From the NCBI GenBank assembly GCA_965222115.1, contig CBDCTJ010000007.1:832001-896000 (forward strand): a stretch of DNA of 64,000 bases, read 5' to 3'. Of this stretch, positions 1 through 64,000 are shown one piece after another. The first letter of the stretch is position 1, and each line of letters begins with the position of its first letter. The notes under the pieces are model-generated. The model was not told the origin of the DNA. It saw only the letters and a list, made by a program, of their open reading frames with translations, and searched no databases. This stretch comes from Planctomycetota bacterium. GTDB lineage: Bacteria > Planctomycetota > PLA2 > JAEUHO01. The position numbers and the translations under genes were made by a program.

Positions 1-572
1 AGGGAGGCACACAGAATCAGCCTAAATGCATCCGGTGCCTCGCGAGTTAGAATGCCACCGCGGCCATCGGGCTGGGCGATCTCTGATCGCCCCCCAAAGA
101 AGCAGCTATTCGTTTCGCTAGTTTCAGCAGGCCCAAAGAGGGCCCATTGGCGTCCCCATCAACGGTGCGAATATGCTTACCCCAGACCGTGTCGGGCGAT
201 TTCCGACCGAGTATGTGGTCCGTGTTTGACGGTGACGTGAGATCAACAACCTTTGCACCCTCTGGTAGCGTTACAAGCGGTGTCGGATTCGAGAAATTTT
301 CAGATTCCGGTGGCTTCAGACTGTGAGCGATGGCAAGCTCAATTGTGCATGCAGCCTGCCGCGTCGGAGAGTGGATCCGCAGCGTAGACACGGGGTGAAT
401 CACACCCCTCAGAGAACCTATCAGGCAGCCTCGCAACAGAACAACGTTGCTTCCCGATTTCTCGTCGCGCTTGATGACAGAACACGGCAACCTCCACGGA
501 CCAAGTGACACCTCAGCACCTGTACTCCGCAGCACCCCTCGATTCGAAGAGTCACGCGAAGCCCATTGCTTT

Positions 573-1034
573 GGTGCCTTATCCCACAGTGGCGTGGAGA
601 GGCTTAGAATGTCAGCCACGGAAAGGAGGCGAGGTCCGAAAGGAGTTGCGCCGAAGGCGTCAACCTGGCATCGGCGAGCATTGCTCCTCATATAGAAAAG
701 TGAGGCGCTCCTCGCATTCACGCTCGCCAATCGGTCGCGAACAACGATTCCTCTCTTTGACGACCGGGCCAACGGCTCTGGTATGGCGGATCTCGTAAAG
801 GTCACGTCGAGTACTAGGTTCCCCGAAGGTCACTTTGGATGTTCTGAGTATGGGCTCATATCGGAAGTACTTGAGAGTAGTAGCTATTCTTGACCTGGGA
901 ACCGCCGACCTTGGAGATAGTCACGACGGAGTCGTGGCGTAAGGGGCGAGAGCCCCTTGAAGGAACGAGTCGGTCTCCGACGATTCCGTAGCGAAGCGTA
1001 GGGCGCGTCGGTTCGAATCCGATCAGGCACTCCA
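573..1034 (+). ncRNA. Candidate large structured ncRNA with tRNA-like 3' end (unassigned family)
   Basis: More than 10 helices read by eye, e.g. TCC-GAAA-GGA 635-644, GGTTCCC 817-823/GGGAACC 897-903, AAGGTC 798-803/GACCTT 907-912, AAGGGGC-GAGA-GCCCCTT 941-958. Ends with T-arm GTCGG-TTCGAAT-CCGAT, then CAGGCAC-T-CCA. GTGCCT at 574-579 can pair with the acceptor strand. Confidence 0.5.
1006..1034 (+). repeat. Degenerate copy of the tRNA-Gly 3' end (att-like or tRNA-like domain)
   Basis: CGTCGGTTCGAATCCGATCAGGCACTCCA matches the last 29 nt of tRNA-Gly at 22355-22383 (minus strand) at 27/29. Confidence 0.85.
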
Positions 1035-1217
1035 CCTGACTACTGGGAGAGTTTTGTCGCGCGATCGCCGATCTACAGTCATGTTACGAGCAGCGACGAC
1101 CTCGGTTAGACGGTTCGTTGGCAGCAGGTGGCGCCGCACGTGGAACTCGCTAAGATCTGGCGAATGATGCTCGGCCCAATTCGACGCGATAAAACGCACT
1201 GGTATGGAGTCCACACT

Positions 1218-1979
1218 GTGTCTACGTTTCGATATCTCCCCATGGCGCTTGTCCTTTGCATTGGCGCGATCACCACTTCGACGCACGCGGGTGTGCTTGA
1301 AGATGTAAGTGCCCATACGACAAAGGGTCGGACAGTGTTCTTGGTCTTGACCGATGCTGTCGCGCTGAACCTCTCGCAGGCGCGTGCAACGGCCCGGGCG
1401 GCACAGCAACGTACGCCGAATAGCGCGGTCATTGAACTCAACCGCTCTGACCCTGCGCAGGCAGCGGCCGTAGCGAAGTATCGTGTGGCTGCGGCCCCGG
1501 TTCCACTTGTGCTTTGTGTGGCTTCGACGGGTGTCGGCGTGGGTGCGGTTCGACCCACGACGAAGGGTGCAGTTGCCAGGCTGGTTGCCATGGTTCCAAG
1601 TCCCGCGAAGGCCGAATACCAGCGCGTGCTTAGCCAGCGGCGCGTTGCCGCGGTTGTGTTTAGCCGCGCCACGATGAGAGAACAGCGTTCGCTGTTTGCG
1701 GAGATTTCGAAGATGTACGGCGTCCGCAAATTAAACATGACGCCTATCTTCGTGGACCTCGACGACGTACGCGAAGCGAACTGGATCAAGACCTGGAATT
1801 TGAATCCCAAGAAGATCAAGCGACCGTTGATCGTTTTCGTGAACCCGAAGGGTCAGATTATCGGTAAGCTTCGCGGTGCGCCGAAAGCCTCGCAGATTGT
1901 CCAGATGTCAAAGAAGCGCGTACACGGCTGCCAAGATCCCAATTGCAAGGACCCCAACTGTCGTCATCATGGACGGTAG
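1218..1979 (+). CDS. Secreted hypothetical protein with C-terminal Cys/His tail
   Basis: GGAG RBS then GTG at 1218; signal peptide ending THA; C-terminus HGCQDPNCKDPNCRHH; heads the ABC operon. Confidence 0.65.
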   Translation: MSTFRYLPMALVLCIGAITTSTHAGVLEDVSAHTTKGRTVFLVLTDAVALNLSQARATARAAQQRTPNSAVIELNRSDPAQAAAVAKYRVAAAPVPLVLCVASTGVGVGAVRPTTKGAVARLVAMVPSPAKAEYQRVLSQRRVAAVVFSRATMREQRSLFAEISKMYGVRKLNMTPIFVDLDDVREANWIKTWNLNPKKIKRPLIVFVNPKGQIIGKLRGAPKASQIVQMSKKRVHGCQDPNCKDPNCRHHGR

Positions 1980-2015
1980 ATGCGTTCGTAGATCCGCGGC
2001 AGAGGAGCCTTCATC

Positions 2016-3218
2016 ATGAGACTCGCCGGTGTCGCATGGAAGGAACTCGTCCATCGACGGTCAAGTTTGATCTCGGGCCTCATTGCCATCACGCTCGGCA
2101 TCGCCGTGATCGTTGGCATTCGATCCGTAACCACGGCCTCGAAACACGCCGTTGCTGTTCAACTGGATAGCCTGGGCGCGAACGTACTTGTGCTCCCGCA
2201 GGGCGCAAGCGTGGATGACTACCACACCGCAGATATCGACGCGCCCACGTTTCCCGAACACTATGTCGAGCGCATGGTGACGTCCGGGATTTTGGGCGTG
2301 GAGAACATCTCACCGAAGTTGACGCGACGTGTCCGCATTGGGGATATCCCCATCGTTCTTACGGGTGTGCTTCCCGACGATGAAGTCGCAACAAAGCCTG
2401 TATGGCTCTTGGATAGCGACACGGCTGCGCCCGAGCATGTGTGTAGTGGTAACTCGGGTACGCACGCGGACCCACGGCTTCAGCGCAAGCCCATCGACAG
2501 ATTGGAAAAGGGGCAGTGTCTTGTAGGTGCTGCGGCTGCGGAGCGGCTCAAGCTTGCGCGTGGAAAGGCAGTGACCGTCGAGGGCTCGCCGTTTGAGGTG
2601 ATCGACATCCTTGACTCGACCGGAACGGTAGACGATGACCGCCTCTTTGTGCATCTTCACGAAATGCAGTCGCTGCTCGACATCGGCTCGAACATTAGCG
2701 CCATCGAAGTGATGGGGTGCTGTAGCGAGGTGTCCGGTGGCATGCTCTCCAAGCTGCGCAACGTCCTTCCCGATACACGCGTGACAAGCATTTCGCAGAT
2801 CGTCTCGACGCAAGTCAAGACGAACTCGCTCATGGAGCGGCTGTCGTGGGGCATCCTCCTCATCGTGCTTATCGTTGGCGGTCTTTCCATCGGCAACTAC
2901 ATGTGGGCCAATGTCAATCAACGTCGGCGTGAGATCGGTATTCTCCGAATGCTCGGGGCGCGACGCAGCAACATCCTTGGCGTACTTCTTGCCAAGGCCT
3001 TGGTGTTGGGTGTGCTTGGCGGCGTGTTGGGCTATGCGATAGGAACAGCTTCCGCCATCCTCTTTGGGCCGTCTGTGCTTGGGCTTGAAGTGAGCGCGTT
3101 ACCCTCGTGGATCTTGATCTCTGTAGCCCTGGCCACACTCATTGCGGTGGTCGGTTCACTGCTTCCTGCTTGGCTTGCCGCGCGCTTCGATCCCAGCGCA
3201 AACATGCAGGAGGTTTGA
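2016..3218 (+). CDS. ABC transporter permease, MacB/FtsX family
   Basis: N-terminal TM, periplasmic domain, C-terminal 'RRREIGILRMLGA' FtsX motif plus 3 TMs; EVMGCC motif. Confidence 0.9.
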   Translation: MRLAGVAWKELVHRRSSLISGLIAITLGIAVIVGIRSVTTASKHAVAVQLDSLGANVLVLPQGASVDDYHTADIDAPTFPEHYVERMVTSGILGVENISPKLTRRVRIGDIPIVLTGVLPDDEVATKPVWLLDSDTAAPEHVCSGNSGTHADPRLQRKPIDRLEKGQCLVGAAAAERLKLARGKAVTVEGSPFEVIDILDSTGTVDDDRLFVHLHEMQSLLDIGSNISAIEVMGCCSEVSGGMLSKLRNVLPDTRVTSISQIVSTQVKTNSLMERLSWGILLIVLIVGGLSIGNYMWANVNQRRREIGILRMLGARRSNILGVLLAKALVLGVLGGVLGYAIGTASAILFGPSVLGLEVSALPSWILISVALATLIAVVGSLLPAWLAARFDPSANMQEV

Positions 3219-3219
3219 C

Positions 3220-3939
3220 GTGCTGCTTACGACCCAAGGTCTAGGTAAGTGCTATAGCCGAGGCGACGTCTCCGTCGATGCACTAAAGAACGTGTGTCTT
3301 ACCATCGAAGAGCAGGCGTTCGTAACCGTCACCGGCCCCTCCGGTTCCGGCAAGTCCACGTTGCTTCTTACGCTCGCGGGCCTTTTGCGGCCGTCAACGG
3401 GTGAAATCCACTTTCGTAGTGAACCGCTGCACACGCTCAGCGACGCGGATTGGTCGACGTTTCGACGCACGAATCTCGGGTTCGTGATGCAGAACTTCAG
3501 TCTCGTCCCGTACCTGTCCGCCCTCGACAATGTGGCGCTTCCCATGGCCCTCGCGGGAAATTCAAAAGCGTTGCAGCATGAGCGTGCGCACGCTCTCCTC
3601 GAACGCGTGGACCTTGGCCCGCGGGCCGCGCACTTGCCGCGTGAACTGTCTGCGGGGCAGCAGCAACGGGTTGCGATTGCGCGGGCGTTGGCGAACAAAC
3701 CTGCGTTGGTTCTCGCCGACGAACCGACGGGTAACTTGGATCCTGCGTTGGCCAACGATGTGCTGGCGTTGTTGCAAGACCTCAATCGCGAAAGCGGTAC
3801 TGCGATTCTGATGGTGACTCACAGCCCCATGGCGGCCGAGGCTGGCACGTCTCGTATTCATATCGAACAGGGACAAGTCGTTGAACACCCCGCAGCCGCA
3901 CGAGAAGCGGATCCGGGTCCAATTCGCGTATTGCGATAG
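3220..3939 (+). CDS. ABC transporter ATP-binding protein (LolD/MacB-like)
   Basis: Walker A GPSGSGKS, signature LSAGQQQR, Walker B LADEPTGNLD; GGAGG RBS before GTG at 3220. Confidence 0.95.
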   Translation: MLLTTQGLGKCYSRGDVSVDALKNVCLTIEEQAFVTVTGPSGSGKSTLLLTLAGLLRPSTGEIHFRSEPLHTLSDADWSTFRRTNLGFVMQNFSLVPYLSALDNVALPMALAGNSKALQHERAHALLERVDLGPRAAHLPRELSAGQQQRVAIARALANKPALVLADEPTGNLDPALANDVLALLQDLNRESGTAILMVTHSPMAAEAGTSRIHIEQGQVVEHPAAAREADPGPIRVLR

Positions 3940-4160
3940 CGCACGTGTGGAGCACAACTGAATCTCTCATGACCTTGGTGTGCTACTTGTTGATACTTTC
4001 TTGGGCTTGAGTCCACCTCAAAGCAGCGCTTCGAGAGTCTCTTGCTCATCAAAGTCGATTCCATTGACGATTCGTTCGACGGTGTCTTTCGCGACCTCGG
4101 GGATTACGGAGATGACACCTTACACTTTGATCGAGTTTCCACCCGCGAAGAAGTAGGTGC

Positions 4161-4991
4161 GTGATGGCCTTCAACGATTCAATTCTAGACTCGCCCGACA
4201 TCGGCTCTGTGTTCGATGAGCTTCCATTTTGGTCTGCGCCATTTGAGTTGCTTTTGCTGGAACACGTCCCGCTTGATCGCGGCACGCGCGTGCTCGACGT
4301 GGGGTGCGGTACGGGATCAATCGTAATTCAACTCGCCGAGAGGCTGGGTGCCGATGCTCAGATCCATGGGATCGATTCCTGGGAGGCGATGGTTGAGCGT
4401 GCCCGATGGAAGGCGGCTGCGCGAGAATTGACGAATGTACGCTTCTCGTGTGCTGATGCAGTAGATATTCCACACGATGACAAGTCAATCGATCTTGTCG
4501 TGTGCGCGTTGGGCATCAATAACTTCGAAGATCCGCATGCTGTACTTGCTGACATGGTCCGCGTCATGCATCCGGAGGGAAGGCTTGTGCTGACCACGAA
4601 TCCCGTTGGGCATATGCGCGAGTTCTATGACATGTTCGAAGAGGTCATAGTCAGGCGTGGATGCCAACGGGTTGCAAGCACTTTGCGAAACCACGTTGCT
4701 CATCGAGGAAGTCTAGAGAGCATCACGGCGCTACTGCACGACGTGGGCTTGCAAGTGACCACGCGTCATTCGTCATCATTTAGGTTGAGGTATCTGGATG
4801 GCACCGCGTTCCTTCACAACCTATTTATTCACCTTGCGTTCCGGCTCGCTTGGCGTGAACTCCTGCCTCCCGACCAAGCCGACGCGATCTTTCGTGACCT
4901 TGAGCAACGCCTCAATGAGTACGCTCACAAGCATGGCGAGTTATCGCTCACGATTCCCATGCTGTATCTCGAGGCGCGTCGCCTTAGTTGA
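4161..4991 (+). CDS. Class I SAM-dependent methyltransferase
   Basis: Motif I VLDVGCGTG; motifs IDLVVC and RVMHPEGRL. Confidence 0.9.
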   Translation: MMAFNDSILDSPDIGSVFDELPFWSAPFELLLLEHVPLDRGTRVLDVGCGTGSIVIQLAERLGADAQIHGIDSWEAMVERARWKAAARELTNVRFSCADAVDIPHDDKSIDLVVCALGINNFEDPHAVLADMVRVMHPEGRLVLTTNPVGHMREFYDMFEEVIVRRGCQRVASTLRNHVAHRGSLESITALLHDVGLQVTTRHSSSFRLRYLDGTAFLHNLFIHLAFRLAWRELLPPDQADAIFRDLEQRLNEYAHKHGELSLTIPMLYLEARRLS

Positions 4992-5147
4992 TGGATACGA
5001 TTCGGAACGCTGAGAGAGATGACCCGTGGGTACGTTTCGTTTGGGAGACACACTGATTGGCCATTCGTCGTGGGCATCGCTACAGGGAGCCGATCGTCAA
5101 GTCCTTCGGTGACAAGTCACGACAGGCGGACGACAATAAGAACGTAG

Positions 5148-5513
5148 TCATGAACCTGGCGGCTCCCACAACTCAATCGCATTGCCTTCTGGATCGTGAA
5201 TGCGCGCGAATCGACCGGTCTGAGGCGTGTTCCATTCATCTTTCGTCATGATTTCAATGCTTGCGGCGCGCAGGGTTTCCAGCAGTTCGTCGAGGCCGTC
5301 TACGCGTAGGTTGAGCATCCACTGCTTGTCTTCAGCGAAGTAGTCGGTATCGGCCTTGAAAGGCGAAAACACGGTTGGGCCGCCAGCCTGCTGCCAGATG
5401 TACTCCCCCGCGGCCATGTTGGCACCAACACCCAAGTGTTTGAGGTACCAAGCGTTGAGTTCGTCAGGATTCTTGGCGCGAAAGAAGAATCCGCCGATAC
5501 CGGTTACTGCCAT
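5148..5513 (-). CDS. VOC/glyoxalase family protein
   Basis: MAVTGIGGFFF start and C-terminal GRFARIHDPEGNAIELWEP. Confidence 0.9.
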   Translation of the reverse strand: MAVTGIGGFFFRAKNPDELNAWYLKHLGVGANMAAGEYIWQQAGGPTVFSPFKADTDYFAEDKQWMLNLRVDGLDELLETLRAASIEIMTKDEWNTPQTGRFARIHDPEGNAIELWEPPGS

Positions 5514-5625
5514 GGATTTCACCTCCCGGGGGGTACATCCGCGTGCCAGGCACGCATGCGTATGCACAGGGTACATCGGCGTGCCTGGCACCATGTCGTA
5601 TGCCGTTCCCTGGTAGTGTGATCCC

Positions 5626-6207
5626 ATGAGTCTGAGCGCACTTGACGTCTTTTTGCGGGATCACGCCAGCGTCCATTTGCGCGGTGCTGTGCATGCGGAG
5701 CGAAACATCGATTGGTTGATCGATGGGCTTACGGAAGGGCAGATGCGAGCTCGACCGAGCGGCGTGAATTCGCTGGTGTGGATCTTGTGGCATCTCTCCC
5801 GGGTGGAGGACTTGTGTATTTCGACCGTTCTTGGCGGACGCATGCAACTGATGGATGACGAATGGGTAAGGCGCCTCGGTGTTATGGAGCGCGGGGATGG
5901 TGAGGGCATGTCCAAGGAGTCCGTGGCCTCGCTCTCAGAATCGATTCAGATCAAGGAACTGATCGAGTACCGAGCCATCGTCTGCACGCGTACGCGGGAA
6001 CTCGCCTCGTCGCTATGGCCAGGGCGTTGGTTTGAGAAGCTAACCGAGCGCGACTTGGCAACAGCCGCCGAGCTCGGCGGCGAAGCGGGGCCGTGGTTGG
6101 TCGGCGTGACGCGGGAGTCGTTGCTCACGTGGTGGGCGATTCATCACGCGTACCACCACATTGGACAGATGGCCTTGATTCGTAAGTTGGTTCAGAAAGA
6201 ACGTTGA
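5626..6207 (+). CDS. DinB family protein
   Basis: NSLVWILWH and C-terminal HAYHHIGQ His motifs. Confidence 0.85.
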   Translation: MSLSALDVFLRDHASVHLRGAVHAERNIDWLIDGLTEGQMRARPSGVNSLVWILWHLSRVEDLCISTVLGGRMQLMDDEWVRRLGVMERGDGEGMSKESVASLSESIQIKELIEYRAIVCTRTRELASSLWPGRWFEKLTERDLATAAELGGEAGPWLVGVTRESLLTWWAIHHAYHHIGQMALIRKLVQKER

Positions 6208-6242
6208 GATGCACGTCGGGTCTTTAGGTGGTTAATGAAACA

Positions 6243-6263
6243 CGCCCGCCGTTAGGGCGGGCG
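6243..6263 (-). terminator. Probable intrinsic terminator hairpin between convergent genes
   Basis: CGCCCGCC-5 nt-GGCGGGCG; T-rich run follows on the minus strand. Confidence 0.55.
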
Positions 6264-6290
6264 CGTGGGTTGTCGTGGTGTTTGATGGCG

Positions 6291-6914
6291 TTACCTTGCC
6301 GCATCGCCTATGCCAAAGAGACCACCCGATGAGGGAACGTCTGCACCGGGGATGGGCTGCGTCTGGGGAATGAAGCCGCCATGGGTGGGCTGGGGACGGA
6401 AACCCGACTTTTTCTTCGGCTTCTTGGCCGGGCGGCGCTGGCCGCGGCGGTCAAACGTCGCGGGGCGATTCTTGCCAACTCTGAGCTTGCCGTCGCGTCC
6501 GTAGATGTGGACGGTCTTACCTTGCCACTTGCGGTGCTTGCGAAGGAAGGCCGCGATCTTCTTCGGTGGGAAACGATCCATGGCATCGCCCCACACCACG
6601 ACGTGCGATGTACGGACGCGCTGGAGCTTGCGCTGCGCCTTCTTGGCCTTGCGAAGCAAGCGGCCGTGGGCCTTCTTGTAGCGAGCGGCCGTTTCGTTGT
6701 CGCCTCGGCGAACGGCGTTGCGGTAGAAACGAGCCAGGCGAGCGAGCTTAGCTTTGGCACGCTTGTAACTCTTGAGCGTCTTGGGGTAGAGCTCTCGCAC
6801 TCCGAAGTTGCCGGAGATCATGAGCGACGAACGCGCTTCGGCGGTCGGTGCAACCGAGAGGGTCGCTGCGAAGGAGGAAAAGACGATGAGTGCGGTGAGT
6901 GCGGTGCGAAACAT
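6291..6914 (-). CDS. Secreted basic hypothetical protein
   Basis: Signal peptide MFRTALTALIVFSSFAATLSVAPTAEA; K/R-rich; GC3-rich codons. Confidence 0.7.
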   Translation of the reverse strand: MFRTALTALIVFSSFAATLSVAPTAEARSSLMISGNFGVRELYPKTLKSYKRAKAKLARLARFYRNAVRRGDNETAARYKKAHGRLLRKAKKAQRKLQRVRTSHVVVWGDAMDRFPPKKIAAFLRKHRKWQGKTVHIYGRDGKLRVGKNRPATFDRRGQRRPAKKPKKKSGFRPQPTHGGFIPQTQPIPGADVPSSGGLFGIGDAAR

Positions 6915-7109
6915 GGTGGGCTCCAGGGTGCGGGACAAGCCCAAATGCTCGTCCGTTCAGGAGGCATGTACGCATCGCCGCCGAGGTATCGCAGCTGGCG
7001 ACGAAATTGCTAGACGCCCGTCTACATGCCGAATTCACACGTGTCCGGGGAATCCCTTCGGCCGCAGGCTGCGGGACGGCCAGGATGGGCCGCCTTTGAG
7101 GTCGACCCC

Positions 7110-7814
7110 GTGAATCTCATTCGAAAATGCACCGCCGAGTTCATTGGAACGTTCGCGATTGTGTTCGCGGGCTGTGGTGCCATTGTAGCCAATCAACTTT
7201 CCGGCGGAGCCATCACGCATGTTGGCGTCGCTGCGACTTTTGGATTGGTCGTGATGGTGATGGTCTATGCCGTGGGCCATATCAGTGGCGCGCACCTCAA
7301 CCCCGCAGTAACCCTTGCGTTCACCGCGACGCGTCACTTCCCCGTTCGCGAAGTTCCGGCCTACGTCGTGTCGCAGAGTTTGGGTGCGCTCGCCGCCAGC
7401 GGGCTTCACCGCGTGACCGTTGACGCTCTGGAGACCTCGCGCGCTATTGATCTCGGCGTAACGCACCCCATTCAGGGTCACTTCGTGACGGGCGTTGTGT
7501 GGGAGGCAGCACTCACCGCACTGCTGATGTTTGTCATCATGGGCGTCGCGACGGACTTTCGCGCCGTCGGTCGTGCTGCGGGACTTGCCATTGGTGGCGC
7601 GGTGGGACTCGAAGCCATGTTTGCCGGTCCGATCACAGGCGCGTCCATGAATCCTGCACGCAGCTTGGGCCCCGCCATCGTGTCGGGCGATCTTGCGGAC
7701 ATCAGTGTGTATCTCATTGGGCCCATTGCCGGCGCGCTGATGGGTGCGTACTTGTACAACTTCGTTCGTTGTGAACCGCGCGCGCCAGATAGCGACGTGA
7801 AGGGTTGTTGCTGA
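7110..7814 (+). CDS. MIP family aquaporin/aquaglyceroporin
   Basis: SGAHLNPAVT and GASMNPARS NPA motifs; ends in KGCC. Confidence 0.95.
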   Translation: MNLIRKCTAEFIGTFAIVFAGCGAIVANQLSGGAITHVGVAATFGLVVMVMVYAVGHISGAHLNPAVTLAFTATRHFPVREVPAYVVSQSLGALAASGLHRVTVDALETSRAIDLGVTHPIQGHFVTGVVWEAALTALLMFVIMGVATDFRAVGRAAGLAIGGAVGLEAMFAGPITGASMNPARSLGPAIVSGDLADISVYLIGPIAGALMGAYLYNFVRCEPRAPDSDVKGCC

Positions 7815-7817
7815 CGT

Positions 7818-9014
7818 TTATCTCGGCGGCCGTGCAACCAACGTGTCGACCGCGGTTTCCATGCGCATCATGGTGATGTTGCCGCGTGACTGCGTGAAGT
7901 ACAGCACCATGAGGTCTTCCTTGGGAAATGCCCACGCATAGGTGCCGTCGGTGCCGCTGTGACCGAATGCAATGACGCTTGAGTCGTTGCCTTTTGTTTC
8001 CTGTGTATAGAGATGCATTTGTCGACCGTAGCGAGAGCGCAAGCCAACAAAGCCTGTGGGCAGCGTTGCAAACGAAACGGGTTTTATCGCGCGCTTGACT
8101 GCATTATTCGAGATTAATGGCCTTCCACCCACTTGACCTTCATCCATCCATGCCGCCAAGAAACGCGCGTAGTCCATGGGCGTTGAGTAGACGCTCTGTG
8201 CGCCCATCGAAAAACTAAAGTACGGCGCCCGGCCGGGCTTCCACAGCACGGGCCAGCCTTGGTTTCGTTTCCAGTAGAGCGTGGCTACCTTGCCAAAGCG
8301 TGGGTCGTTTCGCTTGTAGCGCGTAACCGTGTTCCGCATGCCAAGAGGTTTGATGATGCGTTCTTCTAGGAACTGCTCGAAGGGCATACCCGAGATGGTC
8401 TGAACGACTGCGGCGAGAATGTCGGAGTTCGCGTCGGCATAGTGATAGCGCGCTCCGGGGCGACTTGCGCGGGGGTAATGGCGCGCCCAATAGTTCGCAA
8501 GTTCCAGTACCGATCCGTAGCTCGCGTAGTTGGTCCAAAGTGTGCCGGGCGACTTCATGGGAAACCCGCTCCGGTGCGTCATGAGGTGATCGATGGTGAT
8601 CGTGCGTACGCGCTCCGTATCAAACGACTTGAGCACCGTCGCCACGGGGTCATCGAGTTTCAGCTTCTTTTCGTCGATCAACATCTGAATCGCCATGCCC
8701 GTCATGACCTTCGTCATGGAGCGAATGTTGCAGCGCGTGTGTTTCTCGTAGGCACGCTTGCTCTTGCGATCCATCCATCCGTGCGTGGTATGCAGTACCG
8801 TTTTCCGGTTCTTGATGACCAACAGCTCGGCGCCAATAATCTCACCGGCGTCCACAAACCCCGCAACCAACGTATCCAGTTTCTTGAGCGCCGCCGGGGC
8901 GATACCCTCAGTTGCTACCGCGCGAGGGAAGGGGATGTCGGTGCGAGCGAGTGCCAGTGATATGGCCAAGCACACGAATGTGCCCGTCGCTAGATGCGAT
9001 TTCGCGTAACGCAT
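7818..9014 (-). CDS. Serine hydrolase, beta-lactamase/AmpC-like family
   Basis: SxxK (SMTK), LMTHRSG, Y-A-D, HSG triad; N-terminal signal-like segment. Start uncertain. Confidence 0.85.
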   Translation of the reverse strand: MRYAKSHLATGTFVCLAISLALARTDIPFPRAVATEGIAPAALKKLDTLVAGFVDAGEIIGAELLVIKNRKTVLHTTHGWMDRKSKRAYEKHTRCNIRSMTKVMTGMAIQMLIDEKKLKLDDPVATVLKSFDTERVRTITIDHLMTHRSGFPMKSPGTLWTNYASYGSVLELANYWARHYPRASRPGARYHYADANSDILAAVVQTISGMPFEQFLEERIIKPLGMRNTVTRYKRNDPRFGKVATLYWKRNQGWPVLWKPGRAPYFSFSMGAQSVYSTPMDYARFLAAWMDEGQVGGRPLISNNAVKRAIKPVSFATLPTGFVGLRSRYGRQMHLYTQETKGNDSSVIAFGHSGTDGTYAWAFPKEDLMVLYFTQSRGNITMMRMETAVDTLVARPPR

Positions 9015-9096
9015 AGGGGCATTGTGCACGGAACCGTGTTGTGGCATGCAGCGGAAGCGAGCGCGCGTCGCAGTTCGCCGCCGTAGAATCTCGCAT

Positions 9097-10059
9097 ATGT
9101 CGTCTGCGCGCCCTCCCCGCCCCAACAATCCACTGCACTGGGTGGCGTATGTGTTGTCACTTCCTGAGCGCGTACTGCGAACGATCGTGGTGACCGCCGG
9201 ACACCTGCTTTGGCTCGTGCTGTGGTTGGTGCCGAGACCCATTCGAAAGGGGCGCTTCTTCAAGAAGGCGGTCGAACGACAAGTGGCCATGCTCACCGAT
9301 GAAGTAGGGCGATCGCGTCGCTATCCCGGTTCGCCGCAGCTCACAGGCGAGTTGGCCACGCGCATGGCGGTGGGGGGCGTGGTAGACAACTTGGCCACCA
9401 TCTCGCTTCACGCCTCACCGCTTTGGCTGTTGTTGGCTGCTAGTGACATGAGCGAGGGGGCGGCACGATTTGTGGATGCGCTTGGCGCCGAGTTGGAAGA
9501 GAAGGGCTACGTCACCGAGGGTCAACGCATCACATCCCTCGATCGAACGCTCAAGGGACTGTCGGCGTTGTCGGGACGATTGGCCGATAGTCTTGACGCG
9601 CCGCCGCTTGAATTTCAAGCGCTCAAAGACTCTGTGGAGCGTGTGCGTGATGACATCGCCGAAGTGGGTACAGCCGCGCTTGAACAAGTCCCGGACATCG
9701 ATCAGTTGGCGAATGAACTCACTGCGGTGTCCGAAGAATCCGACCGTTCGCTTCTGTCGGTTTTAGGGGCACTCACAATTGGTACCGCGGACAAAGTCGA
9801 GCGAACGCTCGGCGCCACGCTCACCGGTGTTGGCGGTAGCGTAGCGATTGTGACGCGCTTCCTCTGCGACGACGTTTTGGATGGGTATGTGGACGCTGCC
9901 AAGCGCATGCATCGACGCGGCTTTGTGGGTTCTTTTCGCTCGTTCGTTCGCCCGCAGATGCGTAGTGTGCGCGCCCTGTTTGACTACTCGTTTCTCACGT
10001 GGACCGAGCGCATCTTGTCCTTTTGGCAATGGCACCAAGCCGATTGGGCACACCCCTAA
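9097..10059 (+). CDS. Hypothetical protein
   Basis: Long ORF with natural composition (LSLPERVLR, LHASPLWLL); no family recognised. Confidence 0.65.
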   Translation: MSSARPPRPNNPLHWVAYVLSLPERVLRTIVVTAGHLLWLVLWLVPRPIRKGRFFKKAVERQVAMLTDEVGRSRRYPGSPQLTGELATRMAVGGVVDNLATISLHASPLWLLLAASDMSEGAARFVDALGAELEEKGYVTEGQRITSLDRTLKGLSALSGRLADSLDAPPLEFQALKDSVERVRDDIAEVGTAALEQVPDIDQLANELTAVSEESDRSLLSVLGALTIGTADKVERTLGATLTGVGGSVAIVTRFLCDDVLDGYVDAAKRMHRRGFVGSFRSFVRPQMRSVRALFDYSFLTWTERILSFWQWHQADWAHP

Positions 10060-10244
10060 ACCATAGGTATCCAGCGTTGGTGTCGGCGCGAATGCCTGAG
10101 TTACGTGTAAACCCGGTCCACGCGACCTACGCCGCCGGGCTTGGTCCGCGTCCCAGCGAACACCTCTGCCATACTGAGGTAGGCTTGTGTAGTGGTCGCC
10201 GCCTCTCGTGTCCTAAGCCCACGCTCGATCCTGTCCATCGGAGA

Positions 10245-12776
10245 ATGACCTTGCGACGTCTCCTGCCTCTATTTGCAATTGCCGTTTTGTGCTTCATGCC
10301 ACCGCCACCGTGTGGGGCCGAAGACGGGCCCACAGCCAAACCATTGCCCAAGCCGCCCCTTTCGCCTGAGCAAGAGTTGGCCAAGAAGCGCAAAAAGCAG
10401 CAAGAGTTCGAGCAGCGCAAAGTCGATTTGCCGAAAACGGCGAAACGCACCCTAGCGCTGATTGAGCGCTTCGAGAAACGCGAGTTGCGTCTCTGGGCTG
10501 TGTCGCGTCAAAAGGTGATTGAACAGGGACCCGACGCTGTCCCCGCGCTTGTGCTTATGCTCGAGTCGGAAGATTGGGAAGTCCGTGCCTTTTCCGCATC
10601 ATGTTTGGAGGCGCTACAGGCCGCCGATGCGATGCGTCCCTTGTTGACGGCTCTTCAAAACGAAACCTATATCGAGGCGCGGCGCCGCATGGTGATGGCC
10701 TTGGGGACGTTGAACGATGCCGGGACTGAACCCGCACTGTTGACGGCAAGTCAAGATCAGGATGAGGGCGTTGTCTTGGCAGCGATTCGCGCCCTGGGTG
10801 CCTTGAAGCGCAAAGAGTCCATGCCTGCGCTTAGGGCTTTTGTCAAGCACAAGAACTTAGACATTCGCTACGAAGCGTTGAGCATTCTTGCGTCTCTTGA
10901 TGATGAAAAGGCACGCGCCAAGTTGCATAAGAAGGCACAGGCGCAGGTGGCGACCAGCGATTTGCGTCGTTACGACTCGGTACGCCCATTCGATATGAGC
11001 GATCGCTACGAACAGTATCTGATCGGGGTGGCTCTGGCGCGTGCCAACGATGAAGAGGCCGACAAGTTGCTACGAAAGATCCTGCGCGCCGACAAACCGT
11101 GGCATAAAAAGATCTTTCTACGGCTGGGGGCTGCTGAAGGATTGGGAAGGCGAGCCGCCGAGGGTTTGCCACTTCACAAGGAGCTCATCAAGGGATTGAG
11201 CCACGACGACAATCCGGTTCGTGTTGCCTGTTCGTACGGACTGAGCTTTGTCGGCGCGGGTGACCATTTGCGAGCGCTAAAACGCGCGCTGAGTGACAAA
11301 CAGCTCGATGTTCGCGTCAACGTCGTGAAGGCCGTCGGGCACATCAACACGCCTGAGGCTGTGAAGGCGTTAAGAAAGTCCGTCAAAGATCGCTCGCCGG
11401 ACGTACGAGCGGCCACAGCGCGAGCATTGAGCGAAATGACTGTGCCCGAGGCGGCGGACGCGCTTATCACCATGCTAAAGGACAAGAAGTACGTAAATCG
11501 AGTGCTGGCCGCGCGCGGATTGGCGAGCCGCACCGACGTAGAAGACGTCGTGTCCGCATTAACCAAAGCATCCAAGGACCCCGACTATGGTGTGCGCGCG
11601 CAGGCGCTCGCGAGCCTCTCTAGGGCAGTGACCAAGTCGGATGAGGCACTCAAGATCCTCGTGGGCGCCATGACGGATCGCGACTACGGCGTTCAAGTCA
11701 ATGCGTACCTCGGTATCAACGCGTTGCTGGATGTACTCGACGAACAACCTGAGTTGGATGAACCCATCCTGAAACGCATCGTGACGACGGCCACCGAAGC
11801 ACGCATCGATCGACTTCGCTTGGCGGCAGACGAACTATTGGACGGTCAACGGCCGCCCGGAGCCATTCCCTTCCTGATTCAAGTCCTGGGCGCCGACGAA
11901 GAACGGAAGCGTCGGCGTGCCAACTCGTTGTTATCGCGCATGACAGAGAAGAACATGAACTTTGACTCCAAGGCGTCGCCTCGCGATCGCAAAGACGCGG
12001 CGGCACGTTGGAAGGCATGGTGGGAGGGTTCGAGCCGCACATTGCCCAAGCGGGGCCGTCGCAGTGGCGCTGTGGTCACGGGATCTCTGGCCGAGCAGAC
12101 GCGCGATCTCAAGTGGCGAGGGATGGATATTGTCCTGTTGCTTGATTCAACCGGTTCCATGGCGGGATTGCTGCGCTCGACCAAGCAAAGTATCGATCAA
12201 ATTATTGCAGGGCTTGCCTCGCCGCTGCCAAGTTTGCGAATTTCGCTCTTTACCTACCGCGATGTTGGCGACAACTACGTGTACTACGGCACGCCCTTGA
12301 CCTACGACATTGAGCATTTGCCGGGGTTCTTGCAGAGCTTCGTCCACGGTCAGGGCGGCGATATTCCCGAGGCTGTATTCGACTCGGTGAATGCCGCCAT
12401 GAGGGAACTCAAGTGGCGCAAGGATGCCCATAAAGTCATCATTTTTGCAGGGGACGCGCCGCACCACCCGGAACAGGACAAGGACTTTAAGAAGGCCATT
12501 AAGAAGTGGGCGACGAAAGAGAACCGTGCCGTTATGCACGCTATCTTCACCGACACCAATCGCCGCTCGCTCGACATCAATCGCCGCACCAAGCGCGAGG
12601 ACCCCGACGATTTTCAACATCCCTATCTCGACATCTACCGGGAGGTGTCCGGCTTGGGACGTGGGCGGGCGGTGCTACTCAGCGACGAGAGTGCTCTGAT
12701 AAAAGAAATCTTGGTGCTCGCCTTTGGGCCGACGTGGCGGGCTGACATCGAAAATTTCCTCGACTTTCAGCGCTAG
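10245..12776 (+). CDS. Secreted HEAT-repeat protein with C-terminal VWA domain
   Basis: Signal peptide; repeated D-x-x-x-x-VR-x-x-A HEAT units; MIDAS DSTGSM and YRD/GGDIPE VWA motifs. Confidence 0.88.
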   Translation: MTLRRLLPLFAIAVLCFMPPPPCGAEDGPTAKPLPKPPLSPEQELAKKRKKQQEFEQRKVDLPKTAKRTLALIERFEKRELRLWAVSRQKVIEQGPDAVPALVLMLESEDWEVRAFSASCLEALQAADAMRPLLTALQNETYIEARRRMVMALGTLNDAGTEPALLTASQDQDEGVVLAAIRALGALKRKESMPALRAFVKHKNLDIRYEALSILASLDDEKARAKLHKKAQAQVATSDLRRYDSVRPFDMSDRYEQYLIGVALARANDEEADKLLRKILRADKPWHKKIFLRLGAAEGLGRRAAEGLPLHKELIKGLSHDDNPVRVACSYGLSFVGAGDHLRALKRALSDKQLDVRVNVVKAVGHINTPEAVKALRKSVKDRSPDVRAATARALSEMTVPEAADALITMLKDKKYVNRVLAARGLASRTDVEDVVSALTKASKDPDYGVRAQALASLSRAVTKSDEALKILVGAMTDRDYGVQVNAYLGINALLDVLDEQPELDEPILKRIVTTATEARIDRLRLAADELLDGQRPPGAIPFLIQVLGADEERKRRRANSLLSRMTEKNMNFDSKASPRDRKDAAARWKAWWEGSSRTLPKRGRRSGAVVTGSLAEQTRDLKWRGMDIVLLLDSTGSMAGLLRSTKQSIDQIIAGLASPLPSLRISLFTYRDVGDNYVYYGTPLTYDIEHLPGFLQSFVHGQGGDIPEAVFDSVNAAMRELKWRKDAHKVIIFAGDAPHHPEQDKDFKKAIKKWATKENRAVMHAIFTDTNRRSLDINRRTKREDPDDFQHPYLDIYREVSGLGRGRAVLLSDESALIKEILVLAFGPTWRADIENFLDFQR

Positions 12777-12961
12777 ACATGCCGGTCCGTAAGCACCTGC
12801 TCCGCAACGCGGACGTGCATGGCTCATGGTGCGTCCTATTCGTCCCCTCGCCAAGATCGCAGGGCAAACAGTCTTGGTGGCTGCGGCTTTGCTTTGCAGG
12901 ATACGACCCTTCGTAGTCGACGGGCGAGCGGCGACATTGCGTCGCATGCAAGGAGGTTCAC

Positions 12962-13786
12962 ATGGGCGATATCAACTGGCAAGATCTCTGGGACAACGTC
13001 TGGAACGCGGGCGTCGAATACGCACCCAAGGTAGGCGTGGCGCTGGCCATCCTAATTCTTGGTTGGATCGTCGCAAAGTTCGTTCGACGGATGCTCCGGC
13101 GCATCATGCGCAAGGCGCGTATGGACGACACGCTTGCGGGCTTCCTTTCCAACATTCTATACGGCATGCTGCTCGTTTTTGTTGTGATTGCAGCCCTTAG
13201 CCACTTGGGCATCGAGACGAATTCGTTCGTAGCCATCTTGGGCGCCGCGGGGTTGGCCGTTGGTTTTGCGTTGCAAGGATCACTATCGAACTTCGCCGCA
13301 GGTGTGATGTTGATTCTCAATCGGCCGTTCAAGACGGGTGATCACGTAGAGATTGCGGGCATCGAGGGCGATATTGCCGAAATCTCTATCTTCTCGACCA
13401 TGATTGATACCAAAGACAACAAGCGCGTGATCATTCCCAATGCGGAGATTACCGCCGCCACGATCACGAACTACAGTACGCATAACAAGCGTCGCGTGGA
13501 CTTGGTCATGGGTATTGGCTATGAGGCTGACATCAAGCAGGCCAAAGAGATTCTCACGGAAATCTGCGCCTCGCACCCCAAAGCATTAAAGGATCCCGCA
13601 CCCACCATCGCCGTCTTGGAACTGGCCGATAGCAGCGTCAACTTCATGGTCCGCCCGTGGTGCCACCCAAACGACTACTGGGATGTTTATTGCGACATCA
13701 CGGAGAGCGTGAAGCTCGCCTTTGATAAGGCCGGCATTTCGATTCCATTCCCTCAGCAAGAAGTGCATATGCGTCAGATTGCGTAG
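12962..13786 (+). CDS. mscS: Small-conductance mechanosensitive channel
   Basis: GAAGLAVGFALQGSLSNFAAG, RPFKTGD and GISIPFPQ motifs; GGAGG RBS. Confidence 0.95.
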   Translation: MGDINWQDLWDNVWNAGVEYAPKVGVALAILILGWIVAKFVRRMLRRIMRKARMDDTLAGFLSNILYGMLLVFVVIAALSHLGIETNSFVAILGAAGLAVGFALQGSLSNFAAGVMLILNRPFKTGDHVEIAGIEGDIAEISIFSTMIDTKDNKRVIIPNAEITAATITNYSTHNKRRVDLVMGIGYEADIKQAKEILTEICASHPKALKDPAPTIAVLELADSSVNFMVRPWCHPNDYWDVYCDITESVKLAFDKAGISIPFPQQEVHMRQIA

Positions 13787-13787
13787 C

Positions 13788-15014
13788 TCAGCGACGCTTC
13801 AACAGGCCCAGTCCCAGCGCAAGCGCGCAGTACGCCGTGGAGGCAACGCGCATGTTGCGGGCGTTTGTGAAGTCGGACGTCGAGCCGTCTTTACGGAGCG
13901 TTTTGATCACATGAGGTCGCAATCGCGCGTGATAGGCCTCGCGTTGGGCCTCCGGCAGCAAGTTGATGGCGTGGGCAGCGTAGTAATGACCGAAGCAGTA
14001 AAAGTAGCCCGAATTGGCGTAGTAGGCTTCGTGCGGGTTGGGGCGTAGGCGCGCCACGTCGAGGAAGCGGTGGTGCTTGAAAAAGGCGTCAATTCCCGCG
14101 CGCAGACGTTTGATGGTTACGCGCTTGCTCCCAACGAGCAAAAGCGACCAGTCGCAAAGTGGCGTGCGCCCAAGGCTGCCTTTTATGCGGTTGATGTGTT
14201 GGCCACCATTGAGGCGCGGCCACGGCGTAAGGTCGTAGGCGTAGGCGCCTTCCGGCAGTTGGCACTTCTCAACGTACACACGCGCTCGTTCGATCGTGGC
14301 TTGATCTACGCCCCAGCCTAGCTCCTTGGCTCTTATCAAGTAGGGCAAGATGAGCGCCGTGCAGAAACTCGTGGACCATTTGTTGCGTCGCGAGTAGGGC
14401 GGGTCGTCGTAGTAGGCCCAACCGCCCTCAGGACTTTGATTCTTAAGCAAGACTGTGAGCAGCGTTCTCCCGCGGCGACGGAGCAGCCACTGCTCATGGG
14501 CGGAGAGCTCACCATCGCTTCCAAATCGTTTGTCTTCGGCTACCTGGGTAAGGCAAACGACGCCGTATAGCGCAGGCCACATGTAGTCGGTGTCCCAGTG
14601 ATTGCCGCGTTTCGGCATGCGGGTACGCACCATCCAGCGGATGCCGTTGAGGAGTGCCGCACGACGCGTTGTTGTTTCCGGCGCGTGCAGAAACGCCATG
14701 ACTGCCAAGGCATGCGAGGTGTACTTCCAGGCATAGTGCGTTTCTACGGAAAACGATGCCTCCGCAGACAAACCGGGAATTGCCGCAGCCCACGAGCCGT
14801 CCTTGTTCTGCGCACGAACGAGGTAGTTCAGCGACCGATCGTAGGCAGTCAGTGCTTGACTTGCCGACATCGTGACGGGTGCGCGCCCCGGTGCGGCCTT
14901 CATCGTGCTCGGCGCGGGCGACTCTTTCGCACCGAGGGGAGCCACGCCCCACACGCAGATTGCGATCAGCGCTGTAGCGCTTAGACGCCAGCCGATTGAA
15001 GTAGGACGATCCAC
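13788..15014 (-). CDS. Secreted prenyltransferase/squalene-cyclase-repeat (alpha/alpha barrel) protein
   Basis: QW-like repeats QNKDGSW, QSPEGGW, QLPEGAY; signal peptide. Confidence 0.75.
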   Translation of the reverse strand: MDRPTSIGWRLSATALIAICVWGVAPLGAKESPAPSTMKAAPGRAPVTMSASQALTAYDRSLNYLVRAQNKDGSWAAAIPGLSAEASFSVETHYAWKYTSHALAVMAFLHAPETTTRRAALLNGIRWMVRTRMPKRGNHWDTDYMWPALYGVVCLTQVAEDKRFGSDGELSAHEQWLLRRRGRTLLTVLLKNQSPEGGWAYYDDPPYSRRNKWSTSFCTALILPYLIRAKELGWGVDQATIERARVYVEKCQLPEGAYAYDLTPWPRLNGGQHINRIKGSLGRTPLCDWSLLLVGSKRVTIKRLRAGIDAFFKHHRFLDVARLRPNPHEAYYANSGYFYCFGHYYAAHAINLLPEAQREAYHARLRPHVIKTLRKDGSTSDFTNARNMRVASTAYCALALGLGLLKRR

Positions 15015-15806
15015 CTATTTGTCCACGTCGTCGTCGGGTTCGTTTGCCTTGTCATCCGAAGGCTCGTGCCTGACTTCATCGCTCGACGCCGACGTCGCGT
15101 CCGAAGCCTTTGCATCACGAAGTTCCTCTTCCAGCTTCTCTCGCGCTCGCTTCTCCTTCAGAAGCCCCAGCGCGCGTTCCATGCGAAGCACCGACAACTT
15201 ATGATTCACGACGCGCACACCTTCTTTGGCGTTGGCAACCTCCTGCTCAAGTTCGCGCTGTTGCTTGGGAAGTTCGCCGTCCCGCTTGAGGGTGGCTTCG
15301 GCTTCGCTGAGGGCCAGTCGCCGCTTCGCAAACTCCATATCCTTGGTACCGCGATGCAGGACCAATTCTTTGGTCATGTTGGCAAACTCTTCGGCCTTGT
15401 ACATGGCCTTGAGCTCGTCGAGTTCCTTCTGGGCGCGGTAAGCCGATTCTTTGGAACGATCCAAGTCGAGTTGAATGTCCTTCAGCGCGTTTGGCAACTC
15501 ATGCTTTAGAAAGCGCTTGAGGTCGCCATCGGCCTCCTTCAGCTTGGCCTCGGCGCTACGCAGCTCATGGGCGAGTTCGAGCGCCTCGCCTTCGTGCTTT
15601 GCGGCGGCGATTTCATGTTCACGCTTGAGTTCCAATAGATCGGCACGCAGATCGTCGGCTGACTTCTCTTCGTCGTCATCCTCGGATGTTGAGTTGGTCG
15701 GCGTGGTGGAGGGGGGACGCGCGGGTGCGCCGCACGACGCCAACGATGGACCCACGATCAGCAAGAGTAGAAGCGTGAGTAGGGGGAAGGGCAGTGAGCG
15801 ACCCAT
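15015..15806 (-). CDS. Coiled-coil lipoprotein
   Basis: Lipobox LASC followed by a long charged helical region; abuts the next gene with no gap. Confidence 0.7.
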   Translation of the reverse strand: MGRSLPFPLLTLLLLLIVGPSLASCGAPARPPSTTPTNSTSEDDDEEKSADDLRADLLELKREHEIAAAKHEGEALELAHELRSAEAKLKEADGDLKRFLKHELPNALKDIQLDLDRSKESAYRAQKELDELKAMYKAEEFANMTKELVLHRGTKDMEFAKRRLALSEAEATLKRDGELPKQQRELEQEVANAKEGVRVVNHKLSVLRMERALGLLKEKRAREKLEEELRDAKASDATSASSDEVRHEPSDDKANEPDDDVDK

Positions 15807-15920
15807 GAATGCTCCGTGGGATTGGGAATCGAATGGGGAAGGTTTGCAACTCGGGTGGCGCAACCGATGATACGCCCCGCCGTCGCGCCGCAAACCGGGC
15901 GCCCAGTGCGGGAGGGTCGC

Positions 15921-17465
15921 GTGCAACTCGGATTTGTCATCGACCACGCGCGTTGCATTGGCTGCCACGCATGCACAGTGGCGTGCAAGTCGGAAAACGA
16001 CGTGCCGCTGGGCAAATTTCGCACCTGGGTGAAATACACCGAAACCGGCGAATTTCCCTCCGTCCGCCGTAACTTCGCCGTTCTTCGGTGCAATCAGTGC
16101 AGCTCAGCGCCCTGCGTGACGATTTGTCCGGTGCGCGCGCTTGAGAAGCGTAGCGACGGGATTGTGGACATTGATCCCGCCCAGTGCATTGGATGCAAGA
16201 GTTGTATGCAGGCCTGTCCCTATGACGCGCTCTACATCAATGAAGACCAGGGCATTGCCGAGAAGTGTCACTTTTGCGCCCATCGCGTGGAGCGTGGTCT
16301 GGCGCCCGCCTGCGCCGTGGTGTGTCCCACCGAAGCCATCATCCCTGGCGACTTTGACGATCCCACTAGCACGGTTTCACAGATGCGCGCGGGCGGTCGT
16401 TTGACCGCACGCAAAGTCGAGGCCGAAACCGGGCCAAACGTCTGGTACCGCGACGTCGAGCCCACGGGTATTGCGCCGCTATCGACGCATGCGGCTGGCG
16501 GCTACCTCTGGGCCAATGCCATGCCGTCGCTCAATGTGAATGTAGAGGCCATGCGCGCGCCGGATACGACTGCGCGTACCGTTTACGACGTTGAACACAA
16601 GCCGTGGTGGGGTCGCAAGGTATCGGGGTACCTGTTTACCAAGTCGATTTCGGCCGGTGCGTTTTTAGCGCTCGTGCCTTCGTTGATGGGTTGGGCGGGC
16701 GACACCCCCGGCGAAACGGATGTGGTGGTTTCCACGTGGACATGGTTGCTCACCGGCATTGGCGTGTTGTTCCTCGCGATTACGACTGGCCTGCTCGTGG
16801 GCGATCTCAAGCGTCCCGAGCGATTCCTCAAGATACTTACCCATCCCAACTGGTCGTCGTGGTTGGTGCGTGGCGCGATTGTGCTCATGGTGTACGGCGG
16901 CCTGTTGACCCTTTGGCTGATCCTGTTGTTCTTTGAGGTGTCGTTACCGGACATTGTGCGTAGCGTCTTGGTGATTGCCACGGCGACGGCGGCCATTGCG
17001 GCAGCGATCTACTCGGCGTGGCTATTTGCGCAAGCCAAAGGACGTGCACTCTGGATGCAAAAAGGTCTGCCACTAAAGCTCGCGCTTCAAGCGTTGATCG
17101 CCGGATGTGGCGTCGCGTTGCTACTCGGCGCCTTCATCGATATGCCCGACGTGCTGGCCAGTTACCTACGACCGACACTCGTCTCCGCTCTGGGGCTGCA
17201 TCTCGTGCTGTTGCTTCTTGAGCGCTTCATGGCGCCAAAGGGTCGCGAATACGAGTTTCATCAGGCCACCGCGCTTTTGACGCGCGGCCCCTATGCGGTG
17301 GCGCACTGGCTACTTGCTGTTGTTGTTGGGCACGTGCTTCCGTTGGTGTGGGCTGTCTTTCAACCGGGTGTGATTGATCCGGTAGCTGGCGCGATGGCGC
17401 TGCTCGGTGTGTATGTGGTCGAAGATTTGTTCATTCGCGTGGGCCAAGCCCTCCCAATCAGTTAG
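15921..17465 (+). CDS. 4Fe-4S dicluster (NrfC/DmsB-like) fused to NrfD/PsrC membrane anchor
   Basis: CIGCHACTVAC, CNQCSSAPCVTICP, CIGCKSCMQACP, CHFC..CAVVCP; then DLKRPERF and about 8 TMs. GGAGG RBS then GTG. Confidence 0.92.
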   Translation: MQLGFVIDHARCIGCHACTVACKSENDVPLGKFRTWVKYTETGEFPSVRRNFAVLRCNQCSSAPCVTICPVRALEKRSDGIVDIDPAQCIGCKSCMQACPYDALYINEDQGIAEKCHFCAHRVERGLAPACAVVCPTEAIIPGDFDDPTSTVSQMRAGGRLTARKVEAETGPNVWYRDVEPTGIAPLSTHAAGGYLWANAMPSLNVNVEAMRAPDTTARTVYDVEHKPWWGRKVSGYLFTKSISAGAFLALVPSLMGWAGDTPGETDVVVSTWTWLLTGIGVLFLAITTGLLVGDLKRPERFLKILTHPNWSSWLVRGAIVLMVYGGLLTLWLILLFFEVSLPDIVRSVLVIATATAAIAAAIYSAWLFAQAKGRALWMQKGLPLKLALQALIAGCGVALLLGAFIDMPDVLASYLRPTLVSALGLHLVLLLLERFMAPKGREYEFHQATALLTRGPYAVAHWLLAVVVGHVLPLVWAVFQPGVIDPVAGAMALLGVYVVEDLFIRVGQALPIS

Positions 17466-17481
17466 GGGGGCCAGGAGCGTC

Positions 17482-20202
17482 ATGAGTAACGATAGTTCAC
17501 CGCGCGCGACGCCGCCTCGTGGCCGTGTATCGCCTTGGGCGCTCGACGTAGGGCCCGATCCCGCATCGTGGGACGACTGGATGGAACTTGATAGCGCTGC
17601 GTGGCCGGAGAAGCGAGAGCGCCACTATCGCTGTGTGCCCACGATCTGTTTTAACTGCGAGTCCGGTTGCGGCTTGCTGGCGTTCGTTGATAAAGAGACT
17701 GACGCGATTCAGAAGTTCGAAGGCAATCCCGTGCACCCGGGTAGCCGTGGTCGCACCTGTGCCAAGGGTCCGGCCACCATTAACCAAGTGAATGACACCG
17801 AACGCATTCTCAGGCCGCTCAAGCGCGTAGGGAAACGCGGCGCGGGCACTTTCGAACCGGTGTCGTGGGACGAGGCGCTAGACGATATCGCGGGTCGCGT
17901 GCGGCGAGCCCTCGATGAAGATCGTCACGACGAGATCATGTATCACGTGGGGCGCCCGGGCGAGGATCACTTCATGCCGCGCCTCATCTCGGCATGGGGT
18001 ATCGATGGGTTCAACTCCCACACCAATGTGTGTAGCGCGTCGGCCCGCACGGGCTTTGCGCTTTGGTGTGGATCCGATCGCCCCTCGCCCGACTACGCCA
18101 ATGCAAAGTTCATTCTCCTAATCTCAGCTCACCTAGAAACGGGTCACTACTTCAATCCCCACGCGCAACGCATCGTTGAAGCCAAAGAGGCCGGCGCACG
18201 CATGGCGGTAGTGGATACGCGACTGAGCAACACCGCGAGTCGCGCCGATCATTGGGTATCGACCTGGCCGGGCAGCGAAGCCGCATTGTTGCTTGGCGTC
18301 GCCTATGAACTGATTCGTACGCGACGAATCGATCAGGCGTTTCTCAAGACCTGGACCAACTGGACGGCATGGATGGAAGCGCGCGCGCCCGAACATGACG
18401 TAACGTTCGACGCGTTCTTAACGTCCTTGGAAGAAACATACGCCTCCTACACGCCCGAGTTCGTTGCCCAGGAGTGTCGTGTTGATCCGTCGATCGTTTC
18501 GACGTTGGCCGATGAGATTCATCAGGCCGGGACGCGTTTTGCAAGTCATTTGTGGCGTAGTGCCGCCAGTGGCAATCTGGGTGGCTGGCAAATCGCTCGG
18601 GCGCTTACGTTGTTGCACGTACTGACAGGGAGTTTTGGTGTCGAGGGCGGGCTTAATCCCAATAGCTGGGACAAGTTTGTGCCCAAGCCCACGAACAATC
18701 CAACGCCCATTGATCGTTGGAATGAACTGATTTGGCCCAAAGAGTTTCCGCTGGCACACTATGAAATGAGTTTCCTCTTGCCGCACTTGCTGCGTGCGCA
18801 AGACAAGAAGCTCGATGTCTACTTCACGCGTGTCTACAACCCCGTGTGGACCAATCCCGACGGGTGCTCGTGGATTGACATGCTTGAGAATGAATCGCGC
18901 GTGGGCTGCCACGTGGCCCTCACACCGATTTGGAGTGAGAGCGCGCAGTGGGCCGATTATGTTTTGCCCATGGGGCTTGCCCCCGAGCGCCACGACGTCA
19001 TGAGTCAAGAAACCCATGCCGGCACGTGGATTGGCTTTCGTCAACCGGTGCTACGCGAACACGCGCGTTTGAATGGACGTGAAACGGATTCCACGCGCGA
19101 AACCAATCCCGGTGAGGTGTGGGAAGAAGCCGAGTTTTGGATTGCGCTCACGCACAAAATCGACCCCGATGGCTCGCGCGGCATGGCGAAGTACTTCGAG
19201 TCCCCGGATAAGCCCGGTTCACCGATGTCGATGGACGAGTACTTTGGTGACCTCTTTGGGAATGTGCCGGGCTTGAGCGAAGCTGCGTCCGCAGAGGGCA
19301 TGACGCCGCTTGAGTACATGCGTCGTCGCGGCGCGTTTGCTGTTCCGTATGCCGGTCAAGCGCGTTATGCGCAACCGGATGACCAGGGCAACCCTGCCGG
19401 GTTTCCAACGCCCTCCAAGAAGCTCGAGATCTACTCACCCACGCTCGCAGCATGGGGCCATGCGGACGAAGCCGTGCCGGGCTACATTCGATCCCATGTG
19501 CATTGGCGGCACCTCAATCAGGCCAAGGGCGAGCGCGTGCTGCTTCCCACGTTTCGTCTGCCGACGTTGATTCACACACGCTCGGGCAACGCCAAATGGC
19601 TACAAGAGATCTCGCATACCAACCCGTTATGGGTCCACCCGAAAGACGCAGAGGCGCTGGGCCTCACCAACGGCGGACTCGTGCGCGTTTCAACCGACAT
19701 TGGCTACTTCATTCCACGCGTGTGGGTCACGGAAGGTATTCATCCGGGCATTGTGGCGTGTTCGCATCACGTGGGTCGCTGGCGTTTGCATCCTTCGATT
19801 GGTGGGCAACAAGCCGCATCGTCACTCGTAGACATGACGCGTACAGGCGACACGTACTTGCTTCGCCAGAAGCGTGGCGCGAAAGGCCCCAAGGGAGATC
19901 GCGATGCCGACCATGTCTGGTGGCACGAAGTGGGCGTCAATCAAAATCTCACGTTTCCCGTTCAACCCGATCCGGTCAGTGGTATGCACTGTTGGCATCA
20001 GCGCGTCACGGTCACGCCGCCGCAAGGGGACGATCGCTACGGCGACATCTCGGTTGATCTTGCCAAGTCGCGCGCCATCTACGACGCATGGATAGGAAAG
20101 ACCGTTCCGGCACCGGGCCCGGGTGGACTTCGCCGCCCGCTCTGGCTCAAGCGCACGCTGCACCCTCAAGCCTCGGCGTATCAAATGAACTCCCCGATGT
20201 AG
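17482..20202 (+). CDS. Molybdopterin (DMSO reductase superfamily) oxidoreductase catalytic subunit
   Basis: CFNCESGC..C Fe-S motif, SHTNVCS, ADYVLP, HTRSGN and a C-terminal molybdopterin dinucleotide domain; no twin-arginine signal seen. Confidence 0.92.
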   Translation: MSNDSSPRATPPRGRVSPWALDVGPDPASWDDWMELDSAAWPEKRERHYRCVPTICFNCESGCGLLAFVDKETDAIQKFEGNPVHPGSRGRTCAKGPATINQVNDTERILRPLKRVGKRGAGTFEPVSWDEALDDIAGRVRRALDEDRHDEIMYHVGRPGEDHFMPRLISAWGIDGFNSHTNVCSASARTGFALWCGSDRPSPDYANAKFILLISAHLETGHYFNPHAQRIVEAKEAGARMAVVDTRLSNTASRADHWVSTWPGSEAALLLGVAYELIRTRRIDQAFLKTWTNWTAWMEARAPEHDVTFDAFLTSLEETYASYTPEFVAQECRVDPSIVSTLADEIHQAGTRFASHLWRSAASGNLGGWQIARALTLLHVLTGSFGVEGGLNPNSWDKFVPKPTNNPTPIDRWNELIWPKEFPLAHYEMSFLLPHLLRAQDKKLDVYFTRVYNPVWTNPDGCSWIDMLENESRVGCHVALTPIWSESAQWADYVLPMGLAPERHDVMSQETHAGTWIGFRQPVLREHARLNGRETDSTRETNPGEVWEEAEFWIALTHKIDPDGSRGMAKYFESPDKPGSPMSMDEYFGDLFGNVPGLSEAASAEGMTPLEYMRRRGAFAVPYAGQARYAQPDDQGNPAGFPTPSKKLEIYSPTLAAWGHADEAVPGYIRSHVHWRHLNQAKGERVLLPTFRLPTLIHTRSGNAKWLQEISHTNPLWVHPKDAEALGLTNGGLVRVSTDIGYFIPRVWVTEGIHPGIVACSHHVGRWRLHPSIGGQQAASSLVDMTRTGDTYLLRQKRGAKGPKGDRDADHVWWHEVGVNQNLTFPVQPDPVSGMHCWHQRVTVTPPQGDDRYGDISVDLAKSRAIYDAWIGKTVPAPGPGGLRRPLWLKRTLHPQASAYQMNSPM

Positions 20203-20214
20203 CGCGCGATCGAT

Positions 20215-21018
20215 CTACGTGGGCCGAAACACCAGCCAGCCCAGTGTGGCGAGGGCCGCCAGTAGACAGTAGGGGGCAAACCAGTGCAGGCGATCGCGCG
20301 TGACGACGCGGCGAAGCACAACAAGCGCAATGATGCTCACTGCAAAGCAAACGGCGAAGGCCGCGGCGAGCGTGGTCCACGTCGCGACCGTACCCAGCGC
20401 GCTCGCGTTTTTGAGTTCGAGGAGCTGTGCGCCGGCGATGAGGGGCAGCGCTGCAAGAAAACTGAACTTGAAACTCTCTTCACGTTGAAGGCCGAGTAGC
20501 AACGCCGTAGCGATTGTACTGCCTGAACGGCTCACGCCGGGTACCACCGCTAGTGCTTGGGCAAGACCAATGAGCACCAGCGCGCGTACCGGCAGCGGAC
20601 CCGGGTCGGTGATCGACCAGCGGCGCTCACGAGTTTGTTTGGACGCCAACAAAAAGACCGTTGTGAGCAGCCAGCCCACCGCAACAACCCACAGTGAGTC
20701 GAATAGAAGTTCCGCTCGCCCACTTACCTTTAGCGCGATGCCTAGGATTCCTGCCGGAAGGCACGCAATCAATACGGCCAACGCCCAGCGCCAACGCTTG
20801 GGGGAACGCACAATGGCAACAATGTCCTTCCATAGCACGACCACCACCGCCAGGAGGGAGGCGCTATGAAGCAAAACGAAGAACGCCTCGCGCGTTTGGG
20901 GGCTTGTATTGCTACCAAAGAGCTCGGTAAGCGCCATGAGGTGACCGGAAGAGCTGACGGGCAAGAACTCGGTCAATGCCTGCAGTATCGCTAGGGCAAG
21001 AATGACAAGAAACGCCAT
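20215..21018 (-). CDS. uppP: Undecaprenyl-diphosphate phosphatase
   Basis: LTEFLPVSSSGH and PGVSRSGSTI motifs. Confidence 0.95.
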   Translation of the reverse strand: MAFLVILALAILQALTEFLPVSSSGHLMALTELFGSNTSPQTREAFFVLLHSASLLAVVVVLWKDIVAIVRSPKRWRWALAVLIACLPAGILGIALKVSGRAELLFDSLWVVAVGWLLTTVFLLASKQTRERRWSITDPGPLPVRALVLIGLAQALAVVPGVSRSGSTIATALLLGLQREESFKFSFLAALPLIAGAQLLELKNASALGTVATWTTLAAAFAVCFAVSIIALVVLRRVVTRDRLHWFAPYCLLAALATLGWLVFRPT

Positions 21019-21023
21019 ACCGG

Positions 21024-21932
21024 CTAGACCGAGTCCTGGTGTGGTGCCAGGCGACTAAGCACGTCGTCGATGGCGGTCGCGAGTTGTGTGCGGCCAGCTT
21101 CCTGCCAGTGAGTTTTGACCCGGTGCACGTGATCGTTGAGTTTGGTCTTGACGGCCGCAACAACGTTGGGATTCGCGTTGTCGGTAAAGCGAGATTGAAG
21201 CACGGCCATGTCGTTCATAGCGCCAAGGTCATCCTGCAACTGCTTGAGGCGCGACACCGCGTTCTCGACCTCAGGGATGTCTCGGCGGAGCGGTTCCAGG
21301 GCGTAGCGCAAGTTCTTGCCGCGAATGCGGGTCTTGTGCCACGCTCTTGAGCCTCCGCCTTTGCGAATCCGCGTCGAGAGCGTGTTCCACGCTTTACGAA
21401 TGCGCGGTGCCAATGCGTCCGCAAATGAACGGTTGGCATCGTCATGCGGTTCGGCTGAATCTGCGCCCGCTTGTGCCCACGTCTCGATGGTTCCGAGCGT
21501 GTTCGCTAACGCCGCCATGATCGACGTCGCGTCTCGCTGCGGATTGCGCGATGCCAATGGCGCCATCAGCGACGGATTGCGCGACGCCTCCTCCAGTGCC
21601 GTCCCGCGGAAGAGTTCCTCAAGCAGCAGGTTTCCAACATCCTGGTCGCGTAAGCGACTCGTTTCGCGATGCAGCGATTTGAGGGCCTTTGCGGCGTCGC
21701 TACGGTGCCACACCGTGGTGCGCAGCACCTTGCGCCACACCTTGGTGGTCGCGCGCATTCGTCGTACCGCTACGCGAAAATCGTGAATGCCCTCTACGAA
21801 ATCGCTATGGGCCAGGTCTAGCCCTTCCCGGGCTCGTTTGCATTGGTGCCGCAGAATGACGAACACACCGTCTCGCGCGCGTTGCACGAGTAGCCCACGA
21901 TACGGTTGAACGGGCTCGGGGGACGTCGCCAC
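21024..21932 (-). CDS. CHAD domain protein
   Basis: IHDFRVAVRRMR, WHKTRIRGKNLRYALE, LQDDLGAMND. Confidence 0.9.
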   Translation of the reverse strand: MATSPEPVQPYRGLLVQRARDGVFVILRHQCKRAREGLDLAHSDFVEGIHDFRVAVRRMRATTKVWRKVLRTTVWHRSDAAKALKSLHRETSRLRDQDVGNLLLEELFRGTALEEASRNPSLMAPLASRNPQRDATSIMAALANTLGTIETWAQAGADSAEPHDDANRSFADALAPRIRKAWNTLSTRIRKGGGSRAWHKTRIRGKNLRYALEPLRRDIPEVENAVSRLKQLQDDLGAMNDMAVLQSRFTDNANPNVVAAVKTKLNDHVHRVKTHWQEAGRTQLATAIDDVLSRLAPHQDSV

Positions 21933-21938
21933 GCGTGG

Positions 21939-22280
21939 TTATTCCCAGGACTCACCGTAGTTGTGAGTGATTTCGTCACCCTTTTTGATCGCGCGCACCG
22001 ACCAAAGCTCCAGACCAAAGAATCCTGCATTGGGCTTCTTGGCATGATTAACAAAGCGGCAAGCGTTTGTGATGCGGATGCCCGATTCGTTTCCGCGATC
22101 GTCATCGGACCAAATGACGTAACTTCCGTCGCGCTTTGTGGGAACGCCTTCGATCGACTCAATCAAGGTGTTCTTTGGAATGTCCCGAGCGGCGAAGAGG
22201 CCTCGTCCATGAATGGGGCTCTTCGCGACGAAGTAGGCGGGACCCTTGCGCTTGGAACTCGCTCGTTTCTTGGCTGCCAT
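21939..22280 (-). CDS. SET domain protein-lysine methyltransferase
   Basis: SPIHGRGLFA, RFVNHAKKPN, EITHNY motifs. Confidence 0.88.
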   Translation of the reverse strand: MAAKKRASSKRKGPAYFVAKSPIHGRGLFAARDIPKNTLIESIEGVPTKRDGSYVIWSDDDRGNESGIRITNACRFVNHAKKPNAGFFGLELWSVRAIKKGDEITHNYGESWE

Positions 22281-22354
22281 ACAGGATCCGAGGATAAGGG
22301 GCCGACGCGCGTAAAGAATGTTCTGGCAAGTCGATGACGCATGCATCGGAAAAA

Positions 22355-22430
22355 TGGAGCGGCTGATCGGATTCGAACCGACGACAACGACCTTGGCAAG
22401 GTCGTGCTCTACCAGCTGAGCTACAGCCGC
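22355..22430 (-). tRNA. tRNA-Gly (GCC)
   Basis: GCGGCTG..CAGCCGC acceptor stem, anticodon loop TTGCCAA, T-loop TTCGAAT, U73 discriminator and CCA; 76 nt. Confidence 0.98.
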
Positions 22431-22442
22431 TCGTGGGAGTGG

Positions 22443-22470
22443 AGAGTACGGAGAGAGGCGCCTTCGTCAA
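22443..22470 (-). promoter_or_regulatory. Sigma70-like promoter of tRNA-Gly
   Basis: TTGACG-N16-TACTCT on the minus strand, 12 nt upstream of the tRNA. Confidence 0.6.
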
Positions 22471-22551
22471 GACCGCGCGCCTACCGAAATTGTAGGTTTC
22501 GGCCCGCAGCCCCCGCGTGGAAATCCAGCGGCCCGCATAGGATGGCGGCCC

Positions 22552-22923
22552 ATGGGATCCGCCGCCCTCTACTACGTCTATGCCACCGTCATGATCGCTG
22601 CGCTCTACTGTTTTGTGCGTGCGTGGCAAACGCGCTTTGTAACGCCAATCCACAAGCGGTTCGCGCTCTGGGGCGTGGGGCTCAACATTGGCGGCGTCTT
22701 GGCCGTGATTGTCGCGCATCGGATGTGGGGTTGGGTGGTTGAGCACCGAATTGAGGACGTCGTCACCTGGCACCGACGTTTGGCCTACGTTTCGTCGGCC
22801 CTCATTATTCTAATCGCAATCACCGGCGCGCTGCGCATGTCCATCCATAAGCGGCTCTACATCATATTCTTCCCGCTCTACATCATCGTGCTCATTACGG
22901 CCCTGGTTGGGTACAAACCCTGA
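22552..22923 (+). CDS. Small membrane protein (4 TM, His-containing; DUF420-like)
   Basis: Four hydrophobic helices with IHKR motifs twice. Confidence 0.65.
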   Translation: MGSAALYYVYATVMIAALYCFVRAWQTRFVTPIHKRFALWGVGLNIGGVLAVIVAHRMWGWVVEHRIEDVVTWHRRLAYVSSALIILIAITGALRMSIHKRLYIIFFPLYIIVLITALVGYKP

Positions 22924-23247
22924 CCAGACGGGGGCGCGCTTAGGACCGACCGCCCGTAAGAAACGCCTGTAGGCATCGACCTATCTATCTGTTGATTGGG
23001 ACGGCGCAGACCTGTGCCGTTCGTGCCAATGGCAGATCCTGGCGCTCGATCATCGACTCGGGTCCCGCGTCGCCGAAATCCTCGTGCGAGGGTACGGCGT
23101 TGATGCCAAAGCTCCCGACACCGGAGCGCGCGGTGAAAAAAAATCGGCGTTGGGTGCGATGGCGTGAAGCGAATGGGTACATGGCTCGTGAGTCGCACGC
23201 GACTCAACACCTTCAACTCAAACAACCCGAAGATTCAGGAGTCCATC

Positions 23248-23706
23248 ATGAAGTCCATCGCACTTAAGTCTCTCGCATTGCTACTCGGCGTCGCGGCGCT
23301 TATGCCCGTAGCAGACGCACACGCGAACAGCTCGACACAGATTGCACGTCGCGAAGCGCAACGCGCGCACGCACAGGCTGCCACCGCCACAGCCACCGCC
23401 ACGGCACTAGTGGCCCAAAACAGTTCGCGGTTGGCCGCTTTCAATGCCGGTATGGCATCGTCCCGTCAGAGTACGCGTGCAGCCGCTCGTCGAACCTACT
23501 TGTACTTCCTTCGCAATATGAAGCGCAAGCACCAGGACGCCGAGCGCGCCCACTACTTTGCCATTCGAGCGTATCAGAACTACATCCGAGTAAGTCGTAA
23601 CACTGCCGCTCAGGTGCACGTCAATACACTCAGCGCTGCACGAGCTCGTCTTGGCGCTACGATCAATCAGATTCAAACCACCATCAACAATCTTCCCATG
23701 CCATAG
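23248..23706 (+). CDS. Secreted helical hypothetical protein
   Basis: AGGAG RBS; signal peptide ending AHA. Confidence 0.7.
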   Translation: MKSIALKSLALLLGVAALMPVADAHANSSTQIARREAQRAHAQAATATATATALVAQNSSRLAAFNAGMASSRQSTRAAARRTYLYFLRNMKRKHQDAERAHYFAIRAYQNYIRVSRNTAAQVHVNTLSAARARLGATINQIQTTINNLPMP

Positions 23707-23800
23707 CCTGGCGAAGTTCAATGTCGGAACCCCCATACGTCCGAGCGATATCGTTGTTGCTCGGGCGTCTCTCATTTTTGTTCGATGGCGTACGGTGTTA

Positions 23801-24691
23801 TCAGCCCCCTGCCAGCGCACTCATGAGGGCCACGACTTCCCCATGCACCACATCCGCCCGCATGTCCTCGACGAACCCCAGATCCCCTCGAAGCAGGCGC
23901 CAGTGCTTTGTGAGTGTGCCGTCCTCTTCCAGCACGTCGCCTACAAGCGCGGGATGCATCGACGCAAGTTGGGCGAGGCCGCTTTGTAGTGTTTGCGCTT
24001 CTATGTCTATGCGGTCCACGCCCGCTCGTTGCCGGGCCAGCTCGAAGAGCTCTATCACCAATCGAGGACGTCGCGCGTTCTTGTATCGAGTGCGAGCACG
24101 ATTGTAGTCGTCGGCCCGATTGATGTTGATGAGCGAGTCAAGGGACGAGTCGTACGTTCGAAGCGCCATTTCGTCGATCGTGTGATGGCGTAGGACGGTT
24201 CGAACGCGTCGCGGGCGGCGCTCGCCACGTTTGAGAAGACCTTCGATGGTCTCAACCGTGCGCGTGCGGTAGGCTGCGGACAGCGGCTGAGCCATGCCAC
24301 CAACCTCGGGCATAGCAACCTCGGCATCGCCCAGGGCGTCAACCACGCATCGCACGAACGACTCCTGCAAGAACGGGACATCACATGACGTCACATAAGC
24401 GACGTCGTGTTTGACAGCTCGCAGCCCAGCCAGCATGCCCGCCAAGGGTCCCAAGTCGGGTTCATGGTCGTAGGCCATGCGTGCGCGCGGCGGCAACGGA
24501 AATGCATCGCGATCCGGATGGTCCACAACGACGACGTCGCGCGCAACATTGCCCACAATGCGAACAACGCGTGCCAAGAGCGTTTCTTCGCCGAGGGTCA
24601 ATGCGGCCTTGTGCGCGCCCATGCGTGTGCTGCCACCGCCACAAAGAACGATGGCGCTCGTGGCGGGTGGGGAATAGGTCTTGCGCTTCAT
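23801..24691 (-). CDS. mobA: Molybdenum cofactor guanylyltransferase fused to MoaD/ThiS-like domain
   Basis: IVLCGGGSTRMG..K, GPLAG, SCDVP, NINRADD; about 90-aa ubiquitin-like C-terminal domain ending LAGG. Confidence 0.85.
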   Translation of the reverse strand: MKRKTYSPPATSAIVLCGGGSTRMGAHKAALTLGEETLLARVVRIVGNVARDVVVVDHPDRDAFPLPPRARMAYDHEPDLGPLAGMLAGLRAVKHDVAYVTSCDVPFLQESFVRCVVDALGDAEVAMPEVGGMAQPLSAAYRTRTVETIEGLLKRGERRPRRVRTVLRHHTIDEMALRTYDSSLDSLININRADDYNRARTRYKNARRPRLVIELFELARQRAGVDRIDIEAQTLQSGLAQLASMHPALVGDVLEEDGTLTKHWRLLRGDLGFVEDMRADVVHGEVVALMSALAGG

Positions 24692-26616
24692 TGTGGCTCG
24701 CAGGCAAGTGCGCGCAACGAAGCCACCACCTGTTCGTCACCGAGCGCGCGACGAAAGGCGCGTACACCGCGTGTATCCCACGCCGATAAAAGCACGGCAA
24801 AGTCCAACTGTTCGCTGCGCCAGGCAATTGACTTGAGTCCCTGTGCTTCTGCTGCAGAAACCAGACACACGCCAAAGTCCGCGCGACCCGACGCGACGGC
24901 GCCCGCTACGGCAGTGTGCGAACGATAGGCGCTCTCCCATCCCGGGACGGCAGTTTGATCGACTTCTCGGTTTGATAAGAACTCATCAATTAGTGCACGC
25001 GTGCCGCTCCCCGGATTGCGGTTGGCAAAGCGCAGGCCGCCGGTCGCGAATGCACGTGCGAGGTCGTCGTCAGTATCGCTACATTCAAAGTGATCCTTGT
25101 GTTCTGCGCGATACGCAATCACCTGAGCGCGGTTGTACCCTCGAAGCAGCCGCGTTCCGTTTGGCAAGAACGGCACATTCCACTCGTTCTTGTCGGGATC
25201 AAGTAGGTGAATGGGCGCAAGATCGCATCCACCGTCTGCGATCATTGCTAGGCCGCCGCGGGAGCCCAACGTCATGGTCTTTATAGTCAGCGGTGAATCT
25301 TGCGAGCGCAAGTGTTTGCAGATCGACTCGACACCTAAGCAGTGACTACCCGCGATGGTCAAGTCAGGAGCCGCGGCAGTCATTCCGGTCAATGTGACGC
25401 GCACACGTGTGCCTGCTTCCAAGTACTCTTGTGCCAAAGGAATTTCGACGAAGCCTTCCGCACGCGCAAACGCCGTTACGGCTCCCGACCCTTTGGCGAG
25501 CGGAACCGCGAGCATGTCGTCGCCGCGCGAAAGCAATGTGACGAGTTGACAGTGGGCGCGGCCAACCACTGATTGCAGATGCGAGGTCAGTGTGGCCATG
25601 ACCGTGTGGGCGCGCGCCTGATGACTGCCCATACACCATGTGAGCACCGGTGCCACGATCGTGTGAAACGTGAAGATGGCGGACGTCGGGAAGCCCGGCA
25701 AGATCGCGACTGGTTTGCCTTCCACGGTTGCCAAACAGAGTGGTTTGCCAGGCTTTAGGGCCACGCCATGTGCCGCAATGGATCCAAGTTCCTCAACCAT
25801 GCGATAGGTCAGGTCGCCTTCGCCCTTGGATGTGCCACCGCTGAGTAGCACCGCGTCAAAGCGAGCCGTCGCGTCGTGAAGTGCAGTGCGAAGCGCGGCT
25901 TCGTCGTCGCCAACAACGCCAAGGTAGTGCCCGTATGCGCCCATCTCGCGTAGCGCGTCGGCAAGCAATACGCCGTTCACATCGTGCACCTGCCCAAGCG
26001 CAAGTGGTTGCCCTGGTGGAACGATTTCGTCACCGGTTGAAAGCACAGCTACGCGAAATCGTGCGCGGCACGCGACCTTGTCAATGCCACACGCAGCGAG
26101 CATGCCGGTTTCGCGTGCGCTCAAACGGTTCCCCGCCGCCACGATCAGCTCGCCTTGCGTCAAGTCGCCCCCGGCGAGCCCAATGTGGTTCCCCGGAACG
26201 GCGGCCCGTGTGATGACAACATGACTCTCCTCGATGTGCGTGTCTTCGACCATCACAACGGCGTTGGCGCCTCGCGGTATGGCCCCGCCGGTTGCGATGG
26301 CCATGGCGGTGGCGGGCGAAAGTGAAGCATCGGGGGCAATGCCCGCCGGAATCGACACGGGCGAAAGAGGCAGCCGGACGGGTGTTCCTTCTTCGGCGCC
26401 AAACGTAGATTGCGCATCTACGGCGAAACCATCCACGCGTGATCGATCGAACACAGGAACGTTGTTGGGAGCAACGACATCGGCGGCAGCGATCCGACCC
26501 CACGCGTCCTCGAGTGAAACAACCTCCGCCGGGCGTAGAGGGTGCCGCACCGCACGCTTCCACGCGTTGATTGCGTCATCGGGTCTCAAAACATGAAGGA
26601 ACTGCTGTTGATGCAC
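24688..26616 (-). CDS. moeA: Molybdopterin molybdotransferase MoeA with C-terminal periplasmic-binding (PBP) domain
   Basis: FDRSRVDGFAV, STGDEI, SGGTSKG, KPGKP, LPGFPTS; then GSHCLG, NRNPGSGTR PBP domain. Confidence 0.92.
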   Translation of the reverse strand: MHQQQFLHVLRPDDAINAWKRAVRHPLRPAEVVSLEDAWGRIAAADVVAPNNVPVFDRSRVDGFAVDAQSTFGAEEGTPVRLPLSPVSIPAGIAPDASLSPATAMAIATGGAIPRGANAVVMVEDTHIEESHVVITRAAVPGNHIGLAGGDLTQGELIVAAGNRLSARETGMLAACGIDKVACRARFRVAVLSTGDEIVPPGQPLALGQVHDVNGVLLADALREMGAYGHYLGVVGDDEAALRTALHDATARFDAVLLSGGTSKGEGDLTYRMVEELGSIAAHGVALKPGKPLCLATVEGKPVAILPGFPTSAIFTFHTIVAPVLTWCMGSHQARAHTVMATLTSHLQSVVGRAHCQLVTLLSRGDDMLAVPLAKGSGAVTAFARAEGFVEIPLAQEYLEAGTRVRVTLTGMTAAAPDLTIAGSHCLGVESICKHLRSQDSPLTIKTMTLGSRGGLAMIADGGCDLAPIHLLDPDKNEWNVPFLPNGTRLLRGYNRAQVIAYRAEHKDHFECSDTDDDLARAFATGGLRFANRNPGSGTRALIDEFLSNREVDQTAVPGWESAYRSHTAVAGAVASGRADFGVCLVSAAEAQGLKSIAWRSEQLDFAVLLSAWDTRGVRAFRRALGDEQVVASLRALACEPQ

Positions 26617-26716
26617 GAAACGACCGCCGCCGAGGAAAGCAATGCGTACTGTCCTTCGAGCCTGGAGGACGCGCAAGCGCCGATACCATAGGCGTCAATT
26701 CCGGTTGGAGTTCCCC

Positions 26717-29284
26717 TTGCACCGCACGAGTTCTCTAAGCAGCGCTGATTCCTTGAACGGCAGGTTTCACCGATTCGTCCTGGGCGCTCTCTGCCTGTTC
26801 GTCACAGCATGCGGTGCGGGCGGTGGTGGAGGCAGTGGCAGTTCGCGTCCAGTGCCTCCGCCCGAGGGCAACCGCGATGGGCTGCGCGGTGCGGTATTCG
26901 TCGAAGATCTTTTTCTCGGTCGCGCCCACGAGGCCGAACCCAACAACACGCCGGACCAGCCGTTTCATGTGGCGCCGCTCTTCGCAGGCTCTCAGGTTGA
27001 GATTGCGGGCACCATGGGCGAGTCCGATGAGGCCTATGGTGCCGCCGACGCCGACGACGTACTGCGGATTCACTGCGCAAGTGATACCGATGCGCTCATG
27101 GAGCTACGCTGGGACCTGCTGGACCCCATTGGCGGGCTTGACAATGAGATCGAGGCAGAAGTTCGACTTGCCAGCTCGGGGGCGTTGGTCGACACGTTCG
27201 TGCCCACTGCAAACATGTCCACCGTCGCCGTGTCGCTCATGGCCAATGTCCACTACGACATTGTGCTGCATATGGCAAGCGGCCACGCCAGCTACGTATT
27301 GAGCGTCACGTGCAATCGACCGCTTATTCCCAAACCAAGCCTGTCCGCCCAAGAAGCGGCATCGAACGTATCAGTACCGGTAGCGCCGCTCGACAGATGC
27401 GCAACAGAACACGTGCTGGTTCGTTTTCGCGCTACATGTGATCCGCACGAGTTTTGCCAACGGCACGGCTTACATCTTGGTCGTAGACTTGGCACCGGCA
27501 GTTATCTCATTGGCATAGCGCCGGATCCATCGCGTACTGAAGCAGACGTTGCGCGCCTTTGCAAGCGGCTTGCGGCTTACACATCGGATATCGCCCATGC
27601 CGAGCCCGACTGGGTCTTACGCACTCTGTCGATTCCCGATGACCCCCTGTTTCATCGTCAACACAACCTGCGCCAAGTAAGCGCGCCGCCGGCATGGGAC
27701 ATCACCACCGGTGACGCGGGTGTCATCGTTGCGATTATCGATAGTGGCATTACGGCGCATCCCGATCTTGATGATCGCGTGGTAGACGGATACGACTTCG
27801 TGAGCCATCCCGGGCGCGGTGCCGATGGTGACGGTCGCGATCCGGATCCCACCGACATGGGGGACCAAGTGGCCTCATCGGGTTTGTCCACGTGGCATGG
27901 AACGAACGTTGCAGGCGTTGTGGCGGCCACACAAGACAACGGTGTCTTTATCTCGGGTGTTGCGCCGGGCGTGTCGATCATGCCACTGCGTGTGATCGGC
28001 GGGGGCGGCGGCACCGTGAGTGATTCGGTGGATGCGATTCTGTATGCGGCCGGTCTCTTTGAAACGCACGACGGCATGCAGCTTTCGACGCCCGTTGACG
28101 TGATCAATCTATCGTTGGGCTCCACGACCTTTTCGTCAGACCTTCGCGACGCGTGCAATCGCGCGGAAGCGGAAGGCGTCATCGTTGTTGCGGCGGCAGG
28201 AAATGACGGCGGTGCGGTCAACTATCCCGCCGCGTTCGCCTCCGTGATTGCCGTGGGTGCGTGCGATGAACGAAACGACGTGACGAGTTATTCCAGTCGC
28301 GGTCCGGAAATCGAGGTTGTGGCACCGGGCGGTGTCTATGCACACGATCTGAGTGGCGATGGGTGGGTGGATGTGATTCCCACCACATCACCCGATGCCA
28401 CGCTTGAGCCTCAACACCCGTCGGTGATTGGTGTGGCGGGCACGAGTGTGTCGGCGCCGCTCGTCGCGGGTGCTGCCGCGTTGCTGCGATCGCTCGACTC
28501 GACGCTAACGCCTGCACAAGTTCGCGTCTATCTACAGGTGTCGGCGTTTGATCTCGAAACAACGGGTCGCGATGATGCGTCGGGGCACGGCTTGTTGCAA
28601 GTGCATCGTGCCTTGGCTGCGCTGATGGACGATGCGGGTACACCGGTCACGATTCCCGATGCATTGCGCGTGGGGCAACAGAGTGTTTCATTTCCCGGCT
28701 ACATCGGCGTGCGAGACGTGTCGCTCTACAATGACGGCACGGGGCAATTCACACTTGACAGCGTTGACGTTACTACCGACGACGGTTTTCCGTGGTTGAT
28801 CGCAGCGCTTGAAGACGCGGATCCCACAGGGTCAATCAGTCACAAGACGCTTCGCATCGAAGTGGATGGCACGGTGATTCCTCCTACACCCGATACGCGC
28901 TTTAGCGGCGTTGTAACGATCGTGGGCGGTCCGTCCGGCGATGTGCTTGCCCACCTGCGCGTTTCGCTCCTTGGTGACGACCGCTTGCGATTGGGTGCCG
29001 CCATGCAAGTGGCATTGACACCGGCTGACTCCACAATCCCGCTGCGCTCCACACGCGCGCTACCCGACCAGGGCTATCGATACTGGTTCCGCAATATGTC
29101 GTCGGGTGCCTATCGCTTGATTGCGGGGGAGGACGGCGACGGCGACGGGCAAGTGTGTGAGTTTGGCGACGTCTGTGGGTGGTACGGCGGCGTCGCCATA
29201 GATGACGCAATTCCCGTGGACTTCGTTATGGGCCAGCCGCCCGTCGAGGGTCTGCATATCTTCACCGAGGTCTTGGGGCCGTAG
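26717..29284 (+). CDS. S8 subtilisin-like serine protease, lipoprotein
   Basis: Catalytic motifs IIDSG, WHGT, AAAGN, GTSVS; lipobox VTAC plus poly-Gly. Start uncertain (GGAG then TTG at 26717). Confidence 0.9.
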   Translation: MHRTSSLSSADSLNGRFHRFVLGALCLFVTACGAGGGGGSGSSRPVPPPEGNRDGLRGAVFVEDLFLGRAHEAEPNNTPDQPFHVAPLFAGSQVEIAGTMGESDEAYGAADADDVLRIHCASDTDALMELRWDLLDPIGGLDNEIEAEVRLASSGALVDTFVPTANMSTVAVSLMANVHYDIVLHMASGHASYVLSVTCNRPLIPKPSLSAQEAASNVSVPVAPLDRCATEHVLVRFRATCDPHEFCQRHGLHLGRRLGTGSYLIGIAPDPSRTEADVARLCKRLAAYTSDIAHAEPDWVLRTLSIPDDPLFHRQHNLRQVSAPPAWDITTGDAGVIVAIIDSGITAHPDLDDRVVDGYDFVSHPGRGADGDGRDPDPTDMGDQVASSGLSTWHGTNVAGVVAATQDNGVFISGVAPGVSIMPLRVIGGGGGTVSDSVDAILYAAGLFETHDGMQLSTPVDVINLSLGSTTFSSDLRDACNRAEAEGVIVVAAAGNDGGAVNYPAAFASVIAVGACDERNDVTSYSSRGPEIEVVAPGGVYAHDLSGDGWVDVIPTTSPDATLEPQHPSVIGVAGTSVSAPLVAGAAALLRSLDSTLTPAQVRVYLQVSAFDLETTGRDDASGHGLLQVHRALAALMDDAGTPVTIPDALRVGQQSVSFPGYIGVRDVSLYNDGTGQFTLDSVDVTTDDGFPWLIAALEDADPTGSISHKTLRIEVDGTVIPPTPDTRFSGVVTIVGGPSGDVLAHLRVSLLGDDRLRLGAAMQVALTPADSTIPLRSTRALPDQGYRYWFRNMSSGAYRLIAGEDGDGDGQVCEFGDVCGWYGGVAIDDAIPVDFVMGQPPVEGLHIFTEVLGP

Positions 29285-29320
29285 CCCCACCGTCGGACGC
29301 ATTTATGGCAAGATGGCCGC

Positions 29321-29890
29321 ATGAAGATCTATACCCGACGGGGCGACGACGGCTCAACCGGCTTGATCGGTGGCGTGCGTGTAAGCAAGGCGCATCCGCG
29401 CGTGGATGCGTATGGCACGGTGGATGAACTTAACTCCGTACTGGGTTGGGTACGCACCGCTGCGATTCCCGATGCCGTCGATCTGGAATTGGCCCATGCG
29501 CAGGCGTGCCTCTTTGAACTTGGTGCCTCCTTGGCCACACCCGACAAGGCGCCCGCGGGGTGTGATGCACTGCGTGACGACGACATCGATCGATTGGAGG
29601 CTTCCATTGATGTGATGGAAGCATCGCTCGCGCCACTCAAGAGTTTCGTATTGCCGGGAGGAAACGAGGCCGCGTCGAGACTTCATATCGCGCGAACGGA
29701 ATGCCGCCGAGTTGAGCGGTTGTTGGTTGCGCTCGCGGGAACCGAGGCGCTTGATCCCCTTTGCGTCCGATGGATGAATCGTCTATCGGACATGCTGTTT
29801 GTCGCCGCACGCTACGCCAATCACGAGGACGGTGTGGATGATGTCCCGTGGATCGCACGAAGCGATGATGCAGGCACCCATGACGGATAG
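29321..29890 (+). CDS. Cob(I)alamin adenosyltransferase, PduO type
   Basis: KIYTRRGDDGST, AYGTVDELNS, FVLPGG, NRLSD. Confidence 0.95.
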   Translation: MKIYTRRGDDGSTGLIGGVRVSKAHPRVDAYGTVDELNSVLGWVRTAAIPDAVDLELAHAQACLFELGASLATPDKAPAGCDALRDDDIDRLEASIDVMEASLAPLKSFVLPGGNEAASRLHIARTECRRVERLLVALAGTEALDPLCVRWMNRLSDMLFVAARYANHEDGVDDVPWIARSDDAGTHDG

Positions 29891-30884
29891 CCCATCCGGC
29901 AGTGACACGCAATTTCTGTGCGTACCGTGTGAACATCATCGGCTTGTTCGAGTTACGGGCAGCGATGCCACCTCCTACTTACAACGCATGTTGACGCAGG
30001 ATGTCGAATCCATGGCCGTGGGCGAGGTGCGCTACGCCTGTTTTCTGAATCCCAAGGGTCGCACCCTCGGTCTCTTTCGAGTCTGGCGTCATGACGCGTT
30101 TTGGTGGCTCGACGGAGATCTCGAGTCCATGAAAGGCGCGATTCCCGCTCTGGAACGCTATGTCATTACGGATGACGTAACGTTTCAGCGCGAACCGTCC
30201 GATGCGTTTCTCATGCAGCTTATCGGTTCACGAATAGCCGATCACGTTCGAGAGACGTTGTCCAGGGACGTACCTGCACCCGGCACGTTCGTACATGTTT
30301 CGCTCGAAGGCGAAACTGAACTCACGTTTGCCCGCGTTGACATGAGCGCAACCGAACGGTATGTGGCGTGGACCACACTCAGTCCCGACCATGCACTCGC
30401 AACGGCGTGGAGTGAACGAGGCATGGTCATGGGCGAGGCGTCCATGCTCGAGGTGCTGCGCGTGATTGCGATGCATCCGCGCTATGGTCATGAACTTGGC
30501 GAGCACGCGCTGTTCAACGAGGCCTACTTTGACGAAGCCGTGTCGTGGACCAAGGGTTGTTACCCCGGACAGGAACCGGTCACCATGGCGCGCCACCGCG
30601 GGCGCCCCCCGCGTCGTCTTGTGTGCCTTGCGATTCAAGATGAGGCGTGGTCTCAACGCGATACGCTGCTTGTCGATGGGCGTCGCGTTGGCGAGGTCAC
30701 ATCGGTCGTGTTTGTTGCTCCACCCGGCGCCCCACGGCCGGGATTCGCGCTCGCGTTGCTGCAGCACGATCGCGCCATCATTCACCAAGACGTTGAAGGT
30801 GAACACGGGGCGCAGGCGCGTGTAGTATCCGTGCGCGGTGCCGAGGATGCGTCGAGCACCGCCGTGAATGGAGATCCCGCATGA
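29880..30884 (+). CDS. Folate-binding YgfZ/GcvT family protein
   Basis: KGCYPGQE motif. Confidence 0.9.
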   Translation: MTDSPSGSDTQFLCVPCEHHRLVRVTGSDATSYLQRMLTQDVESMAVGEVRYACFLNPKGRTLGLFRVWRHDAFWWLDGDLESMKGAIPALERYVITDDVTFQREPSDAFLMQLIGSRIADHVRETLSRDVPAPGTFVHVSLEGETELTFARVDMSATERYVAWTTLSPDHALATAWSERGMVMGEASMLEVLRVIAMHPRYGHELGEHALFNEAYFDEAVSWTKGCYPGQEPVTMARHRGRPPRRLVCLAIQDEAWSQRDTLLVDGRRVGEVTSVVFVAPPGAPRPGFALALLQHDRAIIHQDVEGEHGAQARVVSVRGAEDASSTAVNGDPA

Positions 30885-31267
30885 CCTCAAAAGAGGACGA
30901 AAAGAAAGCTGCCGCGGAAGCCAAGGCCGCAGCCGAAGCGCGTGTCGCCAACCACGAGTTTGCGTCCCTTCTGTCGCGCGCCATCAAGGCACATCCCGTA
31001 CTCAAGGGTGAAAAGAAACTCCAGATCGACGTCGAAGACGGGCTCCCTAAGCTCTCCGGCACCGTCTTCACGCTCGACATGTATCGCCAACTTATCGAAC
31101 TCTTGAAGCGCCTCGGCGACGAAGACACCCACGTCATCTTCGAAGTCGAACCCGAAATGAAGCCCCCCGCCGCCCGCGAACTCATCGGCAAAGTCCCCGC
31201 CGTCTCTCCCGGCGCCGGCGCAGCCAAACGCAATTTCAGTGTCTACCATTTGCCGCAGCGAGGATAA
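30881..31267 (+). CDS. Hypothetical protein
   Basis: ATGA overlap with the upstream gene, GGAG RBS, strongly biased codons. Confidence 0.75.
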   Translation: MTSKEDEKKAAAEAKAAAEARVANHEFASLLSRAIKAHPVLKGEKKLQIDVEDGLPKLSGTVFTLDMYRQLIELLKRLGDEDTHVIFEVEPEMKPPAARELIGKVPAVSPGAGAAKRNFSVYHLPQRG

Positions 31268-31393
31268 TAGCGCCGGCTGAGTTTCTATGGTCGGCGGCTA
31301 CCGTCTACGGTTAGGTGTGGGGATGTCCCCCCGTGGCCGTAGCGTGTGCCTATGGAGATCGCGGAGGATAATTCCAGCGCAGCCCAGCAAGGG

Positions 31394-33634
31394 ATGCGAT
31401 TCTATGCACACACGAGAGCGGATGCGCCGTCTTCGACTTGGCAGCCACTTGAAGATCATCTTCTTGGTGTAAGCAGGCGGGCCGCCGAGTTCGCATCAAA
31501 GTTTGGGGCTTCTTCTTGGGGTGCTTTGGCGGGGCTGTGGCATGACCTTGGAAAGTACTCACACGAGTTTCAAGCCTACCTAAAGTCCGCGGGTGCAGAT
31601 TCACATCAGGCCGAAGTCATTTCTGGACGCCGCGGCAAGATCGATCACTCGTCCGCTGGATCTCAACATGCGGTAGCGCGGTTTGGTCTGCCGGGGTACC
31701 TACTGGCATTTGTGATCGCCGGTCATCACTCTGGGCTGCATGACGCAATTAGCGGTCAACGCGCTTCGCTTGATACAAGGCTAAAAAAGGACGTTCTGGA
31801 TTGGTCGAGCGCCCCGAGCAGCATTGTGGATCGCGCACGCCCGGAGTTTCCTGATCAGGTCGCGCAGTCAATTCGGCAGTGTAGCGAAGATGGCCTCGCG
31901 GCAGCACTTTGGGTGCGTATGCTCTTCTCATGTCTGATTGACGCAGACCGATTGGACACTGAAGCTTTCTCTACTCCACATGATGCCCTTCTTCGATCTC
32001 CCTGGCCAAGCAACGTCTTGGCTCTATTGAGGCGCGCGCTCGATGACTACGTTGCGCAATTCCCACAGACGCGTAACGTCGTTTCAGAGGCTCGATCTCA
32101 AGTACGTTCCGACTGCTTGAGAGCTGCCGAGAAGGCTCCTGGACTGTTTTCTCTCACTGTGCCGACCGGTGGAGGCAAAACGCTTGCATCACTCGCGTTT
32201 GCCCTCGCCCACGCGCGTAAGCACGGGCTCGATCGAGTCATATACGTTGTCCCTTTTACTTCGATCATCGAACAGACCGCCGCAGAATTTCGCCGTGTGT
32301 TTGCAGGCTGTTCCGAATGGGCTGAGTCTCCCATAATCGAGCATCATAGCAGTTTTGACTCCGGTGAAGAAACGACCTGGAGCAGGCTGGCCACGGAGAA
32401 CTGGGACGCGCCAATCGTAGTGACGACATCGGTTCAATTTTATGAGTCCCTGTTCTCGGCAAAGACATCGCGTTGTCGCAAGTTGCACAACATTGCGCGT
32501 TCCGTAGTGATCCTCGATGAGGTGCAGACGCTACCCGTAGAGTTGCTCGCACCATGTCTCCACTTGCTGCACAGTCTGGCGACATCTTACGGCACGACCG
32601 TGGTTCTATGTACTGCAACGCAGCCTGCGGTCCAGGAGAGAGAGAACTTCCCCATAGGTCTTCGCGACGTTCGCGAAATCTCGTCAGATCCGCGCGGGTT
32701 GTTTGAGGCTCTCGTTCGCGTGCGCGTCGAGCAAGTCGGCTCTCTGGATGATAATGCTCTGGCAACTCAGCTTGAGAGCGAACCTCAGGTGCTCTGCATC
32801 GTGAACACGAGGGATCACGCCAGAGAGCTGTACAAGTGCTTGGGGGAGGCAGGAGAACACCGGCACCTCAGTGCACTGATGTGCCCGGCACATCGTCGCG
32901 CCGAACTCGTACACATTCGACAGCGCTTAAGGGAGGGGCGTGCCTGTAGGCTAGTTTCAACTCAACTTATTGAAGCTGGTGTGGACATCGACTTCCCCTG
33001 CGTGTTTCGTGCCGTAGCGGGATTGGACTCGATCGCTCAGGCGGCCGGACGCTGCAATCGTGAGGGGCGTCTCAATGAACTTGGGCGAGTGTATGTATTT
33101 CGGCCTGATGGCCGACCTCAGCCGCGATTCCTCAGCAACGCAGTCGGGTGCGCAGCACAGGTCTTGGTGGAAGGCGCTGACCCACTTGGCCTCGCTGAGA
33201 TCGAGTCCTTCTTCGAACTCTACTATTGGCGACGCGAGGATCAGTGGGACGCAAGGAACATCGCAGATGACTTTGCCTTCGATCGAAATCCACGAGTTGT
33301 CATGCCCTTTCTGTTCTCATTTCGTGCGGCATCAGAAAAATTCAAGCTGATCGAGAGCACGCAGAAACCTGTTATCATACCTTGGGGCCTTGAGGGCGAG
33401 CGTTTCGTGGATCAACTCCGCCGCGACGGCGATATGCCAAATCGGAGGCTGTTGCGAGACGCGCAGCAGTTTACGGTCCAGGTGCATGAGGCAGCGTGGA
33501 GCCGCGCGCAATCCCGCGGGGTGATCGAGTTGCTCCATGACCGCTACGCCGTGCTGCTCAATTGCGACACCTACTACGACGAAAAGCTCGGGCTTGATCT
33601 TGACGGTTTCGAAGTCAATACCCTTGAGATCTAG
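31394..33634 (+). CDS. cas3: CRISPR-associated helicase/nuclease Cas3 (HD-fused)
   Basis: FYAHT, WHDLGK, LIDAD, PTGGGKT, DEVQ, QAAGRCNR. Confidence 0.97.
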   Translation: MRFYAHTRADAPSSTWQPLEDHLLGVSRRAAEFASKFGASSWGALAGLWHDLGKYSHEFQAYLKSAGADSHQAEVISGRRGKIDHSSAGSQHAVARFGLPGYLLAFVIAGHHSGLHDAISGQRASLDTRLKKDVLDWSSAPSSIVDRARPEFPDQVAQSIRQCSEDGLAAALWVRMLFSCLIDADRLDTEAFSTPHDALLRSPWPSNVLALLRRALDDYVAQFPQTRNVVSEARSQVRSDCLRAAEKAPGLFSLTVPTGGGKTLASLAFALAHARKHGLDRVIYVVPFTSIIEQTAAEFRRVFAGCSEWAESPIIEHHSSFDSGEETTWSRLATENWDAPIVVTTSVQFYESLFSAKTSRCRKLHNIARSVVILDEVQTLPVELLAPCLHLLHSLATSYGTTVVLCTATQPAVQERENFPIGLRDVREISSDPRGLFEALVRVRVEQVGSLDDNALATQLESEPQVLCIVNTRDHARELYKCLGEAGEHRHLSALMCPAHRRAELVHIRQRLREGRACRLVSTQLIEAGVDIDFPCVFRAVAGLDSIAQAAGRCNREGRLNELGRVYVFRPDGRPQPRFLSNAVGCAAQVLVEGADPLGLAEIESFFELYYWRREDQWDARNIADDFAFDRNPRVVMPFLFSFRAASEKFKLIESTQKPVIIPWGLEGERFVDQLRRDGDMPNRRLLRDAQQFTVQVHEAAWSRAQSRGVIELLHDRYAVLLNCDTYYDEKLGLDLDGFEVNTLEI

Positions 33635-33643
33635 GAGACGTTT

Positions 33644-34375
33644 ATGACTCAGACTGTTCGCCTAATCGTATGGGGAGACTATGCTTCATTCAATCGTCCG
33701 GAGATGAAGGTGGAGCGCGTGTCCTATGAAGTCATGACACCAAGCGCGGCCCGCGGCGTCCTCGACGCAGTCTATTGGAAGCCGCAGATGTATTGGCATG
33801 TGGATAAGATTCATGTACTGCGGCCTATTCGGGTGACGCATGTTCGGCGGAATGAGATTTCAGCTACGATTCCGGTGGGAGGCGCTGCGGGAGTGCGGGC
33901 CGCAGTGCGTGGCAAAGTCAAGCGCATGGGAATTACGGTAAGTGACCATCGACAGCAACGCGCAGGGCTCATCTTGAAAGACGTTGCCTATGGCATCGAA
34001 GCGCGCCCCATCGTACTCGATGCAACCGCTCCAGATGGTGCAGTACTCGCGAACGCTGCTCGAAAGCACGCTGCTGTCTTTGAGCGGCGCGCTTCCAGGG
34101 GGCAGTGCTTTCATAGGCCCTACCTTGGAACTCGCGAGTTTCCCGCACATTTCAAGTTGGCATCGGAATTCCCCGATCCGCCTGAAGAGTTGCGGGGAAC
34201 TCGAGTGCTTGGTCGCATGTTGCATGACCTCGAATACACGGAGGATCCGAAGGGTCCCATCATCGAGTCAAGCCGCGGCTGTCGCTTGCGTGCCACGCCG
34301 CGCTTTTTTGATGCAACGCTTCACGATGGCGTACTCACGATTCCACGCGCCACTTGGCGTGGAGTGACTCCATGA
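33644..34375 (+). CDS. cas5: Type I-C Cas5 (Cas5d)
   Basis: RPEMKVERVSYEVMTPSAARG, PYLGTREF. Confidence 0.97.
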   Translation: MTQTVRLIVWGDYASFNRPEMKVERVSYEVMTPSAARGVLDAVYWKPQMYWHVDKIHVLRPIRVTHVRRNEISATIPVGGAAGVRAAVRGKVKRMGITVSDHRQQRAGLILKDVAYGIEARPIVLDATAPDGAVLANAARKHAAVFERRASRGQCFHRPYLGTREFPAHFKLASEFPDPPEELRGTRVLGRMLHDLEYTEDPKGPIIESSRGCRLRATPRFFDATLHDGVLTIPRATWRGVTP

Positions 34376-36147
34376 TTCTCAATGCGCTGCACGACCTGTT
34401 CAACCGCCTAGAGTCCGACGAGGCATACGGTATTCCGGCGCGAGGTTGGAGTATTCAGAAGGTCGGATTCAGCGTTGTCTTGAACCGAGATGGGAGTCTA
34501 TTTGATATTCAGCTCATCGGAAGCATGGAGCGTAACCGCCTGCGCCCTAGACCAATGGCCGTGCCTGGAGTTGCGAAGCCGTCAGGCTCCGGCATTAATC
34601 CTTGCTTCTTGTGGGACAACTCAGCGTACATGCTCGGATGGAAGCGCGATGACAAGAGGCCTGAGCGAACTCAGGAGTGTTTCTCGGCGTTTCGGGAGCG
34701 CCATCGCGCGATACGCAATGAGATAGGAAGCGATAGTTTCGCAACTGTGTGCCAATTTCTATCAGCATGGAATCCTGCGAGTGCGGTAGACCATGAGGCA
34801 CTTTCCGTGGCGAGTTCGGCGTTTGGCGTCTTCCAGATTCGCGGCGAACGCGCTTTCGTTCACGAAGATCCTCAGGTTCGAGCCTGGTGGGATCAACAGG
34901 TGACTTCGATGTGCGACGAGGGAGAGACTTTTGAGTGCTTACTAACGGGCGTTCAGGCTCCCGTAGCGAAGACCCATCCGAAGATTAAGGGCGTGGTTGG
35001 CGCCCAATCTTCTGGTGCCGTCATCGTAGGTTTTAATTCCTATGCATACGAGTCGTATGGATTCGTTCAGGGAGAAAACGCACCCGTCTCGCGAGAGGCA
35101 GCGCGCCGCTACACTGCCGCACTAAATGCGCTACTGGATGGACCATGTCGCGCGAAGCATTGCATCCGACTTGCGGACTCGACCATCGTCTTCTGGACGG
35201 ACCGTCCTACGCTGGTCGAAGATGCCTTTGCCGCATTTGCGGGCGCGTCATCCACCAAGTCAGAGGACAGTGCTCAGGACGAGGGAGTTCGTCGTCGCCT
35301 TGAAGCGTTTCTTGTCGCCTTGCGAGAAGGGCGTAGCGAATACAAGACACTGGGCGCAGACCCAGAGGAGACGCAGTTTCATCTCTTGGCACTCTCTCCA
35401 AGTGCGGCGCGCATATCGGTTCGTTTCTACCTTCGAAGCTCGCTCGCTTCAATGCTGGAGAATCTGCGCAAGCACTACTTGGATGTTCGATTAGTTCGCA
35501 ACGACGAACGAGCAAGGCGTGTTCCCGAGCATATTCCAATTTGGCTCTATCTGGCACAATGCGCCCGCGAGAGTAAGGATGTTCCGCCCATACTAGAGGG
35601 GGCCTTTCTCCGCTCAGTACTTACTGGTTGCGCCTATCCAACGGCGGTCTACTTGGCGGTACTTCGACGCATTCGGGCAGATCGAAAGATTGACCTAGTG
35701 CGCGCATCGCTCATCAAGGGCGTGCTCGTGCGCAACTACGGACGGGAGGATATCATGGTACTGGACGTCAGTAGGGTGGAGCCAGCGTACCTGTTAGGGC
35801 GACTCTTCTCTGCATTGGAAAAGACGCAGTTGGACGCCTTGGGAGATGTTAACGCATCCATCAGAGATCGATACTACGGCGCCGCGTCGACGACGCCGCG
35901 AAGCGTCTTTCCTCGCCTATTGCGCATCTACCAGCATCATCTCGGAAAGCTCAGCGGTGGACGGAGAGTGAATCGCGAAAGACTCGTGCAACAGATCGTC
36001 GCCGAGCTGAGTACGTTTCCGCCTCATCTTGATCTCGAAAATCAAGGTCTCTTTGCCCTGGGCTATTACCACCAGACAAGTTCCTTTTATACACCTCGCG
36101 ATAACACCGCGCACAATACAGACGCAGATGCAGGGAGAGCTTTATGA
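34372..36147 (+). CDS. cas8c: Type I-C large subunit Cas8c/Csd1
   Basis: MILNAL, FLWDNSAY, SPSAARISVRF, YLLGRLF, FALGYYHQ. Confidence 0.96.
   Translation: MILNALHDLFNRLESDEAYGIPARGWSIQKVGFSVVLNRDGSLFDIQLIGSMERNRLRPRPMAVPGVAKPSGSGINPCFLWDNSAYMLGWKRDDKRPERTQECFSAFRERHRAIRNEIGSDSFATVCQFLSAWNPASAVDHEALSVASSAFGVFQIRGERAFVHEDPQVRAWWDQQVTSMCDEGETFECLLTGVQAPVAKTHPKIKGVVGAQSSGAVIVGFNSYAYESYGFVQGENAPVSREAARRYTAALNALLDGPCRAKHCIRLADSTIVFWTDRPTLVEDAFAAFAGASSTKSEDSAQDEGVRRRLEAFLVALREGRSEYKTLGADPEETQFHLLALSPSAARISVRFYLRSSLASMLENLRKHYLDVRLVRNDERARRVPEHIPIWLYLAQCARESKDVPPILEGAFLRSVLTGCAYPTAVYLAVLRRIRADRKIDLVRASLIKGVLVRNYGREDIMVLDVSRVEPAYLLGRLFSALEKTQLDALGDVNASIRDRYYGAASTTPRSVFPRLLRIYQHHLGKLSGGRRVNRERLVQQIVAELSTFPPHLDLENQGLFALGYYHQTSSFYTPRDNTAHNTDADAGRAL
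35755..36147 (+). CDS. cas11: Cas11c small subunit, internal in-frame start within cas8c
   Basis: GGGAGG RBS 5 nt before an in-frame ATG at 35755; 130 aa starting MVLDVSRVEPAYLLGRLF. Confidence 0.75.
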   Translation: MVLDVSRVEPAYLLGRLFSALEKTQLDALGDVNASIRDRYYGAASTTPRSVFPRLLRIYQHHLGKLSGGRRVNRERLVQQIVAELSTFPPHLDLENQGLFALGYYHQTSSFYTPRDNTAHNTDADAGRAL

Positions 36148-37001
36148 ACCGGTACGACTTCGTCCTTGTCTTCGACGCCAAAGACGCCAATCCCAATGGT
36201 GATCCAGATGCAGGCAATTTGCCGCGGGTAGATCCCGAAACGGGGCATGGTCTCGTTACAGACGTCTGCCTTAAGCGAAAAATTCGCAACTACGTGGCGC
36301 TGACTCGCTCAGACTCTCAGGGACACGGGATCTATTTCAGCGACGGCGCCATTCTAAATAGGTTGCATGAGCAGGCATGGAAGCACATCGGCGAGAAGCC
36401 GTCCAAAGACTTACCAAAGGACGTTGAAAAGGCGCGCGCTTTGACCCAGTTCATGTGCGACAATTTCTATGACATTCGAACATTTGGCGCCGTGATGGGT
36501 ACAAGCGTTAATTGTGGTCAGGTGCGAGGTCCGGTTCAGATGTCGTTTGCCCGCTCGATCGAGCCGGTCGTTGCCAGCGAGCACGCGATCACTCGCAATT
36601 CGGTAACGAGTGAAAAGGAGGCAAAGAACAAGAGTCGCACCATGGGTCGCAAGTTCACCATTCCCTATGGACTCTATCGAGCGCACGGGTTCGTAAATCC
36701 GTTTCTAGCGGCGCAGACGGGATTTTCGGATGAAGATTTAGGACTTTTGTGGGAGTCCCTGGTCGGGGCGTTTCAGTTCGATCAGTCCGCCGCGCGACCA
36801 GCAGGCAGTATGGCTGTACGAAGGCTCGTCATTTTCGAGCACGCCTCGCAACTCGGAAGTGCGCCCTCACACGAACTACTCGATCGAGTCAAGATCGAGC
36901 GAAGGGCGGGCTGTGAGATCCCACGAAGTTTTGGCGATTTCGAGCTTGAAATTGACGACGCGAACTTGCCGGAGAGTGTCCGAGTACATCAGCTTCCGTA
37001 G
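36144..37001 (+). CDS. cas7: Type I-C Cas7/Csd2
   Basis: NPNGDPDAGNLPR, TDVCLKRKIRNY, DIRTFGAV. Confidence 0.97.
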   Translation: MNRYDFVLVFDAKDANPNGDPDAGNLPRVDPETGHGLVTDVCLKRKIRNYVALTRSDSQGHGIYFSDGAILNRLHEQAWKHIGEKPSKDLPKDVEKARALTQFMCDNFYDIRTFGAVMGTSVNCGQVRGPVQMSFARSIEPVVASEHAITRNSVTSEKEAKNKSRTMGRKFTIPYGLYRAHGFVNPFLAAQTGFSDEDLGLLWESLVGAFQFDQSAARPAGSMAVRRLVIFEHASQLGSAPSHELLDRVKIERRAGCEIPRSFGDFELEIDDANLPESVRVHQLP

Positions 37002-37014
37002 CGGAGCGCGAGAC

Positions 37015-37686
37015 GTGACGCCTGACGATTACCTTCCCCTTTCTGGCCTTCAACACCTACTGTTCTGCGAGCGACAGTGCGCACTTATTCATGTCGACCA
37101 GCTCTGGGCTGAAAACCAGCGGACGGAAGAGGGGAGGCTCCACCACCGCGTATCAGACGAGGCTGGATCTGAGGTGCGCCCCGGGCGGGTACAAGTGTGG
37201 GGACTTCGGGTTCAGTCATCAACGCTTGCACTCGCGGGTATTGCAGATCTAGTCGAGTATCAGAGAATTGACGGAATCTGCTCAGTTCGTGCCGTGGAGC
37301 TTCCTGGACGATCGGGGCGATGGACTCCCCTGCCTGTCGAACACAAGCGGGGCCGACCAAAGAAGGGACCCCATGATCGCGTTCAACTCTGTGCTCAGGC
37401 TATTTGCCTCGAAGAGATGCACGGCGTCACGATCGATATGGGCGCACTCTCATATCGGGCGACCAAACGGCGGATTCATGTGAATCTTGATGATGGGCTA
37501 AGAGAGCTGACACGCGATGCGGCGAAGAGATTTCACGAATTAGTCGCTTCCGGGGAGATACCACATCCGTCTTTCGGCCCTCATTGCAATGCCTGTTCCT
37601 TGGTAGACGAGTGTTTGCCAACTCTTGCTCGCGGAGCATCCATTCGCACATGGCTCGAGTCCGTACTTCGGGACGAACAACGATGA
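37015..37686 (+). CDS. cas4: CRISPR-associated exonuclease Cas4
   Basis: LQHLLFCERQCAL, PVEHKRG, QLCAQ, CNACSLVDEC. Confidence 0.95.
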   Translation: MTPDDYLPLSGLQHLLFCERQCALIHVDQLWAENQRTEEGRLHHRVSDEAGSEVRPGRVQVWGLRVQSSTLALAGIADLVEYQRIDGICSVRAVELPGRSGRWTPLPVEHKRGRPKKGPHDRVQLCAQAICLEEMHGVTIDMGALSYRATKRRIHVNLDDGLRELTRDAAKRFHELVASGEIPHPSFGPHCNACSLVDECLPTLARGASIRTWLESVLRDEQR

Positions 37687-38717
37687 GACGTTTGGGCAAC
37701 ACGTTGTACGTTACGAGCCATGGATCGCGTTTGTTCGCCGAGGGTGAGGCCGTGGTGGTGCGACTCGAAGGCAAGGTGCGTGCGCGTATACCAATGCACA
37801 ACCTGGAAGGCATCGTCACCTTTGGGACCCCCTCCATAAGCAGCGAGCTGGCATGCAGGTGCGCAGAGCGTCGGATTGCATTATCGCTCTTGAGCTATAG
37901 CGGTCGATTTCGCGCGCGGATTTCGGGGGCAACAACTGGCAATGTGCTCTTGCGAAGAGCTCAGTATCGAGTGGCAGATGATATTAATAAGGCCGCAGAC
38001 ATATCTCGTTCGATTGTGATTGGAAAAATTGTAAATCAGAGGACAATTCTACGCCGCGCGCAACGGGAGAAAAAACCATCTGACTCAGGTTCGAAGGGGC
38101 TTGCAGAGGCAGCCGAGCGACTTGGGGCATTGCTAGACAAGCTCCGTAGTTTAGTGTCGACGAACGTGATTCGCGGGATAGAGGGCGAAGCGGCCAGAAC
38201 TTACTTTGGTGCATTTAACGATATGCTGCGCGTTAATGACAACGAGTTTAAGTTCACGGGCCGCTCTCGCCGCCCACCTCGAGATCGAATCAATGCGCTG
38301 TTGTCCTTTCTGTACACGTTACTGCGACTCGACATGCAGTCTGCGCTTGAGACCGAGGGTCTGGATCCTGCTGTTGGGTTCCTTCATGTAGATCGGCCAG
38401 GTCGGCCGTCCCTCGCGCTCGATATTTTGGAGGAGCTTCGTGCTCCGATGGCTGATCGACTCGCATTGACTCTAGTGAACAGGCGTCAGTTGACACCACA
38501 GTCCTTTGATGTCAGGGAGTCTGGTGCTGTTCGATTGACGCCTAAAGCACGTTCGGTCGTGCTGACCGCAGTTCAAGATCGAAAGCGTCGAGAAATCCAA
38601 CATCCCATTTTGGGAGAAGAGGTTGCAATTGGGCTTATCCCTCACGTCCAGTCACGACTCTTGGCTCGGCACTTACGAGGAGATCTCGATGCCTATCCAC
38701 CTATGGTTTGGAGGTAA
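37683..38717 (+). CDS. cas1: Type I-C Cas1
   Basis: NTLYVT, GNVLLRRAQY, RGIEGEAA, NALLSFLY, GFLH, LALDILEE. Confidence 0.97.
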   Translation: MRRLGNTLYVTSHGSRLFAEGEAVVVRLEGKVRARIPMHNLEGIVTFGTPSISSELACRCAERRIALSLLSYSGRFRARISGATTGNVLLRRAQYRVADDINKAADISRSIVIGKIVNQRTILRRAQREKKPSDSGSKGLAEAAERLGALLDKLRSLVSTNVIRGIEGEAARTYFGAFNDMLRVNDNEFKFTGRSRRPPRDRINALLSFLYTLLRLDMQSALETEGLDPAVGFLHVDRPGRPSLALDILEELRAPMADRLALTLVNRRQLTPQSFDVRESGAVRLTPKARSVVLTAVQDRKRREIQHPILGEEVAIGLIPHVQSRLLARHLRGDLDAYPPMVWR

Positions 38718-38722
38718 ACCAA

Positions 38723-39013
38723 TTGCTTGTGGTTGTGAGTTACGATGTCGCTACCGCAGATGCTGCGGGGCGAAAGCGTTTGAGGATGGTCGCAGCGAAA
38801 TGCCGCGATTTTGGTCAACGCGTGCAGAATTCTGTCTTTGAGTGCGAAGTCGATCCCGGTCAGTGGGCTCGATTACGAGGCCAGCTCATTTCATTAATCG
38901 ACCCAGGAGAGGATCGGCTTCGGTTCTATCTCCTTGGGCGGAATTGGCGCAACCGCATCGAATCCCACGGGATGCGTATAGATCTCGACATCGATGGGCC
39001 ACTCGTACTGTAG
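38723..39013 (+). CDS. cas2: Cas2
   Basis: VSYDV, GQRVQNSVFEC, DRLRFY; GGAGG RBS then TTG start. Confidence 0.95.
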   Translation: MLVVVSYDVATADAAGRKRLRMVAAKCRDFGQRVQNSVFECEVDPGQWARLRGQLISLIDPGEDRLRFYLLGRNWRNRIESHGMRIDLDIDGPLVL

Positions 39014-39190
39014 CGCGAACCTGCAAAACACGCGGATAGCCAGGGGGTTTCCCGAATGACATAAGGTCTTTGAGACGCGGGACTTGTGAGGCATGACGTC
39101 AGAGGAACCGGGGCTCTCTTGCATTCCTATCGCCTTCCTCGCGAATCCCTGAATCTAACCTGCGGCGCTATCGATAGTTACAATAGCGGG
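39014..39190 (+). promoter_or_regulatory. CRISPR leader
   Basis: Non-coding segment between cas2 and repeat 1; begins with the GCGAACC motif typical of I-C leaders. Confidence 0.75.
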
Positions 39191-41365
39191 ATCGCTCCCT
39201 ATGCGGGAGCGCGGATTGAAACACCGAGTGGCGTACGTGGTCGCCGACAAGCGGTGATCGCTCCCTATGCGGGAGCGCGGATTGAAACAAGAACGTGCAG
39301 CCACATGATGCGATGCTGCGGGATCGCTCCCTATGCGGGAGCGCGGATTGAAACAGATGGCGCCGTGCGGCAGTCGTACGCGGGCGTAATCGCTCCCTAT
39401 GCGGGAGCGCGGATTGAAACTCCCTCGACGTTGACGCCTTCTGGGGCCAGTCGCCGATCGCTCCCTATGCGGGAGCGCGGATTGAAACATGTTCCGAGGC
39501 GTTATGGCCTTACGACCCGAGCATCGCTCCCTATGCGGGAGCGCGGATTGAAACACGACGACTCGCCGGACAAGTACACGGCCGCAGAATCGCTCCCTAT
39601 GCGGGAGCGCGGATTGAAACACTGCTAGGTTGTCGCTGTCGTCTCTACTGCCCAATCGCTCCCTATGCGGGAGCGCGGATTGAAACATCCCGCCAACGGA
39701 ATCAACCGCGCGTTGGGGATGATCGCTCCCTATGCGGGAGCGCGGATTGAAACAGGTTGAGCACCACGGCGGCAAGGGCGTTTGCTCATCGCTCCCTATG
39801 CGGGAGCGCGGATTGAAACACGTGAAACCAAACTATTCTTTGTGTCAGTCGAGATCGCTCCCTATGCGGGAGCGCGGATTGAAACCATCTAACGCGCCCC
39901 TAGAAATCACGTTCTTGGGATCGCTCCCTATGCGGGAGCGCGGATTGAAACAGCATCGTCACAATGTGCTTGAGCTTGACGATCGATCGCTCCCTATGCG
40001 GGAGCGCGGATTGAAACTTGGCACCGACGCGGGAACCACGCCCAGCAACATCATCGCTCCCTATGCGGGAGCGCGGATTGAAACGGTATTTCTTGTCTTG
40101 ATTTGCCGATAGTAGCGTAATCGCTCCCTATGCGGGAGCGCGGATTGAAACATCGTCGTCTTTCCGCCATACGTTGACGGCAGCGAATCGCTCCCTATGC
40201 GGGAGCGCGGATTGAAACCACGTAGTCGTATGTGCCGCCATACGGGCGCAGATGATCGCTCCCTATGCGGGAGCGCGGATTGAAACAGCAAGTCGGTCTG
40301 TGGGTTGGCATAGATCACGTCATCGCTCCCTATGCGGGAGCGCGGATTGAAACACGGCGCCTGGGTGGCACGGAATCGCCATGGGCTCATCGCTCCCTAT
40401 GCGGGAGCGCGGATTGAAACGGGTACCTCTTGTGACCCGCCACCATGGCGGAAAGATCGCTCCCTATGCGGGAGCGCGGATTGAAACACTTTCCACCGTT
40501 GAACGACAGACCGGCGACACCACGATCGCTCCCTATGCGGGAGCGCGGATTGAAACACCGTGTGCACCAGCGCGGCGCCGTTAGACACGGGCGATCGCTC
40601 CCTATGCGGGAGCGCGGATTGAAACGGCTGAACCGAGGGCTTTGAGGAACTCGTCCACGATCGCTCCCTATGCGGGAGCGCGGATTGAAACCAATACAAG
40701 ATGAGCGACGGGCTCCTCGTCTACGATCGCTCCCTATGCGGGAGCGCGGATTGAAACACTTCGCGATCACTCATTGTGGCTCCTACAAACTAATCGCTCC
40801 CTATGCGGGAGCGCGGATTGAAACCACGCGTCGCGGTCGAAGTAGCGTTGTGCAGTATCATCGCTCCCTATGCGGGAGCGCGGATTGAAACAACACAATC
40901 GGATAAAGACAAACCACAACAGCGTGATTATCGCTCCCTATGCGGGAGCGCGGATTGAAACCCACTGAACCGAGCCGCCTCCCTCGCGCTGCTCGTATCG
41001 CTCCCTATGCGGGAGCGCGGATTGAAACAAGATGCCCGATCTCTATAGACAGGCCGGCCACCTATCGCTCCCTATGCGGGAGCGCGGATTGAAACACGGA
41101 TGCGGATGAGCTTCTTGATGAGATTTACGAGATCGCTCCCTATGCGGGAGCGCGGATTGAAACTCCCAGTCCGTGGCGTGGCCCTCGATCATCACCAATC
41201 GCTCCCTATGCGGGAGCGCGAATTGAAACGCTGCACGCTGGGCACCAGCATGTATAGTCGGCAATTCGCTCCCCATGGGGGAACGCGGATTGAAACTCGA
41301 CTGCGCATAAGACCAGATGGCCCGCTAGTCCTTACTGCTCCCCGTGCGGGAGCGCGGATGAGCTG
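39191..41365 (+). CRISPR. Type I-C CRISPR array: 33 repeats, 32 spacers
   Basis: 32-nt repeat ATCGCTCCCTATGCGGGAGCGCGGATTGAAAC (7-bp stem CGCTCCC/GGGAGCG). 30 identical copies, 1 with one mismatch, 2 degenerate at the distal end; spacers 34-38 nt. Confidence 0.99.
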
Positions 41366-41540
41366 CTTCATCTAAGAGTGAAACAGCCTAAATGGGATCG
41401 GAGTTTACACGGTATGAGCATCGTGACTTTGTCTGCATTCCGCGCTGTAACAAGCGCGGCCTCATTACTCCGGGACCTAAGTGCCGCGGGACCCATGCGT
41501 TCCTCACGCAGACGGCTTTTCGTCATGAGAGACTGTAGTC

Positions 41541-42425
41541 ATGAGCGATTTAGAGGACACGCAAGCACTCACACGTCGAGACGTTTTGGTCGCGGGTGCT
41601 GCGTCAGCGGCGGCACTTGCGGTGGGCGCGAAGACTGCGTATGCCGCACCGAAGGCAAAGCGGCCTAGTCGAACGCCTGCAGCCTATGTTAGCCATGGTT
41701 CGCCAATGTTGGCGGTTCACAAGCAGCGCGGCGCGGAGTTTACACGTTGGACCCAGTCTTTTGGTAAGCCCGTGGCTGTCTTGATGGTGTCGGCACATTT
41801 CGAACGCGCGCCGATCACCCTAGGCGCCACGACACGCACACCGCTTGTGTATGACTTTTACGGCTTTCCCAAGTCGCTCTACCAAGTGAAGTATCCCTCA
41901 CCGGGTGCACCGAAGCTCGCTCGGCGTGTCAGGCAGTTACTAAAACCAAAGCACGAAGTTCGTCTTGACCCCAAGCGCGGTCATGATCACGGTGCGTGGG
42001 TGCCCATGAAGTGGATGTATCCCAAGGCCGATGTGCCACTGCTCTCGCTGTCACTTGTCGCGCACAATCCTGAGACGCTCTTTCGCATTGGCCGCGCCCT
42101 GCGCCCGCTTCGTGATGAGGGCGTCATGATTGTTGGCAGTGGCGCGCTTACGCACAATCTTCGAAATCGCGCAGGCTTTCAAAAGACCTTATCGTGGGCG
42201 AGCGACTTTGACGCGTGGGCCACGCGCGTCCTGTCATCAGGCAACAAAGACGCGCTACTGGATTGGAAGAAGAAGGCGCCGGCGCCGAAGACCAACCATC
42301 CGACCGCTGAACATTTCGTCCCCCTCATCCTCGCCGCAGGCGCCCGCCACGACACCGACAAAGCCACCTATCCCATCACGGGCTTTGACGCCAGCATGTC
42401 GCGGCGGTGTGTGATGTTTGCTTGA
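41541..42425 (+). CDS. Class III extradiol dioxygenase (LigB/DODA/YgiD-like) with Tat signal
   Basis: SHGSP, SAH, YDFYGFP, DHGAWVP, GSGALTHNL, HPTAEHF; N-terminal TRRDVL..AYA. Confidence 0.9.
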   Translation: MSDLEDTQALTRRDVLVAGAASAAALAVGAKTAYAAPKAKRPSRTPAAYVSHGSPMLAVHKQRGAEFTRWTQSFGKPVAVLMVSAHFERAPITLGATTRTPLVYDFYGFPKSLYQVKYPSPGAPKLARRVRQLLKPKHEVRLDPKRGHDHGAWVPMKWMYPKADVPLLSLSLVAHNPETLFRIGRALRPLRDEGVMIVGSGALTHNLRNRAGFQKTLSWASDFDAWATRVLSSGNKDALLDWKKKAPAPKTNHPTAEHFVPLILAAGARHDTDKATYPITGFDASMSRRCVMFA

Positions 42426-42446
42426 AGAGTAACGACGCGACGTTCA

Positions 42447-43538
42447 CTAAAAGTCGTACTTAATCCCCGCCGTGAGGAACGTATCAAGTTCTTCGGCGTC
42501 GGTGGGGGGGTTGAAGGTGTATTCGAGGCGGAGGCCGAGGGTGAGGTTGAGGCCGTCGCACACGGGGCGGCTGTAGAGCAAGTCGAGCACGGTGAACGAA
42601 CGGTCGAAGTCGCCGAGGTTGGCGATGAAGTCGAAGTCGGCCGTGAACACGCTGTCGTCTACGAATTTGTACTCGTAGTCGAGACCGAGGAAGGCGCTGG
42701 GGTCAATCGTTGTGCTCTCGCCTTCGTACTTTTCGTAGATGGCGCCCAGGCCGACTTCGCCCTTAAACGTCGAACGCGAGGTTTCGATCAGTGTGCGACC
42801 GTAACCCACTGTGCCCGTGAAGCGATACTCAAGACCGGCAAGTTCATCGCGATCAAAGAGGATCTCGCCAAAGTAGTAGGCGCGACGACCGACCTTGGCT
42901 TCTGCGCGCGCTTTGCCGTGCCACTCTTCGGCGGTCGTGTCACCGCTGGCTTCAGCAACGTGAAAGTTGAGACCGAACTCGTAGTTCATGACCGGCCCCT
43001 CATAACGACTTTCGCCGTTAAGGAACAAATCAAACGTGTCTGTGTTACCCGACGACATACTGAGTGCTGCTGCCAAGCTGTGACTCCAGCCGCCAGCGCG
43101 CGGTTCCGGATCGGGCGCTCCGATGTCGTCATGCGCCACATCTTCGTCGCGTATTTGTGGCGTGATGTGATGGTTGCCAGTAAGGGGTGTATTGCGTTCC
43201 ATCACCACCGCGACGGGCGGTTGCGGAGCGGGACCCGGTGCCACGGCATAGGGCGTCGTTGGACCTGAAGGAAGAGGCACGGGCATCGTGAATCGGTGAA
43301 CACGTGCAATTTGATCTGGACCAAATGTCATCCGGCCGAGGAGCGGATGCGTGAATCCAATGGACCCCGGTGCGCTTCCCGGGGGAGGCGCGGTGAGCGT
43401 GCCTTTCAATCGGTCACCATTTCGAAGCTCTACCTCGTCGGCATGGGCCGCAGGTACAACTACGGTCATCAACGCCAAAACCCCAAGTAGCAGGGCTATG
43501 AAATGGTGCTGGCCGCGTCGAGACTCCGTACCGATCAC
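42447..43538 (-). CDS. DUF481-like outer-membrane beta-barrel protein
   Basis: Signal peptide, DEVELRNGDRLKG, SGNTD, alternating beta strands, C-terminal YDF. Confidence 0.82.
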   Translation of the reverse strand: MIGTESRRGQHHFIALLLGVLALMTVVVPAAHADEVELRNGDRLKGTLTAPPPGSAPGSIGFTHPLLGRMTFGPDQIARVHRFTMPVPLPSGPTTPYAVAPGPAPQPPVAVVMERNTPLTGNHHITPQIRDEDVAHDDIGAPDPEPRAGGWSHSLAAALSMSSGNTDTFDLFLNGESRYEGPVMNYEFGLNFHVAEASGDTTAEEWHGKARAEAKVGRRAYYFGEILFDRDELAGLEYRFTGTVGYGRTLIETSRSTFKGEVGLGAIYEKYEGESTTIDPSAFLGLDYEYKFVDDSVFTADFDFIANLGDFDRSFTVLDLLYSRPVCDGLNLTLGLRLEYTFNPPTDAEELDTFLTAGIKYDF

Positions 43539-43723
43539 GTGAAGGCCTCCAAGGTCCCTATTCGCCCTTTGTTCGGTTTGAAGCGCGGCTAACTGAACAA
43601 TACACAAACGTTTTGGGCGCTTCTCGGACAGTGAACAAGAGAGCGGGACGGCTACACAAGCTGCGCGGGGCTCCGGTCTCGGGCGGAGTTCAGCAGTGAG
43701 TGCCGGGTGCGATTTTGCGAGGT

Positions 43724-45400
43724 TCAGCGGAAGCGGCGGTGGGTGCCTTTGGGTTCGGGTCCGCCGTCGTCCCCGCGTTCTTCGGCCACCCGTTCGCGGT
43801 AGGAGGAGTAGTTGCCCTCGAAGAAGCGGCCTTTGCCGCCGTCCTCGAACGACAAGATGTGTGATGCGAGCCGGTCGAGGAAGAAACGGTCATGGGTGAC
43901 GATGACGGCCGAGCCAGGGAAGGTCATGAGCGCCTCTTCAAGCACGCGAATGGTGGTGAGGTCGAGGTCGTTGGTGGGTTCGTCTACGAGCAAAAGGTTG
44001 CCACCACGCTTGAGCATCTTGGCGAGCTGCACGCGGTTGCGTTGTCCACCCGAGAGATTGCCCACGAGTTGTTGCTGCTCGGGCCCCTTGAAATTGAATT
44101 TACTGACATACGCTCGTGAGTTGATGGTGATTTTGCCTAGTTTGATTTCATCGGCGCCCTCGGAGATTTCTTCCCACACGTTCTTGGCGGGATCGAGTCC
44201 CGCGCGGTCCTGATCGACGTAGCACGGTTCCACGGTGGGCCCCATGGTGACGGTGCCTTCATCGGGCTCGAGCTGGCCGGAAATGATCTTGAGTAGAGTT
44301 GTCTTTCCAGTGCCGTTGGGACCGATCACCCCAAGCACGGCGCCGCGCGGTAAGTCAAACGTGATGTCTTCAAGCACCGAGCGCCCGTCGAAGGCCTTGG
44401 ACACACCTTCTACCGTTAGCACCTTGGTGCCGAGCTTCTGACCAGGTGGAATGACGATTGCAAGGGGATCGCGGTTCTTTTCCAGTTCTTTTTGATGTTC
44501 GGCGAAGAGCTGTTCGTACTCCCGTACACGCGCCTTGCTCTTCGCCATGCGCCCCTTGGGATTGGCGCGTATCCACTCCACTTCGCGGTCGAGCCGGCGT
44601 TTGCGTGCGCGCGATTGCGCATTGGCCACCTTGACGAGCTTGGCGCGTTCCTCGAGGTAACTCGTGTAGTTCCCTTTGAATGGACGCCCCTTCCCGCTGT
44701 CCATTTCGAGCATCCACTGCGCAACGTTGTCGAGGAAGTAGCGGTCGTGGGTAATGGCGATGACGGTGCCGTCGTATTCATCTAGATGACGCTCAAGCCA
44801 ATGAACAGCGTCGGCATCAAGGTGGTTGGTCGGTTCGTCGAGCAAAAGAACGTCGGGATGTTGCAAGAACACTTTGCACAGTGCGACACGGCGTCGTTCG
44901 CCACCGGAAAGCGTGGATACATCCGATTCGCGCGGCGGACAACCAAGTGCATGGGCGGCCTGCTTCACGGCGTGGTCCACTTCCCACGCGTTCTTGACGT
45001 CGATCTCAGTTTGTACACGTTCAAACTCGGCCATGACGGCGGCCATATCGTCGTCAGATAGCGGCTCGGCCATCTTCTCACTAAGCGTGTTGTAGCGATC
45101 TAAGAGCTTGTGAATTTCGGCGACGGCTTCGTCCAAGTTGTCACCGACCGTACCTGGTGTGAGCTCCGGTTCCTGACTGATGTAACCGATGGAGAGGTTG
45201 TCGGGCACGATGCGCTCGCCATCGAACTCGGTCTCCGCGCCGGCGAGGACGCGTAGGAGTGTGGTCTTGCCGCTGCCATTGGCGCCGATGACGCCGATGC
45301 GTGCGCCGCGAAAGAACGACAAGCTGATATTGTCCAGCACCACGTGGCGGCCGTAGGCTTTGGAAACGCGGACGAGCGTGAAGGCGTAGTCGGTACTCAT
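43724..45400 (-). CDS. ettA: Energy-dependent translational throttle ABC-F protein
   Basis: Two ABC domains (GANGSGKT, GPNGTGKT); ISLSFFRGARIG, THDRYFLDNVA, RAYVSKFNFKG. Confidence 0.93.
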   Translation of the reverse strand: MSTDYAFTLVRVSKAYGRHVVLDNISLSFFRGARIGVIGANGSGKTTLLRVLAGAETEFDGERIVPDNLSIGYISQEPELTPGTVGDNLDEAVAEIHKLLDRYNTLSEKMAEPLSDDDMAAVMAEFERVQTEIDVKNAWEVDHAVKQAAHALGCPPRESDVSTLSGGERRRVALCKVFLQHPDVLLLDEPTNHLDADAVHWLERHLDEYDGTVIAITHDRYFLDNVAQWMLEMDSGKGRPFKGNYTSYLEERAKLVKVANAQSRARKRRLDREVEWIRANPKGRMAKSKARVREYEQLFAEHQKELEKNRDPLAIVIPPGQKLGTKVLTVEGVSKAFDGRSVLEDITFDLPRGAVLGVIGPNGTGKTTLLKIISGQLEPDEGTVTMGPTVEPCYVDQDRAGLDPAKNVWEEISEGADEIKLGKITINSRAYVSKFNFKGPEQQQLVGNLSGGQRNRVQLAKMLKRGGNLLLVDEPTNDLDLTTIRVLEEALMTFPGSAVIVTHDRFFLDRLASHILSFEDGGKGRFFEGNYSSYRERVAEERGDDGGPEPKGTHRRFR

Positions 45401-45498
45401 GGCGATGTTGTACGGGGGTCGGGTCGCGCCGCCATTCTTCGCCCGAGGCGCTCGCCGTATGCCAGAATCGTCACGCAGTTGAGGTCATTCGTAGCCGC

Positions 45499-45693
45499 AT
45501 GAAATCGAGTTTCAAATCCCGAGCGATTGATGTACTGGCTGGCTTCGCGGCCTATGTCACGGCGCGTGCCATCTGGCACAGCAATTCCGGCGTCTTCAAG
45601 AACCTCATTCCCGAACTTCTCACCTTCGCGGTGGTCTATCTGTTGCTGCAAGCGCTCATTCGTGGCCGGCGGCTCGCCGCCAAGGGCAAGTAG
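45499..45693 (+). CDS. Small 2-TM membrane protein
   Basis: 64-aa ORF with two hydrophobic stretches filling the intergenic gap. Confidence 0.5.
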   Translation: MKSSFKSRAIDVLAGFAAYVTARAIWHSNSGVFKNLIPELLTFAVVYLLLQALIRGRRLAAKGK

Positions 45694-45788
45694 CGCGGCC
45701 AAAAGGGGGAGCGCCCGACCGCCCCTCCTTACACTCCGCATCCGCGCAACAGAGGTTGCGTGGTGATTCATTGGCCAGGAGACGCTGC

Positions 45789-46835
45789 ATGCGCGCGGTG
45801 GTGATTCACGAGCACGGCGGATACGACCAGTTGCGATTCGAGGATCGACCTGCACCAACGCCCGGCCCGGGACAGGTTCGTGTGAGTCTGCATACCGCGG
45901 GCCTCAATCATCTGGACACGTGGGTACGACGTGGAGTACCCGGTCACGTGTTCCCGTTGCCCATCATCCCCGGTTGCGATGGTGCCGGCGTCGTGGACGC
46001 CGTGGGCCCCGGCGTGGACGAATCACGCATTGGTGCCCGCGTGCTAATTGCGCCTGGCTTTGTACCCAGTGACGACGCATTGACTGTGAGTGGCAATGAC
46101 AACTTGTCTCCACACTATGGCATTTTCGGTGAGACCACCGACGGGACGTGCACCGAGCTGATTGCGGTGCCAGCGCGCAACGCCATTCCCATTGCGGATG
46201 ATCTCTCGTTTGCCGACGCGGCGGCATTTCCACTCGTATTTCTTACCGCGTGGAACATGGTGGTGCGCCGTGCTCGTGTAACGCCGGGCGATACGGTGCT
46301 TATCCACGCCGCCGGCAGTGGCGTGTCGTCGGCGGCCATTCAGATTGCCAAGCACGTAGGTGCAGCGCGCATACTTGCGACAACGTCTACCGAAGCAAAG
46401 GCCGATCGTGCCCGCGCACTGGGGGCGGATGATGTCATCGACTATTCCGACGCCTCGTGGTCCAAGCAGGTCAAAGCGCTTACGAGCGGTCGGGGCGTCG
46501 ACGTCGTGGTCGATCACGTGGGCGAAGCTACCTTTGGTAACTCGCTGAAGGTGCTCACACGCGGCGGGCGTTATGTATTTTGCGGCGCCACGACGGGCGG
46601 CGCAGTCAAGGCGCACCTAAACTTGATCTTTTTCAAGAACCTATCGATTCTCGGGAGCACGATGGGAAGTCTCGGAGATCTTCATCGCATTGTGCGCATG
46701 GTCGAGCGAGGCATCCTGAAGCCCATTGTCGATGACGTGCTCGCGCTCGACGAGGTGGGCAAGGCACACCGTCGTATTGAGGCGCGTGAGGTCTTTGGCA
46801 AGCTTGTCCTGTTGATACGCGGAGACGAAGCATGA
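45789..46835 (+). CDS. MDR family (zinc-binding alcohol dehydrogenase/quinone reductase-like) oxidoreductase
   Basis: GLNHLD, PGCDGAG, AAGSGVS, GSTMG, FGKLVL. Confidence 0.92.
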   Translation: MRAVVIHEHGGYDQLRFEDRPAPTPGPGQVRVSLHTAGLNHLDTWVRRGVPGHVFPLPIIPGCDGAGVVDAVGPGVDESRIGARVLIAPGFVPSDDALTVSGNDNLSPHYGIFGETTDGTCTELIAVPARNAIPIADDLSFADAAAFPLVFLTAWNMVVRRARVTPGDTVLIHAAGSGVSSAAIQIAKHVGAARILATTSTEAKADRARALGADDVIDYSDASWSKQVKALTSGRGVDVVVDHVGEATFGNSLKVLTRGGRYVFCGATTGGAVKAHLNLIFFKNLSILGSTMGSLGDLHRIVRMVERGILKPIVDDVLALDEVGKAHRRIEAREVFGKLVLLIRGDEA

Positions 46836-47632
46836 GCGCGCAGCCTACCTTTGAAACGCTCTTGCTGGCGATCGCCGCCGACGGCGTCGCCACGCTCACC
46901 TTGAACCGACCCGAGGTGCGCAACGCCATCAATCAGCAAATGGTGGACGATCTCCATGCGGCGCTCGCGTTCCTAGAGGCACACAAGGACGTGCGCGCAT
47001 TGATCCTCACGGCTGCGGGCGGTAAGGCATTCATGTCGGGTGCAGATATTGCTGAACTTCGCGAACGTCGACAGGCCGACGCGCTAAAGGGCATCAACAG
47101 CACGCTGTTTTCGCGCATGGAGCGTTTCCCGCATCCCACGGTGGCGGCGGTCATGGGGTGGTGTTTGGGTGGTGGGTGTGAACTCGCACTCACCTGTGAT
47201 TTCCGTGTGGCGGCGCCGGGTTCAAAGTTCGGGCAGCCGGAAGTGGGCTTAGGCATTATGGCCGCGGCGGGCGGTACGCGACGGCTGCCGGCATTGGTGG
47301 GACTCCGTCATGCGCGGCGTCTTTTGTTGGGCGGCGTGATCATTGATGTCGAAGAAGCGCTGGCGATTGGACTGGTGGATGGTATCGCAGCGAGCGTTGA
47401 CACACTCACCGACGAAGCACGCGCTTTGCTAGCGCCGATGCTGAAGCAGGCGCCCGAGGCCGTGAAACAAACCAAGGCAACCATGCTCGCTTGGCTTCAC
47501 GGCGAGTCGGAAGAACAGTTGATGAAACGCGACAATGAGACCCAAGCCGGTCTATTTGAACACCCGGACAAGTTTGCTCGCATGGACGCGTTCTTGGCTC
47601 GCAAGAAGCGTTCAAAGAAGGAGTCGTCATGA
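46832..47632 (+). CDS. Enoyl-CoA hydratase/isomerase
   Basis: LNRPEVRNA, FMSGADI, GGGCELAL, FGQPEVGLG. Confidence 0.95.
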   Translation: MSAQPTFETLLLAIAADGVATLTLNRPEVRNAINQQMVDDLHAALAFLEAHKDVRALILTAAGGKAFMSGADIAELRERRQADALKGINSTLFSRMERFPHPTVAAVMGWCLGGGCELALTCDFRVAAPGSKFGQPEVGLGIMAAAGGTRRLPALVGLRHARRLLLGGVIIDVEEALAIGLVDGIAASVDTLTDEARALLAPMLKQAPEAVKQTKATMLAWLHGESEEQLMKRDNETQAGLFEHPDKFARMDAFLARKKRSKKESS

Positions 47633-48492
47633 GTTCAGTGAAACATGTGGTGGTGATCGGTGCGGGCACAATGGGGGCGGGCGTGGCGCACGTGTCGGCC
47701 GGTGCGGGCTACGAAACCGTGCTCTACGACATCGACGAGGCCGTTGCTGCTAAAGGTTTGGCGCGCGTGCAGAAGAATCTGGAAAAAGGAATCGCGCGCG
47801 GCAAGGTCACCGAAGATCAGCGTGATGCCACGTTGGCAAAGCTCTCAACGGCGTCGGGCGAGCTTGGCGCTGTTGTCGGCAACACCGACTTGGTGATTGA
47901 AGCGGTGCCCGAAAACTTGGACCTCAAGTGTTCCATCTTTCGGGCGTTGGGCGCATCCACACCCGCACACGCGATTCTGGCCACCAACACGTCTTCGTTG
48001 CCGGTCGCAGAGATTGCTAAGGCCAGCGGACGTGCGGGTCATGTCGTGGGCATGCACTTCTTCAACCCGGTGCACCTCATGAAGCTGCTCGAACTCGTCA
48101 AGACCGACATGTCGTCGCCCGAGGTCGTCAAAACGAGTACCGCTGTCGGCGAAGCCATGGGCAAAACTGTCGTCGTCGTCAACGACTCACCAGGCTTTGC
48201 TACGAGTCGCTTGGGCCTTGTGCTGGGCTTGGAAGCCATTCGCATGGTGGAAGAAGGCGTTGCGTCTGCCAAAGACATCGACACGGCCCTCGAACTCGGT
48301 TACCGCCATCCCATGGGCCCTTTAAAGTTGACCGATCTTGTAGGCTTGGATGTGCGCCTCGGTATCGCCAAGCATCTCGCCAAGGTCCTCGACGACCGTC
48401 GCTTCGATCCGCCTAAGTTGCTGCAAGACATGGTGGATGCGGGGCACCTCGGTAAGAAGTCGGGCAAGGGATTTTATGAGTGGGAGTCGTAG
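47629..48492 (+). CDS. 3-hydroxyacyl(butyryl)-CoA dehydrogenase
   Basis: GAGTMG, EAVPE, TNTSSL, GMHFFNP, PMGPL, GKKSGKGFY. Confidence 0.95.
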   Translation: MSSVKHVVVIGAGTMGAGVAHVSAGAGYETVLYDIDEAVAAKGLARVQKNLEKGIARGKVTEDQRDATLAKLSTASGELGAVVGNTDLVIEAVPENLDLKCSIFRALGASTPAHAILATNTSSLPVAEIAKASGRAGHVVGMHFFNPVHLMKLLELVKTDMSSPEVVKTSTAVGEAMGKTVVVVNDSPGFATSRLGLVLGLEAIRMVEEGVASAKDIDTALELGYRHPMGPLKLTDLVGLDVRLGIAKHLAKVLDDRRFDPPKLLQDMVDAGHLGKKSGKGFYEWES

Positions 48493-48604
48493 GGGGAACA
48501 AGCGCCGTTGACTGAGGCGCAAGCGTTGGGGAGGGCTGTTACGGACCGTTGGTACCTCTGGAAGCGGTGCGTTGTAGAAGAGGCTCACACGAAGAGCACG
48601 AAGA

Positions 48605-50623
48605 GTGCGACAGGCCAAGCCTGGACAAGGAGGAACTCATGACGTGACGAAACCTTGTGATGGAGCCCAACGGGTAACCAATCCCGTCCGGCCAAGCTGA
48701 CCGAGCAGCCGGAAGCAAACCTAGCGCGCTCTGTGGGTAACTGCGGGGTGTGAAGCACTAGGCAAGCGTGTGTGCGGGCTGTGTGATTGAGCCTCGAAAT
48801 TCTTATGACTGCGGTGGCCGACGATGTTCTTTGATCGGAAGGCACCATCGGAGACGAGCGTGTAGGTCTGCTCCCTCCGGCCCGCCGGGGTCTATGAGCA
48901 GGGCACGTACACAAAGGGGCTTCCCCAGGAACCTGTGAGATCCCATGCTGTCCTTCGAGAACTCGGCGCGGAAGGGCCGTAGACACTTCCAGCAATACGC
49001 AGCACGAGGCACACGCTTGTGTTGGGTGCGAAACAAGCGTGTGAAACGAAGGTACGGCGTCGCGAAGTCACCCGAGCGGCGCTGGACGCAGGTGGGAAGT
49101 CGGAGCGCTCCGTAGTACCGATGAACGGGGGGAACCTTTCACCAAGGGACCCTCGGGAGGGATGGGAGCGCCGCTATGTGTACTCCGTAGGAGGGAACCA
49201 TGACAGAGATCCCAAGCTTTGATCCCGTGTTACCGAAACTCCGACGGATCGCAATGCTTGCGAAGCAATCCCCGGAGATGGCGTTCACGTCGTTGAACTC
49301 CGCTCTGGACATGACGTTACTGCGTGAAGCGCATCGGCGAACGCGCAAAGGAGGCGCAACGGGCATAGATCGCCAGACGGCGCAGGATTACGCGAAGGAC
49401 CTGGAGAGCAATCTCCAGAGCCTGCTAAACCGTGCCAAGTCCGGCGACCGTTACCGCGCACCTCCTGTGCGACGTGTGCATATTCCCAAGGACAAGCCCG
49501 GGGAGACTCGGCCCCTGGGGATACCGACGTTTGAGGACAAGATCCTCCAACGCGCGGTGGCCATGATTCTGGAATCCATCTACGAACAGGACTTTGACTC
49601 CTGCTCGTACGGTTTCCGGCCTGGCCGCTCGGCACACGATCTGTTGGCTGCACTTCGTAACTCGATGATGAACATGAACGGCGGGTGGGTGCTTGAAGCC
49701 GATATCCGCAAGTTCTTCGACAGCGTCGATCACGCGCAGCTAATGGACGTGCTTCGCAAGCGGGTGCGAGATGGTGTGATTTTGCGATTGATTGGCAAGT
49801 GGCTAAATGCAGGTGTCATGGAGGATGGCCGCGTGAGCTATCCCAAAGGAACTGGTACGCCGCAAGGCGGAGTGATCTCCCCCGTGTTGGCCAACATCTT
49901 CCTCCATGAAGTGTTGGACACCTGGTGGAAAGAAGATGTCGCCCCTCGCATGAAGGGGGAGGCGCATCTCTTTCGTTACGCAGATGACTTCGTGATTGTA
50001 TTCGCTCGTGAAGCGGATGCACGGCGTGTGATGGACGTCGTTCCAAAGCGCTTCGACAAGTACGGCCTTGCCATCCACCCAGATAAGACTCGCTTGGTGC
50101 GATTCAAACGCCCGCGGCACTACGACTCCGATCATGATTCGGAAACGTTCGACCTGTTGGGCTTTACGCATCTATGGAGTCGATCCCGTAAGGGATACTG
50201 GGTGATTCGGCAGTTGACCGCACGAAGTCGGTATCGCCGCGGTCTGACGCGGATGTCCAAGTGGCTCCGCTCCGTCCGCCACCAACCTGTGCATTGGCAG
50301 CGTACAAAACTGGCACAAAAACTCCAGGGGCATTACGCCTACTACGGGGTGACTGGCAATACGCGTCGGCTGCACAACTTCCGGCGGGAAGCCATACGGC
50401 TTTGGAGGTACTGGCTGTGCCGCCGCTCTCAGCGCGCCAAGATGCCATGGGATCGTTTCAACCGACTCCTACAGCATCACCCCATTCCACCATCACGTGT
50501 CACGCGCTCGATCTATCGCGCCACCTAATCGGCGACCCACATAGCGAGGAGCCGGATGCGGTAATCCCGCACGTCCGGATCTGTAGGGGGGCTGGGGAGG
50601 GAAACCTCCCCGGCCTACCCGAC
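48605..50623 (+). mobile_element. Group II intron (IIB, bacterial class E-like), full length
   Basis: 5' GTGCG at 48605; EBS1 loop GAT-GT-TCTTTG-ATC at 48823-48836; domain V GAGCCGGATGCG..CGTCCGGATC at 50549-50581; domain VI ending CCCGAC at 50623. Boundaries independently supported by the rejoined repeat. Confidence 0.93.
49200..50528 (+). CDS. ltrA: Group II intron reverse transcriptase/maturase (no endonuclease domain)
   Basis: RPLGIPTFEDK, SYGFRPGRS, ADIRKFFD, GTPQGGVISPVLANIFL, RYADDF, FDLLGF; X domain GHYAYY; 442 aa with no HNH. Confidence 0.97.
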   Translation: MTEIPSFDPVLPKLRRIAMLAKQSPEMAFTSLNSALDMTLLREAHRRTRKGGATGIDRQTAQDYAKDLESNLQSLLNRAKSGDRYRAPPVRRVHIPKDKPGETRPLGIPTFEDKILQRAVAMILESIYEQDFDSCSYGFRPGRSAHDLLAALRNSMMNMNGGWVLEADIRKFFDSVDHAQLMDVLRKRVRDGVILRLIGKWLNAGVMEDGRVSYPKGTGTPQGGVISPVLANIFLHEVLDTWWKEDVAPRMKGEAHLFRYADDFVIVFAREADARRVMDVVPKRFDKYGLAIHPDKTRLVRFKRPRHYDSDHDSETFDLLGFTHLWSRSRKGYWVIRQLTARSRYRRGLTRMSKWLRSVRHQPVHWQRTKLAQKLQGHYAYYGVTGNTRRLHNFRREAIRLWRYWLCRRSQRAKMPWDRFNRLLQHHPIPPSRVTRSIYRAT

Positions 50624-50744
50624 AACGAAGCGCAAGCGTTTACGGACGATGTCTCGGGCCATGGAGGCCATTGGAAGCCGGGCGTTGCACTTGGGGAACT
50701 TCGAAAGTTCGAGGAGTGGAGGAAGCCGATGGGGCTGTAGGTGT

Positions 50745-51209
50745 TTAGCTCGACTCGGGATCCGCGCTCCATGAGGCGTCTGTACCAGGAGAAACTGAAA
50801 AATTGGCGATTCGCTCGCACCCTTCCTTAAAGGACGCCGAGCCGAAGTTTACCAGCAGGCCCACGGGCAACTTCAAGAGTCTCAGGTACGTCAGTACCTG
50901 TTTGGAATGAACTTTGAGAAGTGCCTCACACGACTTGATTTCGACAACGACACATCGTTCTACGAGTAGATCAACTCGTAGGCCTTGGTTGAACGTCATT
51001 CCGTCGTAGGTAAAAGGCGTGCTTACTTGTTCCGCAACCAGGATGCCACGTTTCCTTAGTGAGCCTGCAAGTATCGCCTGGTAAACGGATTCCAGTAGGC
51101 CCGGTCCCAAGTCTCGGTGGATGTGATACGCGCAATCCACCACGTTTGAAATGATCTGCTCCAGCCTAGAACGTGACAGCGGGACAACGCCGACCTCTGA
51201 ATCTGACAT
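50745..51209 (-). CDS. GxxExxY protein (PD-(D/E)XK nuclease fold)
   Basis: LGPGLLESVY, RVDLLVE, VEIKS, QVLTYL, GLLVNFG. Confidence 0.93.
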   Translation of the reverse strand: MSDSEVGVVPLSRSRLEQIISNVVDCAYHIHRDLGPGLLESVYQAILAGSLRKRGILVAEQVSTPFTYDGMTFNQGLRVDLLVERCVVVEIKSCEALLKVHSKQVLTYLRLLKLPVGLLVNFGSASFKEGCERIANFSVSPGTDASWSADPESS

Positions 51210-51358
51210 CCGCACATCCTCCTATTGCATAGGATTCATCCATGATCAGGCGCCGCGTTCGTGAACGCATGCGCTCCGCGTATCTGTGTCCTTTACGTGA
51301 GTGTATTCTTCCATCTCTCCACTGTCAGGTGCGTCCACTGTCCGTAACGGCGCACATC

Positions 51359-51397
51359 AACGCTTGCGCTTCGTTTCTTAGCGCTCTTTGTGTGAGC
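51359..51397 (-). repeat. Right inverted repeat of the GxxExxY cassette
   Basis: Uninterrupted copy of the intron's target sequence, built from 7-8-nt units (CACAAAG, CGCTAAG, AACGAAG). Confidence 0.85.
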
Positions 51398-51477
51398 AAT
51401 TTGAAACCGTCCCGCCTTCGGCGGTCTCCACGGCCCGAAACCGCGTCCTCCATCGCTTGCGCTTCCTGACGCCCTTC

Positions 51478-52899
51478 TTAGTCGGGGACAGGCAACCCAC
51501 TCGGCACACTGTCGGGGATCTTGTCGAGGAGGTTGACCGAGTCTTGATCGGTGAGGCAGTGGAGGAAGGCGACGATCTGATTGACTTCTTCGTCGGTCAA
51601 CGTCACTTGTTCGAGCAGAGGGCTGATGGCGGCGATACGGGCATCGCGTCGTGTGGGATCGGTATCGACTTCGGATTGATACAGCGCGGGAAGCTGTGAC
51701 GCGTCGTAGTTGGTGAGACTCGTGGCGGCGTCAAGGTGATGGCGCACAACCGCTTCAAGCGATGTGTAGGCACCAGCATGAGTCCACGGGCCCGTGAGTG
51801 AAACGTTTCGAAGTGAAGGCGTGCGGAATTTGTATTCGTCGTCAATCAACCCGGTGACGACCGCGAGACCCTTGTCGTCACCGTTCACGTCCTTACCGGG
51901 ACCCAGTTGGGGTGCGGCAATGCCGTGATGTTGGAAGTCACTTAGCATGGGGCCGTTGTGACAGTTGGCACATCGCGCGCTGCCAAAGAACAGGATGGCG
52001 CCGCGCTTGGCGTCATCGCTCATTGCGGTCATGTCGCCCTGAAGGTACCGGTCAAACGGTGTATTGAGCGCGGTGTAAGTACGTGCCTCGTAGGCTGCGA
52101 TGGCCTTGGCCGCATGACCGAAGTTGTAGTCATCGTAGTTTGTGATGGACGGGAACGCCGCGTCGAAGAGATCGCGATAGCCCTGAATGCCGCCCACGGT
52201 GCCATCGTTCGTACCTACCAAACGCTCCATGAGCAGCGACCAAACGCCGAGGTTGTCGGCAGCGTCCGCAATCAAGTTGGATCCGGGGAGCCCACGCATT
52301 TCATCGTGCGACGTTACGGGAAACATGGCTTGTGCTGCCAGCGCCGAGTCGAGCAGCGCGGCAATCTCAGGTGACGGTGGCGTGGCCGTGTTGAGTGCGG
52401 GTTCGGGGGTGGTGAGCTCGCCCGTCACGGGATCACGCGAAACGCGGCTATCCCAGAACATGGTCGTGACTTCGTTCATTTCGGCGTTGAAGACCGCCGG
52501 TGCGTTGCGTGGAATGATGCGGCTCGTGCCTTGTTGGCGCGTGGCGCCCACGCCCGTTCCGCCTTCGCCGAGGGGCAAGGGCAATGCGTCACCGGTGGCG
52601 GCCACCGGATGATGGCAGGTCGCGCATGAAATGTTCTGATTGCCACTGAGTATCTTGTCAAAGAAGAGCGCTTCACCGAGCGCTACTTGTTCATCGGTAT
52701 GACCCTGAAGTGCCGACGGGGACGTAACGCCTGCATCGGCGAGCAACGCCTGCAGTTCGGCGTTCATCTGCTGATTGTTGCTCTCATTCACGCGGATGAT
52801 GTCGTTGGCGCGATGACACCCCGCAAGCGTTACGGCCGTGATCATGGTTGTTAGCAGACCTGCAAGTAGCGGCTGGAACAGTTGGATGCGGTGGTTCAT
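51478..52899 (-). CDS. Di-heme cytochrome c peroxidase/MauG family lipoprotein
   Basis: CATCH and CANCH; RNAP, MFWD, FRTPSLRNV; lipobox LAGC. Confidence 0.92.
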   Translation of the reverse strand: MNHRIQLFQPLLAGLLTTMITAVTLAGCHRANDIIRVNESNNQQMNAELQALLADAGVTSPSALQGHTDEQVALGEALFFDKILSGNQNISCATCHHPVAATGDALPLPLGEGGTGVGATRQQGTSRIIPRNAPAVFNAEMNEVTTMFWDSRVSRDPVTGELTTPEPALNTATPPSPEIAALLDSALAAQAMFPVTSHDEMRGLPGSNLIADAADNLGVWSLLMERLVGTNDGTVGGIQGYRDLFDAAFPSITNYDDYNFGHAAKAIAAYEARTYTALNTPFDRYLQGDMTAMSDDAKRGAILFFGSARCANCHNGPMLSDFQHHGIAAPQLGPGKDVNGDDKGLAVVTGLIDDEYKFRTPSLRNVSLTGPWTHAGAYTSLEAVVRHHLDAATSLTNYDASQLPALYQSEVDTDPTRRDARIAAISPLLEQVTLTDEEVNQIVAFLHCLTDQDSVNLLDKIPDSVPSGLPVPD

Positions 52900-53186
52900 G
52901 TAGATTCTCTCTCGCAGTTGAGTGGCAATCGGCGCGCCTGGCCCCTGCACCTACTTCGCACGAGCAGTCGTTTGGTAACAGCCCATACGCCTTAACTGTC
53001 GGCAGGTTCGAATTCTCGAAAGAGAGTCAAATCTGGCTGAGCGGATGAGGCGGCCCCCTTTAAGACGAATTCGCGACGCTCTCGGTGAAGTCGATGCAAC
53101 TGAGTTGCAGCGATATACAAAAACGACACGGCTGGCCCCTGATCGCCTCGCCCGACCACGCCATTCGCCAGCGGAGACCATGATCC

Positions 53187-55583
53187 ATGTCCGACGCCAC
53201 AAAGCCTCTACCAGCGACCGCACTCCGTTGGCGGTGCGATCCAGCGGACTTCTCATTCACGAGCACAGCGGAACTTGACCCGGGCGAGGGCATCGTGGGT
53301 CAAACGAATGCCGTCGAAGCACTGCGCTTTGGCCTCGAGTTTGACGCACCTGGACAGAACGTTTTTGTTCGCGGGCTCGAGGGCACAGGTCGCTCCACGC
53401 TTGTACAGAAGCTCATGGCCACGTGCAAATCGCGCTGCCTTCCCGCGCCCGATCGCGTGTACGTGTTCAACTTCAAGCGCTCCGATCGTCCCACGCTGCT
53501 AAGTTTTCCGCGCGGGCAAGGTCCAAACTTTCGTCGGCTTGTGGATGGGCTCATCAAGTTCATATCGTCCGAACTGGGTGAAGGCCTCACGGCCGACATG
53601 GTCAAAGCGCGATCCAAAGAAATCGATGCTAAGGCACAGCAAGATGCAAAGGCGTTGACGGAGCCCTTTGAGAAGGAACTTAAGGATGCCGGCTTTGCCC
53701 TCATGACCAGTCAAGCAGGTCCAACGACGCGCCATTTGATTGTTCCCATGCACGAGGGTCAACCCGTGTTGCCGGAACGGATGCAAACGCTCTTGTCCGA
53801 AGGCACGATTACGCAAGACACGGTTGCCGAATGGGGGAAACAGGCCGAGGCGTTTGGCGAGCGCATGGGCGTCGTGTCTGAAAAGCTTCAAGAGATTGGC
53901 ATTGCCCGTATCGAGTCACACCAAAATCTGATTACCGAGGAAGCACGCGCACTCCTGTCCAAGGCGGCGGCAGGCATTCGAAGCGCGTTTCCGGGCACGG
54001 GCGTGCGTAAGTTTCTCGATGCCGTTGTGGACGACGTCATTGAGAAGCGTTTGGGCGCCTTGTCGGAAGGCAAACTGGCCTTTGTCGAGCGCTACCGGGT
54101 CAACGTCATCTTAACGCACGAAAATGACGACGGGTGTCCGGCGATCGTCGAGACGGCGCCGTCCATGCAGGCGTTGCTTGGCACCATCGATCGCCTCGCC
54201 GACGATCCCGAAGATGACGTCTACACGCCGCAGATGATGATTCGTCCCGGGAGCCTGGTGAATGCCGACGGTGGGTATCTTGTCCTCGACGGCAATGATC
54301 TGATTCAAGAACCGGGCGCGTGGAAGTCCTTGGTTCGTACGCTTCGGACCGGTCGTGTTGAACTGGTGCCCATGAGTTTGCCGGTGCCGTGGCGCGGCGC
54401 GGCCCTTAAGCCCGATCCCGTTCCCGTCAACGTCAAAGTGATTCTGATTGGCGACGCGAAGCTCTACTACTTGTTGGACTCCTTGGATCAGGACTTTCCG
54501 GCGCTATTCAAAGTGTTGGTTGACTTCGACTCGGTTATCCCACGGGACCAGAAGAGCATGTCGCACTACGCGACCATTCTGGCTTCCATTGCTCGCGATG
54601 AAAACCGACCGCCGTACACGAGGGAAGCTGTTGCTGCACTCTGTGAACACGGCGCGCGCATTGCGGCGCAGGGCGAGAAGCTCACCGCGCGTTTTGGTCG
54701 CTTGGCCGATCTTGCACGTGAGGCAGCGTTCCTTGCCTCGACCGATAAACACGACGCGGTGTCGGCCGAACACGTACGCAGCGCTGTTCGTCGCACCAAG
54801 CGACGCGCCAATCTGCCGTCGCGCCGATTCCAAGAGATGATTTCGCGAGGTGTGATTCGCATTGCTACAGAGGGAGCCGCTGTAGGCCAAGTCAATGGCC
54901 TCGCCGTGATGCAGGCCGGGCAGTTGACGTATGGGTTTCCAGGTCGCATTACAGCCAGCGTGGGTCCCGGTAGCCGTGGCACGATTAACATCGAACAAGA
55001 AGCTGCGCTATCGGGGCGGATTCACACCAAGGGCTTTCAGATTCTCGGTGGCTTATTGCGTACCTTGCTCCAGACCAACCACCCCATCACGTTTACCGCG
55101 TCGATCGCCTTTGAACAGAGCTACGGCGGTGTCGATGGCGACTCCGCATCGGGCGTGCAGTTCTGTTGTCTTCTGAGCGCGTTGACGGGCATTCCCGCGC
55201 GACAGGACTTGGCCATGACCGGCGCGATCGATCAGGTTGGCAACGTATTGCCCATTGGCGGTGTGAACGAAAAAATTGAGGGCTTTTACGACGCCTGTTC
55301 GTTCGGCGGACTGTCGCGTACCCAAGGTGTGATCATTCCTCGCGCCAACGCGGACGACCTCATGTTGCGAGACGATGTCGTGAAGGCATGTGCTGACGGG
55401 ACATTTGCCGTCTACGCCGTTGCGCGGATTGAAGAGGCATTGAAGATCATGCTCGCTACGTCGCCCGGCACGCGAGATGCCGAAGGTCGCTATCCGGATG
55501 AATCCGTTCTTGGTCGCGCCAACGCGCGCGTGTACGAACTTTGGCGACAGAGCGCGCGACCGGAACCGTACGGTTCCGCATAG
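53187..55583 (+). CDS. Lon-like S16 protease (LonC-type)
   Basis: FEQSYGGVDGDSAS catalytic Ser, PIGGVNEKIEGF Lys; Walker A reads GTGRST. Confidence 0.9.
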   Translation: MSDATKPLPATALRWRCDPADFSFTSTAELDPGEGIVGQTNAVEALRFGLEFDAPGQNVFVRGLEGTGRSTLVQKLMATCKSRCLPAPDRVYVFNFKRSDRPTLLSFPRGQGPNFRRLVDGLIKFISSELGEGLTADMVKARSKEIDAKAQQDAKALTEPFEKELKDAGFALMTSQAGPTTRHLIVPMHEGQPVLPERMQTLLSEGTITQDTVAEWGKQAEAFGERMGVVSEKLQEIGIARIESHQNLITEEARALLSKAAAGIRSAFPGTGVRKFLDAVVDDVIEKRLGALSEGKLAFVERYRVNVILTHENDDGCPAIVETAPSMQALLGTIDRLADDPEDDVYTPQMMIRPGSLVNADGGYLVLDGNDLIQEPGAWKSLVRTLRTGRVELVPMSLPVPWRGAALKPDPVPVNVKVILIGDAKLYYLLDSLDQDFPALFKVLVDFDSVIPRDQKSMSHYATILASIARDENRPPYTREAVAALCEHGARIAAQGEKLTARFGRLADLAREAAFLASTDKHDAVSAEHVRSAVRRTKRRANLPSRRFQEMISRGVIRIATEGAAVGQVNGLAVMQAGQLTYGFPGRITASVGPGSRGTINIEQEAALSGRIHTKGFQILGGLLRTLLQTNHPITFTASIAFEQSYGGVDGDSASGVQFCCLLSALTGIPARQDLAMTGAIDQVGNVLPIGGVNEKIEGFYDACSFGGLSRTQGVIIPRANADDLMLRDDVVKACADGTFAVYAVARIEEALKIMLATSPGTRDAEGRYPDESVLGRANARVYELWRQSARPEPYGSA

Positions 55584-55608
55584 CGGCTTCGAGCAGGCGC
55601 AACGCTTG

Positions 55609-57108
55609 CTACTGTTGCTTTGAAATGCGGTAGATTGCGCCTTGCGTGGCGAGGTAGAGGTCACCCGTCACGGCGTCGTGTTCAATGTCGATTGGAAGAT
55701 CGGAACCCATGATCTCTGCGAACACACTTTCACGATCGACATTGACCAGGGCGGGTGAGCCTTGACTGGCTGACGTTTCGAAACGAATAATGGTGCTGTC
55801 GTCGTACGCCGTCATGAAGATGTCGTCGGCATAGTCCGCGCCCCACACGTTGCCGGTGTGCCAGATCAAGCCCGTTGGCACCGTTACGTCGGGCGTGGTC
55901 CACATCGCAAAGCCCGCTATGCTGCCAGGAATCTGATTCGTGGTTCCCCAGCCAAAGTTCTTGCCGGGCGCAAAGTAGCCCAAGATGTCTTCCGACGTGT
56001 AGGGGGCGTTGTCGCCGCCGTTGTCGCCTCCATAGAGTTCGCCCGTCACCGGATGTACGGCGAGGGCAAACGTGTTGCGCAAACCCCGCAACCATTCGGG
56101 ATCCCCGGCGTTGGGATTGCCCGCGGCGGGCACGGCTGGAACCGTCGATACGTCGTAGCGCAGCACCTTGCCGGCCAGCGACGTGCTGCTATCAGCCTGT
56201 GCATCCGTGGGGGACTGCACGTCGCCGATCGAAACAAAGAGCGCGCCCGTCGAGTCAAAGACGATGTCGCCACCGTTGTTCAAGTCGCCAGGCGGCGTAA
56301 TAGGCAGACTGTCGATGACCGTAGTCTCATTGGTGCCTACGTTGTTGGTGTCTGTGAAGCGAATGATCTTCTGGCGATCGGGGAGCGCAGGTGGACCGGC
56401 TTCAGCCGCCACACAGGCCATGGCATAGAGGTACCCGTTGTTCGTAAAGTCGGGATCCAGCGTCAATCCAAGTAAGCCGCGATGCCCACCGGTCACAATC
56501 GGAATGGTCGCGAACGGCGTGGGAAGTAACGTGCCGCCAACGTCGATCACGCGAATTTCGCCTGACGTGAAAATGCTAAAGAAGATGCGCCCATCCGGCG
56601 CCAAGGCAATCTTCACAATACTGCTCTGCCCCGAAATGACTTCCTCGGCGATAAAGCCTGGGAGCAAGGACGCGAACTCAGCGGGAAGCGCAGGGCCCAC
56701 GCCCAGCATTAAATTAAAGTCGGTAGACCCGGCGCCGTTGGTGGCGGTAATGGTGTAGGCCGTAGTCGGCGTTGGGTTCGTGGGGGTGCCCGTAATGACG
56801 CCCGTGAGCGGATCGATCGTAAGCCCGGCCGGCAGAGCGGGTTGCACCGCGTACGTTGGTGTGGACCCCTGCACCGTGGGTGTGTTGGGTGGGATGGCTT
56901 CGCCGACTCGGTAGTATCCCGGCGCATCGCTAAAGACGAGCCCCGATGGCGCGACAACGGTTATGCCGCCACCACCTCCACCGCTCGATCCACAACTGGT
57001 GGCGATGAACATGCTTGAGAGCGCCATGATTGTGATGGCAGCGAGCGTTCGAACGCGGTGATACCGACGTGAGGCTGATGGGGTCAACGTGAGGGGCGAA
57101 TGGTTCAT
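55609..57108 (-). CDS. PQQ-dependent sugar dehydrogenase (Gdh-B/YliI-like) lipoprotein with putative Ig domain
   Basis: GLLGLTLDPDF, LFVSIGD, GLRN, NFGW; lipobox ATSC, poly-Gly, PALPAGL..TGVITGTP. Confidence 0.85.
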   Translation of the reverse strand: MNHSPLTLTPSASRRYHRVRTLAAITIMALSSMFIATSCGSSGGGGGGITVVAPSGLVFSDAPGYYRVGEAIPPNTPTVQGSTPTYAVQPALPAGLTIDPLTGVITGTPTNPTPTTAYTITATNGAGSTDFNLMLGVGPALPAEFASLLPGFIAEEVISGQSSIVKIALAPDGRIFFSIFTSGEIRVIDVGGTLLPTPFATIPIVTGGHRGLLGLTLDPDFTNNGYLYAMACVAAEAGPPALPDRQKIIRFTDTNNVGTNETTVIDSLPITPPGDLNNGGDIVFDSTGALFVSIGDVQSPTDAQADSSTSLAGKVLRYDVSTVPAVPAAGNPNAGDPEWLRGLRNTFALAVHPVTGELYGGDNGGDNAPYTSEDILGYFAPGKNFGWGTTNQIPGSIAGFAMWTTPDVTVPTGLIWHTGNVWGADYADDIFMTAYDDSTIIRFETSASQGSPALVNVDRESVFAEIMGSDLPIDIEHDAVTGDLYLATQGAIYRISKQQ

Positions 57109-57237
57109 GAAACTAGGCCTTCCTGTCGAATACAGATTTTCGCATCGCTGCCGTAGGTGTGATTGTAGACCGGCCCACACGCCTTGCCGTCGCTGATAGC
57201 GCGGGCGCGACGCGAAATCGCCCGCGAGCTTTCTTGG

Positions 57238-58521
57238 CTAACTTCCCGGTAGATAGTTAAGCGTGGTGTTGATGTCTTGAGGCTCTGGGAACACGGCGGC
57301 CGCGTCCACGCCCACATGACGTGTAAGCGCCTCTTTGTAGATGTCGCGGAAGTCTACGTTGTAGTCGAGCCACGGTTGGTCAGCGATATCGGGCTCGCTG
57401 AGTTCGGGGCCATACAATCCTTGAATGACGGGTCCACCCGCTGCCATCAGCGTATTCCCATGTCCGTGGTCGGTGCCCAGTGAGTCGTTGTCGAAGTTGC
57501 GACGCCCAAACTCGGTGATGATGAGGACCAGCGTGTCGTCCCACACGTTCATGTACTTCATGTCGTCGGAAAAGACCTTGAGCGCGTCGTCCAACCGTTT
57601 GATCAAGTCGGCCTGCGTGCCGGTTTCCGATCCTTGATCGCCATGCGTATCCCAGCCGCCAAAGCCCGTATAGAACACCTTGGTTTCGAAACCGTATTGA
57701 ATCAACCGCGCAATGTCACGAAGCCAAATGCCGGGTGCGCTATCCGGATAGAGCGCGTCGTGGGGCGAGTTGTACTGCGTGACGGCGTCTTGGATTTGAC
57801 TTGCCAGCGTGTGACTTTGATCGAGTGCAGTAGCCGCTTCCGTGCTAAGCGTATCGCCCGTGTAATCTTCAAGGAGTTCCTTGATCACCTCCAAGCGCAA
57901 CAGGTAGTTTTGGTAATAGTCATAGTCCGCACGAAAGTCGAACTGTTCCAGTCGGTTGGCCATGAACGATGTGGAAGAACCGCCTTCGACGTCTACGGGA
58001 CGACCTACGCCAATGGTGACCGTGCCCATGGGTGTGGGCGCCGCGAGGTCGGCCACACGGGCAAGCCAACCACTTTCGGCAATGGGCAAGGGTTCGAACT
58101 CGCCGCGCACGCCGCGGCTGTAAATGTCTTGGCTGGTGAAGTGACTGAGGTTGGCCGTTGGGTAGCCCACCTTGCGGAAGATGGCGCCGTCGCCCGCGTT
58201 GTAGAGTGAAGCAAAGCCGTCGAGATTGGGGTGTGTCGCGTAGTCGCCCGTGCCATTCAGGGGCAGGGCATTGGCCGCTGCGATGTTGATGTCGGGCCGC
58301 TCGCTGTAGTAGGCATTGTTGGTAACCGGCACAATCATGTTGAGCCCGTCATACCCGCCGTAGCAGTTGATGATGACCAAGCGCTTGTGATTGGGAAGCG
58401 GGGCGCCGGCGGCTAGGGGGAGTGACATGCGAGCCAATGGGCCCAGCGCCGCAATGCCGGCGCCCGCCATGGTGAATCGCAGGAGATCGCGTCGGGTTAC
58501 GTTCTTTGGTAGGTGCGCCAT
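57238..58521 (-). CDS. DUF1501 family protein (Tat signal)
   Basis: TRRDLL, GGYDGLN, SHF, GGWDTH, TEFGR, GTDHG. Confidence 0.92.
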   Translation of the reverse strand: MAHLPKNVTRRDLLRFTMAGAGIAALGPLARMSLPLAAGAPLPNHKRLVIINCYGGYDGLNMIVPVTNNAYYSERPDINIAAANALPLNGTGDYATHPNLDGFASLYNAGDGAIFRKVGYPTANLSHFTSQDIYSRGVRGEFEPLPIAESGWLARVADLAAPTPMGTVTIGVGRPVDVEGGSSTSFMANRLEQFDFRADYDYYQNYLLRLEVIKELLEDYTGDTLSTEAATALDQSHTLASQIQDAVTQYNSPHDALYPDSAPGIWLRDIARLIQYGFETKVFYTGFGGWDTHGDQGSETGTQADLIKRLDDALKVFSDDMKYMNVWDDTLVLIITEFGRRNFDNDSLGTDHGHGNTLMAAGGPVIQGLYGPELSEPDIADQPWLDYNVDFRDIYKEALTRHVGVDAAAVFPEPQDINTTLNYLPGS

Positions 58522-58582
58522 GATGGTTCCTTTGCGTGTGCCCGTGAGGTTGTGGGTCCGGGACCAAATACTGTGTTGATTG

Positions 58583-60469
58583 CTACCGCGTGAGATAGGT
58601 GGGGTGTTGACTCATGATGTAAAGCAGGCCGCGCACCTTCTTGTCGATCTGTACGTCGTCGGTGGGATCCCACGGATCGTTGACCACCGTTCCGGTGAAG
58701 TCGCGATCTTGCTCCAGGTATGTAGCCATCAGCGTGTGGTCATCGACACTGAGTTCGAGACGCAGTCGTTTGGCCAGCGCGTCCACCACGTCATCCGACG
58801 TGGGCGTGCCAGCCGGCAGCAGGTCGGCAACATCGATGCCCAGCGTTTCATGCGCACTGCGAAGTTCCGCAGCGAAGTAGTTGATTAGATTGGCGCGTTC
58901 CACCATGTCTTGCGCCGAGAACCATGCCGTGCCTTCGGGCCAGCCATCCACGGTGGGCGGTTGACCGATGAAATTACCCAGTCGTTGCATGCGGTCGTAC
59001 ATCGTCGTGGGATCGCCAATCAGTCCGGTGGAGCGCATGAAGCCCAGAAACTGCTCCATGGGCGTTTTGACGATGCCTTCTTTCGCCGGTAGCGAATAGA
59101 ACGCCTCGGATTGAAACAGCGCCATGAGCACCGGTTTCAATTCCCAGTTCGATTCAAGCATGCGCGCCATCTGATCGACGAGTTCCGGTGTCGGGTCGTC
59201 CATGCAAAAGTGGCGGAGCAGGGAACGGCAGAGCCACTCGGCGACCGCACTCACGCCCGTATGGGGGTTCTTGAACGCGAGGGTGATATCGACAACTTCG
59301 GCGTAGTCATCGCCCGCGTTTTGGGGCGCAATGCGCGACCCCAGGATCCACTTCTCGTCCGGGTCGTGGAGATCGGGATCGAAAAGCACATAGCTCTGTC
59401 CCGTGTTGGTGTCGTACTCCAGCTTGTAGCCTGTAAATGCGCGAGCGGCTTCGACAATATCGGCTTCTGTGTAGTGGTTATCGACACCGAGGCAGTAGAG
59501 TTCGAAGTACTCGCGACCGAAATTCTCATTCGGTTCAACTTTGGTGCTCTCCACACCGTCGAGGAACTCGAGCATCGCCCAGTCGCGAGTCATGGCGAGA
59601 ATCAAGTCTCGCGCGTTGCCCGCACCTTCTTGGCGCCACAAGTTGATCTGATTGACCATTGTGTAGCGCGTGGTCTCGCCCAAAACCTCGGACGAACAGG
59701 CAAAGTGATCGTGCCAATGAAGCGCTAGTTTTTCCTGGAACGGATTGACCGTGCCCATGCAGAGCGCTGTCCACCAACGGGTGATGTCCCATGACGCAGG
59801 AAAGCGTCCCTCGGGATCCTGCGTATCAACGAGGTACGCGGCGCGCACGTCGGCTTCAAGTTGAGGTTGATCAAAGAATGTCGTCATGAGATCGACGTAC
59901 GCGGCAAGCCCGCGATTCACGAGCTCGGTGTAGTGAAAGTCAGAAAACCCAAAGTGGGTGCGTTCCAGGAAGTGTCGCAAGTCGTCGTCGGTGAGGGCGT
60001 TCATGGGCGCCATCGACTTGTAGTCCACCCACTTGATGGTGAGGTCTACGCTGGCCGTGGTTTCGCCGCCGCTGTTGCCGGCTGTGACGACAAACGTTGT
60101 TTGATCCATGGGCTCAACCGGTGTGCCTTCGATAGCGCCAGAGCCTGCATTGATCATCAAACCTGGCGGCAACGCGGGCGCGACCGCCCACGACGTAATG
60201 GGGTCGCCATCGGCCGAGGGGATGTTGGGATTGATGGCGCCGTCGGTGCGGTATTCGGCGCTAGGCGCGCTGTACACGAGGTTGCTGGGCGGTTCGATGA
60301 TGGGTCCAGCGTTACCACCACCGCCTCCGCCGCCACCGCACGAAGCGACTACGAATGCCGTGGCCACCACCCAGCAGGCGCTGCGTAGCGTGCGCCACCG
60401 TCGTGGAGACGCAGAAGTGCCAGATGGTTGATGTGTACACGTGTGTCGATGCGTATAGGATTGCGCCAT
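58583..60469 (-). CDS. DUF1800 family lipoprotein with putative Ig domain
   Basis: WHDHFA, PNENFGREYFEL, YTEADI, ARAFTG, PPTVDGW; lipobox VASC plus poly-Gly. Confidence 0.9.
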   Translation of the reverse strand: MAQSYTHRHTCTHQPSGTSASPRRWRTLRSACWVVATAFVVASCGGGGGGGGNAGPIIEPPSNLVYSAPSAEYRTDGAINPNIPSADGDPITSWAVAPALPPGLMINAGSGAIEGTPVEPMDQTTFVVTAGNSGGETTASVDLTIKWVDYKSMAPMNALTDDDLRHFLERTHFGFSDFHYTELVNRGLAAYVDLMTTFFDQPQLEADVRAAYLVDTQDPEGRFPASWDITRWWTALCMGTVNPFQEKLALHWHDHFACSSEVLGETTRYTMVNQINLWRQEGAGNARDLILAMTRDWAMLEFLDGVESTKVEPNENFGREYFELYCLGVDNHYTEADIVEAARAFTGYKLEYDTNTGQSYVLFDPDLHDPDEKWILGSRIAPQNAGDDYAEVVDITLAFKNPHTGVSAVAEWLCRSLLRHFCMDDPTPELVDQMARMLESNWELKPVLMALFQSEAFYSLPAKEGIVKTPMEQFLGFMRSTGLIGDPTTMYDRMQRLGNFIGQPPTVDGWPEGTAWFSAQDMVERANLINYFAAELRSAHETLGIDVADLLPAGTPTSDDVVDALAKRLRLELSVDDHTLMATYLEQDRDFTGTVVNDPWDPTDDVQIDKKVRGLLYIMSQHPTYLTR

Positions 60470-60861
60470 GATCGCCTTGCTTGTTCCACGGGAACGGACG
60501 GCGCACGATGTGGACGCGGCGTACGTGTCGTATGCCACGGTTCAGCACGGGTGAATCGAGCGCCGGTTGTTGACTGTATTTTGAACTCTTTACGGTGTCA
60601 TAGAACCTAGACGGTCTCTTTAAACCTGGACCGTGTTTCAAGTCGTGGGGATTTTGATTTTTCCCATGCCGGCGACCGCACATCGGCAACGGTTCCGTAC
60701 GCCCATCGTATCTAGCCACGAACGTGAGTGTTGGGACGCGGGTTCTCGGAATTGCGTCAAGACGTGTTGCGTGCGTGCAACATACGTCGTCGCATGCACG
60801 CAACTCCGCAGGCGCATGCGGTCTCCGTTTCGTTAGCCGTTTCCCTTTGCAAAAATAAGAC

Positions 60862-60889
60862 CGCCAAGCCGCACGAATACGGCTTGGCG
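60862..60889 (-). terminator. Intrinsic terminator after DUF1501 gene
   Basis: CGCCAAGCCG/CGGCTTGGCG 10-bp stem followed by GTCTTATTTTT on the minus strand. Confidence 0.75.
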
Positions 60890-60931
60890 TAGTAGATGAA
60901 GCGCTGTGAACCGGTAGCCTACCGCTACACG

Positions 60932-62281
60932 CTACGCAACGAATCCGATGTTGGTGTTGATCGTTTGCGGTTCGGGGAACACCACGCCGGCATCAAAGCC
61001 CATATGGTCCTGAATCGCTTCGCGGTAGATATCGCGGAAGTCGAGCGAGTACGCGTTGAGCCAGTTGGGGCCGCCCACGCCATCGGCGCCCGAGAGAATC
61101 TCGGTATCCGTGGGGCGCACACCGTATTCGCCCGACTGCGTCCCTCCGCCCGCGGCGAAAAACGTGTTGGCCTTGCCGTGGTCGGTACCGCCTGAATCAT
61201 TTTCCTTGTTCGTACGTCCAAACTCCGACACGACCAGGATCATGGTGTCGTCGTAGACGCCCATGTGTTTCAGATCGTTGACGAAGTTCTCGATGCCCTT
61301 GTCTAGGTAGTGAATCAAGTCTTGCTGTCTCGCGTTGGTGATGCCTTGATTGCCATGCGTGTCCCAGCCGCCCATGCCGGTAAAGAACACGCGCGTATCA
61401 AAGCCCGCCTGAATCATCATAGCGATGTCGCGCAGATGACGTCCCGGTCGGCTGAGGTAGGTACGGCCAATTTGAACGGGGTAGCTATCCATGAACGGCG
61501 TGTTGTAGCTGCCGAGTGCAGCCTGTAACTGATCCGCGAGCGTGATGCCCTGATCGATAGCGTTGGTTGTCTCTGATGTCGCCCCGCTACTGCCTGCGAA
61601 ACCGTTCAGCACGTTTTGCACGGTATTCATGCGGTGCAACTGGTCGTTGTCGCTGCCCCAGTAACGAAGGAACTTGAAGCTCGATACGCTACCCAAAATG
61701 AGCGGCGTTCCGGCGCCACCCTCAACGTCCATGGGACGGCCCACGCCAACCGCGACCGCGCCCGTTGCCGAGGGAGCATGGGCATCGGCAAAGCGTGCCA
61801 TCCATCCACTCTCGTCGATGCCAAGCGGCGTAAAATCGCCGTCCACGCCAAGGCTGTAGATGTCTTGACTAGTGAAATGGCTGCGGCTTCCCGTCGGATA
61901 GCCAACCATATGGAACACGGCGCCCTTGCCGTCGTTGTTGAAGATGGATTGGAATCCGGTGAACTCGGGATGCAATTTCATGCCCGTTACACCATTGAGA
62001 TCCAGCGGGTTGTGGGCATCCGTGATACCCAGCGTGGGACGCTGCGTGTAGTAGGCCGACGAGTACATCGGGACGACCATATTCATGCCGTCGTAACCGC
62101 CGTAGCAGTAGATGACGACCAAACGTTTGTGGCCGGTAAGCGGTGCGCCCGATACGGGAGTAACCAATGCTCGGCTGAGTGAGCCCAAGGCGGTGAGCCC
62201 CGCGCCCGCCAGCGTGTACTTCATGACGTCACGACGCGTGACGCTTTTAGGGAGGTGCCTGCTCGGTGTGTTCTTAGTCAT
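60932..62281 (-). CDS. DUF1501 family protein (Tat signal), second paralog
   Basis: TRRDVM, GGYDGMN, SHF, GGWDTH, SEFGR, GTDHG. Confidence 0.92.
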   Translation of the reverse strand: MTKNTPSRHLPKSVTRRDVMKYTLAGAGLTALGSLSRALVTPVSGAPLTGHKRLVVIYCYGGYDGMNMVVPMYSSAYYTQRPTLGITDAHNPLDLNGVTGMKLHPEFTGFQSIFNNDGKGAVFHMVGYPTGSRSHFTSQDIYSLGVDGDFTPLGIDESGWMARFADAHAPSATGAVAVGVGRPMDVEGGAGTPLILGSVSSFKFLRYWGSDNDQLHRMNTVQNVLNGFAGSSGATSETTNAIDQGITLADQLQAALGSYNTPFMDSYPVQIGRTYLSRPGRHLRDIAMMIQAGFDTRVFFTGMGGWDTHGNQGITNARQQDLIHYLDKGIENFVNDLKHMGVYDDTMILVVSEFGRTNKENDSGGTDHGKANTFFAAGGGTQSGEYGVRPTDTEILSGADGVGGPNWLNAYSLDFRDIYREAIQDHMGFDAGVVFPEPQTINTNIGFVA

Positions 62282-62347
62282 GGCGTAACCTCTGATTTCC
62301 TTATCAGTAATCGGTTTCAAGTTGAGGACGGATTCGTGTTGAGGGAG

Positions 62348-64000
62348 CTATCGAATCGAATAGCTCGGGTCAAGCGACAAGATGTAGAGCAGGCCGCGCA
62401 GTCGAATGCTGATATGGCCCGCATTCGTCGGATCGAAGGGCTCTGACGAGTCAATCGTTCCATCCGGGTTACGCGTCGTGTTCAGGAAGTCGATGTATTC
62501 CTGCCGGGATTCGGGCGTGAGGGTCAACCGCAATTGAACCGCAATCGCATCTACGACTTCGCCCGCGGTAGGCGTGCCCGCCGGCATGAGCGCTGCGATA
62601 TCGCCCGCGTTGTACTGCAACTGCCAGTTCACCGCATTGGTGCGGTCAATCATGGATTGCGATGACAGCCACTCGGTATTGACTGGCCAACCGTCTACAA
62701 CCGGCGGTTCAGACGGGCGATTGCCCATCAAGTTGTTGTAGCTGTCCGATCGAACGATGATGTTGTTGTACAGCGCGGCATCGTCATCCGGATCACCGAT
62801 CAAGCCTGTGGTGCGTCCAAAGCCGATGGTGAGTTCCACCGGACTCTTCACGAAGTCAGCGGCCTTTGCCTTCGTAGAAAACATGGCGCGTGAACTGAGC
62901 ATCTTTGCCAGGACAGGTTGCATTTCCCAACCACCGGTGCGCAAGTCGTCGGCCAACTCATCGATCACCGTTTGGGGAGGATCGGGATACAGGAAGTACT
63001 CAAGCAGTGACCTCATGATCCACTGTGCACAGCGACTCACCTCCACGCCGTTGGCGCCCGGCACCATGTCGCCGAGTGTAATGTCCACCATGCGCTCGTA
63101 GTCGTCAGTGGCATTCTGGCCTACGACCGTTTGACCCAGCACGGTCTTGTCGGTGGCGTCGTGCCGCGCAGGAACGAACTCAATGTAGCGTTGTCCGGTC
63201 GTGCTGTTGTACTTGCTCTGGTAGCCGGTAAACGCGCGCGCCGCTTCGGCGATGTCCCCTTCGGTGTAGCCGTTGTCCACGCCAAAGCAATAGAGTTCAA
63301 ACCACTCGCGCCCGAAGTTTTCATTGGGCGAACTGCCAACACTGCGAACGCCATCGAGCCACTCCAACATGGCCCAGTCTCGCGAGAGGTTCAAGAGGAA
63401 CGTTCGCAAGTTGCCGCTGCCGTCTTCGCGAAGTTTGCGAATGTGCTCAATCATGTAGTAGCGACTGTTCGAATCCGTGTCGGTTACGGCGGTTGCAAAG
63501 TGATCGTGTAGTTTTAGCGCATAGACCTCCTGGAACGGGTTGTCATTGGCGCCGATCATGTAGAGCCAATAACGGGCTAGGTCGGTAAGTGACGGATGCG
63601 TTCCGTTGGGGTCATTGGTTGCATCGATGATGTACTGATTGCGCGCGGCGGTTTCCAACGCGGGCGTGGCACCCAACTGGGTCATGTCATCGACATACTT
63701 GCCAAATCCCTTGGAGAGAATGGCGTCGTAGTGATCCTGGCGGAAGCCAAAATGCGTCCGGTTGAGAAAGTGGCGTATGTCGGCGTCGTCGGGCGAGGCG
63801 TGAAGCGCCAAATCGCGAAAGTCTGACCAAACGATCTCAAGGTCGAATGTGACCGAATCGGATCCCGCAGAGTTGGTACCCGTAATCATGAAGGTTTGCT
63901 GAGGCATGGGGCGCGCAGGCGTACCCAAGATGGCGCCCGACGCCGCGTCTTGATAGAGCCCCGCCGGAAGTGCCGGTGAACACGTCCAAGTGTCGACCGG
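62348..64000 (-). CDS. DUF1800 family protein with putative Ig domain, second paralog (5' end outside window)
   Basis: HDHFA, PNENFGREWFEL, PPVVDGW; frame stays open to the window edge (PVDTWTCSPALPAGL). Confidence 0.9.
   Translation of the reverse strand, partial: PVDTWTCSPALPAGLYQDAASGAILGTPARPMPQQTFMITGTNSAGSDSVTFDLEIVWSDFRDLALHASPDDADIRHFLNRTHFGFRQDHYDAILSKGFGKYVDDMTQLGATPALETAARNQYIIDATNDPNGTHPSLTDLARYWLYMIGANDNPFQEVYALKLHDHFATAVTDTDSNSRYYMIEHIRKLREDGSGNLRTFLLNLSRDWAMLEWLDGVRSVGSSPNENFGREWFELYCFGVDNGYTEGDIAEAARAFTGYQSKYNSTTGQRYIEFVPARHDATDKTVLGQTVVGQNATDDYERMVDITLGDMVPGANGVEVSRCAQWIMRSLLEYFLYPDPPQTVIDELADDLRTGGWEMQPVLAKMLSSRAMFSTKAKAADFVKSPVELTIGFGRTTGLIGDPDDDAALYNNIIVRSDSYNNLMGNRPSEPPVVDGWPVNTEWLSSQSMIDRTNAVNWQLQYNAGDIAALMPAGTPTAGEVVDAIAVQLRLTLTPESRQEYIDFLNTTRNPDGTIDSSEPFDPTNAGHISIRLRGLLYILSLDPSYSIR

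Follow-up and report, generated by a model that had tools for sequence, protein, structure and literature searches.

Positions ~897-1034 of the window, the 64,000-nt stretch of planctomycete DNA analyzed here (contig C7 of genome G000), are probably one copy of a conserved, tRNA-gene-linked palindromic repeat unit. A preliminary description of the same DNA had seen a single, ornate RNA of ~460 nt at 573-1034 with a tRNA-Gly-like acceptor stem as its closure; the tRNA-like 3' end beside the hairpins has, instead, been copied from a tRNA gene outside the window and does not close a giant RNA. The unit is a covarying element without a match in Rfam that accompanies tRNA genes in roughly two thirds of the genomes sampled from a single bacterial order, and it is apparently undescribed so far; no description of such units was found in the literature, although subscription journals were outside the scope of our search, so that the units may have been published. 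The features are as follows (positions in the window):

573-896, no strand: outside the conserved unit; non-coding, lineage-specific DNA that separates the unit from accessory genes
897-910, + strand: anti-T segment GGGAACCGCCGACC, an inverted copy, with mismatches, of the part of tRNA-Gly(CCC) from the end of the variable loop over the 5' strand of the T stem into the beginning of the T loop
911-920, + strand: conserved head TTGGAGATAG, directly 5' of hairpin A (family consensus, GGGGG(A/G)TAG)
920-938, + strand: hairpin A (GTCACGAC GGA GTCGTGGC), -9.9 kcal/mol
939-958, + strand: GT and hairpin B (AAGGGGC GAGA GCCCCTT) with a G-run/C-run stem and a GNRA loop, -12.5 kcal/mol
959-987, + strand: linker with hairpin C (GTCGG TCT CCGAC, 969-981), which differs between tRNA types
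988-1002, + strand: GCGAAGC-type motif GTAGCGAAGCGTAGG (family form, GAGCGAAGCGAG)
1006-1034, + strand: copy of the 3' end of tRNA-Gly(CCC), 29/29 identity to tRNA positions 48-76
1007-1023, 1024-1030, 1031 and 1032-1034, + strand: T arm, acceptor 3' strand, U73 and CCA, respectively, of this copy

The gene copied at the 3' end of the unit is an intact gene for tRNA-Gly(CCC), predicted by both ARAGORN and Rfam, which is located outside the window, ~5 kb upstream (G000:C7:827903-827978). The fragment (C7:833006-833034 in contig coordinates) is on the same replicon and the same + strand as the gene; the direct repeat between the tRNA and the unit amounts to 32 nt at 97% with a start-to-start spacing of 5056, and the frames over the fragment gave no Pfam matches. 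GTGCCT at 574, AGGCAC at 1025 and TTCGAAT at 1012, on which the preliminary description relied, are indeed present, and GGTGCCT is also found at 34 as had been cautioned. Two differences from the acceptor strand of tRNA-Gly had, furthermore, been considered as compensated by GTGCCT, but this turned out to be an artefact, because the comparison used the wrong tRNA-Gly: CAGGCAC is the acceptor 3' strand of tRNA-Gly(CCC), of which the own 5' strand is GTGCCTG.

In the family, the parts of the unit are arranged in the order of the anti-T, GGGGG(A/G)TAG with hairpin A, CGTA(A/G) with the G5/C5 hairpin B, a variable hairpin, the GCGAAGC-type motif and the tRNA 3' end; the hairpins 920-938, 941-958 and 969-981 and the tRNA-like 3' end in the preliminary description are all parts of it. 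The anti-T position in other units is occupied by the reverse complement of the 5' half of the cognate T arm, namely AACCAGCGAC for Pro, AACCCGCGAC for Asp/Met, ACCAGGGAC for Ile and GAACCCCCGAC in G014, and (C/G)GAC is contained in 36 of the 40 distinct copies; in the Gly copy, the CGGGTT block is absent, and the anti-T is mismatched. The (G/A)TAG head was detected in 28 of the 40 by a strict column regex (alignment A6), and most of the other rows have TAG one column off. The stem letters of hairpin A vary among copies with the base pairing preserved, and hairpin B is preceded by the conserved CGTA(A/G), the head of G(T/A/G)A(A/G) being found in 39 of the 40. Also, the sequence of the linker and hairpin C, ACGAGTCGGT...CGA, is common to the Gly-type units of G000 and G102, and the GCGAAGC-type motif is located 8-25 nt ahead of the T arm in many units when examined by eye; AGCGAAGCGA is enriched genome-wide (43 sites vs about 9 expected). 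The final part copies the T arm, the acceptor 3' strand, N73 and CCA of the neighboring tRNA and sometimes the trailer and terminator, and the terminator copy was observed at the Met and Pro-CGG loci. We also inspected by eye the closure of the units as an acceptor stem or minihelix, which was rejected because, of the 7 nt before TAG, five in the Pro and Asp units, four in Arg and two in Gly pair with the acceptor 3' strand, and a hammerhead-like CUGANGA reading, which was likewise rejected and has no match in Rfam.

The candidate alone sufficed to discover the family: a model built from the single sequence 786-962 matched G009 (38 bits) and G014 (27.8 bits) over only hairpins A and B, and both of the matches were upstream of a 3' fragment of tRNA-Pro. 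In its own genome, six copies were found by regex (Pro, two; Asp; Gly; Arg, two), each 53-90 nt before a T loop; the model R2 gave four matches (Pro, two; Gly; Asp), and both Arg copies came from the regex. When R2 was used at E<=0.01, the unit core, which extends through the G5/C5 hairpin, was found in 25 of the 39 other genomes of the order (20/28 in family f1 and 5/11 in family f2), leaving 14 without the unit. A genome has up to 10 copies, often in tandem with periods of 150-222 nt. In a sample of the phylum, five of 150 other genomes matched, i.e., four of the same order and G102, which belongs to a different family and of which the Gly-type unit adjoins a tRNA-Gly(CCC)-like sequence. The Gly-type units of G000 and G102 are alignable over the full length with a mean column identity of 78% (two-sequence MAFFT, flanks included).

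Linkage to tRNA genes is evident at the 25 loci fetched: a same-strand tRNA gene is located upstream at 19 of them, 18 within 12-160 nt, and the remaining loci are one with an opposite-strand tRNA and five without a tRNA, all cut by contig ends. A T-loop motif follows within 300 nt downstream in 34 of 43 copies, and in G008 two units reside inside a tRNA-Ile/tRNA-Ala spacer, an interval resembling an rRNA spacer. No protein gene common to the unit loci was found beyond ordinary synteny, and no tRNA was found near the orthologs of the ABC transporter or the kinase in relatives. Comparisons within two genera, g8 and g10, revealed no empty site, the flanks being unalignable.

Hairpins A and B of the unit are supported by covariation. 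In the 40 distinct copies, 89.4% of the cells were paired vs 73.5% in shuffles (0/500), and the covariation score was 0.344 vs 0.128 in shuffles (0/500) and 0.04-0.10 in slid controls, with double changes in 10 of the 14 pairs; the alignment was fitted to the model, which biases these values toward the structure. In helix 1 (hairpin A, alignment A6), six of the eight pairs changed on both sides (e.g., GC:15/CG:14) with 85.9% of the cells paired, and in helix 2 (hairpin B, A6), double changes were found in four of the six pairs with 93.3% of the cells paired. Homologs and covariation, which the preliminary description had suggested as a check, were thus obtained for the unit hairpins 920-938 and 941-958 but not for 573-896. 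On the tRNA strand, 14 of 50 tetraloops were GNRA, and 0/50 were the reverse complement of GNRA; a count of 11 G-U cells vs six A-C cells did not discriminate between the strands.

Rfam 15 contains no family for the unit, judging from searches with positions 400-1200 of the window at E<=10 and with seven unit loci at E<=1. The former gave only a chance match to a miRNA; the latter gave tRNAs, Plastid-ycf2 and sub-threshold BjrC68 only. Plastid-ycf2 was matched on the antisense strand of tRNA-Ile (33.4 bits vs the cut-off of 65.7, E 0.0013), and the BjrC68 matches align only to the terminator hairpin. Identity as a tmRNA was also rejected, with no match in Rfam at E<=10 and none by ARAGORN; the true tmRNA is encoded at C7:2846179-2846536 (147.8 bits).

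Upstream of the unit, 573-896 appears to be a spacer. Segment 790-896 forms local hairpins, and its arm 790-832 pairs with the 5' end of the unit (891-918). No homologs of 573-1005 were found among the 39 genomes of the order, while the same search method recovered tmRNA in 25 of 28 genomes of the family as a positive control. No paralogs of 573-1005 were found in the own genome by nhmmer, and no homologs of 573-896 in plasmid and phage collections; none were found either in viral, metagenome and genome collections, where only exact patterns of 22-28 nt were searched and only near-identical copies could hence be found. Protein families were not matched on the 10 stop-to-stop frames over the region (Pfam, PHROGs), the longest ORF (47-805, minus strand) had itself as the sole match among 5.8 billion proteins, and GC by codon position was flat. 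To the extent that profiles can detect one, neither a protein gene nor the pseudogene of an integrase is concealed in 1-1100 (Pfam, PHROGs, PF00589, ORF search and codon-position GC). Neither a sigma-70-like promoter nor a terminator was found in positions 1-1400 of the window.

An alternative that we consider unlikely is that the tRNA-like end is the attR of a degraded, ~5-kb island, which a tyrosine integrase inserted into tRNA-Gly(CCC), the hairpins being a functionless remnant of an attP arm. The layout fits with such an island: the 29/29 match is a same-strand direct repeat with the 3' fragment downstream of the gene at the spacing of 5056, and the ~4.9 kb between tRNA-Gly(CCC) and the unit is accessory DNA with an IS3 remnant and two lineage-specific genes, followed directly after the fragment by conserved core genes. 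Indeed, the DUF1573 protein is found in 0/28 genomes of the family and has no relatives in the genome contig collection, the 596-aa protein has only weak domain matches in 4/28, and the ABC permease downstream of the unit is found in 21/28; GC is 0.51-0.59 inside the interval and 0.58-0.64 outside. The own genome has, furthermore, three tRNA-fragment pairs that enclose an integrase (Ser-TGA, 9.6 kb; Lys-CTT, 8.3 kb; Ala-TGC, 7.7 kb), and a Phage_integrase ORF (74 bits) is located in G012 just 3' of tRNA-Pro(CGG), the locus bearing units in its congeners G010 and G011. The principle is given in the Islander paper (PMC4383910) and, for serial integrations, in the tycheposon preprint (10.1101/2020.12.28.424599).

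According to the Islander paper (PMC4383910), the filters ask for a full tRNA gene and a cognate end fragment in the same orientation, 2-200 kb apart, with no overlap with a Pfam CDS and with an integrase inside. The tRNA-Gly(CCC) interval has the gene, a fragment of the end type (a 3' piece downstream of the gene), the orientation, a spacing within 2-200 kb and no Pfam-CDS overlap, but a tyrosine integrase is lacking: a six-frame search of the genome for PF00589 at E<=1 gave seven matches, none in C7:824-834 kb. Against the island are also the 18 of 25 loci where the module and fragment lie, without an intervening island, 12-160 nt from the tRNA, and the units in tandem arrays and inside the tRNA-Ile/tRNA-Ala spacer. 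The three integrase-bearing islands of the genome use fragments of 47-77 nt and have no R2 match, and neither stem covariation nor a GNRA bias is expected of a dead scar. Apparent excision was rejected, as the sides of the "joints" 3978->9007/9009 (27-28 nt) are the repeat itself; DNA contigs from two samples span L013:6879-10000 and show no differences. A 5-kb insertion is possibly real but probably later than the unit; in our preferred reading as a repeat unit, the Gly unit has been separated from its cognate tRNA-Gly(CCC) by this accessory DNA.

It is rather improbable, in our view, that the unit of ~140-200 nt is a functional small RNA acting in cis or trans, with hairpins A and B as a scaffold between antisense and sense copies of the T arm; its roles would be tRNA maturation, a decoy for binders of tRNA 3' ends, or a guide bringing a protein to the tRNA gene. 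Consistent with a small RNA are the covariation, the GNRA bias restricted to the tRNA strand, the recurrence of units at identical tRNA types (Pro-CGG, Met, Asp) across several genera of two families and of a Gly-type unit in a third, the change of the anti-T along with the tRNA type, and the terminator copy in the unit at the Met and Pro-CGG loci. Nonetheless, pairing of the anti-T with the own T arm is weak on average (a mean of 7.3/11 matches vs 6.4 in mismatched controls), no promoter was seen and a terminator is often between the tRNA and the unit, and public runs list no RNA run with the stretch. Also against it, identical tandem copies resemble selfish or slippage expansion, 14 of the 39 genomes of the order are devoid of the unit, and no partner protein is linked. 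A bolder version, in which the units represent a novel class of structured RNAs linked to tRNA genes and serve as a programmable guide or mimic, is quite doubtful. If true, an RNA would direct a recombinase or nuclease to tRNA genes or control the maturation or turnover of the neighboring tRNA, and the guide would explain the retargeting to Pro, Met, Asp, Val, Ile, Gly and Arg genes as well as the tandem arrays.

The single RNA of ~460 nt (573-1034) with an acceptor stem of 574-579/1025-1030 is most improbable; the tests of conservation and those with shuffles already contradict it. Its motifs are real: the hairpins 635-644, 645-664, 686-705, 842-866, 873-891, 920-938, 941-958 and 969-981, the four nested long-range helices and the AGTACT-based crossing pairing of 9 bp are all found in the sequence as had been described. 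In its favor, the minimum free energy (MFE) fold of the whole 462 nt pairs 573-579 with 1025-1031 and is better than shuffles (z -3.01, 0/100 as good), and the - strand folds 24 kcal/mol worse than the + strand. The stability does not, however, extend to the 5' half; 573-785 alone folds no better than shuffles (z -0.18, 84/200 equally good), whereas 786-962 does (z -3.71, 0/200; opposite strand, z -2.14, 5/200), and 16 of 552 strand-windows of the same size in the 64 kb fold as well as 573-1034 after GC correction. The T arm is absent from both the MFE and the centroid structures. The closing hexamer is expected by chance: GTGCCT is found 27 times on the + strand over the 64 kb, a stretch of 1 kb hence contains it at least once with a probability of 0.34, and with G-U allowed there are 85 closing sites in the 64 kb, three within 1-1005. 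A tRNA 5' remnant at 574-640 was also rejected, as the resemblance past 579 is not above shuffles (178/1000 as good). With nothing conserved upstream of ~897 (no homologs of 573-896 in the 39 genomes, in spite of the recovery of tmRNA by the same search) and with a canonical tmRNA encoded elsewhere, what holds of the unassigned RNA with a tRNA-like domain is a structured element with a tRNA-derived 3' end, but one that is ~140 nt in size, repeated and linked to tRNA genes.

Returning to the repeat unit, we infer that it is a REP/BIME-like palindromic element targeted to tRNA genes. The (G/A)TAG-headed hairpins would act in single-stranded nucleic acid, and the unit may have spread at tRNA 3' ends by recombination via the T-arm hairpin. 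Such recombination would duplicate everything from the T arm through the end of the transcript, which would lead to the arrays. Since the unit has the orientation of the tRNA and is flanked by the tRNA on one side and by a duplicate of the tRNA's 3' end or terminator on the other, its transcript would probably be a read-through product with an end like that of a tRNA precursor. The unit would serve the host, as a module for termination, processing or stability, or only itself. In practice, the units can mislead island finders that are based on a tRNA gene and a fragment and can break assemblies at tRNA loci, and they point to an unstudied use of the T-arm hairpin of tRNA genes by palindromic repeats or small RNAs.

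In comparison with known systems, islands of the Islander type share with the present locus an intact tRNA gene and, downstream, a same-strand copy of its 3' end from the T stem; accessory DNA separates the two, and core genes follow the fragment. The unit differs in that no integrase is in the interval, that the fragment is within a conserved hairpin module with an extra, inverted half of the T arm at the opposite side, and that the unit elsewhere is 12-160 nt from the tRNA, in tandem and without an island. Tycheposons (preprint 10.1101/2020.12.28.424599) are alike in having several partial copies of one tRNA beside the full gene; theirs are, however, separated by kilobase-sized elements carrying integrases, whereas our units have a period of 150-222 nt, a covarying hairpin module and no genes. 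In tmRNA and other RNAs with a tRNA-like domain, a larger structured sequence likewise ends with a T arm, an acceptor 3' strand, N73 and CCA. Unlike tmRNA, the unit is devoid of G3:U70 (G3-C70 in the proposed stem) and of a conserved 5' partner of the acceptor strand, and its 3' end instead copies whichever tRNA adjoins.

REP/BIME are extragenic hairpins that are headed by a conserved GTAG-like tetranucleotide and arranged in mosaics downstream of genes; REP occurs in tens to hundreds of near-identical copies scattered extragenically, and the cognate RAYT/Y1 transposase is flanked by the repeats. The own genome encodes a Y1 transposase (Y1_Tnp, 84.3 bits) flanked by GATAG-headed hairpins, where the GAGCGTAGCGAG motif is present and the hairpin stems differ from those of the units, and it has at least 10 copies of a separate repeat, GATAG + AGGGT[GAGCGAAGCGAA]ACCCT. 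The units resemble REP/BIME as extragenic, (G/A)TAG-headed hairpins that are clustered downstream of genes with the structure preserved. They differ from REP/BIME in the low copy number (4-10 per genome) and in the variation of stem sequences; furthermore, the units examined adjoin tRNA genes and carry the copied tRNA 3' end within themselves.

The 3' ~140 nt (approximately 897-1034) of the region 573-1034, in which the preliminary description saw a single RNA of about 460 nt closed by a tRNA-Gly-like domain, belongs to a conserved family of structured repeats that is found at tRNA genes and has no Rfam match. The tRNA-closed 460-nt RNA itself is not supported, since its closing hexamer is explicable by chance and its 5' half has neither a fold signal nor homologs; the observation is partly confirmed. 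The repeat, called the unit here, is composed as follows.

Parts of the unit (window positions)
897-910: anti-T segment
911-920: head, TTGGAGATAG
920-938: hairpin A
941-958: hairpin B
969-981: hairpin C
988-1002: GCGAAGC motif
1006-1034: copied tRNA 3' end

All the strings and hairpins of the preliminary description are indeed present at their coordinates, and no tRNA or tmRNA was detected in 573-1034 by ARAGORN. Rfam gave no match at 573-1034 at gathering scores, and a search of 400-1200 at E <= 10 returned one match, a chance miRNA. The candidate was therefore rejected as a tmRNA, given no ARAGORN or Rfam match and the canonical tmRNA of this genome lying elsewhere (C7:2846179-2846536, 147.8 bits).

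The window corresponds to G000:C7:832001-896000. When the own genome was searched with 560-1045, the T-arm part was matched ~4-5 kb before the window begins, where ARAGORN and Rfam place an intact tRNA-Gly(CCC) gene (C7:827903-827978, outside the window). Positions 1006-1034 are identical (29/29) to positions 48-76 of this gene, the whole repeat being 32 nt at 97% with a spacing of 5056; the tRNA-like end duplicates the 3' end of a genuine tRNA gene. The 5' acceptor strand of the gene is GTGCCTG, and the two acceptor differences once regarded as compensated arose from a wrong reference (the GCC gene at 22355-22430), being ordinary tRNA-Gly(CCC) acceptor sequence. Just upstream of tRNA-Gly(CCC), we also noticed a decayed tandem copy of it (L013:3705-3826 in the fetched locus, i.e., G000:C7:827705-827826) with D-loop and variable-region insertions and without CCA; a comparable pseudo-tRNA-Pro, also carrying an insertion in the D-loop and followed by its own unit, lies at ~C1:252199-252300.

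As for the closure, GTGCCT occurs at 27 plus-strand sites in the window, giving a probability of 0.34 for at least one within 1 kb, and three candidate acceptor partners exist within 1-1005 when G-U is allowed; the bases after 579 resemble a tRNA 5' body not above shuffles (178/1000 as good). The fold of 573-1034 is stable (z = -3.01), but 16 of 552 equal-size strand-windows equal it after GC correction. Its 5' part, 573-785, has a z of -0.18 (84/200 shuffles as good), and 786-962 one of -3.71 (0/200), with -2.14 on the opposite strand; among 150-nt folding windows, 751-950 alone is outstanding (rank 39/2556) and 551-750 is average. Furthermore, searching the 28 genomes of the family and the 39 of the order gave no homolog of 400-1005 or 573-1005 beyond two matches of 31-43 nt (E 1e-3 to 1e-2), and the control for this type of search recovered the own tmRNA in 25/28 family genomes. 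No homolog of the candidate region was found among plasmids and phages, no copy by exact-pattern search of metagenome, genome and viral collections, no paralog in the own genome, and no coding signal was detectable. The long-range helices 790/914, 798/907 and 817/897 pair unconserved upstream sequence with the 5' end of the unit. The nested helices and the supposed pseudoknot are explained by local repeats: AGGTC occurs four times in 114 nt at 798-912, twice in each orientation (against 1.6 per kb across the window), and two copies of the palindrome AGTACT, of which the 64 kb have 10, fall within 57 nt.

The unit, in turn, recurs. A first covariance model built on 786-962 alone matched two relatives, solely over its last ~50 positions, and in each case a tRNA-Pro 3' fragment follows 50-110 nt downstream of the match, with a tRNA gene or another fragment on the 5' side. 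The own genome has six such modules: two at Pro, two at Arg, one at Asp and one, the candidate itself, at Gly. In every case a fragment matching the neighbouring tRNA follows, with its T loop 53-90 nt downstream of the module. A model of the hairpin module, R2, found it in 25/39 other order genomes (20/28 and 5/11 by family) in up to 10 copies per genome, frequently as tandem repeats with a period of 150-222 nt; in a phylum sample of 150 genomes, only four same-order genomes and one other, G102, were matched. A same-strand upstream tRNA gene (Met, Pro, Asp, Val, Ile) was present in 19 of 25 fetched loci, at 12-160 nt from the unit in 18 of the 19; one locus has its tRNA on the other strand, and the five without tRNA all end at contig ends. 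A T-loop motif follows within 300 nt in 34/43 copies, and the tRNA-Ile/tRNA-Ala spacer of one genome (G008) contains two units.

The module reads ...GGGG(A)TAG, a hairpin of differing stem sequence, and CGTA(A/G)GGGG...CCCC, with (G/A)TAG-type tetranucleotides heading both hairpins A and B. Anti-T is an inverted T-arm half: it reverse-complements the cognate tRNA from the end of the variable loop through the T-stem 5' strand to the start of the T loop, and varies with tRNA type. By eye, the copies do not preserve an acceptor-type helix joining the G-run 5' of TAG to the copied acceptor strand. The stems of hairpins A and B covary across 40 distinct copies: in an alignment fitted to the model and thus biased towards structure, 89.4% of cells are paired (73.5% in shuffles, 0/500), 10/14 pairs change on both sides, and the covariation score is 0.344 versus 0.128 shuffled (0/500) and 0.04-0.10 with slid partners. 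Even with the fitted alignment, hairpin A shows unambiguous pairs, GC:15/CG:14 among them. GNRA occupies 14/50 predicted tetraloops on the tRNA strand and its reverse complement 0/50, a bias that points to the unit acting as RNA in the orientation of the tRNA or, at a minimum, to selection specific to one strand; the strand is not decided by the counts of G-U (11) versus A-C (6).

Between tRNA-Gly(CCC) and the copied 3' end, the following features were found.

Features of the interval
L013:3980-4027: three exact 16-nt tandem repeats (CTAGTATGAATGCAGG), directly 3' of tRNA-Gly(CCC)
L013:4081-4362: IS3-type transposase remnant (rve_3, E 4.4e-13), after the 16-nt repeats
CarboxypepD_reg protein gene, 596 aa
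DUF1573 protein gene, 313 aa
gene-free DNA, ~1 kb

In G102, a Gly-type unit aligning with that of the candidate over its full length (78% mean column identity) lies 45 nt from a tRNA-Gly(CCC)-like sequence; the 4.9 kb in the own genome would therefore be an insertion between gene and unit. The DUF1573 protein is present in 0/28 family genomes and the 596-aa protein has weak domain matches, nothing stronger, in 4/28, which marks these genes as accessory; the ABC permease downstream of the copied end is present in 21/28 and the gene preceding it is conserved in G023, which marks the genes on that side as core. GC is lower inside the interval than outside, and a PF00589 search found no integrase-like sequence in it. 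L013:4810-4927, containing the hairpin CTGCCGCCCC..GGGCGCGGACGGCAG, is matched by many short metagenome-run contigs at 17-70x depth (the rest ~4x) and is probably a repeat common to other organisms. The window also has a group II intron D1-D4 domain (48678-48900, plus strand, 113.1 bits) and catalytic domain (50547-50623, plus strand, 42.5 bits), both at Rfam gathering score.

A tRNA gene with a copied 3' end, an accessory interval and core genes after it is, taken alone, what a decayed island integrated at a tRNA gene looks like, as described in PMC4383910. The present locus is island-like in its tRNA and fragment, accessory genes, lower internal GC and following core genes, and an att remnant of an island is a close known counterpart of the unit. 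G012 has a PF00589 integrase ORF (74 bits) just downstream of tRNA-Pro(CGG), the tRNA that carries a unit in its congeners G010 and G011, showing that integrases do target tRNA 3' ends of this kind. This ORF (locus L098, G012:C131:1-1000, plus strand) converges on the tRNA 3' end, and G012 has no R2 match. Units do occur without islands, however; they form arrays, their hairpins covary, and the module is missing from the islands of the own genome that bear an integrase. These three are tRNA-bounded, with Phage_integrase matches inside and 3' fragments of 47-77 nt.

Integrase-bearing islands of the own genome
G000:C7:637875-647585: Ser-TGA island, integrase split over two frames
C7:2412366-2420769: Lys-CTT island
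C7:2444844-2452602: Ala-TGC island

No empty site was found in locus comparisons with relatives.

The repeat at the Met and Pro-CGG loci begins at the T stem, takes in CCA and extends into the trailer and its terminator hairpin; this inclusion of the terminator accounts for sub-threshold BjrC68 matches. Recombination at the T-arm hairpin might duplicate the segment from T arm to transcript end, and the units are likely transcribed by predicted read-through. No protein gene linked to the units was found, nor any earlier description of them in the searchable literature.

The other close known counterpart is the REP/BIME repeat, which the unit resembles in the (G/A)TAG-type heads of both hairpins. 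A Y1 transposase gene (IS200/RAYT-like; G000:C7:1411691-1412035, minus strand) has on its flanks both inverted GCCCTGTAAGGGC hairpins and hairpins headed by GATAG, and a separate repeat of the own genome, GATAG + AGGGT[GAGCGAAGCGAA]ACCCT (at least 10 copies), has a loop motif that also occurs in units. The REP-like family, GGCTCCGAAGGAGCC..GATAGCTAAGGGTGAGCGAAGCGAACCCTG, is scattered genome-wide at no fewer than 10 sites, including C7:2612079, C3:80767 and C5:77554. The unit differs from REP/BIME, nonetheless, in its low copy number, unconserved stems and strict tRNA linkage. Given this likeness and these differences, we class it as a palindromic unit of REP/BIME-like type, targeted to tRNA genes.

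Follow-up and report, generated by a model that had tools for sequence, protein, structure and literature searches.

The window, as we call the whole stretch of 64,000 nucleotides of planctomycete DNA that was analysed, very probably holds an intact and recently mobile IIB-like group II intron, whose encoded protein combines reverse transcriptase and maturase without an endonuclease and whose homing site, judged from sequence, is the ~40-nt core of a species-specific intergenic repeat. The intron homes into this dispersed core, a harmless landing site present in many copies, and the GxxExxY gene beside the copy in the window is a bystander and not the target.

Intron structure and encoded protein

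The group II intron proposed in an initial annotation is real and has the borders implied there, since domain 1 and domains 5 and 6 both score above the Rfam gathering thresholds, the first bases are GTGCG and a reverse transcriptase/maturase is encoded. The features are as follows (window positions):

48605..50623, + strand: group II intron of 2,019 nt with GUGCG...AC ends and Rfam matches, one of three near-identical copies in the genome
48678..48900, + strand: domain 1 core, RF02005 (group-II-D1D4-6), 113.1 bits against a gathering score of 49
49200..50528, + strand: reverse transcriptase/maturase, the intron-encoded protein (IEP), 442 aa, YADD present, without a D/En region
50547..50623, + strand: domains 5 and 6, RF00029, 42.5 bits against a gathering score of 40

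The match to RF02005 spans model positions 1-225 of 225, so that the domain 1 architecture is present, and the AGC triad and the bulged A are visible in the alignment to RF00029. The intron opens with GTGCG at 48605 and closes with ..CCTACCCGAC at 50623 (..GAC), in keeping with the conserved group II ends (5' GUGYG, here GUGCG; 3' AY, here AC), and it is flanked by a 5' exon that ends in CGAAGA (48599-48604) and a 3' exon that starts with AACGAAG (50624). Its non-coding RNA comes to ~690 nt, 595 nt on the 5' side of the open reading frame and 95 nt on the 3' side. In sequencing-run contigs from one study there was neither a joint across 48604/50624 nor an intron-less form, and most contigs break at the intron ends, which is expected for a three-copy element. 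The intron is complete and probably active for self-splicing and mobility, and it is an ordinary endonuclease-less IIB-type intron with a IIB-like structure of the Rfam D1D4-6 type.

The IEP, encoded in domain 4, scores 343.4 bits against TIGR04416 (cut-off 300) and matches RVT_1 at E = 3e-39, and its protein sequence is identical in all three intron copies. That it lacks an endonuclease domain, as had been noticed earlier, was borne out: no HNH or En family matched at E<=1, and only RVT_1 and a sub-threshold RdRP_1 were found. In the accessible part of PMC3552965, endonuclease-less IEP lineages (classes A, C, D, E, F and related groups) are described as having no D/En (HNH) region after domain X, and the 442-aa IEP likewise has none.

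The target repeat

The intron splits a repeat unit, and a second array lies nearby in the window:

48493..48604, + strand: 5' part of the repeat array, downstream of a 3-hydroxyacyl-CoA dehydrogenase gene; nhmmer match C7:880559-880604
50624..50684, + strand: 3' exon, with the 3' half of the repeat core (AACGAAGCGCAAGCGTT..) and the remainder of the unit
51300..51478, - strand: repeat array with an empty site, downstream of a MauG-like gene and inverted relative to the left array

The last ~21 nt of the left array (GCTCACACGAAGAGCACGAAGA) form the 5' half of the conserved core, and the empty site in the right array reads CTAAGA|AACGAAG, with the junction between 51376 and 51375. Across the genome nhmmer gave 44 matches with a 120-nt model and 45 with a model of the unit, and the repeat as a whole amounts to 49 merged intervals, 4,999 nt or 0.11% of the genome. 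BLAST found 19 matches in the same genome and none in the 25 other genomes of the family. The core is the best conserved stretch, ~40 nt with 80-98% identity in 17 other BLAST matches, the 18th being a 20-nt fragment. A metagenome scan returned no match to a 22-nt word from the repeat core and none to the first 26 nt of the intron.

The repeat is thus short, dispersed, intergenic and species-specific, and the neighbours of its arrays are ordinary genes. Most arrays follow closely on a co-oriented open reading frame (25/32, binomial p = 0.002), a count based on crude longest-ORF calls and not on a gene finder. A consensus fold of 27 repeat units (alifold) gave no structure on either strand (-2.2 kcal/mol); for some copies visual inspection alone suggests short stems (GCGCT..AGCGC or AACGCT..AGCGTT), and no Rfam family matched the arrays in the window. 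We also considered the arrays as terminal repeats of a transposon and dropped the idea, because an all-against-all BLAST of the open reading frames around them showed no recurrent cassette gene beyond the two IEPs, one two-copy HEAT-repeat gene pair and an IS110 transposase.

Three copies at one insertion point

The genome has three near-identical copies of the intron, each at the identical position of the ~40-nt core (..CACACRAAGRGCRCRAAGA|AWCGAAGCGCAA..), and the three sites together read ..CACAC[G/A]AAG[A/G]GC[A/G]C[G/A]AAGA|A[A/T]CGAAGCGCAA... It is this shared position that identifies the repeat, and not the neighbouring GxxExxY gene, as the landing site. The three 2,019-nt copies differ at 2 positions, both synonymous, and they are flanked by diverged repeat copies in unique surroundings without target duplication, a combination which argues for recent mobility. 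The neighbours of the other two copies are arginase-family, GNAT, SdrD-like and four-helix-bundle genes. All three copies are oriented with the movement of the replication fork as judged from GC skew, which at p = 0.125 proves nothing alone.

The following elements would account for recognition of the site by base pairing:

48592..48596, + strand, exon positions -13..-9: putative IBS2 (AAGAG), complementary to UUCUU in an internal loop of domain 1
48599..48604, + strand: IBS1 (CGAAGA), the last six bases of the 5' exon, complementary to EBS1 with one G-U
48788..48788, + strand: tentative candidate for EBS3 (U), which would pair with A at +1
48800..48804, + strand: candidate EBS2 (UUCUU), in an asymmetric internal loop of domain 1
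48828..48833, + strand: EBS1 (UCUUUG), in the terminal loop of a domain 1 hairpin; covariation in 7/7
50624, + strand: IBS3, first base of the 3' exon

The analysis confirms that TCTTTG (48828-48833) pairs with CGAAGA, the hexamer at the end of the 5' exon, with one G-U. TCTTTG falls where the Rfam model has the unpaired terminal loop of a domain 1 hairpin, and in seven of seven aligned introns (the present one, L007, L008, L009, L017, L030 and L033) this loop is complementary over 5-6 bp, G-U allowed, to the intron's own, differing 5'-exon end; such covariation means that the pairing is not due to chance. The assignment of EBS2 and EBS3 relies on visual comparison of the same seven sequences. 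A comparable EBS2/IBS2 pairing of 4-5 bp at -13..-9/-10 appears in six of the seven, the misfit being L008 (again by eye). In the four introns with a known 3' exon, the EBS3 column and the first 3'-exon base are U/A (present intron), U/A (L033), C/G (L030) and U/G (L017), and the EBS3 column of L007 is at odds with the base usually found at +1 in L007's repeat.

It had further been pointed out that EBS1 would pair perfectly with CAAAGA in the right repeat. The hexamer is there, at 51385-51390 on the minus strand, but it lies 9 nt upstream of the homologous insertion position, and the site at that position on the minus strand is the CTAAGA|AACGAAG given above, with a U.U mismatch at -5.

Other elements in the arrays

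Three copies of another intron family, assigned to the same Rfam class, lie antisense in the same arrays; its IEP is 41% identical to the first, and its EBS1, CACCAA, matches ..TTGGTG|. With this family included, six of the six introns in the genome that exceed the TIGR04416 cut-off are located in the repeat. One of the three copies of the second family is oriented with the fork. A gene for an IS110-family transposase adjoins one repeat array; there are one full and one partial IS110 copy, with unclear ends, and placement inside the repeat could not be demonstrated for them.

Alternative explanations

Most of the earlier interpretation concerned the neighbouring gene:

50745..51215, - strand: GxxExxY / PDDEXK_3 gene, the single one in the genome; a neighbour and not a part of the intron system

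The intron lineage could be functionally tied to GxxExxY cassettes, by targeting their flanking repeats, by riding on the cassette or by priming from nicks that the PD-(D/E)XK nuclease introduces. The copy in the window does lie 121 nt from the stop of the GxxExxY gene, which is itself flanked by inverted repeat copies, and in genome G001 a GxxExxY gene also sits between inverted oligo-repeats (of the GCAGAGGCGCAGAG type), from which it would seem that GxxExxY genes tend to sit between short repeats; however, the G001 flanks do not match our repeat models. A single nuclease might still act in trans on every repeat copy. Against a tie stands the count of one GxxExxY gene to 49 merged repeat intervals, and two of the three intron copies have no GxxExxY gene nearby. 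The gene occurs in two of 26 family genomes, the present one included, and is absent from all five genomes that hold related introns (G004, G008, G009, G012 and G021). The check that had been suggested, on loci of homologous introns, covered 45 loci (261,572 nt) and returned no GxxExxY match (tblastn, E<=1) and no match to the repeat model, a result that had been named in advance as one that would refute the proposal. One of five further genomes with homologs is without a GxxExxY gene, and on the one complete chromosome, that of Adhaeretor mobilis, the nearest of 14 GxxExxY matches is >160 kb from the intron. At the level of the lineage the tie is close to refuted, and a functional link of any of these kinds is most improbable. 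Neither hitch-hiking on the cassette nor borrowing of nicks found support, and of the proposed use of "GxxExxY repeats" as a multi-copy safe haven the second half survives: a multi-copy repeat is the homing site in three of three copies, but it is not specific to GxxExxY.

Copies might also have spread by homologous recombination, gene conversion or duplication without any retrohoming, in which case shared flanks would explain the shared site. The stretch of ~40 nt, 80-98% identical, in which the site lies and a copy number of only three would suit such a history. This homology is short, however, and is split by the intron to ~20 nt per side, and the bases that adjoin the intron vary between copies (CGAAGA or CAAAGA at -5; AACG or ATCG at +2; GCAAGCG or GCAATGCG), so that the flanks were not co-converted. 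Moreover, EBS1, EBS2 and EBS3 match all three sites, and the second intron, unrelated in sequence and with a matching EBS1 of its own, is found in the arrays as well. We regard spread by recombination as quite unlikely.

The intron might instead enter any sequence with suitable IBS1, IBS2 and IBS3, by chance or simple base pairing, the repeat being merely a rich source of such sites. Pairing clearly matters, since most empty repeat copies have CTAAGA, with its mismatch at -5, and the occupied ones have CGAAGA or CAAAGA. However, the genome contains 302 sites that have A at +1 and can pair, G-U included, over the full 11 positions, and occupation is confined to the repeat (3 of 12 sites, against 0 of 290 outside; Fisher p = 4.8e-5); 13 non-repeat sites that satisfy a stricter motif are likewise all empty. 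Base pairing alone does not account for this confinement; the choice of target requires something beyond the EBS/IBS pairings, which leaves very little probability for an explanation by pairing only. A point against homing into the core is that, at the homologous core position, fully pairing yet empty sites occur at C7:1916296, near C7:3042025 and near C7:2094653, two of the three in the fork-friendly orientation.

Proposed mechanism and relation to known systems

In the reading that we prefer, retrohoming into the repeat core, the intron would be transcribed by read-through from the upstream gene, and the IEP would assist splicing to a lariat ribonucleoprotein. This particle would locate the core through EBS2/IBS2 (-13..-9), EBS1/IBS1 (-6..-1) and EBS3/IBS3 (+1) together with a further requirement unique to the repeat core, for which contacts between the protein and flanking bases of the core are the likeliest candidate. 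The intron RNA would then reverse-splice into the lagging-strand template strand and, there being no nuclease, would be copied from the nascent lagging-strand primer at the replication fork. Because the homing site belongs to non-coding repeats, insertion does no harm and there are many places for it.

The closest parallel is RmInt1 of Sinorhizobium meliloti, an endonuclease-less IIB-type intron that homes into the multi-copy insertion sequence ISRm2011-2 (PMC1802570, PMC5010178). As described in the accessible parts of these papers and of PMC3552965, the two systems share an IEP of reverse transcriptase and maturase without D/En, a IIB-like RNA with EBS1, EBS2 and EBS3 (the latter two being candidates here) and a dispensable multi-copy homing sequence that permits many copies per genome (PMC1802570, PMC5010178); the mobility of RmInt1 is replication-dependent (PMC1802570, PMC5010178), as that of the present intron may be. 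In contrast to RmInt1, the target here is a short REP-like intergenic repeat and not a mobile element, and there are few copies (3).

Group IIC and IIC-attC introns insert after terminator hairpins or in integron attC sites, and they resemble the present intron in lacking an endonuclease and in having specialised on one kind of non-coding intergenic setting that recurs downstream of genes (PMC12584367, PMC7923331). IIC introns recognise a DNA hairpin and an IBS1 of 3-4 bp, with no EBS2 and a short ribozyme, whereas here EBS1 is 6 bp, there is a candidate EBS2, the non-coding RNA comes to 595 + 95 nt and alifold showed no conserved repeat hairpin; membership in this group was rejected on these grounds. 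IIB introns UHB.I2 and H.ha.F1/F2 lie beside attC sites in halophile integrons and CALINs, thus also in arrays of short recombination or repeat sites near small cassette genes (PMC7923331), but in the available text they are single or fragmentary, with no common insertion point, as opposed to the identical point of the three copies here.

Species-specific extragenic repeats also serve as landing sites for REP-targeting elements such as the IS110-family IS621, ISPa11 and ISPpu9/10, and two of nine copies of a group II intron in Pseudomonas putida KT2440 are at REPs (PMC1525189, as far as accessible), compared with six of six introns, from two families, in the repeat here; unlike a REP, the present repeat is not an obvious palindrome. 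Literature searches, with subscription journals and supplementary files outside their reach, yielded only this P. putida case for group II introns with REP sequences, nothing on the present system for group II introns in Planctomycetes and nothing relevant on GxxExxY.

The system shows neatly, in a natural setting, how a group II intron of IIB type that lacks an endonuclease can persist, by homing into a harmless, multi-copy and presumably transcribed intergenic repeat. A target of 40 nt would be enough for direct tests of its extra recognition determinants. The results also do away with the tempting connection, for which no support was found, of group II introns with GxxExxY nuclease genes.

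Relatives and possible repeat targeting in another genus

We put forward, tentatively, that an endonuclease-less IIB-type sub-lineage in this planctomycete family has specialised on host-specific 3'-UTR repeats, re-tuning its EBS loops to an abundant repeat in each host (a CACGAAG-type core here; GTGCTCC..GACGAGAACTCG in the genus of G012) and with protein or structure extending recognition beyond the 12 paired bases; the arrays would be a shared pad for two intron families of opposite orientation and perhaps for IS110. If true, this would be the IIB counterpart of the IIC/terminator strategy. The evidence of repeat targeting is limited to part of the sub-lineage, as the 5' exon is not clearly repetitive in three other close relatives (4 weak matches and a partial one in G008, a single weak match in G021). 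The closest relative, in genome G012 of another genus and with 71% nucleotide identity, sits in a dispersed repeat of different sequence, and its 5' exon has 10 further BLAST matches.

The intron and its protein

The initial annotation had placed a group II intron with an endonuclease-less (En-less) intron-encoded protein (IEP) in the window, and its borders, the position of its EBS1 and the lack of an En domain are all confirmed by the Rfam alignments and domain searches. The features concerned are as follows.

48605-50623, forward strand: complete group II intron, starting GTGCG and ending CCTACCCGAC
48678-48900, forward strand: domain 1 (D1), RF02005 (group-II-D1D4-6), Rfam 113.1 bits, gathering score 49
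48788, forward strand: U, candidate EBS3, compatible with the first 3'-exon base in all 4 introns where that base is known
48800-48804, forward strand: UUCUU, candidate EBS2, in an asymmetric internal loop upstream of EBS1, pairing by eye with exon positions -13..-9
48828-48833, forward strand: EBS1, TCTTTG, in the terminal loop of the D1 hairpin GACGAUG-UUCUUUG-AUCGGAAGGC
49200-50528, forward strand: intron ORF, 442-aa protein, RVT_1 E = 3e-39, NCBIfam group II RT/maturase equivalog 343 bits, cut-off 300
50547-50623, forward strand: D5/D6, RF00029, Rfam 42.5 bits, gathering score 40
50745-51215, reverse strand: GxxExxY/PDDEXK_3 gene, a clear family member and the sole one in this genome
51478-52950, reverse strand: di-haem MauG-like peroxidase gene, TIGR03981 268 bits, below the cut-off of 340

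Group II intron RTs are the closest solved structures to the 442-aa IEP, in which a domain search found neither HNH nor any other nuclease family at E<=1. In an alignment of domain 1 plus 30 nt of the 5' exon from seven introns (this one, 4 relatives from the same bacterial family and 2 from Desulfitobacterium), the EBS1 loop was complementary in 7/7 to the final 5-6 bases of that intron's own, differing exon, with such pairs as UCGUGA/UCACGA, CGGAAU/AUUCCG and CGUGUA/UACACG. The candidate EBS2 pairs with the exon over 4-5 bp, judged by eye, in six of the seven; on this alignment both 48800-48804 and U48788 are putative assignments.

Insertion into a dispersed repeat

Three full copies of the intron, which differ at two positions, both synonymous, are present in the 4.55-Mb genome (7 contigs), in which the window corresponds to C7:832001-896000. 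All three are inserted at the identical point in one common sequence, and their flanks are unique past ~100 nt. The junctions (slash at the insertion point) are:

First copy: ..GGCTCACACGAAGAGCACGAAGA/AACGAAGCGCAAGCG..
Second copy: ..GCGCACACAAAGAGCACGAAGA/ATCGAAGCGCAAGCG..
Third copy: ..GGCTCACACGAAGGGCGCAAAGA/AACGAAGCGCAATGCG..

What the three sites have in common is a dispersed repeat's core. Exact copies of the 13-mer CGAAGCGCAAGCG number 13 in this genome, and 65 if one mismatch is allowed; profiles of 120 nt and of the 76-nt unit give 44 and 45 matches, which merge into 49 intervals, together 4,999 nt (0.11% of the genome). The units are often found in short tandem arrays, in which three kinds of oligo-repeat linker (CACGAAG.., CACCAAGG.. 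and GCAGAGGCGCAGAG) join them. Conservation is highest in a ~40-nt block holding the intron site; 17 other BLAST matches are 80-98% identical to it, and one extra match is a 20-nt fragment. No conserved hairpin was found in the repeat, none of the 25 other genomes of the family has a match to it, and two metagenome scans with repeat and intron words gave none.

By a crude longest-ORF rule (ORF of at least 150 aa), 26/33 arrays lie ~50-450 nt 3' of a same-strand ORF; without the row whose ORF is the IEP itself the count is 25/32 (binomial p = 0.002). Sampled neighbours are ordinary genes, namely HEAT-repeat proteins, Dus, glyoxalase, arginase and GNAT, so that the behaviour of the repeat is like that of a REP-type element located 3' of genes. 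Another repeat, with five copies (contig C7, at 2276196, 2280939, 2284105, 2299517 and 2300096), consists of a GGCCCCNNNGGGGCC hairpin followed by ..AATAGCCCAGTGTGAAGCGCAAGCGCAGCGGCGCGTAACGCTGGGTT, has the GAAGCGCAAGCG word in common and lies near four-helix-bundle genes.

A second intron in the arrays and IS110 genes near them

Six matches in this genome exceed the TIGR04416 cut-off: the three copies of the intron and three of a second one.

C3:80878-82801, forward strand: second intron
C7:1003713-1005636, forward strand: second intron
C7:1984539-1986462, reverse strand: second intron

The second intron (1,924 nt; same Rfam class, RF02005, 169 bits) encodes a 511-aa IEP that is 41% identical to the first and in which no HNH domain was found. 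It is antisense in the same arrays, at ..CCTTGGTG/AGAGNCTCTTC.., the junction between unit and CACCAAGG linker; its EBS1 loop CACCAA matches TTGGTG, and 19 empty CTTGGTG/AGAG sites are present. All copies of both introns being in arrays, 6/6 introns above the cut-off fall within 0.11% of the genome. A non-intron reverse transcriptase accounts for a seventh match (C7:262264-262971, reverse strand; TIGR04416 158 bits, below cut-off), which is part of a 998-aa open frame.

An IS110-family transposase gene (DEDD_Tnp_IS110 + Transposase_20; C7:364272-365486, reverse strand) lies ~300 nt from a repeat array, and a partial second copy (C7:2979550-2980383) is near another array. REPs are known IS110 targets (PMC1525189).

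Pairing and choice of site

With the three copies cut out in silico, we listed every site at which all 11 EBS2 and EBS1 positions pair, G-U allowed, with A at +1. There are 302, 12 within the repeat and 290 outside it. The homologous core position accounts for six of the 12, and three of those six are occupied; none of the 290 is (Fisher p = 4.8e-5). A stricter word, AAGRG-NN-CRAAGA-A, leaves 14 unoccupied sites, 13 of them outside the repeat. At IBS1, the majority of the empty repeat copies, the right-hand one of the window among them, have CTAAGA and hence a U.U mismatch at -5. Pairing is therefore necessary, yet a further determinant, found only in the core, is needed for insertion. Common to the three occupied sites are CACAC at -19..-15 and CGAAGCGCAA at +3..+12, which are candidate protein contacts by analogy with other group II introns (PMC12584367).

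Mechanism and comparison with known systems

En-less introns can use primers from nascent lagging strands. GC skew puts the origin at about 0.6 Mb and the terminus at about 2.75 Mb on contig C7, and 3/3 copies of the intron are oriented with fork movement, so that the lagging-strand template carries the intron strand (n=3, p = 0.125); only 1/3 of the second-intron copies has the fitting orientation. Such an orientation as that of the first intron is expected of priming from nascent lagging strands (PMC7923331; PMC5010178). Because of the orientation of the arrays, the intron would probably be expressed by read-through from the upstream gene. In the assembled contigs of four sequencing runs neither the spliced nor the empty form was seen.

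Functionally the intron is most like RmInt1, which homes into a multi-copy IS, and it has likenesses to IIC introns, which are found 3' of terminators or within attC sites, and to IS110 elements, which land in REPs. Membership of IIC is ruled out by the 6-bp EBS1, the candidate EBS2, the long ribozyme and the lack of a hairpin. Several ORF classes occur among En-less introns (PMC3552965), and 2/9 group II intron copies of P. putida are at REPs (PMC1525189). No prior description of the intron was found in the open-access articles searched. The mechanism is not new; the intron is a tidy case of repeat-directed homing, in which target recognition beyond base pairing can be tested.

Related introns and the GxxExxY gene

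The initial annotation had suggested that this intron lineage may be tied to the GxxExxY nuclease cassette and its flanking repeats, and had named homologs inserted in unrelated sequences without such linkage as the observation against it; this is what was found. Related introns occur in five genomes of the family, G004, G008, G009, G012 and G021 (66-90% nucleotide identity over matched stretches), and among 26 family genomes only this one and G001 have GxxExxY genes, one each. A wider set of 29 loci, whose IEPs share 42-78% identity in their best-matching segment, was drawn from MAGs of Pirellulaceae and Planctomycetota and from Adhaeretor mobilis, Mariniblastus and Desulfitobacterium. In 45 loci around homologous introns (261,572 nt) there was no GxxExxY match (tblastn with the protein of this genome, E<=1) and no repeat match (nhmmer with the repeat profile, E<=0.01), and none of 33 5' and 26 3' junctions from the wider set and family loci resembles the repeat core. 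Since a single protein query can miss distant genes, the family model was also run on five homolog-bearing genomes, one of which has no GxxExxY gene; the single-chromosome record of Adhaeretor has 14 matches, the nearest >160 kb from the intron. The neighbours of the other two intron copies in this genome are not GxxExxY genes.

A narrower point does hold: in this genome as in G001, the GxxExxY gene is placed between inverted oligo-repeats. Those of G001 belong to the GCAGAGGCGCAGAG type and match no repeat profile. The G001 gene (L052, G001:C124, locus 1501-1845) has inverted GCAGAGGCRCAGAGGCGCAGAG oligo-repeats on either side, a type that is also a linker in the arrays of this genome. In the window, the two inverted arrays follow one each of two convergent genes, for 3-hydroxyacyl-CoA dehydrogenase and the MauG-like protein, and array inversion therefore needs no cassette.

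The closest relative (G012, L007; 71% identity), truncated at its 3' end after ~1.2 kb, lies at ..GACGAGAACTCG/ within a different dispersed repeat: the 90 nt 5' of it have 10 further matches in G012, the repeat continues beyond the insertion point in alignment, and another copy follows the truncated intron. This repeat (L007 and L075-L084) reads ..GTGCTCCCTGTCAGACCGAACGGCACGTTCTTGACGAGAACTCG/ACAGG.., then a G+C-rich tail. The 5' exons of three other relatives are not clearly repetitive, with 4 weak matches for one G008 intron, 1 partial match for another and 1 weak match for that of G021. A dispersed-repeat location in 2/5 close relatives examined, this intron included, is no more than suggestive of repeat use among the relatives. 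The 5' exons of the G008 and G021 relatives start with similar GTGCTCCGYGTCA words. At L013/L014 (G008:C9:336083-338111) the 3' exon begins GTGCGCCAGGC, identical to bases 1-11 of a same-type intron, which suggests that this intron may have inserted at, or within, the 5' end of a further copy or of a fragment.

Four-helix-bundle (TIGR02436) genes of two subfamilies occur at 18 places from C7:2274575 to C7:2848028, one of them (C7:2633957-2634265) ~970 nt downstream of the third intron copy. Every one of them has a conserved leader of ~250 nt, with long GGACGT hexamer and CGGGTNA heptamer runs flanking the gene, and together the 18 seem to form a distinct family of small cassettes bordered by repeats.
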